Below are positions 1-64,000 of a DNA stretch of 64,000 nucleotides, one piece after another. The position numbers and the translations under genes were made by a program. The DNA lies in the NCBI GenBank assembly GCA_963708075.1, contig OY970194.1, forward strand, positions 3,328,001 to 3,392,000, given 5' to 3'. The stretch comes from Sedimentisphaerales bacterium (GTDB lineage Bacteria; Planctomycetota; Phycisphaerae; Sedimentisphaerales; Anaerobacaceae). The notes below the pieces were generated by a model that was not told the DNA's origin, ran no database searches, and worked only from the letters and a program-made list of their open reading frames with translations. Every line of letters begins with the position of its first letter. Position 1 is the stretch's first letter.

Positions 1-1055
1 CCGTCGCCGATGATCGGATTGCGGTAGCGGAACTCGCTGGCATACTCCGTCTCGGCCGGGATGCGCGCCAAGTGCTCCAGGAGGAACTCGCCCACGAGGC
101 CCGCGTGGAACGCCGTGCCGCACGCCGTGAAGATGACGTGCTTGGTCTGCGTCAACTCGCGGAAGTACTGGGCGATGCCGCCCAGCTTGATCTTCCCGCA
201 CTGCTTATCGATCCGGCCGCCCATGCACGTGCTGAGCGATTCGGGCTGCTCGAAGATCTCCTTGAGCATGTGATGCTCGAACCCGCCCAGCTCGATCTGA
301 TCGAGCGAGAACTCGATCTCCTTGAGGTCCTTGGCGACGACGATATTGTCGATTGTCTTAGTATGGAACCCATCGGGTCCGAGCATGACCATTTCGTTGT
401 CGGATAGATAAATGGCCCGTGTGGTATGCTTGACGATAGCGGCGGCATCGGAGGCGAGGACATACTCGTTGTCCCCCACGCCCAGGATCAGGGGACTGCC
501 CCGCTTGGCTCCAATGAGCGTATCGGGGAAATCGCAGCAGAGGATGGCCAGGCCGAACGTCCCGTGGAGCTTCTGCAGGGCCTGCTGAACGGCCCACTCG
601 AACCTGTGCTGCCCGTTCGTTTTGCCGCACCTGTCGTGGTTGGCATAGAGGTAGCCGATCAGGTTCGCGATCACCTCGGTGTCCGTCTCACTGACGAAGG
701 CAACGCCTTCGCTGCGGAGCCAGGTCCTCAGGGTGCTGTAGTTCTCGATGATCCCGTTGTGGACGACGGCGATCGTGCCTGTGTAGTCGAGGTGAGGATG
801 AGCGTTGATCGTATTGGGCTCGCCGTGGGTCGCCCACCGCGTATGGCCGATGCCCAACATATCGCAGGTCCGAGGTTCGTCGAGGATCTGCTCCAGGGCG
901 TTGATGCGGCCGTGGGTCTTCTTGACGCAAAACAGCCCGTCGCTCAGCAGGGCCAGGCCCGCCGAATCATATCCTCTATATTCAAGGCGTTTCAGACCCT
1001 CGACGAGGATCGGCTGAGCCGCCTTTGTTCCCAAGTACGCCACGATGCCGCACAT
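1..1055 (-). CDS. glmS: Glutamine--fructose-6-phosphate aminotransferase (isomerizing), 5' part; runs off the window edge
   Basis: Minus strand from ATG 1055 reads MCGIVAYLGTKAAQPILVEGLKRLEYRGYDSAG (class II GATase Cys1 motif); near base 1 it reads EYASEFRYRNPII (SIS domain). Not in the ORF track because it has no stop within the window. Confidence 0.97.
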   Translation of the reverse strand, partial: MCGIVAYLGTKAAQPILVEGLKRLEYRGYDSAGLALLSDGLFCVKKTHGRINALEQILDEPRTCDMLGIGHTRWATHGEPNTINAHPHLDYTGTIAVVHNGIIENYSTLRTWLRSEGVAFVSETDTEVIANLIGYLYANHDRCGKTNGQHRFEWAVQQALQKLHGTFGLAILCCDFPDTLIGAKRGSPLILGVGDNEYVLASDAAAIVKHTTRAIYLSDNEMVMLGPDGFHTKTIDNIVVAKDLKEIEFSLDQIELGGFEHHMLKEIFEQPESLSTCMGGRIDKQCGKIKLGGIAQYFRELTQTKHVIFTACGTAFHAGLVGEFLLEHLARIPAETEYASEFRYRNPIIGD

Positions 1056-1220
1056 ATGTACCCCCTGAAATTCCAGTTTTCAGTATAGAATCGACATCTG
1101 CGGCCCGCTCTCAATAGAAAATGAGGCTCCGCCAATGCTGCTGGGGCATAATTATTATAGGGCAACAGATCGGCTCACATCAAATCATTTCGGCTGAATC
1201 AGCGTATCAGATATTCTCAT

Positions 1221-1250
1221 TTGACGACGTAACTGCTGTCGTAGTAAACT
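1221..1250 (+). promoter_or_regulatory. Putative sigma70 promoter for hisH
   Basis: TTGACG-N18-TAAACT, ending 6 nt before the hisH ATG. Confidence 0.55.
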
Positions 1251-1256
1251 CTTAAG

Positions 1257-1862
1257 ATGATCGTTGTAATTGACTACAGCGTGGGCAACGTCAAAAGCGT
1301 CTGCAACGCGTTTCGTCATATCGGTTGTGAGGTCGAACTGAGTCGGGACCCTGTGAAAATAGGGAAGGCTGCCGGACTGGTTCTTCCGGGCGTGGCAGCG
1401 TTCGGCTACGCCATGGAGGCCCTGGGCTCAGCCGCCGAGCCGGTCAGACAGGCCGCGCTTGCAGGTAAGCCCGTTCTGGGCATCTGCGTCGGCCACCAGA
1501 TGCTTTTCGACCAGAGCTGCGAATACGGCCCGCACAAGGGACTGGGACTCGTCCATGGGGACGTTGTGCCTATCCCGCCCGGGCAGACGGTCCCGCACAT
1601 GGGCTGGAACCTCGTTGAGTTGCCGGAAGATATGGATCTGTTTGCCGACCTGCGTCCGGCGAAGCATTTCTATTTCGCCCATTCCTATCATGCGCAGGTC
1701 AGCGATGGGCAAGTGAAGGTCGCCTATACGGACTACGGATCACCGCTGACAGCCTCCGTGCAGAAGGGAAACATCTACGGCGTGCAGTTCCACCCGGAGA
1801 AAAGCGGCAACCAGGGCTTGCAGGTGCTGAAGAATTTCTATGCAATTTGTGCGAAGCGATAA
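1257..1862 (+). CDS. hisH: Imidazole glycerol phosphate synthase, glutamine amidotransferase subunit
   Basis: IDYSVGN, LPGV, LGICVG (catalytic Cys), PHMGWN, FYFAHSY, QFHPEKS. Confidence 0.96.
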
Positions 1863-1866
1863 CGGG

Positions 1867-1912
1867 TATAGGTCCCATAGGACCTATGGGACTGATAGGA
1901 CGAATAGGACCT
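1867..1912. repeat. Degenerate 9-nt tandem repeat containing a 10-bp inverted repeat
   Basis: ATAGGTCCC ATAGGACCT ATGGGACTG ATAGGACGA ATAGGACCT; GTCCCATAGG-A-CCTATGGGAC at 1872-1892. Confidence 0.7.
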
Positions 1913-1940
1913 GCCGCCGCGGCTTGACGAGGTGTCTCGC

Positions 1941-2705
1941 GTGTTGACCAAGCGAATCATTCCGTGTCTCGATGTCAAAGACAATCGCGTCGTCAAGGGC
2001 GTCAACTTCCTGAACCTGCGCGACGCGGGCGACCCGGTCGAGCTGGGGGCCCGGTACAGCGATGAGGGAGCTGACGAACTGGTGTTCCTCGATATCACAG
2101 CCACGATTCGCTCTCGCAAGACTATCGTGGACCTCGTTCGGCGGGTGGCGGAGAATGTCTTCATCCCGTTCACCGTCGGCGGCGGCATCCAGACGGTCGG
2201 GCAGATCGACGAGCTGCTGCGAAGCGGCGCCGAGAAGGTCTCGGTCAATACGGCGGCGGTCAAGAATCCCAAGCTGATCGCCGAGGCCGCCAAGCGGTTC
2301 GGCAATCAATGCGTCGTCCTGGCCATTGATGCCCGCCGCTCCAAAACACGAGCGGGACACTGGCAGGTGTGCATCAAGGCCGGCTCGGAGCCGACGGACG
2401 TCGATGTCGTCGAATGGGCCGTGCGAGGCGAGGAGTTGGGGGCCGGCGAGATTCTTCTGACGAGCATGGACGCCGACGGCACTCTGGCCGGCTATGACAA
2501 CGAGCTAAACAGGGCCGTCTCCGACGCCGTCAATATCCCCGTCATCGCCTCGGGCGGCGCCGGCAAACTCGAGCATCTCTACGACGCCGTCGTCAAGGGC
2601 GGCGCCGACGCCGTGCTCATGGCCTCCATCACCCACTTCGGCGATTGCACCATCACTCAGATGAAGGAATACCTCCGCGACCGCGGCCTGCCGATGAACC
2701 TGTAG
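1941..2705 (+). CDS. hisF: Imidazole glycerol phosphate synthase cyclase subunit (start 1932 or 1941)
   Basis: [61 protein letters not shown]. Confidence 0.97.
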
Positions 2706-2877
2706 GTCGGGCTGCCAGCTCCAATTTGACGGCATACCAACCTAAGGTTCGGCGATTACCTTCTTGATCCATTCGTCCTTCAGCAGACGCTCTTTGGTGA
2801 AGGATCATGGTGAATGCGAAGATCATCCCGCTTTGGGGCAGTCTTACGAGAGGAGTCATGCAGTAGCCAATGCCACA

Positions 2878-3807
2878 TCAGGTCGGCCGGTGGAGGAAGC
2901 CGATGGTGGATTCCATGATTCGGGCCTGGAACGCTTCCTGCTTTGTCTCCTGGCTCAGACTCTGGAGGTCGTCAAGGTTGGCCCGGCAGAACCGGCAGCC
3001 GAGGACATTCAGGTGGAACTCCACGTACTTGTGCCAATCAGGTTCCAGTGTCCCGAGCATGTACGCACCGATCGTGTTTCGCTTCGGGCAACTGAATCGA
3101 TGGTACTCCCACAAATCGGTCAGGAGACTCTCGAACTGCTCGGAGGAGTCGATGGGCTGGGAGCTCGACGCAGCAGCTCCGGCATCCGGGTTGTGGCCGA
3201 CGGACTCACGGATCTGCTTGAGGGCCCGGTGTTTGATTAGCGCGACGGCCTTCTCGTCCATACCCATCGTCCGCGCCACGTCCTTGTTGGGGATCTGGCA
3301 GTATAACAGCATCTCGATCACCTGCAGGTCGCGGAATCTCAGGGATTTCTTCAGCGCATCGATCAGTTCCGAGAGCGCCTCGGCCAGCACGGTCCTTTGC
3401 CTATCGTACTGCTCGTCCGCCCGGGCGTACCAGCTCGCCGTCTGGGCCGGGCTTTCTACCACGTCCAGAAGGTCGGAAGGTGCGTCTTCAGCGTCGCTCT
3501 CGCAGGCGTCCTGGATCAGGCAGACGCGCCGAGCCCCGGCGCTGCGATAGCTGTCGATGATCTTACGCCGCAGAAGGGCGAAGAGATAGGTCTCGAGGTC
3601 ACACTCGCCCCGATACCTGGCGATGCTCCGCAAAAACGCGACGAAGGCCTCCTGGACCACATCCTCCGCGTCGGCGCGCTGCGGGAGCTTGGCTCGCGCA
3701 AAGCGGAGCAGCCGGCCCTGGTAACGACTGACGAAATCCGACCAAATCTGCCCGTCGCCCTGCCGAATCCGGTCTAAGAAGTACTGTTCACCCTTGGTAA
3801 CGGCCAT
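2878..3807 (-). CDS. ECF RNA polymerase sigma factor with C-terminal zf-HC2 (anti-sigma-like zinc finger) extension
   Basis: Region 2 DAEDVVQEAF...YLFALLRRKIIDSYR; region 4 NKDVARTMGMDEKAVALIKHRAL; C-terminal CP...IGAYMLG...HLNVLGCRFC. Confidence 0.88.
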   Translation of the reverse strand: MAVTKGEQYFLDRIRQGDGQIWSDFVSRYQGRLLRFARAKLPQRADAEDVVQEAFVAFLRSIARYRGECDLETYLFALLRRKIIDSYRSAGARRVCLIQDACESDAEDAPSDLLDVVESPAQTASWYARADEQYDRQRTVLAEALSELIDALKKSLRFRDLQVIEMLLYCQIPNKDVARTMGMDEKAVALIKHRALKQIRESVGHNPDAGAAASSSQPIDSSEQFESLLTDLWEYHRFSCPKRNTIGAYMLGTLEPDWHKYVEFHLNVLGCRFCRANLDDLQSLSQETKQEAFQARIMESTIGFLHRPT

Positions 3808-3813
3808 CGCTCT

Positions 3814-3908
3814 GGATTTACGATTTACGATTTATGATTTTTGATTTTTGATTTGAAGGACGCCGCGAACTGTCTTCTTCAAATCAACCATCAACCATCA
3901 ACAATCAG
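3814..3908. repeat. Inverted heptamer arrays forming an intergenic hairpin
   Basis: (NGATTTN)x6, spacer, then (AAATCAA/CCATCAA/CAATCAG)x4. Confidence 0.75.
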
Positions 3909-3917
3909 ACTTCCGCC

Positions 3918-5393
3918 TCATCGGACCACCATGAGGACCGAGACCACGGCGACAATCGCCAGGACGATTCCTGCGATCCTCAACGACCATTCATAATACC
4001 CCATGGTGGCCATGTTGAGGAAGAAGTAAATCGCGCCGATCAGCACGGTCACACCGATGACGGAGAATCCCATGCGGGCCCAGGACTCCCTCATCTTGTG
4101 AGACTCGTGTGCCTTCTGACTGAACAGTTGGGCGAGCTTGGAGCCGGAGACGTCGATGAGCATCGCTTGCCGCCAGATCTTGCCCGCGGACCCTTCGAAG
4201 CTCTGGGCAAACTGGTCCACGACGAAGCCGCCCTTGAGCACATCCGTGGCCGTGATGGCCGGCTGGGGTAATCTGCCTCGTTTACCCAGCACTTCCGTCA
4301 GTCTTGCCCGCGCATCGTCCAAGGCCTGTTGATGCGCTTCTCCTTCGCTCGTGCACGTCCCGACGGAGCGAGTGACAATGAAGTGTTGATCCGGCCGGGT
4401 ACTGGCAAATGTCGCGAAATCCTCCACCCACGGCTTCTCGACAACGCGCTTGCCGGAAGCCATGTGTCCGCCGGCGGTGGATACATTGACCTCAACTCTG
4501 GCGCTTGCCGCCTTGATCTCCGGAGACTTGGCCCAGGGCGCAGGCTGCATATCCGTGTCAACGATGCGAACGGTGATCCCCGTCTCATCCGGCTGGATAT
4601 TTCTTGGCTCCGCCTCGATCGCGCACGTCGCCTCAGGCAGAGATCGCTGGATGGCACTCTTCAGCTCCACGATCAATGCCCGATCATTCTGTTCCTGAAA
4701 CAGGGTAATCTTCGCGGGCGAATTGACATCCGGTGTCAACTTTCGGATCAACCTGTCCAGCCGCGAGCCCATCGCCCGGACGGCCGCTACCTCCGACGGG
4801 TACACCTCCGCCTCCAACTCGCTGTCGATCCCCTCCGCCCAGATGGGCGACGCCACCACAGGCGTTACCGGCCTGGGCGGGACCGGCGTAAGAGCAGGCT
4901 CGGGAGCGCTGGGAGGTTCCTGCACGTAGCTTTCGAATACTCGGTCGAATTCCTGCACGACGGCTTCACTGGTCGCAGAATCTCCAGTCCATTGCTGTCT
5001 GACCGTCGCGCCTGCGCTTTGCGGCGCCGGGTATTCCTCGCTCGTCGGTGCGTAGCTTACGTGACGCGTTCCGACAAAGAAGAGACCCAGCACACCCATG
5101 GCGACGAGCGCGACGATCAGCCCGGCTCCCGCTTTCGGCGCCTTGGCCAGCACGATGACCATCAGAACAAACAGGAACGTGACCGGCACGACAACCAGCG
5201 GGATGATGACTCCCTCGTCATGCCTGAACGCGCCCGTCGTCGCAAGCCACCATAGCACGAGGGGAGCCGGAAGAACCAGGCTACCCACCAACCAAGCGCC
5301 CAATCTCGGCGTCTTGACAACCAGAATGATCAGCAGGACAAAGAGGAACGTCAGTGGCACGATAATTATTGGTATCATCGACTCGGTAATCAT
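3918..5393 (-). CDS. Hypothetical multi-pass membrane protein with duplicated N-terminal TM hairpin
   Basis: ATG 5393 overlaps the kinase stop (ATGA); two similar hydrophobic units IP..VP.TFLFVL...K.P..GA.L; large soluble region; two C-terminal TM helices. Confidence 0.8.
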   Translation of the reverse strand: MITESMIPIIIVPLTFLFVLLIILVVKTPRLGAWLVGSLVLPAPLVLWWLATTGAFRHDEGVIIPLVVVPVTFLFVLMVIVLAKAPKAGAGLIVALVAMGVLGLFFVGTRHVSYAPTSEEYPAPQSAGATVRQQWTGDSATSEAVVQEFDRVFESYVQEPPSAPEPALTPVPPRPVTPVVASPIWAEGIDSELEAEVYPSEVAAVRAMGSRLDRLIRKLTPDVNSPAKITLFQEQNDRALIVELKSAIQRSLPEATCAIEAEPRNIQPDETGITVRIVDTDMQPAPWAKSPEIKAASARVEVNVSTAGGHMASGKRVVEKPWVEDFATFASTRPDQHFIVTRSVGTCTSEGEAHQQALDDARARLTEVLGKRGRLPQPAITATDVLKGGFVVDQFAQSFEGSAGKIWRQAMLIDVSGSKLAQLFSQKAHESHKMRESWARMGFSVIGVTVLIGAIYFFLNMATMGYYEWSLRIAGIVLAIVAVVSVLMVVR

Positions 5394-8300
5394 AGAACAA
5401 CTCCCTGCGGAGGCATCGGTGCAAAGATCGGCGTGCGTCTGCGCGGCGGCCACGACAGGAGCAGCACAGACACCAGAGTGAGCGCCGCTGCGAACACAAC
5501 CTCCTCCTGGTTGAACGCGCCGAACAACTGCTCCAGGGCCGGGCCGACCTGGTTCTGCTGGATAAAGTCAACGACTTTCTGAACCTCTTCGGTGGACAAG
5601 GCGGAGCCGCGGAACAACTGGATGGCCCAGAAGAACCCGGCCAAGCCGAGAACGGACCGAATCAGGTGCATGGGCCCGGATCTTCGCCGGCCGATCATGA
5701 TGAAGATCGCCGCGAAGAACAGCAGAAGGAGAATCAGCACGGTCCCGATCTGTTCGACGGCCGCGGGCCACTCGGCGCCGAGGGCCTGCTGCAACTGGAC
5801 TACCGGGTCCGTATCCGGCCATGCCTGGGCCGCCACGGCAGGCAGATGGAGCCCGATAGCCAGGCCGATCAAAAGCGCCGCAAAGGCCAGGATATGACCG
5901 ATAGCAGCGAACAATCCGCCGATGGGGTTCCACGGCTCGTACACTGACCCTGTGCTCGCGTAGGACGCCCAGGACGGCGGCTGATAGGCCACGGGTTGCG
6001 GCTGAGGCGCAGGCGTCGGCTCCACGGCTTTGGCCGGCTCAACTTGTGCTGCCGCCACAGGCGGCTGCGGCGTTGCCACGGCAGGCTGTGCACCGCCCTG
6101 GACGGCAGCCATGAGGGCCTCACTTTGGCCACCCCAATTGACCAGCGGCAGATCGTCTCTGTCCTTGAACTGCCCCACGGCGATCAAGATGATGTCGACC
6201 AGAGTGCCGATCCCAAACATTCCCCAGGTGAACAGCCAGAGGATGCCCGTCCCGATCTTCCCCACGTAGAACCGGTGCAAGCCGGCGACCGGCACAAAGG
6301 GGATGAATGAGACCAGAGCCAGGAGCAGGGCCGTGGTGCGCTTGCACGGAGAGACCGGACCGGACGCGGCTTCCGTCGGCCCAATGGGGCGAGGCAGTCT
6401 CGCCACGCTCACATCCGGGGCCCCGAACAAACGTGCCGGCAGAAATAGGATCACTATGAACACGATATTCGGAAAGATAATGAAGAACAACGCAACGGCC
6501 GCATCTTCATTCTGCAATCCCAGGGTGCCCATGAGGATGGATGCCGTTACGCTGGCCTGCACGCAAACCATGAGCAGTGCCGGGCGGATGAGATAGCGGT
6601 ACCAGCCCGCAAAGGTCCTGCGGAACATCATGATGAAACAGAAGATCGACAGGATCAGACAGTCCACTCCGAATGCCACCGTGATTCCGAAATCGTCCCC
6701 ATGCATCGACGTGCCCGCCAGGATCACTCCTATCAGGCCGGCGCTCAGACTGGCCAGCCAGCCGACCAACCACAGGGGACGCGTAAACGACGGCACATAG
6801 CGGATGGCCGTGCTGCTTTGGCCTGTTCCCGGCATGACAGCGGGCGGCTTTTCCTGCCCGGCCTCTGCTGTCACAGGTACATTCACAACAACCTGGCCGA
6901 ACGGACTCAGGGTCTGAACCACCAGGTAGGCGCCGGCCAGCGTGCAGGCGGCTACGATCGGCTCCAGGCCGAATATCCCTCCCGCCACAAGACCCAACAG
7001 GCCAATGAAGAACGCGCGGCCCACCTCCACTCTGCGCGGACGCTGCGGGTTGGTCGCCGCGAACCAGTCCACTAGCAGCAACGGGAGAGCCAGGGCCAGC
7101 ACTTTGCCTCCCCAGGCCTGCAGGAACCATCGCATGTCCGGGAACCACCTGAACCAGCGGAATCCGCCATGAGCCTCGAAGGGACTGGCGCCGAAGATTT
7201 GCCCGATCATGGTGCCCATCAGCGCTGCTACAAAACCCGCCAAGAAACAGGTGCCCGCCTTACCTATCCACTTGGTGTCCTGATCCAATCCGGGCCACCA
7301 GTGAAAACGCCCATGAAGGATGACACGTGCGGCCACGCCAACCATGACAAAGACGGCGATCATGATGCCGTACATCGCTTCGCCGCCGTGGCCTGCAAGG
7401 AAGCCGGCTCCCAAGGCTATCGCCAACATCACAATCAAGGCCAGCTTCCGCCTCTGGCGAGGGCTGACCGGATCCGCCACCTGGGGCTGTCCGGCCTGAC
7501 GTGTACGCTCTTTGGCATTCTTGAGCTTCTCCTGCCATCTCTCGCCGATGATTTCGGCTTTCTTGGCGAACTGCTCCGCCTTCCTGGCGAATAGCTCAGC
7601 CTTTTTGCCGAGTTCCTTGCTGAAGTCCTTCTCGACTCCCGGCGTCTGTGCGGCAGCCTGAGCCCGAGCGCCACGGACTTTCTCGGCGACGTGCGCCGCC
7701 ACGATGGACAGCTCCTCGGGCGCGAACTGGGACACACTGTTGCGAATCTGCTCGGCGCCGAAAACGTCCTCGACCATCTCCTGGACCGTCTGGTATCGCT
7801 CGGCCGGGTCCTTGGCCAACGCCCGGCGAATGACGCGGGCGAACGGCTCATCGATATTGCTCAGGTCCGGGGCGGCCGTCATGTGCTTCATCAGGATTTC
7901 CGCCGGGCTGGACCCGAGGAACGGAACCTGGCCCGTCAGCATCTCATAGAGCAGAATGCCGAGGGCGTAGATATCGACGCTGCGGTCGTACTTGCCCGCG
8001 CCGATTTCCGGGGCCATGTAATGCACGGTGCCCACCGTGATGGTATGACTGACATGATGGCTGGTGCTGATCGCCTTGGTCAGGCCATAGTCGCCGATCT
8101 TTACATAGCCGTTCTCATAGAAGATATTGCCCGGCTTGAGGTCGCGGTGCACGATGCCGCACTCATGCAGATACGACAGGCCCTTGCCGATCTCGCGCAG
8201 GAAGAAGGCCGCCTTCTGGGTCCCCAACCCGCCGTGCGATTCCTTGAGCAAATCGCTCAATGCCGGCCCCGAGACGTACTCCATGATGACGAACGGTCGG

Positions 8301-8545
8301 CCCTTGTCGTTGTACTTGACATCGAAGATCGTGACCAGGTGCGGGCTCTTGAGGTTCATGCACTGGCTGATGCCGCGCAGCTCGATCTGCTCGTAGGTTT
8401 GGACGGCCTTCAAGGCCACCTGGCGGCCGCTGTCGCTGATGGCATAGTAGACCTCGCCGAACCCGCCGCGTCCTGCCGCCCGTTGAATGGTGAAGCCTTC
8501 AAGCGGCCGATCTCCATATTTGTACTGGTACGTGTCCATTGTCAT
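5390..8545 (-). CDS. Hanks-type Ser/Thr protein kinase with multi-TM region and TM2 domain
   Basis: GRGGFGEVY, VALK, HRDLKPGNI, DYG, GTVHYMAPE; many TM segments; TM2 motif GLHRFYVGKIGTGILWLFTWG. Confidence 0.93.
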   Translation of the reverse strand: MTMDTYQYKYGDRPLEGFTIQRAAGRGGFGEVYYAISDSGRQVALKAVQTYEQIELRGISQCMNLKSPHLVTIFDVKYNDKGRPFVIMEYVSGPALSDLLKESHGGLGTQKAAFFLREIGKGLSYLHECGIVHRDLKPGNIFYENGYVKIGDYGLTKAISTSHHVSHTITVGTVHYMAPEIGAGKYDRSVDIYALGILLYEMLTGQVPFLGSSPAEILMKHMTAAPDLSNIDEPFARVIRRALAKDPAERYQTVQEMVEDVFGAEQIRNSVSQFAPEELSIVAAHVAEKVRGARAQAAAQTPGVEKDFSKELGKKAELFARKAEQFAKKAEIIGERWQEKLKNAKERTRQAGQPQVADPVSPRQRRKLALIVMLAIALGAGFLAGHGGEAMYGIMIAVFVMVGVAARVILHGRFHWWPGLDQDTKWIGKAGTCFLAGFVAALMGTMIGQIFGASPFEAHGGFRWFRWFPDMRWFLQAWGGKVLALALPLLLVDWFAATNPQRPRRVEVGRAFFIGLLGLVAGGIFGLEPIVAACTLAGAYLVVQTLSPFGQVVVNVPVTAEAGQEKPPAVMPGTGQSSTAIRYVPSFTRPLWLVGWLASLSAGLIGVILAGTSMHGDDFGITVAFGVDCLILSIFCFIMMFRRTFAGWYRYLIRPALLMVCVQASVTASILMGTLGLQNEDAAVALFFIIFPNIVFIVILFLPARLFGAPDVSVARLPRPIGPTEAASGPVSPCKRTTALLLALVSFIPFVPVAGLHRFYVGKIGTGILWLFTWGMFGIGTLVDIILIAVGQFKDRDDLPLVNWGGQSEALMAAVQGGAQPAVATPQPPVAAAQVEPAKAVEPTPAPQPQPVAYQPPSWASYASTGSVYEPWNPIGGLFAAIGHILAFAALLIGLAIGLHLPAVAAQAWPDTDPVVQLQQALGAEWPAAVEQIGTVLILLLLFFAAIFIMIGRRRSGPMHLIRSVLGLAGFFWAIQLFRGSALSTEEVQKVVDFIQQNQVGPALEQLFGAFNQEEVVFAAALTLVSVLLLSWPPRRRTPIFAPMPPQGVVL

Positions 8546-8574
8546 TTCGCCGGATTACTTCAACACGTCTATAT

Positions 8575-10167
8575 TCACTCCCCGAGCCTTGCCACAACCA
8601 TCGATAGCCTGCCGATCTTGACAGGCTTGTCCATGGCAAGACCCACGTTTGGGTCAAAACTGGCCCCATCGACAAGTATATCGTCCCTGGTCCGGCAAAG
8701 CAGCCGGCCATTTTGAGCAAATAGCGCCACAGGGTCCTTCACCTGCTCGGTCCGGATGTGATCGTTGGCGTATGGCCCGATCAGGATATCGCGATCCATG
8801 AGAATCAGTTGGCGGATGTCCGGCCGGCTCAGCCGGGCGCCGGAGACCGTCAGGACGGCGGTCGTGCTCGCCGGATTTGGAAGCTGGAATCGGATGCGAC
8901 ACCGTGGCGATAAGGCGATCCGGTCACCATCGCCAAGCAACTTCTCACTGACAGACTGGCCGTTCACGTCGATCGGCGTCTGCGACCGGATGAAGTAGTC
9001 GCCCTCGACCCGCTCCAGCACGACGACAGGCAGATTCGGATCGGCAATCAGCGCCAGCATTGGCCGGCTGGAAGAGCTGATCGGCCCAACCGTAAGGCGA
9101 GCGTCCCGGAAAACTACAAAGCTCCCGACGCCGTCGATCTGCAGGACGAATTTCGCGGGCATATCTCCTGCCTCCGAGTTTCCCAATTGCGGATTGCGGA
9201 TTGCGGATTGCGGATTGGTAGCGCCCGCCGGTTCTACTCCGCACTCCGCATTCCGCATTCCGCATTTCGAATCACCGGTCGCCGCCAAACCAAGGGGCCC
9301 CGCATCCAGCTCGTCGTATGCCTCGGCGGCCCGCTTGGTGTCGGAGATCGCGGCATCCAGCCATCGTGCCGATGGGCAGACCGCTTTCACCTTGCGAAGA
9401 AGCGGCAGCGCCATGCCTGGCTTGCCCGCCATGACGTGCTGAGCCGCCTGGCGGCACCAGGCCAGCGCGTCACTGAGTTCCGCCACATCCGTCCCATCCT
9501 TGCCAAGCGGCTGTAACCGCAAGAGGAGTGAACGCGCCCGGTCAACGCGTCCTTGTTCGAGATCACTCCGGATGCGCTCGACGGCTCGGGTGCGAATCTG
9601 GCGAAGCAGCTCGCCCGCCCGGCCGTTGCGGCTCTGTGCGATCACCGTGCCACGGGCGATGTCGATCGCTTCTTCGACATCTCCTTTATTCAGGGCCTGC
9701 TCGGCCTTGCCGACAGCGTCCTCGGTCTTCAGCCGGGCCGCCGCCAGCTCCTGGCGAACCAGCTCCGCCCGACCATCGCCGGCGGGCGCCTCATCCAGAA
9801 TCCGCCCGCCGACGGAGAGCCAGCCGTTCTCGATGTGCTGTTTTGCCTGCTCGACCCGCAATGCGTCATGCTGCCGGGCCTGCTGGTCCTGGACGATGGC
9901 GTTGCAGACAGCCGCACGGAGTTGGGCAATCTCGGGCAGGGTCCCCGCAAGCTTCTCCGCCTTGTTGCAGTCGGTCAATGCCGGCTGGAAGCGGCTGCCG
10001 GCCAGGTTCTCCTGCCCTCGCTGCACCAGCGCCCGGGCGAGCCGGCCGATGAGCTTCTGACCGTGACGGTGCCGTCGAATCTCGTCCGTCTGGGCGATCT
10101 CGAAAGCCTCATCGAGCCGGCCGTCTGCCAACGCACATTCCGCTTGTCTGATTCGCAGGATTAACAC
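8575..10167 (-). CDS. TPR-like helical protein with C-terminal FHA-like domain(s)
   Basis: N-terminal helical repeats (ALADGRLDEAF, AEQALNKGDVEEA); C-terminal VNGQSVSEKLLGDGDRIALS typical of the FHA beta-sandwich. Confidence 0.72.
   Translation of the reverse strand: MLILRIRQAECALADGRLDEAFEIAQTDEIRRHRHGQKLIGRLARALVQRGQENLAGSRFQPALTDCNKAEKLAGTLPEIAQLRAAVCNAIVQDQQARQHDALRVEQAKQHIENGWLSVGGRILDEAPAGDGRAELVRQELAAARLKTEDAVGKAEQALNKGDVEEAIDIARGTVIAQSRNGRAGELLRQIRTRAVERIRSDLEQGRVDRARSLLLRLQPLGKDGTDVAELSDALAWCRQAAQHVMAGKPGMALPLLRKVKAVCPSARWLDAAISDTKRAAEAYDELDAGPLGLAATGDSKCGMRNAECGVEPAGATNPQSAIRNPQLGNSEAGDMPAKFVLQIDGVGSFVVFRDARLTVGPISSSSRPMLALIADPNLPVVVLERVEGDYFIRSQTPIDVNGQSVSEKLLGDGDRIALSPRCRIRFQLPNPASTTAVLTVSGARLSRPDIRQLILMDRDILIGPYANDHIRTEQVKDPVALFAQNGRLLCRTRDDILVDGASFDPNVGLAMDKPVKIGRLSMVVARLGE
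9186..9270. repeat. Near-inverted heptamer arrays inside a CDS
   Basis: (ATTGCGG)x4 ... (ACTCCGC/ATTCCGC)x4; translated in frame as KCGMRNAECG...NPQSAIRNPQ. Confidence 0.8.
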
Positions 10168-10178
10168 GGCAGCACTCC

Positions 10179-10241
10179 ATTGATTATTGATGATTGATTA
10201 TTGACGGTTAATCATCAATTATCAATCATCCATCATCAATC
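10179..10241. repeat. AT-rich inverted heptamer arrays, intergenic
   Basis: ATTGATT ATTGATG ATTGATT ATTGACG followed by AATCATC AATTATC AATCATC CATCATC AATC. Confidence 0.75.
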
Positions 10242-11087
10242 TTATAGCGACGATTCCTCGTGCTCGACCATCGTCACAGCGGCGGCTTCATTGCCGGCGG
10301 TCTTCTCGGTGCGGGCCTTGAAGTAATCATCCACTTGGGCGACAAGGTCCTCTTCGACGACGGTATCCACCGGGATCGACTCGACGAATCGGCTCTCGTG
10401 AGCCAGAACGCGCTCCGCGACATCCAGGCGTTTTTGAATCTGGGCGATGAGCTTCTCGGTCTGGGCCAGTTTGCTGTTGTCCACCTGGATCCTCGAGCCG
10501 GTGGAGGCAGCCTTGACAAGCCGGTACTGGCCGGCCAGGGCTTCGATCCGACTCTCAAGAATCCGCTTCTCGCTGGTGGTCTTCGCCAGCAACTGGCGGG
10601 CGGCGTCGAGGGACTTCTCACGCGACTCCAGGAGCCGAACCTTGCTGGCCATGACCACTTCGCTCTCCTTATACCGCTCGAACCTCGTGGCCAGGTCGTG
10701 TTTTACCTCATCATGCGAATAGGTCCGCCCGGCGAAGGAGTACTGCAGTCTCGGCTGCTCCAGCGTCACCCGCAAGGTCTTGATCTTCGACTGCTCACCT
10801 TCGAGACCTTCCCTGTTCTTGGCGATCTCGCCCTTCAAGGCGGCGACCTCGACCTCTTCCTCGGCGATCAGACGGATATTCGTCTGCATCTCGGGGATGA
10901 TCTCCTCCAGGAGGTCCCTGGCCCGCCGAAGCTCGAACTCGATGGGGACCGTGTCCTTGACGGCCGTCCGGACGCCCTTGGCCGAGCTCTTGACGTAACT
11001 GACCGCGTCCCTGCCGAACAACAGACCGCCCAGCAATCCGAAGCCGGCGACACTGATGACCCCTAACTTCACCCATTTCATGATCAT
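10242..11087 (-). CDS. Membrane-anchored coiled-coil protein, PspA/IM30-like
   Basis: SD AAGGAG upstream; N-terminal hydrophobic anchor; continuous heptad helices with PspA-like spacing (IEFELRRARDLLEEI...EKRILESRIEAL). Family assignment is inference. Confidence 0.65.
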   Translation of the reverse strand: MIMKWVKLGVISVAGFGLLGGLLFGRDAVSYVKSSAKGVRTAVKDTVPIEFELRRARDLLEEIIPEMQTNIRLIAEEEVEVAALKGEIAKNREGLEGEQSKIKTLRVTLEQPRLQYSFAGRTYSHDEVKHDLATRFERYKESEVVMASKVRLLESREKSLDAARQLLAKTTSEKRILESRIEALAGQYRLVKAASTGSRIQVDNSKLAQTEKLIAQIQKRLDVAERVLAHESRFVESIPVDTVVEEDLVAQVDDYFKARTEKTAGNEAAAVTMVEHEESSL

Positions 11088-11332
11088 GGTACAGCTCCTT
11101 AATTCGCGGTGGAGACTCTTATCTCGCGTCTCTACCCAACCCCACTTATGGACTTATCACGGCCACACACGGGCCACATTAGGTTGGTCGGGCGCCACAC
11201 CCCTTTATTGCGGCAGGAAATGAACATTTCTGGCAGCCAGGCAGAGCAACTCCCACCGGAGCACGAGGCCCCCGTGCTGTGTGCAAGTTCAATAAAGACA
11301 AGGTCTTAGGAGAAGCGATGGGTGGGCAATGG

Positions 11333-11423
11333 CGGGTGGCAGAGGCAAGCGTCGGCTTGCCGATGGTCGTTTCCGCATACAAGCAACCATCGGCAAGCCC
11401 TTCGGCCTTGCCGCTGCCACCCG
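11333..11423. repeat. REP-like inverted repeat pair
   Basis: CGGGTGGCAGAGGCAAGC..GCTTGCCGATGGT and ACCATCGGCAAGCC..CTTGCCGCTGCCACCCG. Confidence 0.65.
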
Positions 11424-11554
11424 GAGAATGCATCGCCCGCCACAGTCCTTCTAAGGGATTTGCTCAATTGGCGCAGTTTATTCGGCATCAGAGTGAAACA
11501 TTCCGGCTTGTCGCGTCTTCAGTATATGTGAGAACACCGCGGTGAACCGGCTGG

Positions 11555-11609
11555 TTTGTAGTGTGCCCGTAAGGGCATCGAAAGAAACGCCTCACGGCGT
11601 CACTACAAA
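11555..11609. repeat. GTAG-type REP doublet (REPIN-like)
   Basis: TTTGTAGTG-TGCCC gtaa GGGCA ... ACGCC tcac GGCGT-CACTACAAA. Confidence 0.65.
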
Positions 11610-11725
11610 TAGCGCAAGTTGAACTTGCCGGCGGGCAAAATCGGCCGGCGGCGTGACTCACAGGGCCCGAACTGCCTTACCTATGTGAAACCGGATATGA
11701 ACCCATTTTCATGGAGGACCGAGCC

Positions 11726-12031
11726 ATGAAACGGATCACCGTAAACGACAGATGGCAGATCAAGCAACTCCTGTACGGCAATAACGTTTTGGGCGTAAGA
11801 GACGACAACTGCCAAGCCTTTGGCGGCTTTCAACTCTGGTGGTACGACAAGCAGCACGGGACTTGCCATTGCTGCCAGTCCAGTTGGGTGGACTTGAGAA
11901 GACAGATCACCGAGTGCAGCCTGGACCAGGCCGCCGATGCCCTCTGGCGCCATCGCGATGAACTGTTCGTCCGCAGCAGGCAACTCTCCCAGGACCGAAG
12001 GCTCCTGCTCATGACCCAGTTATGCAACTGA
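11726..12031 (+). CDS. Hypothetical protein (about 101 aa, Trp/Cys-rich)
   Basis: SD GGAGG before ATG 11726; MKRITVNDRWQIKQLLYG...FGGFQLWWYD...CHCC. Confidence 0.65.
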   Translation: MKRITVNDRWQIKQLLYGNNVLGVRDDNCQAFGGFQLWWYDKQHGTCHCCQSSWVDLRRQITECSLDQAADALWRHRDELFVRSRQLSQDRRLLLMTQLCN

Positions 12032-12142
12032 GGTAGGAGGGCGGAGCAAGACTTACTGCGGCTTGCCGTGCCCTCTCACATCGGGTAACATTTCCCTTCC
12101 GTTCGAATCAAGGCCCGATACCGTGAACGAGGGAAATGTCTC

Positions 12143-12719
12143 ATGAAAGTTGTCGCATTCAACGGCAGTGCACGAAAAGACGGGAACACAGCTATTCTCG
12201 TCCGGCGAGTCTTCTCTGAGCTCGAAAAGGAAGGCATTGAGAACCGAGATGGTCCAATTGGCGGGCCAGACCATCCGTGGCTGCTCTGCCTGCGGCGGCT
12301 GCTACAAGAACAAGAACCACCGATGCGCCGTCGAGGGGGACATCATCAACGAGTGCATCGAGAAGATGCTGACCGCCGACGGCATCATCCTCGCCTCCCC
12401 CACCTACTTCGCCGACCTGACATCGGAAACCAAGGCCCTGATCGACCGATCCGGCTACGTCGCCCGCGCCAACGACGACATGCTCAAGCGCAAGGTCGGC
12501 GCCGCCGTAGTGGCGGTCCGTCGTGCCGGCGCCATGCACACCTTCGACTCCATCAACCACTTCTTTCTGATCAGCCAGATGATCATCCCAGGCTCGAGTT
12601 ACTGGAACATCGGCATCGGCCGTGCCAAAGGCGAAGTCGAGCACGACGAAGAGGGCCTGCGAACCATGCAAACCCTCGGCCAAAACATCGCCTGGCTGCT
12701 CAAGAAGCTGAACGCCTGA
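12143..12719 (+). CDS. Iron-sulfur flavoprotein / NADPH-dependent FMN reductase (flavodoxin family); one-base frameshift at 12239-12245
   Basis: [16 protein letters not shown] in one frame, then CSACGGC...C...[12 protein letters not shown] in the next; removing one A from GAGAACC joins them (GIE-TEMVQL). Confidence 0.88.
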
Positions 12720-12866
12720 CGACAATTCACAGAGGCAAGCTTGCGCCAATGGCATAAAGGAAACAAATACGACCGGTGCGGATTCCGATGCAGCCGCGCC
12801 CGTCTCGCCGATTCTCCACGGCCCCCTTCGTGGCCTACAGCAGACTCATGCAAGGGTTAAGAGCAC

Positions 12867-12929
12867 AGCGAACGGCGGCGGTGAACCTCGCCGCGTTTCG
12901 CGGCGTAGTGTTCCACCGCCTTGTTAGCC
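12867..12929 (-). mobile_element. Integron attC site (63 bp) closing the TIR cassette
   Basis: Minus strand GGCTAAC-AAGGC-GGTGGAAC-ACTA-CGCCGCG-AAA-CGCGGCG-AG-GTTCACC-GCCGCC-GTTCGCT: R''/R' cores, 5/6-nt spacers, L'' with one extra base, inner stem; the gene's TAA stop lies inside R''. Confidence 0.85.
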
Positions 12930-14507
12930 CGTAATCCTGCTTGCAGTGTGAGAGTCCAGAATCCATTTCGGCACATCCGAACCGTAATGCCAAGAGAACG
13001 GGTCCTTGGTCTTTCCGCAGTAGTCACCGATGGCCACAACACCACGTAGCACAAGTCGAATGGGGTCGAGCGACTCCATTGCATCGCACCTCATGCTACT
13101 GAACGAGAATGATGACGCAGCAGGCGTGGGTCCCGTTTCGTCCTCAAGAATCACGATAGCGGCCTTGCCGTCGTTTACGCTGTGCGCTTGCCATGAACGA
13201 GACTCTGATCGCGCTGCGGGGTGCTGCAAGAGCGTATCCATGATGAGTTGCAGATCAGTATCGCCGTTCGTGGCATGCAGAAGCCCCTCCAGGCCGCGGA
13301 AGCGGACGCGCGGTTCTTGGTCAGTCAAGAGTGTGAGCCTCGTTTTCACGGTGATCCTGTTGTCAGCGCCCCATACTGCGGCGGCAGTCTCTCGCACGCG
13401 CCAATCTTGATGTCGCGCGAGTATCCCGAATCTATGCGCCGCGTCATTGAAGGAGGCGTGACGAAGTTCCATGCCGGCCAAATGGGGGTCATTCGTGAAA
13501 ACGAGCCAGACAAAACGGGGTGCGCCCTCTGTCAGTCCGGCGAGCGACGTGGATGGGGTTATGAGGTAGCGGAGAAGGGCTTGGCCTCCCTTCAGGCGAT
13601 TCGGACTCCCTGCATACTCATTAAGGCAGTTGAAAACGTCCGAGTGAGGTCGTTTTGACTGTGCCAAGAGCAGGGCAGCGATGGCTCCGACTTCCGGTAC
13701 GGTGTGGGTCAGCCATTTCCTCAGGTATGCCCGAGCACTGGGTGCAATCTTGCGTCTGTTGAACGCTTCTGACAGTACCAGCGCACTCCCGATGGCGATT
13801 GCCGGATGGGTTGTGGCACTAAGCGCTTCTGTCGCAATCTTCAGATCAACATCCTTACCCTCTATCTTAGCCGACCACGCTGCGCGTTGCGCAGTCTCAA
13901 GGTCGGCTCGCAGTATTCCGCCGATGCAGTTGGTCAGGGCTCCGGCTGCCTGTCCAGACTCGCTCCGTATGGACTCAACGACCGCAAACATGCCAAGAGA
14001 GTCTGGGCGCGGAGATGGCAAGGCAGCGCCTTGGTCCTGCGGAATCTCCACCGGTTGCGGTGCGACGATGTCGCGGACAAGCTGGACCAGTTCACCCAAA
14101 GACGAACGGTATTGAAGATGCCAATGAAACTGCCTCAAACTGGCTGTGTCTACTCGCAGATCAGGGACGCTGCATGGTTCAAGCAGGACAGGCACCAGAG
14201 AAATGCTCGTCGGAGGTCGTTCGAGGGCGAGGTTGAGAGCCAATCGGTACTCACGTTGAACGTAGCCACGTTTCGTCACGGATCGGCTGGACAGAAAGAG
14301 CAAGATCACTCTGGCTTGAGCGATTCGCTCGCGAATTTCGTTGTCCCATTCCCGGCCGGGCTGAATGCCTTCTCGGTGCCACGCCCTTGGCGGGTCATCC
14401 ATCCATGGGTTGAGATCCGCTTTGCGCAGAGCACGATACACGCCTACGACGCGCCGCCGATCCTCTTTGGCGTAGCTCAGGAAAATGAGTGGCTTCGTGT
14501 GTAGCAT
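12924..14507 (-). CDS. TIR-domain protein with HEAT-like repeats (gene cassette)
   Basis: IFLSYAKED...PWMD...PGREWDNEIRERI..ARVILLFLSSRS..RGYVQRE...LVPVLLEPC (TIR_2); DWRVRETAAAVWG and DQEPRVRFRGLEGL are HEAT-like. Confidence 0.88.
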   Translation of the reverse strand: MLHTKPLIFLSYAKEDRRRVVGVYRALRKADLNPWMDDPPRAWHREGIQPGREWDNEIRERIAQARVILLFLSSRSVTKRGYVQREYRLALNLALERPPTSISLVPVLLEPCSVPDLRVDTASLRQFHWHLQYRSSLGELVQLVRDIVAPQPVEIPQDQGAALPSPRPDSLGMFAVVESIRSESGQAAGALTNCIGGILRADLETAQRAAWSAKIEGKDVDLKIATEALSATTHPAIAIGSALVLSEAFNRRKIAPSARAYLRKWLTHTVPEVGAIAALLLAQSKRPHSDVFNCLNEYAGSPNRLKGGQALLRYLITPSTSLAGLTEGAPRFVWLVFTNDPHLAGMELRHASFNDAAHRFGILARHQDWRVRETAAAVWGADNRITVKTRLTLLTDQEPRVRFRGLEGLLHATNGDTDLQLIMDTLLQHPAARSESRSWQAHSVNDGKAAIVILEDETGPTPAASSFSFSSMRCDAMESLDPIRLVLRGVVAIGDYCGKTKDPFSWHYGSDVPKWILDSHTASRITG

Positions 14508-14520
14508 AGTGTTTCTTCTG

Positions 14521-14579
14521 GGCTAACGTCCCCGCGAACCCGCGGCGCGTTAGCCACGTATGGCCGCCGGTTGTTGGCC
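14521..14579 (-). mobile_element. Integron attC site (59 bp, degenerate L box) between cassettes 1 and 2
   Basis: Minus strand GGCCAAC-AACCG-GCGGCC...CGTGGC/GCCGCG stem...GGTTCGC-GGGGAC-GTTAGCC, 15 nt after the cassette 1 stop and 13 nt before the TIR ATG. Confidence 0.7.
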
Positions 14580-14594
14580 GCCGATAATCTCCGT

Positions 14595-15059
14595 CTATTC
14601 ATTGAAGAAGTTCTCAGGCCACAAGAACTCGGGCAAATACTGCCTAATCAACACGGATGCCCAATCATACCCTCTCTTTTCCAGCTCCCTGACGAAATAG
14701 GGCCATGGTGGGATATTGCTCATATAGACGTCCGCAGAGGACGTGGACATACCCCCACCTTGGGACGTCGACAAACCTCCATACTGGGAAGTCGATAAGC
14801 CGCCGTATTGTGACGTAGACAAACCGCCATACTGAGATGTCGAAAGTCCGCCGTATTGAGACGTAGACAGTCCTCCGTACTGAGAAGTGGACATTCCTCC
14901 ATACTGCGATGTGGATAGACCGCCATATTGAGACGTAGAGGCACCTCCATACTGGGAAGTGGACATACCACCGTACTGCGCCGTGGAGAGTCCTCCGCCT
15001 TGGCTGGTACTCAGGTTCCGAGGCCAGGTTCGCATGTTTGGTATGATTAGCCGACTCAT
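14595..15059 (-). CDS. Octapeptide-repeat protein, 11 x [LMA]ST[SA]Q[YG]GG (gene cassette, 154 aa)
   Basis: SD GAGGAG before ATG 15059; 24-nt units with heavy synonymous variation but conserved peptide. Confidence 0.85.
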   Translation of the reverse strand: MSRLIIPNMRTWPRNLSTSQGGGLSTAQYGGMSTSQYGGASTSQYGGLSTSQYGGMSTSQYGGLSTSQYGGLSTSQYGGLSTSQYGGLSTSQYGGLSTSQGGGMSTSSADVYMSNIPPWPYFVRELEKRGYDWASVLIRQYLPEFLWPENFFNE

Positions 15060-15115
15060 GGTTTGTTCTCCTCTGTCCGGCCCTCTGCATCCTGATGGGA
15101 GGACATTGTTCCTCT

Positions 15116-15181
15116 GGCTAACAATAATTAGATGGCCCCGCATAAGATGCGGGAATCCTCGTTTCGGTCCGTATAAGACGC
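15116..15181 (-). mobile_element. Putative attI-like site with two 13-bp direct repeats
   Basis: Minus strand CATCTAATTATT-GTTAGCC (core at 15116-15122, no attC hairpin upstream); direct repeats CCGYATAAGAYGC at 15138-15150 and 15169-15181. Confidence 0.55.
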
Positions 15182-15318
15182 CACCGGATTTCCTATCGAA
15201 GGCGAGATAAAGCCTGCTCTGCCAATCAGTTGCCGTTGTCTCAAGCGCTTATCACCGTCTGTTGTGCAGGTCGTCTCTTGCGCTGCCACCATGCGATTCT
15301 CTCCAACTGTCGCTCGCG

Positions 15319-15347
15319 ATTGTAGCCTGCCCTGTCGGATAGGTCAA
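15319..15347 (-). promoter_or_regulatory. Near-consensus sigma70 promoter facing the cassette array (Pc-like)
   Basis: Minus strand TTGACC-N17-TACAAT, about 200 bp upstream of the attI-like core. Confidence 0.7.
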
Positions 15348-15491
15348 GCGGGCAGGCGGCGATATCCGGTTCCGCCGTCCTGTTTACGCTTTCAGGAGAA
15401 AGAGGGGCATCGGGCGGGCCAGAGGCAAGGCCGGGCAGGGTGAGGAGGGCACGCGAACGATGCAAGTCTTCGGCCGGAATATGGCTTGGCA

Positions 15492-16209
15492 TCACGCACT
15501 GCCCTTGGAGGCGAAGTACATCTTGTGCAGGAGGGGGCCGTGGCTGTGGATTGTCGGGCGCCTGCTCGGCGATGAAGGTGTCGATAGCCTTCGTGGCGCC
15601 GCGGAAGACTTCGTTCGCGTAGTCGTCAAATACACAGCAGCCGCCGGGGGAAAGGCGGGGCCAGATCGTTCTGGCCGCATAGAGCATGCTGTCGTGCAGG
15701 TCGCAGTCGATGAAGGCGAACGCGAACGGGCCGGGCAACGACTCAAGTGTCTCCTGGAACAGGCCCTCGACCAGGGTAATCTGTTCAGCCACGCCCAGGC
15801 GCTCGATCTTGCGCCGGACATACCGCAGATCGTTCTCCGTGAAGTCGCCGGCGCCTGGAGCGTCGCCCTGTTGACGCTCTCTGGCGAACTCCGCGGGATC
15901 AAAGCCGCGGAAGGTGTCGCATGCGTAGATTTGCTTGTTGCAGCCTCGTTCCCGCAGGTACCTGGCCATCAGGACAGTGGTGCCGCAGAGGAAACAGCCG
16001 CACTCAATGACGTCACCCGGGATACTGAGCGTCATCTCCAGTCGCCATAGCAGCGCCTCGACCTCCTCGTCGCACGTCAGGCTCTGCTCGTATCTCACCA
16101 TGTCCGTGGCATACAGAGAAGGAAAACGCAGCAGCAGCTCTCGTTTGAAGCGTCGCCGCCACAGAGGTGGAAGACACCCGCCCAGACTTCGTACGATTCT
16201 CCCGTTCAT
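15492..16209 (-). CDS. TylF/MycF/NovP-family O-methyltransferase; probable one-base frameshift near 15558
   Basis: PGDVIECGC..CGT, IYACDTFRGF, VEGLFQETL, FAFIDCDLHDS, LSPGGCCVFDDY; a natural-looking C-terminus (TIHSHGPLLHKMYFASKGSA) lies in the adjacent frame. Confidence 0.8.
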
Positions 16210-16307
16210 TCTGCCAGTTTTCCTGCATCCGCCGGCAATGTCAAGCAAATCCTGGCGGGAGGACGTAACCGCTTCAATCCCGGCCCCGGGGCCTGTACAA
16301 TAGTGAC

Positions 16308-19300
16308 ATGAACAAAAGACACGATCGTAATTCCATCCGGAGGCCGATGCTCGGCGTTGTTGCCCTCCTCGGCTTCGCATTCGTAATTGCCCCTTGTTCT
16401 CAGGCCGCCGCAGGAAACGGCCAGTCGCCGCCTCGGCGATTCTTGTCCCCTTCGGTCGAGGAGATCCTCAAGCTCTGGCGCGATCCGCCGCGGGTGTGCA
16501 GCCAGGCGCCGTTCTGGTTCTGGAACGGGCCGCTCGATCCGAACACGATGCGCGAGCAGGTTCGCATGATGGCGGACAAGGGCGTGCATGCCGCCCTGCC
16601 CCACCCACGATTCGGCATGGATCGGCGACTTTACCTGGAAGAACCCTTCTGGAAAGCGATGGACGCGACAATCGACGAGGCGCAGAAAGTCGGCTCCTCG
16701 ATCTGGCTCTATGACGAGTATAACTGGCCCAGCGGCGGCGCGGGCGGCCGCGTCACCGACGGCCACCCCGAGTTCTACCCTCGCGGCCTCGATTACACGT
16801 TCGTGGACTGCGAGGGCCCGCGTGACTTTGCGATCAGCAAACCTGAGGCATCCGAGCCGGTGATGGAACGTTTCGAACGGATCGTGGCCGGCTTCATCGG
16901 CCCCGCAGGCGATGCCGTTCCGCGCGAGCCGTGGGGTGAGGTCCAACCGAATGGCGAATCTATCACGGGCCCAGTGCCTGCCGGGCGACATCGCATTCTC
17001 ATCTTTTCCCGTTGCCTCGGCCGCAATCCCAGCCCGCTCGACGACGGCAGTAACTCCATGATCGATTACCTGCGCCCGGAGCCCACGCGACGATTCATCG
17101 AGCTGACCCACGAGCAGTACGCCAAGCGCTACGATCGGCTCTTCGGCAAGCAGATTCCCGCGATCTTCTATGATGAGCCGAGCACGATGGCTCCCGCGCC
17201 CTTCCCGTGGACGTTTGGGTTCGCGGACATCTTTCGTGAGCGGCGAGGATTCGACTTGATCGCAAAACTGCCCGCCTTGCTGGATGACTCCTTTCCCGAC
17301 GCCGGCCCAGTCCGAGCCGCTTATTGGCAGACGGTTTCCGAGCGATTCAACGAGTGCTTCTTCGATCAGCTCGCCCAATGGTGCCGCGAGCACGGCTTGC
17401 CGCTGACCGGCCACTGCTACGAGGAGAACATCACCCACTACACCAATTCGCCGCACCTGATGGAGCAGCTTCGCCGAGTGGATTGGCCGGGCTTCGATGC
17501 CCTCGGCACGCGGGCCCGCCCCGCCGCCGTCAAGATCCCCGTCTCCGTGACACACATCGAAGACCGCGAGGAAGTGATTTGCGAAGCACTCGGCCTGGCG
17601 GGCGGTTGGAACTGCACGCTCGACATGCTCCGCGGCGGATACAATCAGCTCGCCTGCCTCGGCGCCACCACCTTCATCCCGCACGCCTTCTTCCAGACCG
17701 TGGAGAACCCGCGCGTCGAATGTCCCCCGAGCTTCTTCTACCAGAATCCCTACTGGAAGTACTACGACCGCCTGACCGCCCTGACGAGTCGGCTGTCACT
17801 GTTCAATCGCATCGGCCGCCACGTCGCCCCGGCGCTCGTGTACTATCCGATCGAGTCCCTGTGGATGGACTCTGCCGGCGGCAAGGGTCGGCGGAGTTTC
17901 CCCTGGCAGCACACCACGCTCGGCAACAAGGGGGCCGAAGCCACCATCAACGGCTTCAACGACCTCGTCGACGGACTCTTCAACAACCTCTGGGACGTGG
18001 ATGTCGTCGATGGCAAAGCCCTGGACAGCGCCCGCATCATGCAAACCGAGACAGGCCCGCATATCGCCATCGGCCACGAGAACTACCGAGTGCTCCTCTT
18101 CCCACCCGTGCGAGCCGTCGCCCCCTCGGCGTTGCGCATCGCAGCGGACTTTGCCAAAGCCGGCGGTACCGTCATCTGGACCGGCCGATTACCCGAGACC
18201 ACGTGGCCCACGATGCCAAATGCGGAATTCGGAATGCGGAGTGCGGAATGCTTCGAGGACTCTCATGGGACAGACCACGTAAGCCGCATTGGTGCCGGGA
18301 CAGCGGCGTTCTTCGCGAAGCCCCAGGACGCGATCAAGGGCCTCCCGCAACTGGCAAAGCCGGACATTGTTATCGAGTCCGGTGACGGCAAGGGGCTGCT
18401 CGTCAGCCATCGGCGCACCGAATCCGCCGACCTCTATCTCTGTTTCAACGATTCGGATCAAGCGTTGAGTTGCACGCTGGTTCTGCCGCACGCTCACAAA
18501 TCCACTGCATGGCTTCGGCTGGACTCCGAGACAGGACAAATGAATGAGCTGACCGCTCCGGCTCTTGACCTGCCGCCACATGCCTCTGCCGTGCTCCTGT
18601 GCACTTCGCACGTAGGGTGGGGCTTGCCCCACCGCGACACCACCGACGGGCCGAAGACCAGCGTGCAATTGGAGGGTCCATGGACGATTCAGGTCGTCGG
18701 CAACGCCCTTGATGAGACTTGGAATCCATCGCCGGGCGAGACGATTGTTGAGTTGCCCACCTTCCGGCACCGCGCTCGCGAGTTTCAGCGTCACCCTGGC
18801 TGGGAACAGCGGGACTACAATGACAGCGGCTGGGAACGGGTCTACGCCGTGCGTGACCAGGCACTCTTCGTGCACACCTCGCCCGCCCTGCTGCGAGGCA
18901 TGCTCCCGCCCGGCGCCAGGGCCATCGAGTCGCCGTTGCCCGTCACGGGCGAATACGTCCTGTATGTGAACGGGACCGAGATGGAAAAGCGTCTCACCCC
19001 AACGTCTCAGAGCGGAAAGATCGACATCTCGAAGGCGACCAGAGGTATCGGCGACGTGATTGCCGTCGAGACAACCTCGCACAGCGGCCCGGCCGGCCTG
19101 ACCGGCCCGCTGCGCGTTGTCTGCGGCCCCGTGCATGTAGATAAGCTCGAGCCATGGTCACAGTGGAACATCCCCTGGTACACTGGCCGAGTCCTCTATC
19201 GAACTCGCTTGAATATCGCCGAACAAGCCCACGGCGGCCGCGTCTTCCTCGACCTCGGCCAGGTCCAGCACTACGTGGAAGTCTGGCTCAACGGCAAGCT

Positions 19301-19499
19301 GGTCGGCTGCCTGCTCTGGCCACCCTACCGAATCGAACTGACAGATCATCTGAGCCAGGGCGCTAACGAGCTTGTCCTCGTAGTTGCCAACTCCGTCGCG
19401 AACCGTTTTGCCTGGGACCAATGGGGCACGCGCGGCACGGCAAAGCCTGAGCCGTCAGGCATTCTCGGACCTGTAACACTGCTCACCTCGCAGAAATGA
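16308..19499 (+). CDS. Secreted glycoside hydrolase, GH106 (alpha-L-rhamnosidase)-like, with C-terminal GH2-type sugar-binding domain
   Basis: Signal peptide; PFWFWNG, WLYDEYNWPSGGAGG, FYDEP; C-terminal FLDLGQVQHYVEVWLNGK...WPPYRIELT...SGILGPV. Confidence 0.8.
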   Translation: MNKRHDRNSIRRPMLGVVALLGFAFVIAPCSQAAAGNGQSPPRRFLSPSVEEILKLWRDPPRVCSQAPFWFWNGPLDPNTMREQVRMMADKGVHAALPHPRFGMDRRLYLEEPFWKAMDATIDEAQKVGSSIWLYDEYNWPSGGAGGRVTDGHPEFYPRGLDYTFVDCEGPRDFAISKPEASEPVMERFERIVAGFIGPAGDAVPREPWGEVQPNGESITGPVPAGRHRILIFSRCLGRNPSPLDDGSNSMIDYLRPEPTRRFIELTHEQYAKRYDRLFGKQIPAIFYDEPSTMAPAPFPWTFGFADIFRERRGFDLIAKLPALLDDSFPDAGPVRAAYWQTVSERFNECFFDQLAQWCREHGLPLTGHCYEENITHYTNSPHLMEQLRRVDWPGFDALGTRARPAAVKIPVSVTHIEDREEVICEALGLAGGWNCTLDMLRGGYNQLACLGATTFIPHAFFQTVENPRVECPPSFFYQNPYWKYYDRLTALTSRLSLFNRIGRHVAPALVYYPIESLWMDSAGGKGRRSFPWQHTTLGNKGAEATINGFNDLVDGLFNNLWDVDVVDGKALDSARIMQTETGPHIAIGHENYRVLLFPPVRAVAPSALRIAADFAKAGGTVIWTGRLPETTWPTMPNAEFGMRSAECFEDSHGTDHVSRIGAGTAAFFAKPQDAIKGLPQLAKPDIVIESGDGKGLLVSHRRTESADLYLCFNDSDQALSCTLVLPHAHKSTAWLRLDSETGQMNELTAPALDLPPHASAVLLCTSHVGWGLPHRDTTDGPKTSVQLEGPWTIQVVGNALDETWNPSPGETIVELPTFRHRAREFQRHPGWEQRDYNDSGWERVYAVRDQALFVHTSPALLRGMLPPGARAIESPLPVTGEYVLYVNGTEMEKRLTPTSQSGKIDISKATRGIGDVIAVETTSHSGPAGLTGPLRVVCGPVHVDKLEPWSQWNIPWYTGRVLYRTRLNIAEQAHGGRVFLDLGQVQHYVEVWLNGKLVGCLLWPPYRIELTDHLSQGANELVLVVANSVANRFAWDQWGTRGTAKPEPSGILGPVTLLTSQK
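18612..18633. repeat. GTAG-type REP palindrome inside a CDS
   Basis: GTAG-GGTGGGGC-TT-GCCCCACC, read in frame as VGWGLPH. Confidence 0.6.
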
Positions 19500-19666
19500 G
19501 CCCGCGACAGGCCGTCCCAACAGCCCATGCCCGACACAACAGATAGAGACACAGGATTCTACGTCTCCACCGTATTTGCCTCACTCGCACGAATATGTTA
19601 AGATAGAGAAGCCATTCGGGGCGAACCGGGTTCGTCCGAAATCCACACAGGCATGATCGGAAATGG

Positions 19667-22600
19667 GTGTTGTCGGAGTTCGTGAGGCTGAGGATGCAGA
19701 AGGTCAAGGGAATTGGGGATTTCGGATTGCGGATTGCGGATTGTGGGTTCGAATCGACGCGCGCTGTCAATCCGCCATCCGCAATCCGCAATCCGCAATG
19801 GAGACTGCCTGTCGCGACACTGGCTTTGTGCGTTCTACTTCTTGCCCCTGGAATCTACGGTGCACCTGCGTCTGAGCCCAACATATTCGTGGTGATCAAC
19901 GAGATTTTGGCCGACAACGGCACGTCCGGGCGTGATCCCCAAAATCAGTCTGACGATTGGATCGAGTTGTACAATGGCGGCGACAGCCCCATCGACCTCG
20001 GCGGGATGTATCTGACCGACGACCTCTCTATCCCGACAAAGTGGCAAATTCCCGTGAATGCGCCGGCCGCCACCACGATTGCGGCTCATGGCTACCTGCT
20101 GATCTGGGCGGACGGCGACACGGCCGATGCCGGCCTGCACGCCGGCTTTCGGCTCAGTGCCGATGGCGAGCAGATCGGCCTCTTCGCCGCCGACGGGACG
20201 ACCCAGATCGACGGTTTCTCCTTCGATGAACAAAGCGTCGACATCTCCTATGGTCGGTACCCGGACGGGGACCCGAACCTGCAACTGCTGAGCCCGCCGA
20301 CGCCGGGGATCGGCAACGTCATCATCTATCAGGGCATTGCAGAGGAACCACAGATCAGCCCCGCAAGTTGCCTGATCACGACTCCCGTCACCGTCACGAT
20401 CACCACGCCGATCGACGGGGCGGAGATCTACTACACGACTGATGGCACCGAGCCGTTCAGCGTCGGCAGAGGCCGGCCCCTGGGCTCCATCTACGCGGGT
20501 CCCATCCGCATCGGCAGAACGGCGACCCTCAAAGCGATCGCATGGCGGCCGGGATGGAAGGAGAGCCAGACCCGCACGGAACGGTACGTCTTCATCGGCG
20601 CCGACCTCCGCAACTTCAGCTCGCCGCTGCCGATTGCCGTAGTGGACACCATGAGCAAGGGGGTCTCCAGGCCGCAGGTGCCGGCCTACGGCTACTTCTT
20701 CAACACCGATGAGACGGGTCGGGCCATTATCGCCGAGGAAATTGACTTCGCCGGCAGAGCGGCCATCAACATACGAGGCCAGAGTTCGGGAGGCTTCCCC
20801 AAGCGACAGTACCACTTCGAGACGTGGGACGAGCGCAACAAGGACAGGAGCGTCTCGATCCTCGGTCTTCCGGCCGAGTCGGACTGGGTCCTCCAGGGAT
20901 CTTACTCGGATAAGTCCCTGATGCGCAACGTCCTGCCCTACCGGTGGAGCAACGACATCGGCCAATACGCCCCGCGCACGCGACTCATCGAGCTGTTCCT
21001 CAACACGAATGACGACACCATCGCCATGAGCGACTACGTGGGCGTGTATGTCCTCGTGGAGAAGATCAAGCTCGGCCCGGACCGCGTGGACGTCGGCGAG
21101 CCTCCCGCAGGCGGCGGATCGGCGATCACCGGTGGGTACATCATCAAGAAGGACAAGACCGAGGGCGGCGATGTGACATTTTCCACGAGCCGAGGCCAGA
21201 CCCTGGTCTATGCCGACCCCAACGGCTTTGATCTGTCCCAGCAGGAAAAGGACTGGATCAAGAACTTCGTCAACGCATTTGAGGCAGCGCTGTACGGGTA
21301 CAACTTCACGGACCCGGTGAACGGGTACGCGAAATTTATCGACGTAGACTCGTTCATCGATCATCACATCATCGTCGAGACGGCCAAGAACGTCGACGGT
21401 TTTCGTATCAGCACCTATATGTATATCGACCACGCCGGCAAACTGCACATGGGGCCCGTCTGGGACTACGACCTGTCCCTGGGCAATGCCGCCGGCTATT
21501 GGAACGACGGCTGGCTCCCGACCGGCTGGTATTTCAGCCATCTCGGCGACGGCGATTACCCCTACTGGCGGCGCCTGTTCCAGGATCCCGAGTTCAGGAT
21601 GCGCTACGCCGACCGGTGGTTCGAATTGCGAAGGGACCCGTTCACCACCAACCGTATGATGCAGATGATCGAGGACTACGCCACCATTCTGGATGAGCCG
21701 CAGGCGCGGAACTTCCAGCGATGGGCCATCCTCGGCATCTATGTCTGGCCGAACTGGTTCATCGCCAAGACCTGGCGAGAGGAAATCGACTGGATGAAAG
21801 GCTGGCTGACCGACCACCTCAAGTGGATGGACAGCCAGATCGCCATCGAGTTCGCACCGGCTCCGCCCTCCTTCAGCGTTCAGGGAGGCCATGTGACCCC
21901 AGGGCTCGCGCTCGCCATGAGCAGTACTGCCGGGACGATCTACTACACCCTGGACGGCTCGGACCCGCGGTCATCCGGTCAGCCGACCGGCGCGACGAAC
22001 ACGCTCCGCCTGGCGCCGGAGAACGCATCCAAGCGGGTGCTCGTCCCAACCGGGCCGGTCGCCGACGCATGGCGAGGCGGTGCGGCATTTGACGATGCCG
22101 CGTGGACACTCGTTACAGGCGGGCCCGGCGGCGTCGGATACGAGAGAGCTGCGGGGTACGAGAATTACATCACGTACGATGTCGGACCCCAAATGTACAA
22201 TATTGGGACCGGCTGTCTCGTGCGGATCGCCTTCCCGTTCCAGGGCAACACCACAGACGTAACCGCCATGACGCTGCGGGTCCGCTACGATGACGGGTTC
22301 ATTGCTTACCTCAACGGCGCCGAGATCGCCAGGCGGAATTCCCCGGGCGTGCCGGCGTGGAACTCGGCCGCCACGGCAATAAACGACGATGCCGCCGCGG
22401 TCAGTTTCGAGAACATCCCGGTCCTCAACTTCGCTCAGGCACTCAGGAAAGGCGATAATATCCTGGCGATCCACGCCCTGAACGAGTCCGCCGGGAGCTC
22501 GGATTTCCTGATCTCCGTCGAGCTCACAGCCGACGTGCTGACTCAGCAGGACACATCAGGGACACAGAAGTATGCGTCGCCCGTGCCCATCACACAGACT

Positions 22601-24199
22601 TCTCATGTCAAGGCAAGGGCGCTGAACGGGAGCAAATGGAGCGTGTTGAACGAGGCGGTCTTCGCCGTCGGGCCGTTGGCTCAGAGCCTGCGGATCAGCG
22701 AGATCATGTATCACCCACTTGAAACCGGCAGTCCCGACGATCCCAATACCGAGTTCATCGAGTTGACCAACATCGGCGCCGGGAGCATCAATCTGAACCT
22801 GGTCAAATTCGTCAATGGCGTCGATTTCACCTTCCCCAGCTACGATCTGGCACCGGGCGGCTATTGCATCGTCGTCAGGAATACGGCCGCGTTCCAAGCC
22901 AGGTACGGCTCGGAACTGCCGGTTGTGGGCCAATACGCGGGCAGCCTGGACAATGCGGGCGAGCGGATCGAGCTGCTCGATCCTGTGGGCACGGTCATTC
23001 ACGATTTCCGCTTCGAAGACAACTGGTTCGATATCACCGACGGGGTGGGCTTTTCTCTTACAGTGAACGACCCCCGGACAGCGGACCCGAATGCGTATGA
23101 TGACAAGAGTCTCTGGCGACCCAGCGCCAAGGCCGGCGGCTCGCCAGGAGCCGACGACAGCGGCCAGGTGCCTCCACCAGGGGCGGTGGTCATCAATGAG
23201 CTTCTGGCCAACTCGCAAGGCAGCGGCCCCGACTGGATCGAGTTGCACAATACGACCGGGCAGCCGATCGATATCGGAGGCTGGTTCCTCAGCGATGACG
23301 CGAATAACCTGACCAGGTATGAGATTGCCGCCGGCGTGGGCATCCCTGCCGGTGGATACGTGGTGTTCTACGAGAACCGGCACTTCGCCAGTGATGCCGA
23401 TCCCGGCAGCCATGAGTCCTTTGGCCTCAGTGCCGATGGCGAAACGCTTTATCTGCACTCCGGCTCGGCGGGCGTGCTGACCGGTTATAGCGAGCAGGAG
23501 GAATTCGACGCCTCCGAGGCGGGCGTGACTCTGGGCCGCTATGAAAAGAGCACGGGCGCATACAACTTTGTGGCCCTGAGTGAGCCTACCCCGGGCCAAG
23601 CCAACGCCGCTCCGCAGGTCGGGCCGGTGGTGATCAATGAGATCATGTACCATCCGGATACAACTGCCGATGCCGAGTATGTGGAGCTGCTCAACATCAG
23701 CAATGAGCCCGTGACGCTGTATGACGCAGAACAAGAGGCTCCCTGGCGATTCATCGCCGATGCGGGGATTGAGTTTCTGTTTCCCACGGACCCGCCCGTG
23801 ACGCTCGCTGCGGGCGAATACCTGCTATTGGTCAAAGACACAAGCCTGTTCAGCTCGAAATACACGGCCCCTGCCGGCGTGCAGGTCCTGGCCTGGAGTT
23901 TGGGCAATCTGGCGGATAGCGGCGGGAAACTCCAGCTCAACAAGCCCTGCAGCATGGACGAAGATGGCACACGTCATTGGATCCGCGTGGACCGCGTCGT
24001 CTACAGCGATGGTTCACACCCGCAGGATTTCACGGGCAATGCCGACCCCTGGCCGGCCCAGGCGGATGGCCAAGGCTCATCGCTGATCCGGACGGCAGCC
24101 GCCGCATATGGCAACGATCCGGACAACTGGCACACAGCAACGCCATCGCCCGGTCAGGCAATCGCCCTCACACCGCGCGGCCCAGGGCCCAACCGCTGA
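19667..24199 (+). CDS. Large secreted lamin-tail domain / CotH kinase protein (start uncertain, 19667 or 19693)
   Basis: Four LTD repeats (VINE..DWIELYN and variants); CotH motifs IRGQSS, DKSLMRN, YVGVYVLVEKI, GPVWDYD; IYYTTDG linker domains. Confidence 0.88.
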   Translation: MLSEFVRLRMQKVKGIGDFGLRIADCGFESTRAVNPPSAIRNPQWRLPVATLALCVLLLAPGIYGAPASEPNIFVVINEILADNGTSGRDPQNQSDDWIELYNGGDSPIDLGGMYLTDDLSIPTKWQIPVNAPAATTIAAHGYLLIWADGDTADAGLHAGFRLSADGEQIGLFAADGTTQIDGFSFDEQSVDISYGRYPDGDPNLQLLSPPTPGIGNVIIYQGIAEEPQISPASCLITTPVTVTITTPIDGAEIYYTTDGTEPFSVGRGRPLGSIYAGPIRIGRTATLKAIAWRPGWKESQTRTERYVFIGADLRNFSSPLPIAVVDTMSKGVSRPQVPAYGYFFNTDETGRAIIAEEIDFAGRAAINIRGQSSGGFPKRQYHFETWDERNKDRSVSILGLPAESDWVLQGSYSDKSLMRNVLPYRWSNDIGQYAPRTRLIELFLNTNDDTIAMSDYVGVYVLVEKIKLGPDRVDVGEPPAGGGSAITGGYIIKKDKTEGGDVTFSTSRGQTLVYADPNGFDLSQQEKDWIKNFVNAFEAALYGYNFTDPVNGYAKFIDVDSFIDHHIIVETAKNVDGFRISTYMYIDHAGKLHMGPVWDYDLSLGNAAGYWNDGWLPTGWYFSHLGDGDYPYWRRLFQDPEFRMRYADRWFELRRDPFTTNRMMQMIEDYATILDEPQARNFQRWAILGIYVWPNWFIAKTWREEIDWMKGWLTDHLKWMDSQIAIEFAPAPPSFSVQGGHVTPGLALAMSSTAGTIYYTLDGSDPRSSGQPTGATNTLRLAPENASKRVLVPTGPVADAWRGGAAFDDAAWTLVTGGPGGVGYERAAGYENYITYDVGPQMYNIGTGCLVRIAFPFQGNTTDVTAMTLRVRYDDGFIAYLNGAEIARRNSPGVPAWNSAATAINDDAAAVSFENIPVLNFAQALRKGDNILAIHALNESAGSSDFLISVELTADVLTQQDTSGTQKYASPVPITQTSHVKARALNGSKWSVLNEAVFAVGPLAQSLRISEIMYHPLETGSPDDPNTEFIELTNIGAGSINLNLVKFVNGVDFTFPSYDLAPGGYCIVVRNTAAFQARYGSELPVVGQYAGSLDNAGERIELLDPVGTVIHDFRFEDNWFDITDGVGFSLTVNDPRTADPNAYDDKSLWRPSAKAGGSPGADDSGQVPPPGAVVINELLANSQGSGPDWIELHNTTGQPIDIGGWFLSDDANNLTRYEIAAGVGIPAGGYVVFYENRHFASDADPGSHESFGLSADGETLYLHSGSAGVLTGYSEQEEFDASEAGVTLGRYEKSTGAYNFVALSEPTPGQANAAPQVGPVVINEIMYHPDTTADAEYVELLNISNEPVTLYDAEQEAPWRFIADAGIEFLFPTDPPVTLAAGEYLLLVKDTSLFSSKYTAPAGVQVLAWSLGNLADSGGKLQLNKPCSMDEDGTRHWIRVDRVVYSDGSHPQDFTGNADPWPAQADGQGSSLIRTAAAAYGNDPDNWHTATPSPGQAIALTPRGPGPNR
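19717..19800. repeat. Inverted heptamer arrays at the 5' end of the LTD/CotH gene
   Basis: (GATTKYG)x4 ... (CGCAATC-like)x4. Confidence 0.8.
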
Positions 24200-24399
24200 T
24201 CCACGATAACAGTTGACAGAACCCCCGCCCGACCCTACAAATGGAAGCTGATGTACCTGTCAAGCACCGGCGGGACCATCCCGGAAACCCGCCTATCCCT
24301 TTGGGATACAGGCACTTACATCCCAGAGTCCCTAACTCGCATTTTGCCCCATCCGTGGGTTTTACTTGGTCTACCCATGTGAATCGTTGCCTGATATGG

Positions 24400-26601
24400 T
24401 CACCACAGGATCTTGACCTGCTGTTTTGAAACGCCTGATAGAGACTCGAAACATACCGTGTGGCTCTCTTCATGCCACTGATACTCGCTCAGTTCTCGAT
24501 CTCCACTCTTGATGGTTGTGGGACGCTTCGGCAGGCGTACGCGGGAGACAATCCGGACACCCTCCGGGGCGGAGAGCACGAACTCGACGCCGTGGTCCGT
24601 CTGCATCCAGGTTTCAAACCGTCCGGCCGAGGCCACGGGCTCTGCTTTGTCCTGTTCCAGCCGGTTCAAGTCGAGCAGCCAAGCCTGCTGCCCCGGTTGC
24701 AGGGTCACACCGTCAAGCACCGGCAGGTTGGCATCATAGATATCCACAAACAGGCCCTTAAGTTCAAGCGGTGTCTCCTTGACGGACTCCCGCAGACATG
24801 CGGCAATCACATAGGGACCACGACGCAGTTGGAGGAAATTGTGCTCCCGGTAGAGCAGGCCCGCGGCGTCGGCGGACCGCCTGACTACGGCACGATAAGT
24901 GTCCGCCGCCTCTGGGGAGCGTGAGTAATAGGCCGGATGTTTTCTCTCGACAAACACGTGGCCTTTGCCAAAGGTGTAACGTCCTTCCCCCGCCGTTCGA
25001 TCCAACCCGAGCACATCGAACAAGTGCTGGGCGGGCGTCTCGTATTGGTTCTTGCCGGTATTCCACCAGCCCGTGATGGTATTGAAGGGATCGGTATCGG
25101 CCCCCACGTAGAGGAGCACGCCACCCTGGGCCACCCATTCAGCCAGGGCCTGATTGACCGCCGGTGTTTCCGGTTTGATGAATTCGTAGCTCAACACGAG
25201 CACCTTGTAGTCACGGAGATAGTTGGGAAAGCGGGCCACATTGTCGAGCTGGACCGGCTGGACCGGCACGCCATGCTTGAGCAGCGGAAGCGTCAGCCCG
25301 TAGAACGCAGAGAAGTATTGGACGTCCCTTCTCTCGGCCCTGGTCGGATCGCTGCCGTCTCTGGCCGCCAGTCGGTACGCCGGCTCGGCCCGCTGAAACA
25401 TCCCCGAATCGGCCATGAACACGCCCACGCCATGGGTTGCGTCCTGCCATTCGATGTCCGCCTGGTTCATGTCGCGCAACTGATTGAACACCGTGCACAA
25501 GGTCGTGGCATAGGCCCCCGGGATCGGCTTGGCCTCGGGGGAGCCGGCGGGGTATTTGCCCAGGAATATACGCGACGGCCAGGGACAGATCTCGTAGTGC
25601 CAGATGTGGGGCTGGAGCAGCGAGGCGATCAGCGTCGCCTTGTAGTTGACGCGATAGTCGTCCCAATCGTGTCTGGGATTGTCCTCGATCGGATCGGCCA
25701 GGAACCACATGCGACGGTTGGTCCCGCGCACCAGCTCCTGCATCACACCGTACTCCAGAAAGGCGGTCTCAAAGGTACGTTCCGCGGCCTTGCCCTGGTA
25801 GATGTTCGCGGTTCTGGCTGTGCCCGTCCATATCTGCGCGATGCAGCCGTCCACCACGCTGGAATCGATCAATGACGATTGCGGAGACACAATCGACCAC
25901 TGCGTGTAATTGATCAGGCTGTGAGTGGGCACATAGATGCGGAGTTCGCGATGGTGTTTCTGCAAGGCGTACTCCTTGCAGGCCTCCGCCACGCGCCGCA
26001 GGGCCCGGCCGTACAGATAGTATTTCAACCGGCTGGCCTTGTACTGAGCATCCGGCGAACTATCGGCCCGCACGTACGGCTCATGGTAGTAGAGTTGCCA
26101 TTCCCTCGCAAAGGCCGGAGAAAATCCCGTATCGGCCCAGAACTCCGGCTCTTCCAGGTGGATGGCGAGCACTCCGGCGTCAATCATGGGTTTGAGCTTC
26201 TCCGTCATGTAATCGGCGAACTCGATCGACGGCACCACATAGGGAACGCGCGGGCCGTGGAGCTTTTCCTTGCCGTCGGCCTCCATTTGCGACAGAGACA
26301 TGATGTCCCGGCCGTTGATGTCCTTGAAATCTTGATAGTCCCCCCAGGCAATCCCGGTCATCAGGTGGGACACATAACCCTTCTCGACCCAGGATTGGAT
26401 CGCGGGGATGCGACTTTCGTGGATCCCATACACCATTACGAAATCGTTGCGGAGATCATAGGCCGGGGTATAGGGCCTGGGGTCTTGAAAACCGGTCAAC
26501 TCCAGCCCCCGGTCCGTGACCAGGCGAATCTTCTCCTGTGCATGGACTGAAAGAGTCGACAGAGTTGTCATCAATCCAATCAGTAGTATTCTCTTCTTCA
26601 T
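24400..26601 (-). CDS. Secreted hypothetical protein, probable glycoside hydrolase (TIM barrel plus GATase-like trimerisation domain)
   Basis: Signal peptide MKKRILLIGL..VHA; AIHLEEPEF; DYKVLVLSYEF...WVAQGGVLLYVG. Confidence 0.65.
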   Translation of the reverse strand: MKKRILLIGLMTTLSTLSVHAQEKIRLVTDRGLELTGFQDPRPYTPAYDLRNDFVMVYGIHESRIPAIQSWVEKGYVSHLMTGIAWGDYQDFKDINGRDIMSLSQMEADGKEKLHGPRVPYVVPSIEFADYMTEKLKPMIDAGVLAIHLEEPEFWADTGFSPAFAREWQLYYHEPYVRADSSPDAQYKASRLKYYLYGRALRRVAEACKEYALQKHHRELRIYVPTHSLINYTQWSIVSPQSSLIDSSVVDGCIAQIWTGTARTANIYQGKAAERTFETAFLEYGVMQELVRGTNRRMWFLADPIEDNPRHDWDDYRVNYKATLIASLLQPHIWHYEICPWPSRIFLGKYPAGSPEAKPIPGAYATTLCTVFNQLRDMNQADIEWQDATHGVGVFMADSGMFQRAEPAYRLAARDGSDPTRAERRDVQYFSAFYGLTLPLLKHGVPVQPVQLDNVARFPNYLRDYKVLVLSYEFIKPETPAVNQALAEWVAQGGVLLYVGADTDPFNTITGWWNTGKNQYETPAQHLFDVLGLDRTAGEGRYTFGKGHVFVERKHPAYYSRSPEAADTYRAVVRRSADAAGLLYREHNFLQLRRGPYVIAACLRESVKETPLELKGLFVDIYDANLPVLDGVTLQPGQQAWLLDLNRLEQDKAEPVASAGRFETWMQTDHGVEFVLSAPEGVRIVSRVRLPKRPTTIKSGDRELSEYQWHEESHTVCFESLSGVSKQQVKILW

Positions 26602-27050
26602 GGTACCCACTTTCGTTTATAGACACTCTTAACGTTGAGTTCAGTGATACGGGACCAGCCGTCAGAATACAATTGGAATCCCTCGTATAGTGCGGGTATT
26701 ATCCGAGCGCAAGTATCTTCATCTCCTTGACTTGCGCCAAGATCTGACGAAAGCCCTTGTCTATCACTTCCGGGTCCATTAGCTTCTCGGGACTGTGAAG
26801 CGGAATCTGTGGCTTACCATGGCACACGCGTGGCGTCCTTCGTTGACAACGAACTCTGAAAGGCCATGGAGTACCTCAAGAAGCAGGTTCCGCTATCGCC
26901 TGTCGCAGAATTGAGGTCGTTGGGCTTGGAAATCCAGGGGCGGGATGTCATACTGGTACTCGAAAAGGCCGGCGTCGTAGCCGGTCATCGTCAAATGGGA
27001 AATGTCGAACTATGGTATCCTGATACTCGGTAGGATTTACACTTTGATGT

Positions 27051-29756
27051 ATGGGAGATCGCACGGGTTCTGAAACAAGAATCGTCCTGCCGTTCGCGGA
27101 GATTACCGAATCGGATGCTGGCATGGTGGGGCCCAAAGCCTTCAATCTGGCGCAAATGAGCCACTTGGGTCTGCCTGTACCTGATGGTTTGTGCATAACA
27201 ACATCCGGGTATAAGAACCATGTCGAAAGCATCCAGGGCTTCCACGAGATGGTTGCGGCGCTGGCGGATGCTTCGGCGCGACCGGCCGCGCTCCTGGCGA
27301 AGATCAGAAAGGCCATCGTGGACCAGCCTTTGTTGCCGCGTCCGTGGGACTCGATCAGGGAATGCTGCGACCGGCTGCGGATCATGCCGATGGCGGTCCG
27401 GTCCTCTGCCACGGCCGAAGACCTGGAGGATCGCTCCTTTGCCGGGCAATACGAAACCTATCTGCACGTCCAGGATGTGGAGCAGTGCCGCGACGCCATC
27501 AAGGGGTGTTGGGCCTCCCTGTGGTCGGAACGCGCCTACAGTTACCGGCAGTCAACCAAGCTGCGCAGCAACGACATATGGATGGCGGTCATCGTTCAAC
27601 AAATGGTGTGCGCCGATGCCTCGGGGGTGATGTTTACGGCGGACCCGGTGGCACAGGACAGGAACCGGCTGGTGATCGAAGCGTGCTATGGCGTAGGAGA
27701 TGCTCTGGTGGCGGGGCGTGTAACTCCGGATCGATTTGTCATAGACAAGTTCACCGGTGCCGTGGTGCGACAAAGCCTGTCCGAACAAATGCGAAGAGAC
27801 AGAGTACGGGAGGCTAACCCGGCACAGGCAGACGGCGCAAGCACCATGCAGGATCCCTGCATTGACGAGGCCACGATTGGCAAGCTGTTCGACCTGGCCG
27901 CCACGATCGAAAAGTACTACCAGTGTCCTCAGGATATTGAGTGGGCCGTGTGCGCCTCGGAGGTGCGCATTCTCCAGAGCCGGGCCATCACGACTATGCG
28001 GAAGGCACCCTCCTGGGAAGATCGCCAAGTGTGGTCTTGCGTCAATACGCGAGAAGTCATGCCGGACGTGCTGACGCCCTCGACATGGTCGCTCATGTCC
28101 GATCTGCTGGAGTCCACGCTGAACATGGTGCTGGACATGATTGGCCTCGACCGCGGAAATAGTCCCGTAGTCGGCCTGGTGGCTGGCCGGTGCTATGGAA
28201 ATCTCAACACGCTGCTGGGAATCGCCCGCAAACTGCCCATTGTGCGGAGGGCCAGGCTCAATACGATTTTTGGCGATACCGCTCCCGGAGAGGAAGCCCG
28301 GAGATGGATCGAACTGGCCACGCAGAACTGTGCCGAAGTGAGATCGCACTTCGGCAAAGCCCTGTTGAAGCTGCCCGGTAACTTCTTTCACGCAATTTTC
28401 TTTACGGAAAAGAAGGGGGAACGCGCGATCGCGGATATGCAGCGCGTGGTCCAGGACTTTGACGCGCTCGACCTGAAGCAATTGTCCGCCAGGGAGATCA
28501 TCGACCATCTTACCCAATCGGTTGAATACCTCAGGCAATTCATCTCTCGCGCACGTCACGGCTCAATCTACAGCGGCGTCGCGATTGCGGCTTTTATGTT
28601 GCTGCGCAAAGTGTGCGCGCGGTGGCTCGGCGAAAGCGAAGGTTTCGCCAACGGTCTGCTGATTGGCGTGGGCGACATGACGGATGCCCGGTCGGGGCTC
28701 GATCTGTGGCAATTGGCCGAAGAGGCCTGCCGCCATCCTCCGGTCAAATCCGCTATTCTGTCTGGAGATACGTGGGAGCACGTCTCGGAGGCCATCCGGC
28801 CAGTCGTGGGGGGAGACCAGTTCCTCCATAGCTGGGCGGAGTACATGCGGAAACATGGACATCATGCACGGGGTGAATTCGAACTCTACAATGCGCGCTG
28901 GTGTGAGCGACCCGACTATATCCTGTCCATTGTCCGCAGCTTCATGTCGGCGTTGGAGCAGACCAATGTGGTGACGGCGTGGCGCGAACGAACGGAGAAG
29001 CGGCGCCAACTGGTGCAGGAGTGCCGCGAGAGGCTGAAGAACCCCCTCCGAAGAGCGGCTTTCAACCGCCTTGTGACGCGGGCGCAGCATTTTGTCACGG
29101 TGCGGGAGAACTCTAAGGATCACCTCATTCGCCTGTTCATGACTTGGCGCCGGCTGCTCCTGGCGCTGGGGGATCGGTTGCACGCCCAGGGCACGCTCCG
29201 AAGCACAGAGGACGTTTTCTTCCTGACCCTGGCGGAGATGCGGGCCGTCGCGACGGGCGCATCGGATGGGGATACGCAGGCCAAGATCGAACTGAGGAAA
29301 TCCGAATATGAGAGCTTTCGCGACATCACTCCTCCGATTACGGTGCTGGGACGATTCCGGCCGCAGACGAGGCCGCCGGTCCGGGAGGACGCCACGGCAG
29401 AGCTCCTCAGCGGATTGGCGGTGTGCCCGGGAATCGTTCAGGGCAAAGCCAGGGTGATTCAGAGTGTGGAGGATGAAAGCAACGTGCTGCCCGGAGAGAT
29501 TCTGGTGGCGCCGTTCACGGATCCGGGTTGGACGCCTTATCTGGTCTCCTCGTCGGGTATTGTGATCGATCAGGGTGGTCTATTGTCACACGGCAGTATC
29601 ATCGCACGGGAATACGGGATTCCTACCGTTGTCAATGTCGGCCCGGCTACGCGCATCATCAAGACTGGTGACACCGTCGAAGTTAACGGCGATCAGGGTA
29701 CGGTCAGAATCCTGAGCCGATGGCATAGCCAAAGACCTGCTTCCGAACTCAAATGA
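27051..29756 (+). CDS. PEP/pyruvate-binding domain phosphotransferase, rifampin phosphotransferase-like architecture
   Basis: ATP-grasp VGPKAFNL, AVRSSATAED..SFAGQYET, PQDIEWA, LQSRAIT; helical middle; C-terminal swivel domain GLLSHGSIIAREYGIP. Confidence 0.88.
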   Translation: MGDRTGSETRIVLPFAEITESDAGMVGPKAFNLAQMSHLGLPVPDGLCITTSGYKNHVESIQGFHEMVAALADASARPAALLAKIRKAIVDQPLLPRPWDSIRECCDRLRIMPMAVRSSATAEDLEDRSFAGQYETYLHVQDVEQCRDAIKGCWASLWSERAYSYRQSTKLRSNDIWMAVIVQQMVCADASGVMFTADPVAQDRNRLVIEACYGVGDALVAGRVTPDRFVIDKFTGAVVRQSLSEQMRRDRVREANPAQADGASTMQDPCIDEATIGKLFDLAATIEKYYQCPQDIEWAVCASEVRILQSRAITTMRKAPSWEDRQVWSCVNTREVMPDVLTPSTWSLMSDLLESTLNMVLDMIGLDRGNSPVVGLVAGRCYGNLNTLLGIARKLPIVRRARLNTIFGDTAPGEEARRWIELATQNCAEVRSHFGKALLKLPGNFFHAIFFTEKKGERAIADMQRVVQDFDALDLKQLSAREIIDHLTQSVEYLRQFISRARHGSIYSGVAIAAFMLLRKVCARWLGESEGFANGLLIGVGDMTDARSGLDLWQLAEEACRHPPVKSAILSGDTWEHVSEAIRPVVGGDQFLHSWAEYMRKHGHHARGEFELYNARWCERPDYILSIVRSFMSALEQTNVVTAWRERTEKRRQLVQECRERLKNPLRRAAFNRLVTRAQHFVTVRENSKDHLIRLFMTWRRLLLALGDRLHAQGTLRSTEDVFFLTLAEMRAVATGASDGDTQAKIELRKSEYESFRDITPPITVLGRFRPQTRPPVREDATAELLSGLAVCPGIVQGKARVIQSVEDESNVLPGEILVAPFTDPGWTPYLVSSSGIVIDQGGLLSHGSIIAREYGIPTVVNVGPATRIIKTGDTVEVNGDQGTVRILSRWHSQRPASELK

Positions 29757-29844
29757 TATACAATTGATGTCAGGAAGAATATAACTCCAAGAACTGAGGA
29801 TCGCGTACCGACGTTCGATCAACTCGTGAATCCGCTTCCAGTGC

Positions 29845-30278
29845 GTGGCGGCAGCTTTCCCTTCCTTTACGAGTTTTTGGCGGTAATTCTGTACTCTATA
29901 TGTCTTTCTTTCGGCGATTGTCTCATTCGGACCAATGAACTTGGCAAAATCCTTGAGTTGAAGCGTCTGGCCGTAGAAGTAGCGACGCTTGATTTCCCCC
30001 GTGGCCACGCGGCTATCCTGATGCTCAAGATACCGGTTGCAAAGGTTCCTCAGTGTAACACCCGCGCCGGTGATCGGCAATTCGGCCTTGCCCGTGTGCA
30101 AAGAGGATGCATGCTCGTAGTATGATCGGAGAGCTTCCTGCCTGTCCTTGCCGAAGTAGTACATCCGGCCTCGAATCTTCTTGCAATACTGGCCGGTCGG
30201 ATGTAATGTGAGTGGGAACTTGTTTGAACGTTTTGAGGTGCCGTTTACAGGGCTGCGATTCTCTGACTGCTGTACCAT
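29845..30278 (-). pseudogene. Truncated tyrosine integrase (N-terminal arm/core-binding part only)
   Basis: KFPLTLHPTGQYCKKIRGRMYYFGKD...TLRNLCNRYL; no catalytic R-H-R-Y region; runs into the 3' end of the phosphotransferase gene; adjacent to a tRNA. Confidence 0.72.
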
Positions 30279-30399
30279 GATTACTATCTCCGTCACCCAA
30301 CCAGATACGATGTACTGAACGTGAAACCAGTATGGCGGTTGTAAAGCGGAAAATGCAGGATGCACGGAATTGCTATAATGCCTTGTAATACAACGATTT

Positions 30400-30473
30400 G
30401 CGCCCGTAGCTCAGTTGGATAGAGCAACGGATTTCTAATCCGTAGGCCGGGGGTTCGAATCCCTCCGGGCGCA
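30400..30473 (+). tRNA. tRNA-Arg (TCT)
   Basis: Acceptor GCGCCCG/CGGGCGC, D arm GCTC/GAGC, anticodon stem ACGGA-TTTCTAA-TCCGT, T loop GTTCGAATC; CCA not encoded. Confidence 0.96.
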
Positions 30474-30531
30474 ATTCACATTCCCGGCAATACGGCAAGG
30501 GGGCCCTTCGCGGCCAGCCTCCCGCATCGGA

Positions 30532-31887
30532 TCATGCCATGAGACTATGCACCTGCCGGATACTGTCGACGATATGATCGTTGATCCGCTGCGTGTACTT
30601 CGGGCCGATACGCACCTGGACGAACCGGTCGAAGATCCCCAGCGTCTGGCGGCAGCTATCCGGGCCGTACTGCATCGCCTTGCCCTCGGGACTGTGGAAT
30701 GAGGGCCAATTGGGATGCCGGGCCCGCTTGTTGATGACGGATTCCTCGATAGGCAGCAGCACGGAGCCTGTCAACGTGGACACCGGGACTTTTCGCTTCC
30801 GCAATTCCGCAATGCATCGGTCGCGCGCGGCCTCGTCCCGCACCTCAAAGTAAACGCCGTAGCCGATGTCGCCCTGCGGGTCGGGGCGTTGACGCAGGCG
30901 AATGCCGGCGATTCCCTTGATCCCGTCATAGATGGCCTCGGCATTGCCGCGCAATTGGGCGACCATCGTGTCGAGCTTGGTCAGTTGAGCGCCGAGCACG
31001 GCGCCGGTGAACTCGTTCATCCGGAAATTCTCTCCCGCGAACATCCGCACCTGGCTCGTCCCGATGCGATTCAGAAAGACATCACGTATCGAGCCCATAT
31101 CGTGAAAGCGGGCCGCACGCTCATAGATCAGCGGGTCGCTCGACACCGCCGCGCCGCCCTCGCCCGACGTGATCATCTTGTTGATCTGAAAGCTGTAGAT
31201 GCCCACGTCGCCGATGGAGCCCAGCTTTTTGCCGTGGTACGAGCCCCCGACGCACTGGGCACAATCCTCAAGGACCGCCACTCTGTGCTTTCGCGCGATC
31301 TCCATGATCGGATCCATGTCGGAGGGCCCGCCGAGCAGGTGGACGGCGATCACGGCCTTCGTGCGAGGGGTGATCTTGCGTTCAAAGTCCGCGGGGTCGA
31401 GATTGAACGTGCGATCGATGTCGGCAAAGACCGGCAGCGCCCCCGCGTGCACCACGCAGGTGTAGTCCGACCACCAGGTGTAGGCGGGGACAATCACTTC
31501 ATCGCCGGGCCCGATCCCCAGACCCGCCACCGCACAGTCGAGCGCCGCCGTACCGGATGTCACGGCCAGAGCGAAGCGTGCGCCCATATACTTAGTAAAT
31601 GCCTCTTCGAAGCGAAGCACCTTCTCCGGCCGGCCTGGGCCCCAGTACCGGAACGGCGAGCGGGATTCTATGACCTCTTGGAGCGCCTCCTCCTCGTGCT
31701 TATCGAAGAATTGCGGCCCAACATATCCCGGATCTATGTTCGGCAAGTCCGCCGCCTTCCCGCCCTGTTCGGCCATGAGCGGCCTTGCACCCAGGCCTGC
31801 TCCGCAGACGCCCAGGCAACTCGCAGTCAGGAACTCCCGGCGGGAGAGACTCGACGCCCCCCTGTTCGTGGTGTTGTGCACGCTCAT
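30532..31887 (-). CDS. DegT/DnrJ/EryC1/StrS PLP aminotransferase with Tat signal
   Basis: SD AAGGAGG; SRREFL; TSGTAAL, GIGPGDEVIVP, EDCAQ, SFQINKMITSGEGG. Confidence 0.92.
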   Translation of the reverse strand: MSVHNTTNRGASSLSRREFLTASCLGVCGAGLGARPLMAEQGGKAADLPNIDPGYVGPQFFDKHEEEALQEVIESRSPFRYWGPGRPEKVLRFEEAFTKYMGARFALAVTSGTAALDCAVAGLGIGPGDEVIVPAYTWWSDYTCVVHAGALPVFADIDRTFNLDPADFERKITPRTKAVIAVHLLGGPSDMDPIMEIARKHRVAVLEDCAQCVGGSYHGKKLGSIGDVGIYSFQINKMITSGEGGAAVSSDPLIYERAARFHDMGSIRDVFLNRIGTSQVRMFAGENFRMNEFTGAVLGAQLTKLDTMVAQLRGNAEAIYDGIKGIAGIRLRQRPDPQGDIGYGVYFEVRDEAARDRCIAELRKRKVPVSTLTGSVLLPIEESVINKRARHPNWPSFHSPEGKAMQYGPDSCRQTLGIFDRFVQVRIGPKYTQRINDHIVDSIRQVHSLMA

Positions 31888-32108
31888 GTTCAGCCTCCTT
31901 GTCGATCCGTTGGCACCGCCGCCGTTGCCAAGCCGACCTTCAGCCCGGCTCGCGGGAGTGCTGCACCAGTATATCACCGAGCCCGTCAACAACGACATAG
32001 TTCTTATGAATGAACGTTGGATGTCGCCGGGGCCGGAGGATAAAATGTGCACGCCGCTTTGGCCTGGTGGATTGATTGTATTGAAGGGATCTGGTCAGGG
32101 GACGACTC

Positions 32109-33454
32109 ATGTGGCTTGTCATTCTGCTTTTGTTGGCAATCGTCTTTATCATTCTGAGCACGACTCGCTTGAAATTGCACCCGTTCTTATCGCTGCTGCT
32201 GGCGGCGTTCGGCTATGGAATTTTCAGTGACAAGATGCCGCTGGAGGATGTGGCCAAAGCCATCAATTTCGGATTCGGCGACACGGTGGGCCGCATCGGC
32301 ATCGTGATCCTGGCAGGCTCCATCATCGGGACCTTTCTGGAAAAATCCGGCGGCGCCCGCAAGCTGGCCGAGCGGGTCCTCGCCCTGGTCGGCTATAAGA
32401 ATGTCCCTCTGGCCATGGGCGCCATCGGCTACATCGTCAGCATCCCGGTGTTCTGCGATTCGGGCTTCGTCATTCTGGCGCCGCTGGCCAAAGCCCTGTC
32501 GCGCAAGGCCAAGGTCTCTCTGGCTGCCAGCGCCATCGCGCTGAGCCTTGGCCTGTATGCTACCCATACGATGGTGCCGCCGACGCCCGGGCCCATCGGT
32601 GCTGCGGGCATTCTCAATGCGGACCTGGGCCTGGTGATCTTGTGGGGAATGCTGGTGGCGCTGGTTGCCCTGGCCGCCGGATGGTTGTTTGCTGTCCTGA
32701 TCGCGGCCAGAACGCCCATTGACCTGGGGTCGGAGCCCAACGTGCCTGATGCTGCAGGATCGACCGCTGAAGGTCCTTCCGCGTTCAAATCACTCATTCC
32801 CATCCTGCTGCCCATCATCCTGATCGTGCTCAAGTCGGTCAGCGACCAACTGCCTCACCCGCTGGGTGGTCCGAGTATTGGACGAATCATCAGCTTCGTC
32901 GGGCAGCCGGTGGTTGCGCTGCTCCTGGGTGTCTTCTTTGCCTTCCTGCTCCCGAAAAGACTCACCCGCGAGATGCTTTCGACTACTGGCTGGGTGGGCG
33001 AGGGCATTGTCGCCGCCTCCATCATCATTGTGGTCACGGCCTGCGGCGGATCGTTTGGAGAGGTGCTGAAGAAGTCCGGCATCGCCGACGTCGTCACCCA
33101 GTACCTCGGCACAAGCACACATCTCAGCATCTTCCTTCCCTTCGCCATTGCCGCTGCACTCAAGACCGCTCAAGGCTCCTCCACGGTCGCCATGACCGCG
33201 ACGGCGAGCATCATGCTGCCGCTTCTGGAGCCACTCGGGTCTGCAGCGGCGCCACGGCTCGCGCGCTGACCGTAGTCACCATCGGGGCCGGCTCCATGGT
33301 CGTCAGCCACGCGAATGACAGCTACTTCTGGGTCGTCACCGGCTTTTCGAACATGACTGTCAAGCAAGGCTATAAGCTTCAGACTGTGGGCACTCTCGTG
33401 CAAGGCTGTGTCTCTGTCGTCGCCCTGTGGGGCATCAGCCGCATCGTCCTGTGA
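32109..33454 (+). CDS. GntP-family permease; frameshift near 33240
   Basis: KLHPFLSLL, IPVFCDSGF, PPTPGP, LKTAQGSSTVA, then GAGSMVVSHANDSYFWVV in the next frame to TGA 33454. Confidence 0.88.
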
Positions 33455-33487
33455 CGCTCGCTTAGAAACGCTGGCGCCCGTCGCCGT

Positions 33488-33565
33488 GGGTGCCATGTCC
33501 TCGCTCGCGCGGACATGCTCCATCCATAGCCATCACATGCTTACGCGAGCGTAAGCATGGCGCCC
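33488..33565. repeat. REP-like inverted pair between convergent genes
   Basis: GGGTGCCATGTCC..GGACATG and CATGCTTACGCGAGCGTAAGCATGGCGCCC. Confidence 0.6.
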
Positions 33566-33587
33566 GGTCACCCATTGCCTTGCGTCT

Positions 33588-34946
33588 TTACGACTTCTGC
33601 CGCAGCTCGGCGTTTTGCGAGAGCAGCAGCCTCTGCACGGCGGCGACGTCAAGCTTTCGCGGCGGAACATTGCCTTTGGCTGCCAGGGCGGCTGCACAAC
33701 CGGAGGCGTGTCCGACCGCCATGGCGGGAGCCATGGAGCGCGCGGACTGGAACGGCCCCTGCTCACAGGAGATGCACCGACCGGTCAGGACCAGCCCATC
33801 GACCTTCTGCGGGACCAGCGAGCGATAAGGAATGTCGAAGCCCTCGTGATTGAAGAAGAATCGCTGGCCGTGATAGCTGGGCATCGGATTCGAGCTGATG
33901 GCGATCACGTCGGGGAACCGCGTGCCGTTGATGGCGTCCTGCTCCGTGACCGCATACTCGCCCAGGATGCGCCGCGTCTCGCGAACGCCGATGCCGGTGG
34001 CTATCTGCGATAAGTACACGGACTCGTTGCCCGGCGATTTCTTCAGTTGGCGGATCTGGTCCCACAGCTTCAATCGCGTCTCCACCTCGGCCCGCGTGAG
34101 ATTCTCTGCATCCAGCCCGTCGCCACTGAAGCCGGGTCCCCATTTGACCACGCGGTCGCCAAGCCGGATTCCGCCGGAAGACTCTTTGGCTCCTGGGGCC
34201 AATCCGCCCAGAATGTACATCAGGCTCATGCCCATGCGGTCGCCTTTGTCGGCAGGACTCATGAACGGCGCGCCCGCACGGGCGGCGATATCGCCATCGC
34301 CGGTGGCGTCGATCACGATATCAGCCGCAATCGCCTGTCGGCCCGACTTGGACTCCACGATGACTCCCGTGACGCGCGAGCCATCCTGCATCGGCGCAAC
34401 GACCCAACTGTGAAGACGCAGTGTCACGCCTTCTTTGCGGAGCAGGTTGAGTGAGGCGATTTTGGCAGCCTCCGGGTCGAAGCCGATGCAATAAGGTAGA
34501 TCGCCCGCCGTCACGTCGTGTTTGCTCTTGGGGTACGGATCGTCATCAGCGATGCCGTCGAGCCGGACAAGTTCGGCGATGTACTCGGCCGGGATACCCT
34601 TGACCGTCTGCAGCGCCTCGGGCGGCCGCTGATTGCGAAAGCCGTTGTAGCAGGTCATCAGCCCTGCCGTGCCATTACCGCCGAGGAATGGATACCGCTC
34701 GATCAGCAGGGTGCTCGCGCCGCTGCGTGCGGCGGCGGCCGCGGCAATCACACCGCTCGGCCCGCCTCCCGCTACGACCACTTGGTACCGCCCCACAATC
34801 GGCGTTTCCAGTTGCTCCTTGCACGATTTGGCTCCCGCCTGATCGCCTGCAGCAGAAGTCCCGCTAACGAAAGTTGCCCCCATGCCCAGAGCCGATCCCA
34901 GGAACTCGCGCCGGCCCAGCCCAGAATGACTTGTCGATTCAGACAT
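33588..34946 (-). CDS. FAD-dependent oxidoreductase with Tat signal
   Basis: GRREFLG; VVVAGGGPSG; IDATGDGD; GVRETRRILG; IPYRSLVP. Confidence 0.9.
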   Translation of the reverse strand: MSESTSHSGLGRREFLGSALGMGATFVSGTSAAGDQAGAKSCKEQLETPIVGRYQVVVAGGGPSGVIAAAAAARSGASTLLIERYPFLGGNGTAGLMTCYNGFRNQRPPEALQTVKGIPAEYIAELVRLDGIADDDPYPKSKHDVTAGDLPYCIGFDPEAAKIASLNLLRKEGVTLRLHSWVVAPMQDGSRVTGVIVESKSGRQAIAADIVIDATGDGDIAARAGAPFMSPADKGDRMGMSLMYILGGLAPGAKESSGGIRLGDRVVKWGPGFSGDGLDAENLTRAEVETRLKLWDQIRQLKKSPGNESVYLSQIATGIGVRETRRILGEYAVTEQDAINGTRFPDVIAISSNPMPSYHGQRFFFNHEGFDIPYRSLVPQKVDGLVLTGRCISCEQGPFQSARSMAPAMAVGHASGCAAALAAKGNVPPRKLDVAAVQRLLLSQNAELRQKS

Positions 34947-35131
34947 GATCTTTCTCCCGGTGAAACAAAACCCTGTACAGAACTTCACGCTCGTGCTCCC
35001 CGAGCGTCCATCTATGGCAGATAGCATACTGGACAACCGCCGCTTTTCAAATATTCCTGCACGTACTTGAAGTACGTGGAGAAAAGACATACAAGAACAG
35101 AGTACTACCGGCAGTTCGAAGGAGAGATCGA

Positions 35132-37432
35132 ATGATGAGCAACAAATGCCTGACAATCGCGTGGGTGGGCAGCGTCCTTCTGGCCGGCGCCGCGCACAGC
35201 GCCGCCGACGTATTGCCCGCGGGCGACACTCGGCCTGCCATCGAGTTCAAGCACTTTCCCGACCGCCTGCACGCATTTGTCTGGCGGAATTGGGAGATGG
35301 TGTCTTTGGAGCGAATGGCCGAAGTGCTCGGCACAACGCCTGAGAAGGTTCGCGAGATCGGGCATTCGATGGGCCTGCCGCCGCATGAGCAGCCCCCCGC
35401 CGAATACCAGCAGCGCGGCTACATCTCGATCATCCGGCGAAACTGGCATCTCCTGCCCTATGAGCAACTGCTGACACTGCTCGGCTGGGACGCCCAAAAG
35501 CTCGCCTTCACGCTCAAGGAAGACGATTTTCTCTGGATCAAGCTCGGCTCGCTCAAGCCCTCGTGTCCAGCGCTTCACTACGTCGAGCCCAACGAGGCCG
35601 TGACGAAGCGATGCGAGGAGATCAAGGCGATTGTCACCTCGCAGTTCGCGGATGAGTTCGCCAAACCCGCACGGCCGCGATTTGACTTCTTCGACGATAC
35701 CGCTGCGACACCGGCGATGCCCCCCGCTGACTCGAAGAAGCAGGTAAGGTTCCTGTACTCCTACTGCGGCGTGTTCGGCGACCCGCTGCTCACGCCGGAA
35801 CTCGACCCTTACCCCGATGAATTGCTTCAGCGGCTGTCCTCGCTCGGCGTCAACGGGGTCTGGCTGCACGTGGTGCTGCACCAGTTGGCCCCGGGCTCGA
35901 TATTCCCCGAATTGGGCGTGGGCCATGAGCGACGAATCGCCAATCTCCGCACGCTGGTAGACCGGGCGGCCAAATACGGGATTGACGTCTATCTGTACAT
36001 GAATGAGCCACGGGCCATGCCGGCGTCCTTCTTCGAGGGCCGGGAGGATATCAAGGGCGTTCAGGAAGGCAACTACTTCACGCTGTGCACCTCGGCTCCG
36101 CCGGTCAGGCGGTGGCTCATGGAGTCCCTCACCTATGTTTTCAAGCAGGTGCCCGGCTTAGGTGGCGTGTTCACAATCACCGCCTCCGAGAACCTGACGA
36201 ACTGCTACAGTCACAGCCGCTCGCCCGGCTGTCCCCGCTGCTCGAAACGCTCGGCGCGGGAGGTGATCGCGGAGGTGAACAAGGCGATTGCCGATGGCGT
36301 GTGGGCGGGCAGCCCGCAGGCAAAGGTGATCGTCTGGGACTGGGGCTGGCCGGATGAGGCCGAGCAGATCATCAAGGCGTTGCCGAATAATGTCTACTTC
36401 ATGAGCGTCAGCGAGTGGGACAAGCCCATCACCCGCGGCGGCGTGGCCACCACGGTCGGCGAGTACTCGCTGTCCGCCGTCGGGCCGGGCCCGCGGGCGA
36501 CGAAGCACTGGGCCATCGCCCGAGAGCGCGGGCTCAAGACAATCGCCAAGGTCCAGGTCAACTGCTCGTGGGAGCTGTCGGCCGTGCCGTACCTGCCTGT
36601 GATGTACCTGGTGGCCCAACATTCCAGTAACCTGGCCCAGGCGGATATTGACGGCCTCATGCTGAGCTGGAGCGTGGGCGGGTACCCGTCGCCGAACCTG
36701 CAATTGGCGAGCGAGTTCCAGTCACAGCCGGCCCCCACCGTGGACGAGGCCGTCGCGAAGGTCGCCCGGCAGCGCTACGGCGAGGCGGCTGCCCCTGATG
36801 TCCTGGCGGCGTGGCGGAAGTTCAGCGACGCCTTCACGGAGTACCCGTTCCATGGAGGCTTCGTCTACAACGGTCCCGTGCAGTGCGGTCCGGCGAACCT
36901 CTTGTACCCCGAGCCGACCGGCTACAAGGCGACGATGGTCGGATTCCCCTACGATGACGTGGACGGCTGGCGGGCGGTATACCCGGCCGAGATCCTCGCG
37001 GAGCAATTCGAGAAGATCGCCGTGGGTTGGCGGGAGGGTCTCCGCAGCTTCCAGACCGCGGACTCCAAGGTGGAGACCGCCGCCCAGCGAGCCAACCTCC
37101 GCGAGGATATGGCTCTCGCTCAAGCCGCCTATGCACATTTCCGGGGCGTCACCAACCAGACTCGATTTGTCCTGGCGAGAAATGCGTTGCTTTCGGGACC
37201 GCTTAAAGACGCCGAGCGAGAGGCACAGATTGACATCATCCGAAAGATTGCCACGGGTGAGATGTATAATGCCAGGGCGCTATTCTCCCGGACACGCGCC
37301 GACCCCCGTATCGGGTTCGAAGCGTCCAACCACTATTACTATCTCCCGCTGGACCTGGTGGAGAAAGTGATCAACTGCCGGTACATAATCGACGCCTGGC
37401 TGCCCCGCATCTCGGCTGGACAAGGACAATGA
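35132..37432 (+). CDS. Secreted hypothetical protein, possible glycoside hydrolase (TIM-barrel-like)
   Basis: Signal peptide; LGVNGVWLH, YGIDVYLYMNEP, ITASENLTNC. Confidence 0.65.
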   Translation: MMSNKCLTIAWVGSVLLAGAAHSAADVLPAGDTRPAIEFKHFPDRLHAFVWRNWEMVSLERMAEVLGTTPEKVREIGHSMGLPPHEQPPAEYQQRGYISIIRRNWHLLPYEQLLTLLGWDAQKLAFTLKEDDFLWIKLGSLKPSCPALHYVEPNEAVTKRCEEIKAIVTSQFADEFAKPARPRFDFFDDTAATPAMPPADSKKQVRFLYSYCGVFGDPLLTPELDPYPDELLQRLSSLGVNGVWLHVVLHQLAPGSIFPELGVGHERRIANLRTLVDRAAKYGIDVYLYMNEPRAMPASFFEGREDIKGVQEGNYFTLCTSAPPVRRWLMESLTYVFKQVPGLGGVFTITASENLTNCYSHSRSPGCPRCSKRSAREVIAEVNKAIADGVWAGSPQAKVIVWDWGWPDEAEQIIKALPNNVYFMSVSEWDKPITRGGVATTVGEYSLSAVGPGPRATKHWAIARERGLKTIAKVQVNCSWELSAVPYLPVMYLVAQHSSNLAQADIDGLMLSWSVGGYPSPNLQLASEFQSQPAPTVDEAVAKVARQRYGEAAAPDVLAAWRKFSDAFTEYPFHGGFVYNGPVQCGPANLLYPEPTGYKATMVGFPYDDVDGWRAVYPAEILAEQFEKIAVGWREGLRSFQTADSKVETAAQRANLREDMALAQAAYAHFRGVTNQTRFVLARNALLSGPLKDAEREAQIDIIRKIATGEMYNARALFSRTRADPRIGFEASNHYYYLPLDLVEKVINCRYIIDAWLPRISAGQGQ

Positions 37433-39799
37433 AGGGAACGCACATGAGAGTCATCACGATAATCCTGGCTGCGGCAATGATGTCGTCAGGTCAGGCGCAG
37501 GACGGGAGCGTCATCAAGAAAGCCTTGAGGCTGGACCAAGGGGGCGAGAACCTGCTCAGGGCGAATGCATGGACCGGCTACCAGAAGGGGTTCGTGAAGG
37601 ACGGCGACACGTTCTTCTGCGACAACGGCACGGATGCCCAGGCCCCGCGGGGAATCTCGCAGACAGTGACTTTGAATCAGACAAAACCGGAGCCGATCGT
37701 CGCCACGGCGTGGAGCAAAGCCGAAGGCGTCGGAGGCGGCCGCGATAATGATTACTCTCTGTATCTCGACCTCCTGTACACCGACGGCACGCCTCTCTGG
37801 GGCCAGGTGGACAGCTTCAACGTGGGCACACACGATTGGGAAAAAGCCCAGGTCATCGTGTTTCCGGAGAAGCCGGTAGCGCGGGTTTCGTTTTACATGC
37901 TGCTCCGCAGCCACGCGGGAAAAGCCTGGTTCCGCGATCCGCAACTGAAGACCATCAGCGCCTTCCTGTTCGACGGCGTCCCTGTCCAGCAGGTGAGCCC
38001 CGCACCGGAAGGACTCCAAGTCCGTGACGTTGCCACGGAGTCGGACTTTGTCGCCATCGAGCGAAGTGCCCTGGACCTGAAACTAGATTGCCGGACGCTG
38101 GAGACCGGCGGCGCGACCTTCTTCGATGTGACGCTGCAAGATACCTCCGGCAAAGACCGAGCTGTAACGCTGGTGTATGCGGTACCGCTGCCAGCGGCCG
38201 ACTGGCGGTGGCTTCAAGATCTACGATACAGCACCGCCACGGTAGAGGGGCGGGAGTACATTAGCGCGACGCGGTTCCGTGCCGGCGCTAACGGTCGGCT
38301 GTCGCGATATCCTTTCGGGGCGGTGGCCAGTTCCAGCGAGGGCATGGCACTCGGGATCGATATGGCGCAGCCGGCTTTCTTCCGCGTAGGATACAATGCC
38401 GGGACGCGGGAGCTTTTCCTCGCATACGACATCGGCCTGACACCCGAGAAACCGTCGGCCACCCTGCGATTCTGTAAGTTCCTGTTCGATCCGAGATGGC
38501 AGTTCCGCGGCGCTCTGGCACGGTTCTACGAGTTGTTCCCCGAGCAATTCCGGACGCGCATCGCACGACAGGGCCTGTGGATGCCTTTCGCCAAAATCAG
38601 CGAGGTCAAGGGCTGGGAGGACTTCGACTTCCGGTTCAAGGAAGGCAACAATGAGAACCCGGTGGGACGACGAGCATGATATCATCACCTTCCGCTACAC
38701 GGAGCCGATGACGTGGTGGATGTCCATGCCCACGGACATGCCCCGCACGCTGGAGGCCGCCGTCGCGGAGGCGAAGCGTCTGGCCGCCAGTCGTATCGAT
38801 GCTCAGGCCCTGTTCACCAGCGGCTATCACGACGAGACGGGCCAGTTCGCCGCCCGCCTGCTTGACACGCCCTGGTGCAACGGCGCGGTCTGGAGCATGA
38901 ACTCCATGCCCGAGATCGCCGGCCAGGTCACCGATTTCAAAAACAAGTGGAATCCGGAACTTCGTGGGAAGCTGTACGGGCCGGCAGCCAATGGGGCATT
39001 GGATGGCGAGTACATCGACTCCAGCGAGGGGTATGTCACGGATGAGCTGGATTTCCGGAGGGATCACTTCAGCGCTGCGAGGACGCCGCTGACATTCTCG
39101 CTCGACAGCCGCAAGCCGGCGATCTTCCGCGGCCTGATCGTGTTCGAGTACGTGCGCGCCATCGGCCGGGACATCCACTCGATGGACAAGTACATGATGG
39201 CCAATGGCACACCCTATGGCCTGTGCTGGCTGGCGCCACTGCTGGACGTGCTGGGCACCGAGACGGACTGGAACCCCGGCGGAAAATGGCAGCCGATGTC
39301 GGACAGTGATCTTCTCTATCGCCGTGCCCTGTGCAGGGGCAAACCCTACTGCTTTCTCATGAACACCGAATTCGAGCGGTTCTCGCATGAGGCGGTCGAG
39401 AAGTATATGAAGCGGTCCCTTGCCTACGGCATGTTCCCCGGCTTCTTCAGCGCCAATGCCTCAACGGGCCACTACTTTGCCCGGTCCGAGCTTTACGACC
39501 GTGACCGAGATCTCTTCAAGAAGTACGTGCCGCTGTGCAGACTGGTCGCCGAGGCCGGCTGGGAGCCCGTCACGGGAGCACGCTCGGATAAGGAGGCCGT
39601 CTACGTCGAGCGTTATGGCGACAGATACCTGACAATCTTCAATGACACCGACCGAGTGCAAGAGACACGCATATCGATTGACGCCGGCACGACCGGTCCG
39701 GTATCAGACCTCGTGGCAGGCCGGACCGTCCAGTTCCAGAATGGAAGGGCCACACTCTCGCTCGGCCCCGAGGATGTGGCCGTTCTCCAAATGCACTGA
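37429..39799 (+). CDS. Secreted CBM-containing putative glycoside hydrolase; frameshift at 38653-38659
   Basis: N-terminal GENLL...GTHDWEK CBM-like domain; LDGEYIDS; removing one A from GAGAACC joins 37429..38679 and 38651..39799 (EGNNE-TRWDDEH). Confidence 0.7.
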
Positions 39800-39882
39800 A
39801 CTGTACTGATTTGGAGAAACCCTCGCGAGGCAGAGACCCTGCCGTGCGACTGCATTTCGTGGCATGCGATGTGCTCCGCCAT

Positions 39883-39994
39883 GTAGGGCGAGCGTCCCCG
39901 CTCGCCCAGGTCGTGCGGGGACGCACAACCTACATAAGACGCCCGTGGCCTTCCGCGGGACCGGCCGGGTGGGCAGGAAACCTGCCCATCCTAC
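39883..39994. repeat. Inverted pair of GTAG-type REP palindromes
   Basis: GTAGGGCGAGCG tccc CGCTCGCCC and GGGTGGGCAGG aaa CCTGCCCATCCTAC. Confidence 0.6.
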
Positions 39995-40992
39995 TTTTTG
40001 AACACGCTTGTGGCGTAGATCAGCGGCTCGAAAGTCGGCAGGTCCTTCATCTTTACGGCTCCCCACGTCGTGTTCAGGTGTCCGAGCATCCGCGGGTTGT
40101 TGATCGTCCTGGAGTAGTCCACGAAAGCTTTGGTTACTTCCGGCTTCTTCCAGCTCGCCGGCCACACGCGGAACCCTTTCTCCACGAACATGGGCACCGA
40201 TTCATACGCCTGGCGAGGCTCGTAGTGCCAGTCACAGATGATGATGTCCTTGCCAATCCGGTCAATGGCCGGTGCGGTGCCGTTCTCGCTGGCCTCCCAT
40301 TTGCCATACTTGATCTTGCCGGCGTCGATCAGGCGGTCGCCCCACATCAACATCTCGATCTTCTTCTCCTCCACGAGATGTTTGTGGTAGTCGTTGACGG
40401 CCTTGGCGAAAAGCTCCGCCTTGTCCTTGCCCTTGCAGCGAGGGCATGCGTCCTCGCCGATCAGAAAGACCTCGTCCAGCCCGACGTGCAGGGCGTCCGC
40501 CTGGAACGCGTCGATCAGCTCGTCCATGAGGCTGAAGATGATGGGATTAACCTCGGGATGCAAGGGACACCAGCTTCGGCAGTAGATGCCTTCGTTATTC
40601 GGGTACAGCCCGGGCGTTTCATCGAACTGCGGGTACTTGGTCAGCAGAGGAGCCGTGCGTTTGCTCCAGGACTGGTGCCCCAGGCACTGGAACTGGGGGA
40701 TGAGCCGGACCTGATGCGCCTTGCACTCCGCCGCCAGTTTTCTGATCTGCTCCTTATTGCTGCCATTGTCCGACCGCAGCTCCGGGTGCGACTGGTACTC
40801 GAAACCGTAGTTGATCTCCGCGACAATGGCATTGATGCCGAGGTCCGCCAGCCTGGCGACTACCTCGGTCAACTGGGCCGTGTTGTCCTTGCCGTTGAGC
40901 CCGACGTGAACGCCCAACCAGGGCTTAGACTCCCCCGCTGTGCAGATCGACGATACAGCGAGGACCGCTACCATCAGAATCGACGTTTTCAT
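39991..40992 (-). CDS. GH20-like glycoside hydrolase, secreted
   Basis: Signal peptide; LIPQFQCLGH, HVGLDEV, MWGDRL, ICDWHY. Confidence 0.8.
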   Translation of the reverse strand: MKTSILMVAVLAVSSICTAGESKPWLGVHVGLNGKDNTAQLTEVVARLADLGINAIVAEINYGFEYQSHPELRSDNGSNKEQIRKLAAECKAHQVRLIPQFQCLGHQSWSKRTAPLLTKYPQFDETPGLYPNNEGIYCRSWCPLHPEVNPIIFSLMDELIDAFQADALHVGLDEVFLIGEDACPRCKGKDKAELFAKAVNDYHKHLVEEKKIEMLMWGDRLIDAGKIKYGKWEASENGTAPAIDRIGKDIIICDWHYEPRQAYESVPMFVEKGFRVWPASWKKPEVTKAFVDYSRTINNPRMLGHLNTTWGAVKMKDLPTFEPLIYATSVFKK

Positions 40993-41474
40993 TGGATCAC
41001 CTCCTGATGACTGGCGCCCACAAGGGCGCACACCTTTTCGAGATTCACATTATCTATTTCATCAAAGGCCCGAAGCCGGTCGGAATCTACGTCCAGCACG
41101 GCGATGAGGGCCCCGCTGGGCGCGATCACGGGCACGACGATTTCAGATCGCGTCGAGCCGGAGCAGGCAATGTAGCCGGGGAACTGACGGACATCAGGGA
41201 CAAGCTGCGTCGTTCGCGTCCTCGCGGCCGCCCCGCATACGCCCCTGTCGAACGGGATCTGCAGACAGCCATGCGTGCCTTGATACGGCCCGATCTTGAG
41301 CAGGCCCGGTGACACAACCCGATAGAATCCCGTCCAGTCGAAGTAGTCGAAGCTCTGGTGAAGCTCGCACGCGACCGTCGCCATGACTGTAATTGGATCA
41401 TCTTCGCCCGCGATCAGCTCGCTTATCCGCTGCAGCGTCCGATCGTACAATTCCTGCTTGCTGTCGGTGATCAT
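40989..41474 (-). CDS. msrC: GAF-domain free methionine-R-sulfoxide reductase-like protein
   Basis: WTGFY, GPYQG..GC..IPFDRGVCG, PGYIAC...SEIVVP, VLDVDS. Confidence 0.8.
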   Translation of the reverse strand: MITDSKQELYDRTLQRISELIAGEDDPITVMATVACELHQSFDYFDWTGFYRVVSPGLLKIGPYQGTHGCLQIPFDRGVCGAAARTRTTQLVPDVRQFPGYIACSGSTRSEIVVPVIAPSGALIAVLDVDSDRLRAFDEIDNVNLEKVCALVGASHQEVIQ

Positions 41475-41490
41475 CTCCGGCCCCGCCTCA

Positions 41491-43464
41491 TCATTTTGAC
41501 GACTGCTTGGCCTCGTGCTCCAGATCAGCGTACTTCTTCGCCAACTCGGCGACGGCATCATCGCTCTTGTCCACGTACAGCTCAAGCCAGCAACCCTCAA
41601 CGCCTGCCTTGGCGACCCGTAACCCCGCCGCGAGACGGCCGCGGTGATCCCCGCCGGCAGAGTCGCCGGCAATCAAGGCCGCCATCAGCCGATCCGCCAG
41701 ACTGCCTTTCGTAGTCTCGTACGCCTTCGCCATGGCAAGGATGACCTCCTGGCCGGCGAGCGTATTTCCCTGGCAGGCGTAGTATCGTCCCGAGGCGGCG
41801 CCCCACCATGTGCCGGAAGCGTCGGCGTTTGCCGGGTTGCGGTTGGCGGCCCGGCCGGACATGTCGATGATGGCCAGTTGGCGTTTGTCACGCTGGGGAT
41901 CGTCGCGAAGCAACTCCGCCAGGACCTGCTCCGGCAACTCACCCTTGGCCAGAAGGTCCAGGGCGTGCTCGCCCCACGGGGGGTTGTGCCAGTGCTGCGT
42001 GCAGAACGCCCCGACGCCGGCACGGACATACGGAACGACCTTGCCCACAGCCGGGTACTTACTGGCCACAGCGGCGCCGCAAACGCCGGTGTTCGGATCG
42101 ACCGCCACAATCGAGAACGTGCCGGATACCTCGGCGGGTTTGTCCGCGACGTTCTGGCCGATCTGCACGTTGCCCTGGGACTGATTGTCTATCCGCTGCG
42201 TGCCGGTGAAGATGTTCTCGGCAATTATGGCCCGGCTCACATCCTTTCCCAACTGGATTTGAGGCCGGTCCTGCCGGAACTCGCATCCGCGAATGAGAAT
42301 CGTGCCGGACTGGGCCTGGATGGCTGGGCGATTGCCCTCCTTGCCGCCCCATTGAGTGAACGTGCAATCCGAGAATCCGACCGTTCCGGCACCGGCGATG
42401 CGGGCGATCTGGTTGCACGGGCCCCAATAGGCGCAGTTGACGAAGCGCACGCTGCCCTTGTTCGTCTGCGCGACATCGATCATCGTCGGGTCCGGCCCGT
42501 GGAAGGACACGAACTCGCCGTTGGTGATCAGCAGCCCGAACGGCGCGGAATCCTCCACGACCAGGGCCGTGTGGCAGTCATCAGCCCCAATGCCGAGGAA
42601 GTTGCCGTTGCATACGCCGCGATTGCTCTTCACGAACTTGTAGCCGATTTTGTAGCCGAAGCAGAATGTGTTGAACACGTACTGCCAGTCCGAGCGAGCG
42701 AAGATAAACGCCTCGCCGTTGTTCATTTGCCACTGGAACAGCTTGGGCCGATTGCTCCACCACGGATTGAAATGAACGTTTTCAATCCTCCCGATGTCGT
42801 AGATGTCATCCACGAGGATTCCCCGCCGCAGCGGCTGCCCCTGGACGTCGCGGATCAGGTGGCGCTCGTTATGCATGGCGTCGATGCCATTGTAGGGGTT
42901 GAGCATCTCGATGGCGAGCACGGCCGGATTCTTGCCCCGCATGGCGATGGCCCAGGGATACGGTTTGGGCTCCTCGTCTACATTCTGCTCCGGGTAGTAC
43001 AGGACGACCCCTTTGAGCGTGCTGTCCGTGTTCAGGGTGACAAAAGCCGGCCCATCCTCCGTGCCCGCGCCTTCCGTCACCAGGAACGTCGTGCCATCGT
43101 CGGTGGGCTTGGGCAGTCCCCGGTCGCGGATGCCGTTGTGGGCGGGTACGGATTGCCAGACGCCGGCCAGCGTGACAGCGTTAGGCACGTTCAAATGGCC
43201 TGCGAAGAAATAGTTGCCGCGAGGGGCATAGACGACCCCGCCACCGGCTTTCCTGGCAGCATCCAGCGCCTTTTGAAATGCCGCGGTATCATCCGTCTTT
43301 CCATCCCCGGCAGCGCCGAACCGCCGCACATCGTACTGGTCCGAGACAGGCGTTTGTGCGGCATCCTCCGCACAGACTCGCGTTACCCACAACGACAGGC
43401 CGAGGACAACAACCGCAGCCCCACTCAGGACCCACATCCAAGATTTGTCACGCATTCGATTCAC
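41491..43464 (-). CDS. Secreted pectate-lyase-3/GH28-like beta-helix protein fused to a DUF1028 (Ntn-hydrolase-like) domain
   Basis: DVRRFGAAGDGKTDDTAAFQKALD...VYAPRGNY; C-terminal TFSIVAVD..GAAVAS..AVG...CQGNTLAG..AGGDHRG. Confidence 0.8.
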   Translation of the reverse strand: MNRMRDKSWMWVLSGAAVVVLGLSLWVTRVCAEDAAQTPVSDQYDVRRFGAAGDGKTDDTAAFQKALDAARKAGGGVVYAPRGNYFFAGHLNVPNAVTLAGVWQSVPAHNGIRDRGLPKPTDDGTTFLVTEGAGTEDGPAFVTLNTDSTLKGVVLYYPEQNVDEEPKPYPWAIAMRGKNPAVLAIEMLNPYNGIDAMHNERHLIRDVQGQPLRRGILVDDIYDIGRIENVHFNPWWSNRPKLFQWQMNNGEAFIFARSDWQYVFNTFCFGYKIGYKFVKSNRGVCNGNFLGIGADDCHTALVVEDSAPFGLLITNGEFVSFHGPDPTMIDVAQTNKGSVRFVNCAYWGPCNQIARIAGAGTVGFSDCTFTQWGGKEGNRPAIQAQSGTILIRGCEFRQDRPQIQLGKDVSRAIIAENIFTGTQRIDNQSQGNVQIGQNVADKPAEVSGTFSIVAVDPNTGVCGAAVASKYPAVGKVVPYVRAGVGAFCTQHWHNPPWGEHALDLLAKGELPEQVLAELLRDDPQRDKRQLAIIDMSGRAANRNPANADASGTWWGAASGRYYACQGNTLAGQEVILAMAKAYETTKGSLADRLMAALIAGDSAGGDHRGRLAAGLRVAKAGVEGCWLELYVDKSDDAVAELAKKYADLEHEAKQSSK

Positions 43465-43609
43465 TCCTTACAGTCAAAACTCTTGGCGGCCTATGGTACC
43501 AGATCGACGATCCGTTTTCATCTATCTACCTCGTTTTCAGGCGGGTACAATCTCGACAGCCGCCCAGTGACGTTGCGGGTGTGCACAAACGAAAAAGGAG
43601 GTCACGACA

Positions 43610-46600
43610 ATGGCTCACAGTCGCACGATCCTTTGTGTGTTGAGCATGGTCCTTTTGAGTTCAGCCACAACCATCGGGCAACCGAAGTTCGATTCCGCCC
43701 AGCCCGTCTGGCCGGCGGGCCGGGAGACGGAGATGAATCTCTTCGTGGGGTTCCGGGCCGTCTTTGAGTGCCCGAAGGAGCAGAATGCGGTCCTTCGCGT
43801 CGCGGCTTCGTCGCTCTACCGCGTCTACCTCAACGGTCGCTTTGTAGGTCACGGTCCCGCACGCGGGCCTCACGGCTTCTTCCGCGTCGATGAATGGCCC
43901 CTCCAGACAGGCGAGCGAAACACGCTGGCTATCGAGATCGTCGGCTACAACGTCAACAGCTACTACCTGCTGGACCAGCCTGCCTTCCTGCAGGCGGAGG
44001 TGGTGTCCAACGGGACGGTCCTGGTTTCCACAGCGGGCAAGGGTGTCAATTTCGATGCGACAATCCTGAAGCACCGCGTGCAGAAAGTGCAGCGATACAG
44101 CTTTCAGCGTCCCTTCATCGAATACTATCGGATGAGCGAGGGTGACGATCGCTGGTGGGATAAACCGTTGGAGGAGTCCGCCAAGGTATCCTGCTCCACG
44201 CTGCCGCCCCGACAGCTACTCGTCCGACGCGTTGCGTACCCTCACTTCGACCGACGCCGGCCCACCGGCCTTGGCTTCCCACGCCGACTCCAGCAGGACG
44301 TGGCCGTGGCCAAACCGTGGAAGGATCGGTCCCTCGTCAATATCGGCCCGCAGTTGAAAGGCTACCGAGAGAGCGAGCTCGAAGTCATCCCCTCCATTGA
44401 GCTGCAGAAGATTCGCTCCAGCCCCGCGAAGCTCGTGGGCGACGTACCTCCCAGGAACATCGTCCTTACCGAGAACGCATTTTGCATCGTCGATCTGGGA
44501 ACGAATCTCACCGGGTTCATCGAGGCCAGCGTTCGGTGCACCAAGCCGACGAAGCTCTACCTTACGTTCGACGAGATCCTCACCGACGGCGATGTCGATT
44601 TCAAGCGGCTTGGGTGTGTCAACGCCGTCGGCTATGAGCTGCAGCCCGGCACGTATCACCTGGAGTCGTTCGAACCTTACACGCTGCGATATCTCGAGGT
44701 GAATGTGCTACAGGGCGATTGCGAAGTGATCGATCTCCATCTGCGGGAATACGCGAATGATGAGAACCGCAACGGCGACATTCCTCTGTAGCGACCCAGC
44801 ACTGAACCGGATCTTCGAGGCTGCGAGGCAGACATTCCGGCAAAATGCCGTCGATATCTTCATGGATTGTCCCTCGCGCGAGCGGGCGGGCTGGCTGTGT
44901 GACAGTTTCTTCACCTCCCGCGTGGCGTTCGACCTCTGCGGCAACACGACCATTGAGAAGAACTTCTTCGAGAACTACCTCCTGCCGCCGAGCTTCGCCC
45001 ACCTGCCGGAAGGGATGCTGCCCATGTGCTACCCGGCCGATCACAATGACGGCGTGTACATCCCGAACTGGGCCCTGTGGTTCGTGATCGAGCTGGAGGA
45101 GTACTTGGCCCGCAGCGGTGATCGCGAGATGGTCGCGGCCCTGAGGCCCCGGCTTGAAGCCCTCTACCGGTACTTCCAGAAGTACAAGAACGGGGACGGG
45201 CTGCTGGAGAAACTCGATAGCTGGGTCTTCATCGAGTGGTCGAAGGCGAATGATTTCGTGCGGGACGTAAGCTATCCGACAAATATGTTGTATGCGGCCG
45301 CGTTAGCCGCGGCGGGAAGAATGTACGGCGAATCAAGCCTGATCGACGAAGCGGAGCAGGTACGCGCAACGATCCGCAAACAGTCATTTGACGGCGAGTT
45401 CTTTGTCGATAACGCCGTGAGAAAAGACGGCAAGCTGCAGGTCACGCGCAACCGCTCCGAGGTCTGTCAGTATTTCGCCTTCTTCTTCGATGTCGCCACG
45501 CCACAAACGCACAAGGAACTCTGGGAGAAGCTGGTTCATCAATTTGGCCCGGACCGCAAGAAGACCAATGCGTTTCCCGAGGTCCATCCTGCCAACGCTT
45601 TCGTCGGCAATTACCTGAGACTGGAGCTGCTCAGCCGCTACGGCTATCCGACCCAGATCAAAAAGGAGCTTGCCGATTACTACCTCTACATGGCCGACCA
45701 GACCGGCACACTCTGGGAGAACATCGGGGCTTATGCGAGTTGCGATCACGGCTTTGCCTCCCATGTGGCCCACAGCTTCTATCGTGACATTCTCGGCGTG
45801 CGACAGGTAGATACGCAGAACAAAGTCGTCCACCTGAAGATCACCGACGTGGGCTTGGACTGGGCTGGAGGGGCGATCGTAACCCCCGACGGCCTCGTCG
45901 ACGTTAAGTGGCAGAAGGAGAACGGCAAGATCACGCGCCAGGTGAATGTGCCGACAGGATACACGGTTCTCGACGACAGTCGTGCAATGAGATACACATC
46001 CCGCCCGGCCGAACAGGCCAAAGCATGGCAAAGTGATGTCCGGGCGAAGCTCTCGGCATTGCTCAAGATCGATGATCTTCGCCAGAACAAGAACAATGTC
46101 CCACTGACGCCGAAGAAACTCTCTTCCGTCAACAAGGACAGCTACACCGTGGAGGAAATCGAAATCAACTCGACGACCAACCGGCGCATTCGAATCATCG
46201 TCACATTGCCCACGAAACAGGATAAGCCCGTTCCTGCCGTCGTTTGCATCGGCGGGCACGGCAGCGACCTGTACAGCCCGTATGACGAGCAGACCGTCTC
46301 CAAAGACGCCGCGAAAGCTCAGGCAGAACGCATCTATCGGGGGTTCGGCACTGCTCTGGCGAACAAGGGTTATGTGACGATCTCCACGACGGTCAGCCAG
46401 CACGAGGTCTATGAGAAAGACCGACTGCTCATGGGCGAGCGGCTATGGGACCTCATGCGGTGCGTCGATTACCTGGAGTCGCTGGCGTGCGTCGATCGTT
46501 CACGAATCGGCTGTGCCGGGCTGTCCCTGGGCGGCGAAATGGCCATGTGGCTGGGCGCCATGGACGAGCGGATCGTCGCCACCGTCAGCGCGGGATTCCT

Positions 46601-47786
46601 CACGACCATGGACCACATGGAGCAGAACCACTGCATGTGCTGGAAATTCGACGGGCTGCGTGAGCTGGTGGATTACGCCGACGTCTATTCGCTGACCGCA
46701 CCCCGGCCCCTGCAATGCCAAAACGGCCTGAAGGAGCCTGTCAGCCAGTTCTACGTCCCGCTGGCCCGCGAGGCGATGGAGGAGGTCGGAATGATCTACA
46801 AGGACATGGGAAAGCCCGAGAACGTCGTTCTCGATGTGCACGAGGAGGGGCACGTGATCAACCTGCCGGCACTAACGTCCTTCTTCTCGCAACACCTTGA
46901 GGCCGCGAAGAAGAAGATCGTCTTCCTGCCCGGGCGGCAAAGCCACGGCTGGAGCGGCCACGCCTACACCGCCGACTGCAAACTGCTCGCTCAGATCCTC
47001 AACGAGAATGTGCCGGCCGTCGAAGCTGTGGTGCTCGAGGGCGGCTGGCCCAGGGATCTCATAGGGGCGGGTTTCAAACCCGCCCGTACAGACGGTGTCG
47101 CTGCCATCGTGATCGCCTGCGACGGCAATGGCCTGCTCGGCCCCGAATCCAACTGGCAGGCCCTTGACGATCTCGCGAAAGAGGGCGTGGGAATCGCCTT
47201 TCTGCATTATGCCCTGGACCCCGGCAAAGAGTACGGCAAGTACCTGCTCGACTGGATCGGCGGTTACTACGAGCAGTTCTGGTCGATCAATCCTTCATGG
47301 CTTGCCGAGTTCGAGTCGCTGCCCCAGCACCCGATCACGCGAGGCGTCCAGCCGTTCAAGGTCGAGGATGAGTGGTACTATCACATGCGTTTCCGGGACA
47401 ACATGAAGGGCGTGACGCCGATCCTGACGGCCGTACCGCCCGACGACACGCGCAAGGGCCCGGACGGTCCCCACAGCGGCAATCCCACGGTCCGCGCCCG
47501 CCTGGGCATGGGCGAGCACGTCGCCTGGGCGTACGAGCGCCCCGACAGCAGCCGGGGCTTCGGCTGCACCGGCGGCCACACCCACTGGGTGTACGCGAAC
47601 AACAATTTCCGCAAGCTGATGCTCAACGCTATGTGCTGGATTGCCAAGGTCGAGGTCCCTTCTGAGGGCGTTCCCACCAGGACGCCCACCGTCGAGCAGA
47701 TGGAGGCCGATCTCGAAGGCGACCGCCCGCAGGACTGGACCCCCGAGCGGACTCGGCAAATCATTGAGGAATTGAATCGGAAATAG
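43610..47786 (+). CDS. GH78-like alpha-L-rhamnosidase + alpha/beta hydrolase + ThuA-like fusion; frameshift at 44762-44768
   Basis: YRVYLNGRFVGHGPAR; MDCPSRERAGWLCD; GTLWE..SCDHG; GLSLGG nucleophile elbow; HPITRGV..DEWYY..TGGHTHW; removing one A from GAGAACC joins the two ORFs. Confidence 0.82.
47061..47089. repeat. REP palindrome inside a CDS
   Basis: ATAG-GGGCGGGTTT-C-AAACCCGCCC-GTAC, read in frame as IGAGFKPART. Confidence 0.7.
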
Positions 47787-47875
47787 ATGCGGACCAGGAT
47801 GTATAATGAAGGCATATCGCTGCAGAACATGCGGCGATAAAGTCGCGCGTCTCAGTTGGAGACTGTGAGCTATCC

Positions 47876-49159
47876 ATGTGGAAGGCGCTGCACAACTTCA
47901 TTCGCAACCAGAATGGGCCTGACGACTCGCTGATCGAGTTTGAAGACGGCCTGCTGCTCATCGTGGACGCCGAGCAGCTCACGAACAACCTGCGCAGCAA
48001 GCTGCGGCGGTCCATCGGGGCACAAGACGCTATCGTCTACCTGGCCGATATCGGCGAGACATCCAGGGGATTCATTCCGGTTGATTCTGCAGAGACGCAG
48101 AATCCTGCGTCTCCACAACCATGCACGCCGCTGCCGGATATCCCGGCAAACAGCAAAATGGCGGACTGGTTCCGGGCGAATCGCGAAATCCTGCCGCTCG
48201 ATAACAACAATGCGGTAACGGAGTACCTTCGTGACGAGCTCGACCCGTTCGTCAGTCGCGGCATGGAGCTGGTCCTGCCGTTGATCTCCATGGAGCGGCT
48301 GATCGGCCTGGTCTTTTTGTCCCTCGGACAGGCGGCCCTGAGCAAGACACAACTGATGAACCTGCAGTTGCTGAGCAAGCAGGCGGGCCTGGCGTTCGAG
48401 AACGCCCTGCTCTTCAAGGAGCGGCTGCGGCAGAACGAGCGAATGTATCGTGCGGAGCAACTGGCTACGATGGGCCAATTCGCTGCGGGCATCGCGCACG
48501 AGTTGCGTAACCCATTGACCGCGATCCGCAGCACGATCCAGTTCCTCGCCAGCGAGTTCGCGGATGGGTCCGAGCAGCAGAAGCTCTCCGAGATCACGCT
48601 GGAGGAGGTGGATCGGGTGAACGGCATTGTGGGGAATCTCCTGTCGCTGGCACAGCCGGCGGAGAGCAAACCCGTGCCGCTCGATCCGGCCAGGGAGATC
48701 GAGAAGTGCGTCGCTTTCGTCGAAGCGAGGGCCCGAAGTCAGAACGTCGAGCTTCACGTGGCCTGCGAGGACCCCCTGCCCACAATAGCCATCGATCCGG
48801 TGGAGCTGCGGCAAGTGCTGCTGAACATCCTCGTGAACGGCCTGCAGGCGATGCCCGAGGGAGGAACGCTGCGGATCCGAGTGCATCGTTCCCCCGCCGG
48901 AGTCCGGGGCCCGGAGTCCGGAGGCGTCCACAGGGTCCCGGGTGATGGGATATGGATCGAGATTGCGGACCAGGGGCCGGGGATCCCCCGCGAGCTGCGG
49001 GACAAAGCTTTCGAGCCGTTCTTCACCACCAAGGCCGGAGGTACGGGCCTGGGACTGGCCATCTGCAGGAGCATCGTGCGACGCTACGACGGCGAGATAT
49101 GGATTGAAGAGGCCGACGGGGGCGGAACCTGCGTGAAAGTCGCTCTCAGCGCGGAATGA
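47876..49159 (+). CDS. Soluble sensor histidine kinase with GAF-like input domain
   Basis: H box IAHELRNPLTAI; N box QVLLNILVNG; DQGPGI, FEPFFTTK, GTGLGL; no TM segment. Confidence 0.93.
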   Translation: MWKALHNFIRNQNGPDDSLIEFEDGLLLIVDAEQLTNNLRSKLRRSIGAQDAIVYLADIGETSRGFIPVDSAETQNPASPQPCTPLPDIPANSKMADWFRANREILPLDNNNAVTEYLRDELDPFVSRGMELVLPLISMERLIGLVFLSLGQAALSKTQLMNLQLLSKQAGLAFENALLFKERLRQNERMYRAEQLATMGQFAAGIAHELRNPLTAIRSTIQFLASEFADGSEQQKLSEITLEEVDRVNGIVGNLLSLAQPAESKPVPLDPAREIEKCVAFVEARARSQNVELHVACEDPLPTIAIDPVELRQVLLNILVNGLQAMPEGGTLRIRVHRSPAGVRGPESGGVHRVPGDGIWIEIADQGPGIPRELRDKAFEPFFTTKAGGTGLGLAICRSIVRRYDGEIWIEEADGGGTCVKVALSAE

Positions 49160-49182
49160 GCTTTTCCCGAGGGACGTGCAGC

Positions 49183-50565
49183 ATGAGAAAATCGAGAGTC
49201 CTCATTGTTGATGACGAAGCCAGCATCCGATCCATTCTCTCAGTACTGCTGACAAAGCACGGCTACGAGATCCAGGTCTGCCCATCGGGAGAATCGTGCC
49301 TGGAAATCTATCCGAGGTTCCTGCCGGAGGCGGTGCTGCTCGATTTGCGGATGCCCGGCATCGACGGGCTGAAGGTCATGGAGGAGCTGGCCGGGCAATT
49401 TGGCGCGGACTGCAAGACCATCATCATGACCGCGCATGGGGAGGTCCGCTCCGCCGTCGAGGCCATGAAACGAGGGGCGTTCGACTACCTGGAAAAGCCG
49501 TTCGACAACGACGAGCTGCTGGCGCTCATCGCACGGGCGGTGGAGATGGTGACCTTGTCGCGACGCGTCAGGCAACTGGAGAACCAGCTCGAGGAAACCT
49601 ACGCATTCGACAACATCATCGGTACCTCGGACCGGATGAAGTCCACGTTCGCGCTGATGCGCCGATTCGCCGCCACGGACGGCACGGTCCTGGTGTGCGG
49701 CGAGAGCGGGACCGGCAAGGAGCTGATCGTGCGAGCCATTCACCAGGCGGGCCGGCGCAAATCCGGGCCGTTCATCGTGGTCAACTGCGGCGCCATCCCC
49801 TCCAGTCTGATCGAGAGTGAGTTCTTCGGCCACGAGGCGGGGTCATTCACAGGCGCCACGAAGCTGCGCAGGGGCAAGTTCGAGGAGGCCGACGGCGGCA
49901 CACTGTTTCTCGATGAGGTCGGCGAGCTGACCCTCGACGCCCAGGTCAAGCTGTTGCGGGTGATCGAGGCAGGGACTTTCTGTCGGATTGGCGGCAACGA
50001 GCCGATCCAGGTGGACGTTCGTGTGATGGCCGCGACGAACCGCGACTTGGCGGCGGCAGTCAAGGAAGGAAGATTCCGGGAGGACCTCTTCTGGCGTCTG
50101 CAGGTCCTCAGTCTCACGGTCTGCCCGCTGCGTGAGCGTCGCGAGGACATTCCACTGCTTGTGGACCACTTCGTAGGCAAGTTCGCCGGCTCGTTCGCCG
50201 TACAGCCGCCCGGGGTCCCGTCACAGACGATGGGTCTGCTGACCCGCTACGAGTGGCCCGGGAATGTTCGCGAGCTTCAGAACTGCATCTACAGCGCAAT
50301 GACGGTATCCGAGGGGTCGAGCATCGAGCCGAACGCTCTGCCGGAGCGGATCCACAAAGGCACGGCAGGAGCCGCCCCTGGGCAAGCCCCATCCGGAGAC
50401 ACCTGCCTGGCGCAAGTCGTCACTCATGCCACCGAGAAGGCGGAGAAAGAAGCCATTCAAGAGGCGATTGCCAAGACGGGCGGCAACCGGGAGAAGGCCG
50501 CCGAGTCTCTCGGCATCGGCCGCACGACCCTGTACCGCAAGCTCAAGCAGTATGGCATCGAGTAG
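49183..50565 (+). CDS. Sigma54-dependent response regulator (NtrC family; start 49156 or 49183)
   Basis: REC domain LIVDDE/LLDLRMPG; GESGTGKE, GSFTG, LFLDEV, WPGNVREL; Fis-type HTH. Confidence 0.95.
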   Translation: MRKSRVLIVDDEASIRSILSVLLTKHGYEIQVCPSGESCLEIYPRFLPEAVLLDLRMPGIDGLKVMEELAGQFGADCKTIIMTAHGEVRSAVEAMKRGAFDYLEKPFDNDELLALIARAVEMVTLSRRVRQLENQLEETYAFDNIIGTSDRMKSTFALMRRFAATDGTVLVCGESGTGKELIVRAIHQAGRRKSGPFIVVNCGAIPSSLIESEFFGHEAGSFTGATKLRRGKFEEADGGTLFLDEVGELTLDAQVKLLRVIEAGTFCRIGGNEPIQVDVRVMAATNRDLAAAVKEGRFREDLFWRLQVLSLTVCPLRERREDIPLLVDHFVGKFAGSFAVQPPGVPSQTMGLLTRYEWPGNVRELQNCIYSAMTVSEGSSIEPNALPERIHKGTAGAAPGQAPSGDTCLAQVVTHATEKAEKEAIQEAIAKTGGNREKAAESLGIGRTTLYRKLKQYGIE

Positions 50566-50731
50566 TGCCAGGGTACCCGTGGGAGGTTCGCACCATCTAA
50601 CACATGTAGCATCGGCGAGCTTCGCCTTCTTCCGCTTGTCGCTGCCACCCCCATCGCTCTTCATCTGGAAAGGCCAAGGCGAGGCTGCCAGAGGGCTGCC
50701 ATTTTATTTGCGCAGAGACATGCGAAACCGC

Positions 50732-50769
50732 CGTTTCATTCGTGGTACATGTGTGCCGGTTGCGGCACA
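50732..50769. promoter_or_regulatory. Tandem upstream activator sites for a sigma54 activator
   Basis: CGTTTCA-N4-TGGTACA and perfect palindrome TGTGCCG-N4-CGGCACA, 20 bp apart, about 100 bp upstream of the -24 box. Confidence 0.6.
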
Positions 50770-50865
50770 GAAGAGAACGGCCGGAACAGACACCTGCTTG
50801 ACGGTACGCATCATAACTTCTTTCGAGAGATGGTTTTAGGAGATTTGTGGCACAGAGGTCCAGTC

Positions 50866-50881
50866 TGGCACTCGCTTTGCT
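50866..50881 (+). promoter_or_regulatory. Sigma54 -24/-12 promoter
   Basis: TGGCAC-TCGCT-TTGCT, a full consensus match, 46 nt before the TolC-like ATG. Confidence 0.85.
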
Positions 50882-50927
50882 CATCAGGGGCAACGAGATA
50901 CAGTGATTCAGTTTTCGAGCGGCCAGT

Positions 50928-52532
50928 ATGCTGACAATCGCAAAGTCGTCTGTTCGGTCTGAGAATGCGGCAAGCCTGGGACGTGGAGCCAGATCGGCGT
51001 TCCTGCATCTTTTGCTTATCTGGATCGTGCCGGCGTGCCAGCCGGCAGCGCTCGCGGCACCGGATAAACTCGGCCCCGCTCTTCGCCAGGTGGAGCGACG
51101 GCTCGACGAGGAAGCCGGGAGGGATGCCTTTGAGCCGAATTCCCTCGCGTTTCAGCGGGCCACGGGAGAAACGCCTGCCAGAGAGGTCGCCTCGAAAAAG
51201 CCCGCCGCCGAGTATGTGCTGACGCTGGACGACTGCCTTCGACTGGCGTTCACTCAGAACAACGAGATCAAGCAGACGCGCGAGCAGATCCTTGGCGTCG
51301 GCGGCAGCAAGATCATCGCCAATTCGCGATTCCTGCCCGCCATCGAGTTGATCAACCAGTACGAGCGTCTCAGCGACTTCGATGCGGACGCAAAGGCGGA
51401 AAGCTACTCGTTCGGCGCCAGGATCACACAGCGAATCCTCGAATACGGCAAGGACAACCCCATCGACGTCACGCTGCGGGCGGAGCAGCGTGACGCCTTA
51501 TTCACCTATGAGACGCAGGTGGCGAGGGTGTTCTCACAGGTCCGCCGGAACTTCCTGCTGATCAAGCTGAAAGAGCAGCAGATCGCCACGCGCCAGGAGT
51601 TGCTGGAGCAGTTTGAGAAACAGTACGAGGTGAAACAACAGCGGTTGGAGGCGGGCAATCTCAGCGTCAAGATCGAGGTCCTGACAGCCCGGCTGAACGT
51701 CCTCAACGAGCGGACCCGCATCAACACGCTGAGCCGGGAGAGGTTCAACCGCATCATGGAATTGTTGCGGCTGGTCGGCCTGCCGGTCAGCGCAGACCGG
51801 ATCGTGCTTATCGGCGAGTTGGATGACTTTGGCCTTGGTCCATTCGATGCGGAGCAGATGGTCCGGCTTGCTCTGGCTCAAAGCAGTGGCGTGGCGCTGG
51901 CCCAGGCGATTGTGGGCGAAGGAGAAAGGTCGCTCGACCAGATTCGCTACGAGTACTGGCCGGACTTGCGATTCACCAGCGGCTACCAGGACCGCAACGG
52001 CAGCGCCGGGGCAACGATCTCCAATCAGAATGATACCTGGGGCCTCGACGTGATCGGCCAGCCGCGACTGCCGAGTTCCAGGGATGAAAGGGGACGAGGC
52101 CTGGGCCTCTTTGGAGATGAGGTGACGCTGGGCAGCCCGGACCCGGGCTGGTTTGCCGGGCTGCAACTGCGAATCCCGCTGGCTGATGGCAACATTCGCA
52201 AGGGCGAGAAGATCGAGGCCAGGGCCTTTCTCAACGCCGTCCGGGCGGCTCTTGCCGACCAGAAAGACCTCGTCGAGCTAGGGGTCCGTCAAAGCTACAA
52301 ATTCCTGGCCGAGCAGAATTTTCAGGTCGAAGTGGAACAGGAGAACGTCAAGATCGAGCGGGAGAGATTCCAGATCCAGGAGGAATTGAGGAACGCCGGC
52401 AAGATCACCGACGATCAGTTGGAGACGTTCCGCCGAACATTCTTCGCGGCTCAGGACGACCTGTTTCTCGCCCAGGAGGACCTGATCCAGCGACAGGAAG
52501 ATCTGCGTCTGACGATACGCTATTTCAAGTGA
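50928..52532 (+). CDS. TolC-family outer-membrane efflux protein
   Basis: Signal peptide; LTLDDCLRLAFTQNNEI; two OEP-like helical repeats (RLEAGNLS, ELRNAGKIT). Confidence 0.8.
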   Translation: MLTIAKSSVRSENAASLGRGARSAFLHLLLIWIVPACQPAALAAPDKLGPALRQVERRLDEEAGRDAFEPNSLAFQRATGETPAREVASKKPAAEYVLTLDDCLRLAFTQNNEIKQTREQILGVGGSKIIANSRFLPAIELINQYERLSDFDADAKAESYSFGARITQRILEYGKDNPIDVTLRAEQRDALFTYETQVARVFSQVRRNFLLIKLKEQQIATRQELLEQFEKQYEVKQQRLEAGNLSVKIEVLTARLNVLNERTRINTLSRERFNRIMELLRLVGLPVSADRIVLIGELDDFGLGPFDAEQMVRLALAQSSGVALAQAIVGEGERSLDQIRYEYWPDLRFTSGYQDRNGSAGATISNQNDTWGLDVIGQPRLPSSRDERGRGLGLFGDEVTLGSPDPGWFAGLQLRIPLADGNIRKGEKIEARAFLNAVRAALADQKDLVELGVRQSYKFLAEQNFQVEVEQENVKIERERFQIQEELRNAGKITDDQLETFRRTFFAAQDDLFLAQEDLIQRQEDLRLTIRYFK

Positions 52533-52545
52533 GGTGTGAAGGGAC

Positions 52546-54153
52546 ATGAGCGAGCGCAGCAAAATGGGATCGGCCGCACTGGCCGTACTCGTGCAGATGT
52601 CACTGGCACTGGCGGCCGGCATACAGGGCAATGAACCCAACAATCCACCCTCGGCGGAGGAGGCGACAAAGACCCGTACACAATTGCTCAACGAGCTGAA
52701 CCTCCGCACGGCGCAGGTCGATCTGGAGCACGCCAGGGAGGCCTACGAGCGCTATGAGGCCGAGCACAAGGAGGCGCAGGTCCTGTTCCAGAAAGGGATC
52801 ATGTCCCGCAAGGAGTTGGACGAGGCCGTGTCCGCCTACGCGCGGGCGGCACAGCAACTGAAGCAGGCGGAGATTCTATTGGAGAAGACCCGGCTGAGCT
52901 TCCTGGCCAATGCCACGCACATCACGATCGTGGAAGCCAAGAAGTACTACGACAACGAGGGCAGGCGCAAGCTTGACCTGGTCCTGAAGAACACCTCCAA
53001 TCTGCCCCAGGCCGAGTCAGCCCTCAGCCATCACGACCCCAACCTGCCGTCGCAGCCGACCTGGCAGAATCCCGAGCAGATCCGGGCCCTGCTCAACGTG
53101 GAGAACATCATCGTCTCGGTGGTCAAGGACACCGCCAGCATCAGCAAGCCGTATGAGGAAATCATCCCCGTCCTACCCTACGGCCAGCAGAAGAAGGTTG
53201 TTTTCGAGTTGCTCACCGACGTCGAGCAGGCGGGCGTCAAGCTCCAGTACCTGGACCAGACCGTCACGAACAGCATCTACCTGGAGAAGGAATCCCTGCA
53301 GGAGACTCCCACAGTCGTGGCCTCGCAGTTCTCGCTGGAGGGGGAGCTTGGCCAGGACGTACGTTATGACCTGGGACTGGAGATGCTGGTGACCTCGGAC
53401 CGCAACTTTTCGCTGGCCGTGACGAACATGCCCCCGCAGATCAATTGCTATTTTGTGGATTCAAGCAGCGGGTCGCGCGTCACGAGCGTGCGATTCACGC
53501 AGGAGGTCAGCAAGCACAACCTGAGCCTGCGCGCCTCGATTCCTCGCAAGCTTGACGTCGCCATGATTGATAAGCGGGTCGATTTCCAGGTCTGGGTCAC
53601 GACACCTGCTCAGATCGACCTGATCAATAAGCAGAAACGTCAGCACCCGGATACCGACTTGAGCAGCGAGGAGCTCGACCAGGTCGGCGCCGGCCGGATG
53701 GACCTGTCGCTCATTCCCAGGGGCGCCGGCCGACTCGAGATCCTCATCAACAACCTGTATTCTGAGATCAAGCCGCAGGAGCCCGTGATCATCCAGGCCG
53801 ACCTGCACAACGACGGAACGTTGACCCTGTTCAACATCGTCCCCGAGATCTCGCCGCCCCTGCGATGGGAGGCCGAGGTCGAGCCCAAGATCATCGAGCG
53901 GATGCAGCCGAACGAGCGGCAGAGTCTTCGCATCCGCCTGCAGCCGGGGGCCGATGTCGGCGTGGGCGAGTATGAGGCCCAGATCGAGGCCCGCGGCCAG
54001 TCCGGCAGCGAGACCATCGAAGCTCTCGAAAAGCGAGTGAAAGTCCGGATTAACGCGGAAACGAATATCAAGGCCAACCTGCTGCTGGTGGGTGGCCTGG
54101 TGTCCCTGATCGTCGTTATCATGGTCTTCGGCGTGAAACTCAGTCGCCGATGA
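52546..54153 (+). CDS. Exported protein with HlyD-like helical hairpin, NEW3/CARDB-like Ig domain and C-terminal membrane anchor
   Basis: AQVLFQKGIMSRKELDEA; LHNDGTLTLFNI...PPLRWEAEVEPKII...GEYEAQIEA; C-terminal TM ending KLSRR. Confidence 0.7.
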   Translation: MSERSKMGSAALAVLVQMSLALAAGIQGNEPNNPPSAEEATKTRTQLLNELNLRTAQVDLEHAREAYERYEAEHKEAQVLFQKGIMSRKELDEAVSAYARAAQQLKQAEILLEKTRLSFLANATHITIVEAKKYYDNEGRRKLDLVLKNTSNLPQAESALSHHDPNLPSQPTWQNPEQIRALLNVENIIVSVVKDTASISKPYEEIIPVLPYGQQKKVVFELLTDVEQAGVKLQYLDQTVTNSIYLEKESLQETPTVVASQFSLEGELGQDVRYDLGLEMLVTSDRNFSLAVTNMPPQINCYFVDSSSGSRVTSVRFTQEVSKHNLSLRASIPRKLDVAMIDKRVDFQVWVTTPAQIDLINKQKRQHPDTDLSSEELDQVGAGRMDLSLIPRGAGRLEILINNLYSEIKPQEPVIIQADLHNDGTLTLFNIVPEISPPLRWEAEVEPKIIERMQPNERQSLRIRLQPGADVGVGEYEAQIEARGQSGSETIEALEKRVKVRINAETNIKANLLLVGGLVSLIVVIMVFGVKLSRR

Positions 54154-54169
54154 AAGCCGGAGAAGTGCG

Positions 54170-54268
54170 GTGTTTCGTACATTGGTTGCCAAGGAAATTC
54201 TTGAGACGGTGCTCGATCTTCGCTTAGCCGTCGCGTCTGTGCAATTCAGCAAATACGACGTTCGGTAA
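54170..54268 (+). pseudogene. 32-aa internally deleted ABC permease paralogue
   Basis: SD GGAG, then GTG-FRTLVAKEILETVLDLRLAVASVQFSKYDVR-stop: permease N-terminus joined directly to the YDVR C-terminus. Confidence 0.75.
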
Positions 54269-54310
54269 CTGGGATTAGCGAATAGGCAATGAGAAACGGG
54301 AGAAACAAAG

Positions 54311-55030
54311 ATGATTGAACTAAGGGAACTGACCAAGCGTTACGAGGATGGCATTTTGGCGCTGGACCACGTCAGCTACACGATCCAGCCGGGCGAGATC
54401 TTCTGCCTGCTCGGCGCCAACGGGGCCGGCAAGACCACCACCGTGAACATCCTGCTGGATTTCATCCAGCCCACGAGCGGCTCGGCCTTTCTCAATGGCC
54501 ACGACTGCAACCGCTTCCCACTCGAGGCCAAGAAGTACGTTTCCTATGTTTCGGAGAACGTGCAGCTCTACGGCATGTTCACCGCACGGCAGAACCTGCG
54601 GTTCTTCGCGGAGCTCGGCGGCAAGAAGGGTCTGAAGAACCAGGAGCTGGACAACGTCATGCGCTCCGTGGGCCTGCCCGAGAAGGCGCTGACCATGCGG
54701 CTGAAGAACTACTCCAAGGGCATGCGCCAGAAGCTCGGCATCGCCATCGCCTTGATCAAGGACCCGCCCGCGATCATCATGGACGAGCCCACTAGCGGCC
54801 TCGACCCGAGAAGCGCCAATGAGTTTCTCGACCAGTTGCGAAAGCTCCGCGAGCGGGGCAAGGCTATCCTGATAACTACGCACGACATCTTCCGGGCCAA
54901 GCAGATTGCCGACCGTGTCGGCATCATGAAGCAGGGCCGCCTCGTCGCCGTGCGCAAGCGCGATGAGTTCAAGCACGCCGACCTGGAACAGATTTACCTG
55001 CGCGAGATGGAAGCGGCCGAAGCGGTCTGA
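54311..55030 (+). CDS. ABC transporter ATP-binding protein
   Basis: GANGAGKTT, YSKGMRQK, IIMDEPTSGLD, ITTHD. Confidence 0.95.
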   Translation: MIELRELTKRYEDGILALDHVSYTIQPGEIFCLLGANGAGKTTTVNILLDFIQPTSGSAFLNGHDCNRFPLEAKKYVSYVSENVQLYGMFTARQNLRFFAELGGKKGLKNQELDNVMRSVGLPEKALTMRLKNYSKGMRQKLGIAIALIKDPPAIIMDEPTSGLDPRSANEFLDQLRKLRERGKAILITTHDIFRAKQIADRVGIMKQGRLVAVRKRDEFKHADLEQIYLREMEAAEAV

Positions 55031-55069
55031 TCGCCGCCAATGGCCGGCTGTCAATGGAGGGACCAAATC

Positions 55070-56602
55070 ATGATCTGGAAAATCGCAGCCAAGGAATTCC
55101 TGCTGAACCTGATGACGTTCAAGTTCGTCGTGGGGACGATCCTGTGCATTGTCCTGGTGACAATCTTCGTGCCGGTGCTGGCGGAGGACTACCGGCAGAG
55201 ACTTCAGCAGTACGATCAACGGGTCGCAGACAACGAGGCCAAGTTGCGGGAGGTTAAAGCCTACCGGGTGCTCACGCCGACCGTGTATCGCCGGCCGCAG
55301 GTGCTTTCGGTCTTCAGCCAAGGCATGGAGAAGCGTCTGGGCGATTCGGCGAGGATCGACTTCGGCGTGATCCCCCAGATCGATGCCGGGCCGGCCGAGG
55401 TGAATCCATACCTGTCCATCTTCCCTGCGTTCGATGTCTTGCTGATCTTCAAGATCGTCATGAGCGCCTTGGCCCTGCTCGTGGCCTACGATGTCATTTC
55501 CCGTGAGAAGGAACAGGGCACGCTGAGTCTAATGCTGGCCCATCCTCTGCGCCGGGGACACGTGCTGCTCGGAAAGCTCGCCGCAGGGTCATTGACGTTG
55601 GCGGCTCCCACGACAGTCGCATTCATCGTCGGCCTGCTGTTGCTCTCGACCTCTCACTCGGCCGCGTTGGATGCGTCCGATTGGGTGAGAATCGCCGCGA
55701 TGTACGTTGTCTCCCTGCTATTCGTGTTAAGCATGTACAACATCGGCCTGCTGTTTTCATGTCTGACCCGAAGCTCGGCACTGGCGCTGGTCTTGGGGCT
55801 GTTCTTCTGGGTACTCGCTGTCGCGGTGGTCCCGGATGGCAGCGTCTACCTCGCCCGGCGTCTCCAACCCGTTCAAGCCGTGGAGACAAGAGATGAGCAG
55901 GTTGCTGCGCTCACAAAACAGTTCAGCGAGGACTTGTACGCAAGACTGGATGGCCTGCCCGACGGTGGGATAGAGCACGATGCGGGGGGCCCATTTGAAC
56001 CCTATGGGCCGCTGGGAGGCACGTTCGCTTACTATGCCACGATATGCACACCTGCAGGGTTAGACGCTTGGACGCGACGCGTTCAGGTCGAGGCGGCCGT
56101 GAAGATGGAGTATGCCGACAAGCTGCAAGACGTCGGCCGGCAATACGCCGACAGCCAACTCAGGCAGGCGGGTCTGGCCAAGTGCATCGGCATGATCTCG
56201 CCGACTTGCCTCTACGACAGTACTATGAGCGCGCTGGCGGGAACAGACGTGACGGCCTTTCAGTCGTGGGCGCAGACCGCCGGCGCATACCGCGAGGCCC
56301 TGATCACCTACATTCGCAATAAGACCGACAACCTGTGCTCCCCATCATATATCACTCAGTCCACTGAGGCGGAACGCATCGCATGGGAGAAAGCTCCCGA
56401 TCCTGAGCGCGACACGTTGAGAGAAGCGGCTGATCGACACACCGTTCCCCTGAACCTCCAAGACCTCCCGGCGTTCAGATACTCTGCCGATGTCATCCAG
56501 AGCCTTCGCGGGGCCGGGATCGATCTGATTCTATTGATAGCTTTCAACGTGCTGTTCTTTGCGTTGTCCTTCGCGGCGTTCCAGAAGTATGACGTGAGAT
56601 GA
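55070..56602 (+). CDS. ABC-2 type permease (type A)
   Basis: MIWKIAAKEFLLNL; YDVISREKEQGTLSLML...LLGK; ends FQKYDVR. Confidence 0.88.
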   Translation: MIWKIAAKEFLLNLMTFKFVVGTILCIVLVTIFVPVLAEDYRQRLQQYDQRVADNEAKLREVKAYRVLTPTVYRRPQVLSVFSQGMEKRLGDSARIDFGVIPQIDAGPAEVNPYLSIFPAFDVLLIFKIVMSALALLVAYDVISREKEQGTLSLMLAHPLRRGHVLLGKLAAGSLTLAAPTTVAFIVGLLLLSTSHSAALDASDWVRIAAMYVVSLLFVLSMYNIGLLFSCLTRSSALALVLGLFFWVLAVAVVPDGSVYLARRLQPVQAVETRDEQVAALTKQFSEDLYARLDGLPDGGIEHDAGGPFEPYGPLGGTFAYYATICTPAGLDAWTRRVQVEAAVKMEYADKLQDVGRQYADSQLRQAGLAKCIGMISPTCLYDSTMSALAGTDVTAFQSWAQTAGAYREALITYIRNKTDNLCSPSYITQSTEAERIAWEKAPDPERDTLREAADRHTVPLNLQDLPAFRYSADVIQSLRGAGIDLILLIAFNVLFFALSFAAFQKYDVR

Positions 56603-56641
56603 ACCGAATGGCGACTTGATCGCTTCGGCGGAGAAACCATC

Positions 56642-58060
56642 ATGTTCTACCGGATTGTACGGAAAGAAATCCTTGAGAACTTGCTGAGCCTGCGATTCAC
56701 GCTTTCGCTGCTGCTGACGGTATCACTCTTCGCGGCCGCCGCCTTCGTGTTTGTCGATGACCACCGGGAGCAACTGGATAACTACTGGCGCAGAACGAAT
56801 GCGAACGTCGCTGGCTTCCGGGAGCAGGCGGATCAACTGAACAAGGTCGCCTTCTATGAGCAGCACGTGTACAGCCGGCCGAAGCTGCTGGCGCTATGCG
56901 ACGGAGGATTCGAGCAGTCGCTTCCCCGACACGTCAGCTTCACCGGGTTCCGCATCGACCTGCCCCGACTCGCGGGCCAGAGCAATTTCGCCCTGCCGCG
57001 CTTCGCCTGCCTGGACTGGTCCTTCATCATCTCGCTGATTTTCAGCTTCATCGCATTTGTCTTCACATACGATTCCGTCTGTGGCGAGCGGGAACGGGGC
57101 ACGCTGCGTCTCATGCTGGCCGGGGCGGTGCCGAGGACCACGGTTCTTCTGGGCAAGTATGCCGGCCTGATGCTTACCCTGGGCATCCCCCTGCTGCTGG
57201 GGCTGCTGGTAAGTCTGATCATCGTGAGCGTATCGCAGATCGATGCATTTCACACCGGCACGTGGGCGAAAGTGCTGAGCATCGTCGCACTCTCTTTCAT
57301 CTACCTGTCTATTTTCGTGTTCATAGGCCTGTTCATATCCGCCCGGGCGTCGCGGCCGGCGAATTGCATGGCCACTCTGTTGTTTCTGTGGGTGACTCTG
57401 GTGATCCTCGTTCCGAGCCTGGGGAGGATCGCTGCGGACAAGCTTGGCCGTGGTTCACCACCCGTGGATCTGTACAAGGCCAAGGCCGAGGCCGTGCGCC
57501 GGGTGGAGGATGACGTTGGGGCCGGCAAATTTGGCGAACGTGCCGGCGCACGCACCCCCAATCCCAAGGAATGCAACCCGTCGGCGAGGGCACGGTACTG
57601 CAACGCCGAGGCGGAAGCGGTCAACCAGGTCATCGAAAGCTACCACAATCAGATGCTGGCCCAGGCCTTCGCCGGCCGCAGGCTCACGCGAATCTCCCCG
57701 GCCGTGGTGTATCGCACCGCCTCGGAGGCCTTTGCCGGCACTGGAATGCGTCGCTGCATCAATCTGTTTCGTCAAGTCCGGCAATACCAGGTGCAGCTTC
57801 GCGAATACGTGATCGGCGAGGACCGGGGTGATCCAGACAGTCTTCACCTGCTCTTCGACGAGGCGCATTCCGTCGCGGAGTGGAATGCGATCTCCAAGAA
57901 GCCTGTGAGTTTCGAAGGCGTGCCAACGTTCCAGGAGCGGGACTTCACGCTGGGTGAATCCCTGAGACTGGCCGTGTGGGACCTCGGCGCGCTGGCCCTG
58001 TTCAATCTGGTCTTCTTTGCGGCCGCTTTTGCTTCTTTTCTCAGGTATGACGTTCGGTGA
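56642..58060 (+). CDS. ABC-2 type permease (type B)
   Basis: MFYRIVRKEILENLLSLRF; YDSVCGERERGTLRLML...LLGKY; ends FLRYDVR. Confidence 0.9.
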   Translation: MFYRIVRKEILENLLSLRFTLSLLLTVSLFAAAAFVFVDDHREQLDNYWRRTNANVAGFREQADQLNKVAFYEQHVYSRPKLLALCDGGFEQSLPRHVSFTGFRIDLPRLAGQSNFALPRFACLDWSFIISLIFSFIAFVFTYDSVCGERERGTLRLMLAGAVPRTTVLLGKYAGLMLTLGIPLLLGLLVSLIIVSVSQIDAFHTGTWAKVLSIVALSFIYLSIFVFIGLFISARASRPANCMATLLFLWVTLVILVPSLGRIAADKLGRGSPPVDLYKAKAEAVRRVEDDVGAGKFGERAGARTPNPKECNPSARARYCNAEAEAVNQVIESYHNQMLAQAFAGRRLTRISPAVVYRTASEAFAGTGMRRCINLFRQVRQYQVQLREYVIGEDRGDPDSLHLLFDEAHSVAEWNAISKKPVSFEGVPTFQERDFTLGESLRLAVWDLGALALFNLVFFAAAFASFLRYDVR

Positions 58061-58084
58061 CTCAAGGAATGAAGGGAGATACTG

Positions 58085-60708
58085 ATGGCACGAGATGCTG
58101 CTAGATTGATTGCGGTCTCGGTTTTTTCCCTTGGCGTGCTCTTGTCCACGTGCGTCAGTGCGACATCAGCGGGAAACGATTCAAACCAAGCCGTGAGTCG
58201 GACGGCGTCCGCCGACAGCAACCGCCCCGCGGACGTGAACGAGGCTGTGCGTCCGGAGCAGAGAACCGAACAAGCTCGTCGCTTGGTGGAAGCTCGACGA
58301 CAACACCAGCGACAGCGTCGGCGCCATCGCTGGGACCGCAATTGGGAATCTGACCTATGCCTCCGGTAAGTCCGGGCAGGCACTCAGTCTCGACGGCGCC
58401 GGTTGCGTGGACTGCGGGAAACAGGACTCGCTGGATTTCGGCGCGGGCGACTGGGCCATATCCGCCTGGATAAAGACGACGCAGGCGGGCATAGAAAGCA
58501 CCAGCAAAGGAACCATCTTCGCCAATGGGGCGGACGAAGTCGGCGGGATACGGTACGCGCTGACTGTAAACGAAGTGGATTCGGGCAGGATTGCCCTGAC
58601 CACGGATGATGACCGGATGAAGGTACAGGCAACCGGCCGAACCGCCGTGAATGATGGAGCCTGGCACCATATCGTCGGGACAAGAGAAGGCGGGACGTTG
58701 CGCATCTATGTGGATGGCACGTTGGATGGAACGAGCGACCTTCCCGGCAAGCACGATCTCGCCGGCGCCTCCGGGCAAAACGCATATATCGGGGCCATCA
58801 GGGACAACAGGGACGGAAGCCTGTACAAGTACTTCGTCGGCCAGATCGATGAGGTTTGCGTCTTTGCGTGTGCGTTGGGCGACAGCCAAGCCAAGGCTTT
58901 GTACTCGGGCGCAGATCCGATGACGATTGCCGGCAGCGTGGATGACCAGCCAGCCACAACTGTCGATGCCATTGCGGTGGCCCCGGCGCCTGCGAAGAAG
59001 ACAGGCGGTAAGTGGTTTGGCCTGGCCGGGATCCTCGTGGCGGCCGGCCTGATTGCGTGGGCGTTTCGGTCCGTGATGAGACTGCCGATGAGTCGCAGGG
59101 ACATCAGCGGACCGCTGCGGCACCTGGCCCGCGGAGTGCCGGGTATGACCTGGAAGATCGCCAGGAAGGAATTCTTGCTGAACCTGATGACATTCAAGTT
59201 CACGGTGGGGACTGTGGTCTGCATCGTTCTGATGGCCGTGTTCATGCCCGGACTCGTGAGCGACTACGAGGAACGGCTGCAAAACTACAATGGGAATGTC
59301 GCCGGCAACGAGGCGGAGTTCCAGAAGGTCAAGGTCTATAACAATCTCACGCCCACCGTATACCGGGCGCCCACTGTCCTCTCGGTGTTCAGCAAAGGAA
59401 TCGTCGACCGTTTGGAGGCTTCGGAGCGGATCGACCTGGACGAGGTGTCTGGAACCGAGAACCGGTGTCGGGGAGGCGAACACGCTGCTCTCTGTCTTTC
59501 CGGCGATGGACGTGACGCTGATTCTCAAAATCGTCATCAGTGTCCTGGCCCTGCTCATGGCGTACGATGTCGTCTCCGGCGAGAGGGAGCAAGGAACGCT
59601 CCGGCTGATCCTGTCCAACACGACGCCCCGGCACCAGGTCCTGCTCGGCAAGCTCGTCGCGGGGTGGATGACCCTGGCGGTGCCGGTGACGGCGGCATTC
59701 ATCGTGGGCCTGTTGATCCTGCTGATGTCGAACGCCGTCAGCCTCGGCGGGGCAGACTGGCTTCGCATCGCGCTGATGTATCTCATCTCCCTGATCTTTG
59801 TCGGATCGATGTTCAACCTCGGACTCCTGCTGTCCTCCGTCAGCAGAAACTCCGCCATTTCCCTGGTTTTTGTGCTTTTTCTCTGGCTGGTCTTCGCGGC
59901 AATCCTTCCAAACGCCAGCGCCAACCTCGCCGCCCAGATCAGGCCGATCGAGTCTCCCGAGCAGTTCGCGGCCAAGCTCAAGGCGATCACGGACCAGCGC
60001 GACCAGGAAATCCGGGAGCTGGCCAGAGATGTCGATAGCAGCGGGGATCAATCGGAGTCCGACGCGGTGGGCGCCTTCGGCAATGGTCTCGTCCTGCTCT
60101 GCAACAAGGGCTACATGGACTACCACAGGCAGATGTATCCAATCACAGAGCCCTGCAAGATCCAGTGCATCGACAAGCTGTTGGACGTGAAGGCACAGTA
60201 CCTGAGCAGCCTGATGCGGCAGAAGCAGCTCGCGGACACCCTTTCCGGCATCACACCCATCCTCCTTTGCGAGCGCCTGATGTCGATGCTGGCGGGGACC
60301 GACTTCGGCAACTTCGGATCGTTTAAGAGTCGCGTGAGGGCGTACCGGCACGAAGTGGCGGACTACGTCCGCGACAAGACCGGGAATTTCTCCTCGGCGT
60401 GCTATTTCACACCCTACCCGGAAGGAGAGCACGAGAGATTGATGGAAGCGTACTTCAAGCCATATGAGGAGGCTCAGGACGAGAAGGCGAAAGCGAAGCT
60501 CTACGAAACCGCCAGGCAGAAGTACGAGCAGTTGGGGAAAGACGCGCCCACGCTTGCCCTGGAGGATTTTCCGAAGTTCACGTATCGGACCCAGCCCATC
60601 GCGGCGACACTGCAACAGGCGATTCCGGCCGCGGGGCTGTTGATCTTCGAAGGCGTCCTCTTCTTCGCATTGTCCTTTGTGGCGTTTCTCAGATATGACG
60701 TCAGATAA
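58085..60708 (+). CDS. LamG-like jellyroll domain fused to ABC-2 permease (type A); frameshifts at 58261-58267 and 59457-59463
   Basis: Signal peptide; LVAWWKLDD, GQALSLDG, ISAWIKT, DGAWHHIVG, IYVDG, GQIDEV; in frame with MTWKIARKEFLLNL at 59145; ends FLRYDVR; both breaks are GAGAACC. Confidence 0.75.
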
Positions 60709-60755
60709 CCTGCGGCCGTACCGGACAGAGTACTAAGCCTTTGGGAGAAAAACAC

Positions 60756-62174
60756 ATGATCGGCTTGATCGTACGCAAGGAAGTCATGGAGAACCTGCTC
60801 AGTCTGCGTTTTGCACTGTCACTGCTGCTCGTTGTCGCCACCTTTGCCGTCGGTGGATTTGCATTCGTCAGCAAGTACGAGCAGCAGGTGCAGGATTACT
60901 CGGTGGATAGTAACCGGAGCCTGACGAACCTGCGAGACCGAACGACCAGACTTTATCGAGTGGCGTTCCATCAGCAGGAGATCTACCGGGCGCCGAAGCC
61001 TCTGACGCTCTGCGTCGAAGGGTTTGAGAAATCGATCCCGAACTACTATCGGCTCAATGCATTCTCCAGAGACTGCCCCGAGATCAAGGGACGCACCAAC
61101 GCATTGTTGTTCGGGTTCTGCGACGTGGACTGGGTGTTCATCGTTTCGCTATTCCTAAGCTTCGGCGCGCTGGTCTTCTCGCACGACAGTCTCTGCGGGG
61201 AGAAGGAGAAGGGGACTCTGGCCCTGCTGCTGGCGGGCTCTGTGTCTCGCTACAAAATCCTTCTCGGCAAGTACATTGCGGCCATGCTGACCCTCGGCAT
61301 CCCCCTGCTCCTGGGCGTCCTGATGAGTCTGCTCATTGTGACTCATTCCAAAGCCGTGGCGATCCACGCGGGTGAATGGCTGAAGATCCTGACCATCATG
61401 CTCATGTCCTTTCTGTACCTTTCCGTCTTCGTGTTGCTGGGCATGTTTGTCTCGAGCCGGGCAAAACGCTCCGTGATCAGCATGGTGATCCTGCTGTTTG
61501 TCTGGGTTGGCCTGGTTATGGTCGTTCCGAGTTCCGGCCGGACGATTGCCCAGGCATTCCGCACCGTGCCGACCCAGGCGGAGCTACAGAAGGAGATCAA
61601 CGATGCCATGGGTCGATTGTGGAACGATTGCGTGGCGGGCAAGTACGGGGAGAAAGCCGGCACGGCTACGCCCAATGTGAACGAGTGCGATCCCCCGGCG
61701 CGGGCACAGTGGAGAAACGACGCATCGGAGCAGAGGAACCGGATGATCGACGAGCACGTCAATCGGATGATCGCCCAGGTGACCATCGGCCGCCAGTTCA
61801 CACGCGTCTCACCCGCGGAGATATACAGGCAGGCGTGCGAAATCATCGCCGGGACCGGCGTCCAACGCTTCTCGCAATTGTGCCGGCAGAGGGCCCGGTA
61901 CCAGGACGAGCTTAGAGAGTACATTTGCAGCCGGGACAGTGAGGACCCTGCCAGTCTTCACCTGCCGTCCGACGACAACTACGCAGCCGGCGCATGGAAA
62001 ACGATCTCTCATGCGAGGGTCGATTTTGACACGGTGCCGAAATTCCACGAGCGTGACCTGGCGCTGGGCGAATCGCTGAAACTGGCCGTCTGGGACATCG
62101 GACTGCTAGTCCTGTTCAATCTCGCCTTTTTCGCCGCGGCTTTCGTATCGTTCTCACACTACGATGTGCGGTGA
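60756..62174 (+). CDS. ABC-2 type permease (type B)
   Basis: MIGLIVRKEVMENLLSLRF; HDSLCGEKEKGTLALLL...LLGKY; ends FSHYDVR. Confidence 0.9.
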   Translation: MIGLIVRKEVMENLLSLRFALSLLLVVATFAVGGFAFVSKYEQQVQDYSVDSNRSLTNLRDRTTRLYRVAFHQQEIYRAPKPLTLCVEGFEKSIPNYYRLNAFSRDCPEIKGRTNALLFGFCDVDWVFIVSLFLSFGALVFSHDSLCGEKEKGTLALLLAGSVSRYKILLGKYIAAMLTLGIPLLLGVLMSLLIVTHSKAVAIHAGEWLKILTIMLMSFLYLSVFVLLGMFVSSRAKRSVISMVILLFVWVGLVMVVPSSGRTIAQAFRTVPTQAELQKEINDAMGRLWNDCVAGKYGEKAGTATPNVNECDPPARAQWRNDASEQRNRMIDEHVNRMIAQVTIGRQFTRVSPAEIYRQACEIIAGTGVQRFSQLCRQRARYQDELREYICSRDSEDPASLHLPSDDNYAAGAWKTISHARVDFDTVPKFHERDLALGESLKLAVWDIGLLVLFNLAFFAAAFVSFSHYDVR

Positions 62175-62196
62175 TAGGTCGGTGTGCCACCGTGGC

Positions 62197-64000
<1,804 letters not shown>

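Follow-up and report, generated by a model that had tools for sequence, protein, structure and literature searches.

How an array of gene cassettes without an integrase can possess a promoter and an attI-like site, and whether such a site can still be loaded, is the question raised by a locus on the minus strand of the window (the whole stretch of 64,000 nucleotides analyzed here). The original prediction described the locus as an integrase-less platform. The promoter, which matches the consensus at 10 of 12 positions, the two 13-bp direct repeats, the core, the two ORFs, and the 59- and 63-bp sites are all present on the minus strand as predicted. No integrase gene lies next to the array; the neighboring genes are FMN_red and TylF. 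The leader ORF (15292-15128) and the copy of the flavodoxin 3′ end (15406-15490) had been overlooked. The features are as follows.

15319-15347, minus strand: sigma70-type promoter TTGACC-N17-TACAAT, a homologue of the promoter of the deleted reverse-type intI, pointing at the cassettes
15273-15304, minus strand: remnant of the former intI, assigned by sequence homology, with ribosome-binding site, start codon (15292), and 7 N-terminal codons
15273/15272, minus strand: predicted deletion junction, where the intI start meets the attI leader
15128-15292, minus strand: 54-codon leader ORF, the intI start in frame with the native attI leader; the TAA in the L box of attI serves as its stop
15116-15272, minus strand: attI region as in reverse integrons, reaching the crossover after 150 bp, assigned by homology to relatives
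15181-15169 and 15150-15138, minus strand: 13-bp repeats within attI
15134-15128 and 15122, minus strand: attI L box and crossover G
14527-15121, minus strand: cassette 1, 595 bp, with ORF 15059-14595 (154 aa)
14521-14579, minus strand: attC1, 59 bp, decayed (3 of 7 L-box pairs) and probably not a good substrate
12873-14526, minus strand: cassette 2, 1654 bp, with ORF 14507-12924 (527 aa)
12867-12929, minus strand: attC2, 63 bp, canonical by fold and covariance model
12720-12872, minus strand: fixed right arm of the array; relatives have it at the same locus after many different terminal attC sites
12143-12719, plus strand: flavodoxin-like FMN reductase gene (PF03358), oriented convergently to the array
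15406-15490, plus strand: second, decayed flavodoxin 3′ end (74%) across the platform from the gene, an insertion scar
15493-16203, minus strand: TylF-type methyltransferase gene (PF05711), flanking and outside the platform

We hold it to be rather probable that the locus is a reverse-integron platform from which intI was deleted, that the old intI promoter expresses the two cassettes, and that attI can be loaded by an integrase from outside.

The two cassettes and their attC sites

Two attC sites had been predicted, and one of them is canonical. With a covariance model built from 23 other attC sites (not the model of IntegronFinder), the proposed check at 12867-12929 gives a match of 29.2 bits for attC2, the sole match in the genome among the 150 scored of 5461 first-look candidates. 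The fold is stable (z = −4.3; 0 of 200 shuffles as stable), and both the R box and the L box form 7 of 7 pairs in the predicted circular site. The TIR cassette begins with G|TTAGCC and its attC with the exact complement, as had been noticed. The 59-bp attC1, on the other hand, is decayed. Its fold is an inner hairpin of 35 nt (z −1.3 and −2.1), and the same model gives it a local match only (17 bits, E 0.11). Its L boxes form 3 of 7 pairs, as they also do in the sister allele L145. Since the L box is broken, cassette 1 is probably locked in the array.

The cassette 1 protein contains nine 8-residue repeats (PF20080). The cassette 2 protein has a TIR domain (PF13676, 67 bits), a HEAT/ARM solenoid, and a C-terminal β-sheet. 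Glu86, nearly invariant in 12 homologues, is at the position that we take to be that of the catalytic glutamate. Sequence and fold searches against the PDB give only generic HEAT/ARM and TIR matches, and PADLOC gives weak TIR matches and no other model. The TIR domain with its glutamate is common to Thoeris ThsB, whereas the neighboring effector gene thsA is absent: the other cassette and the two flanks are PF20080, FMN_red, and TylF. The product of cassette 2 is likely a candidate anti-phage NADase, acting in phage defense through its predicted TIR activity. It differs from the anti-phage cassettes of 10.1101/2024.07.02.601686, where the word TIR is absent from the main text.

Promoter and start homologous to the 5′ end of intI, and the leader

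The promoter motif alone is not significant (2 promoter-like sites against 1.3 expected). Its spacer resembles that of the promoter before an IntI remnant in relatives (13 of 17 positions identical in L128, 10 of 17 in L074 and L153, and 7 of 17 in L008). In L008, L059, L067, L074, L079, L128, L153, L232, L238, and L284, IntI sequence follows the same start, and partial intI deletions that keep promoter and start are found in L128, L079, L059, L067, L232, L238, L284, L074, and L153. L128 should be noted, since it occupies the same chromosomal locus and carries IntI residues 261-304 in frame after the promoter and start. These observations lead us to conclude that the promoter, the ribosome-binding site, and the first seven codons are homologous to the integrase gene's own 5′ end, here joined in frame to the leader. 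The original prediction of a retained classical Pc-like promoter is thus replaced by the promoter and start of a deleted, co-directional intI, which likely now drives both cassettes.

Some results fit this assignment less closely. The DNA alignment past codon 8 beat all shuffles in only 3 of 6 promoter copies, none of the 31 distinct metagenome copies has an intact intI behind exactly this promoter type, and searching proteins with the ORF of one promoter copy gave no match. G006, with the sole full intI of the genus, has a different N-terminus. We dropped the idea that the repeated promoter element is a known RNA, since an Rfam scan of 11-17 kb gave no match at E up to 5 and the element is explained as the intI 5′ end.

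Among 12 fusions of equal length, the leader frame is open in 11 (4.6 expected by simulation, P 0.0002); when copies with indels are included, it is open in 11 of 15 (5.7 expected, P 0.006). Selection on the peptide is unsupported: there are 68 silent and 161 replacement changes, and the peptide is not conserved. The open frame may be inherited from native leaders. With the intI start in frame, ribosomes would run to the L box of attI, as in ORF-11 and ORF-17 of class 1 integrons. The latter are, as far as the parts of PMC8876359 on them go, likewise short translated frames ending at or in attI1, for which translation rather than the peptide is thought to matter; the present leader differs in its 54 codons, its unrelated sequence, its use of the former integrase's ribosome site, and its role is predicted.

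The fused leaders do not form one clade: a single origin is rejected by the tree test (p-AU 4e-6). Different complete integrons may then have undergone the deletion repeatedly, or conversion may have altered the leaders, and either weakens the proposal that platforms were loaded after the deletion.

attI and the exchange of cassettes

The attI matches the site 3′ of an intact intI in G006 and G012, about 150 bp downstream of a co-directional, 'reverse' intI. A similar motif occurs 138-169 nt after intI in 17 of 80 IntI loci of several phyla, a count made without a chance control and with many loci too short. By its homology to the site beside an intact intI, we judge the attI to be genuine, and the original prediction is borne out in that the platform lacks an integrase but possesses a true attI and true cassettes. 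This homology bears on the view that an ordinary genomic site (attG) received the cassettes, which then formed a SALIN or small CALIN behind a chance promoter, an origin proposed for small intI-less arrays in a part of 10.1101/2022.09.11.507474. Only one strong attC is present at the locus, as this view would have it, but the upstream 150 bp are a full attI region homologous to intact integrons, which already contradicts an attG, and L128 carries an IntI remnant at the same locus. We regard this origin as highly improbable.

The genome is a single contig of 7.5 Mb in an assembly 92.8% complete. The best IntI match anywhere in it reaches 82 bits against a cut-off of 265 bits, and a second search gave generic tyrosine-recombinase matches only; the integrase that had been predicted elsewhere in the genome is not found above the cut-off in this contig. 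The first proposal, a satellite array that has its own Pc and relies on an IntI of the same genome, would explain the intact attI, promoter, and attC2, and intI could be missing from an assembly of this completeness. Against it, the attI motif, of which further copies had been expected, has a single match in the genome, the locus itself, no other attC is found, and the promoter traces to intI itself. Such a satellite is very unlikely. The attI would likely accept new cassettes only with an integrase from outside.

Of intI itself, only 7 N-terminal codons remain at the locus. Among 26 platforms of the genus (24 from the attI search plus L081 and L106), one has a full intI, 22 have the intI promoter and start only, and 3 have neither; 22 platform loci fall into 9 chromosomal sites. 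In the order, 23 more attI cores are found in 17 genomes of other genera; none has a full intI within 1.4-1.65 kb upstream, and two have C-terminal IntI remnants there. The intI-less platform with its promoter kept is the rule in this lineage. Differently loaded alleles, which had been suggested as a check, are found in relatives, with 14 different first cassettes among 15 platforms with the same junction. The right arm is abutted at GTT/GTC by 11 different upstream sequences (18 matches in relatives), and the genus has an insertion hot spot at the 3′ end of the flavodoxin gene. The crossover is damaged in several fusion copies (L051, one L123 copy, L140, and L148).

Two comparisons show how arrays may change. 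The intI-less platforms G021:C42 and G007:C408 share 96.8% identity along the 844 bp that end at GTT and then differ, while their hosts are 82-87% alike. The switch point is the fourth base past the crossover G, and 98 of the 100 bases before it are identical. This divergence of two 97%-identical platforms at the crossover suggests loading in trans. The window and L145, by contrast, share their array (23 differences in 2256 bp): they are identical from the second repeat on, about 70% alike upstream, and the TylF gene is missing upstream of the array in L145. The shared array with unshared upstream sequence indicates that recombination without IntI acts here.

The latter comparison fits a frozen relic, which would likewise derive from loss of intI with its promoter left behind, but in which all cassettes were captured before deletions recurring at short microhomology, attI is unused, and array movement depends solely on RecA-type exchange, bounded by the conserved repeats on one side and by the fixed right arm on the other. 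The crossover at the second repeat that separates the window from L145, the attC1 decayed in both, the fused leaders of more than one clade, the lack of an IntI in the genome search, and the presence of comEC all agree with it, as do Xanthomonas strains, which in the excerpted part of 10.1101/2025.06.18.660453 usually share an array when they share an intI lesion. The G021/G007 switch point argues against it. So does the attI core, which in 19 of the 23 order-level intI-less copies, across families, lies within 3 mismatches of a 28-nt consensus. In addition, full intI is rare (above the cut-off in 2 of 61 genomes), so that donors with a matching attI would be scarce. We consider the relic possible but unlikely.

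In the deletion-derivative reading that we prefer, a complete reverse integron would first have settled behind the flavodoxin gene, as L128 and the 3′-end scar suggest. Its intI would then have been lost from about codon 8 to just past the stop. Because intI and the cassettes point in the same direction, the homologous promoter would have become the cassette promoter after this deletion, with the intI start in frame with the attI leader, whose role is predicted. The intact attI and attC2 would remain usable by an IntI that comes in with a phage or with transferred DNA, a reading with which the presence of comEC and of an IntI on a virus-classified contig (L251) also agrees, with trans loading as G021 and G007 suggest, and homologous recombination at conserved repeats would also swap platforms and arrays, as the swap with L145 exemplifies. 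Cassette 1 would probably stay locked, and cassette 2 would likely serve in phage defense.

Relation to known integrons

Reverse integrons, in which intI is transcribed toward attI, co-directionally with the cassettes, are described for Treponema denticola in parts of PMC3607928 and PMC4889954. The present attI is of that type, being 3′ of intI in relatives with the same intI-attI orientation. Reverse integrons have intI, whereas here and in 25 of the 26 genus platforms it is deleted and its promoter and start are fused to the leader; since the integrase is not intact, the locus is a deletion derivative rather than a full member. The portions of the same two sources on T. phagedenis report attC sites without intI and say nothing on attI or a promoter. 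CALINs and SALINs share with the locus the attC-bounded, co-oriented cassettes (here one canonical and one decayed attC), the short array, and the lack of intI nearby or in the genome. CALINs have at least two attC sites; the two here score 29.2 and 17 bits under the 23-sequence model. SALINs and attG insertions have no other att site or platform nearby, and here attI is present. The locus further differs in keeping the promoter and leader, in its traceable origin by intI deletion, and in its single strong attC.

In the sections of 10.1101/2025.06.18.660453 that quote Gillings 2005, intI is inactivated or deleted widely in Xanthomonas while arrays persist. Lineage-wide loss with persisting arrays is common to the present genus, but Xanthomonas has one main locus and usually one array per lesion, as opposed to 9 sites and many different first cassettes per junction here. 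The phage-borne integron parts described in part of PMC9892861 have a likeness in two virus-classified contigs: L251 carries attI, a cassette, and an IntI that is intact and 83% identical, and L250 carries the same attI family without intI and an AbiGi-like cassette. Similar sites without a recombinase, present in many related sediment bacteria, likely continue to exchange genes when the enzyme is supplied from elsewhere.

The origin, expression, and natural loading of CALINs are named as open questions in passages of PMC4889954 and 10.1101/2022.09.11.507474, where 95% of CALINs are reported to lack a recognizable intI pseudogene. A remnant of 7 codons would be invisible to pseudogene searches, which suggests that such searches may undercount intI loss. 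The locus and its relatives can be ordered by the extent of intI loss, with the intact gene at one end, partial deletions between, and the 7-codon remnant at the other. They also define the attI of a reverse-integron clade and include natural pairs differing exactly at the crossover, and together they make promoter reuse and trans loading directly testable by means of short DNA fragments and a single natural integrase. The cassette pool (TIR-HEAT and AbiGi-like) is of interest for phage defense. As a tentative extension, perhaps not quite an even chance, the Sedimentisphaerales may possess a distributed, non-autonomous integron system, in which 'promoter-leader-attI' docking units of about 235 bp are kept under selection, give constant expression, and are reloaded by a rare integrase that visits with phages or transferred DNA. 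If so, reverse integrons would land at many sites and shed their costly integrase by deletions that spare promoter and start. The reverse orientation would then be a built-in route from a complete integron to an expressed and still loadable CALIN, and many small CALINs without a visible intI pseudogene would have the same origin.

The attI site and the attC sites

The locus is a genuine reverse-integron platform that has no integrase gene and whose promoter is very probably recycled. All elements named in the original prediction lie on the minus strand where it had placed them. The features are as follows:

15406–15490: second, decayed flavodoxin 3′ end, just beyond the promoter
15358–15272, minus strand: 87-bp promoter/start element, with three further copies in the genome and matches in relatives
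14579–14521, minus strand: attC1, correct in length and ends, with broken L boxes
12929–12867, minus strand: attC2, canonical

The attI region (15272–15116) matches 24 places in 16 of the 24 genomes of the genus. In two relatives (G006 and G012), an intI co-directional with the cassettes ends ~150 bp before the match. The repeats (both of them), L box, and GTT are kept in the alignment of the matches, which diverges immediately 3′ of the GTT. Judging from this homology, the site predicted as attI-like is a genuine attI of the reverse-integron type. Reverse integrons are known from Treponema, and the intI direction in G006 and G012 is like theirs, as far as the accessible text of the sources goes (PMC3607928, PMC4889954). 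Of 80 IntI loci, drawn from several phyla, 17 have a motif resembling attI 138–169 nt past intI, a count made without a chance control. In relatives, an inverted repeat bounds the 150-bp attI region; it is decayed in the window (15272–15259 and 15150–15138). Its upstream copy, which marks the proposed deletion junction, looks like an inverted repeat plus L box without an R box.

Two attC sites had been predicted, of which attC2 is canonical and attC1 is decayed. In attC2, the L boxes pair at 7/7 positions, as do the R boxes in the predicted circular form, and the fold (z = −4.3) is equalled in stability by none of 200 shuffles. With a covariance model built from 23 sites of relatives and IntI loci (the window's own sites and two near-copies excluded), attC2 reaches 29.2 bits, as the sole match genome-wide when 150 of 5461 first-look candidates were scored, and attC1 reaches 17 bits (E 0.11, local match); an Rfam scan gave no match. 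The L boxes of attC1 pair at 3/7 positions and its fold is an inner 35-nt hairpin. The sister allele L145 carries the same two cassettes, differing at 23 positions over 2256 bp, of which three fall within the attC1 left arm, and its attC1 is broken to the same degree. Cassette 1 is therefore probably locked in place.

Probable origin of the promoter and loss of intI

The 87-bp element, matched in 18 of the 24 genomes of the genus, can be read as a promoter, a ribosome site, a start codon, and about seven codons. The intI genes of G012 and L153 begin with the same kind of start. In L128, which occupies the same flavodoxin locus, this promoter type and start are joined in frame to IntI residues 261–304, and in L079, L059, L067, L232, L238, and L284 such starts likewise run into IntI fragments from the interior or the C terminus. 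The 17-bp promoter spacer is identical at 13/17 positions in L128 and at 10/17 in L074 and L153. In the window, the seventh codon is fused in frame to the native attI leader, giving 54 codons whose stop is the TAA of the L box. Counting against an intI origin, the intI alignment beyond codon 8 beats all shuffles in only three of six copies tested. No full intI lies behind the exact promoter type in 31 distinct metagenome copies, and a protein search for intI behind this type found nothing. We consider it very probable that the promoter and start are left over from a deleted intI.

Three further intI-type promoter/start copies without attI precede unrelated accessory genes (G000:C1:1334227, 5316457, and 6515640). 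Some copies in relatives continue in frame into ordinary genes (L104, L095, and L097), and the old intI start would therefore act as a portable expression signal.

The original prediction invoked an IntI encoded elsewhere; none was found resident in the same genome (one contig, 7.5 Mb, 60% G+C, completeness 92.8%). The best match to the TIGR02249 profile scores 82 bits, where the cut-off is 265, the G006 IntI as query retrieves generic tyrosine recombinases only, and a search for further attI copies gave none beyond the window's own. Among 26 platforms of the genus (24 from attI-region matches and two from promoter-element matches), one has a full intI, 22 have the promoter and start only, and three have neither; the intI of G012 lacks its C-terminal part. 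The 22 mapped loci occupy nine chromosomal sites. Among 201 sampled genomes of the order, 17 from other genera contribute 23 additional attI cores, of which 19 have at most three mismatches from a 28-nt consensus; within 1.4–1.65 kb upstream, 0/23 have a full intI and 2/23 have C-terminal remnants. Of 61 relatives, two carry an intI with a full score. As the genomes are incomplete, these counts mean "not found" rather than proven absence. On these sequence comparisons, the intI-less state appears to be the rule in the lineage. Integrase inactivation in itself is common, at 43% in the accessible part of the source (PMC3108266).

One contig has two tandem intI-less platforms, each with its own cassettes (L121 and L123). 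In L234 and L235, a toxin-antitoxin-like two-gene module flanked by a short direct repeat separates attI from the old intI promoter, 830–130 nt upstream of attI; the L234 array also holds a second promoter-attI relic.

A full-text literature search, covering few subscription papers and no supplements, found nothing on intI promoter reuse after deletion or on integrons in Sedimentisphaerales. The separate components were already known, namely reverse integrons, CALINs, loss of intI, and leaders at attI.

Cargo and the flavodoxin locus

The cassette 2 protein combines a TIR domain (PF13676 at 67 bits) with a HEAT/ARM solenoid and, at the C terminus, a beta-sheet (predicted model, mean pLDDT 85). 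Ten homologues of full or near full length show 34–71% identity. Glu86, presumably at the catalytic position of TIR NADases, hardly varies across 12 homologues. PADLOC gives weak TIR hits only. Cassette 2 is predicted to be a candidate phage defence gene; such genes are often encoded by integron cassettes, according to the available part of a preprint (10.1101/2024.07.02.601686). The cassette 1 protein is built of 8-residue repeats (PF20080); 278 of 7999 candidates are its homologues, and it has no named function. The first cassette of the one intact integron (L063, G006:C917) encodes a short tandem-repeat protein with a 10-residue unit, similar in type and unrelated by sequence.

In eight of 18 genomes compared at the flavodoxin locus (the window, L036, L037, L038, L039, L047, L048, and L049), one to three tandem 3′-end copies of variable length, with 5′ ends at about nt 265 to 530 of 577, surround small convergent cargoes, many toxin-antitoxin-like by eye, that carry their own promoters. 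No integrase gene was noticed at these loci; the copies may reflect repeated one-sided, homology-facilitated insertion, a putative mechanism. Partial 3′-end copies 2–4 kb downstream seem to follow other conserved genes in a noisy scan (G000:C1:6272467–6273669 and the 4616602 region). Flavodoxin (about 12240) and TylF (about 15545) seem frameshifted against homologues, possibly through long-read indel errors. L128, with its IntI remnant, has a second attI type and a different cassette, a 541-residue pyridoxal-dependent decarboxylase gene whose attC closely resembles attC2.

Loading of the platform

Differently loaded alleles, as the original prediction would have them, exist in relatives. In favour of continued use, 18 hits at the flavodoxin locus show 11 different upstream sequences meeting one common right arm at GTT/GTC. 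Of the 62 distinct promoter copies, 16 have attI within 300 nt; the 15 with the window's junction are followed by 14 different first cassettes, two being distant homologues, which again counts for use. In Xanthomonas, by contrast, strains with a common intI lesion mostly have a common array, in the accessible text of the source (10.1101/2025.06.18.660453). The intI-less platforms G021:C42 and G007:C408 share 96.8% identity across the 844 bp that end at GTT and carry different arrays from the first base after it, in hosts 82–87% alike; this too speaks for use.

Of 12 equal-length copies, 11 have an open leader frame, where 4.6 would be expected; with the indel copies included, the figure is 11 of 15 against an expected 5.7 (P 0.006). 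The encoded peptide drifts. This is compatible with a role of translation, by analogy with ORF-11 as described in the part of the source available (PMC8876359). Against use, the open frame may be inherited, and the fused leaders do not form one clade (p-AU 4e-6). The presence of comEC in the window's genome is a further point against use. Identity between the window and L145 is complete from the second repeat onward and about 70% upstream; homologous recombination therefore swaps platform parts without IntI.

A possible IntI donor is a virus-classified contig (L251, 2001–3700); it encodes an intact IntI at 83% identity and also has an attI of this family and a cassette of the small multidrug resistance family. 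Another such contig (L250, 2950–3030) carries a platform of this attI family with an AbiGi-like cassette and no intI within 3 kb on either side. Loading in trans is thus likely. The platforms may, as a tentative reading that we regard as possible rather than probable, constitute a distributed non-autonomous integron system reloaded by visiting integrases.
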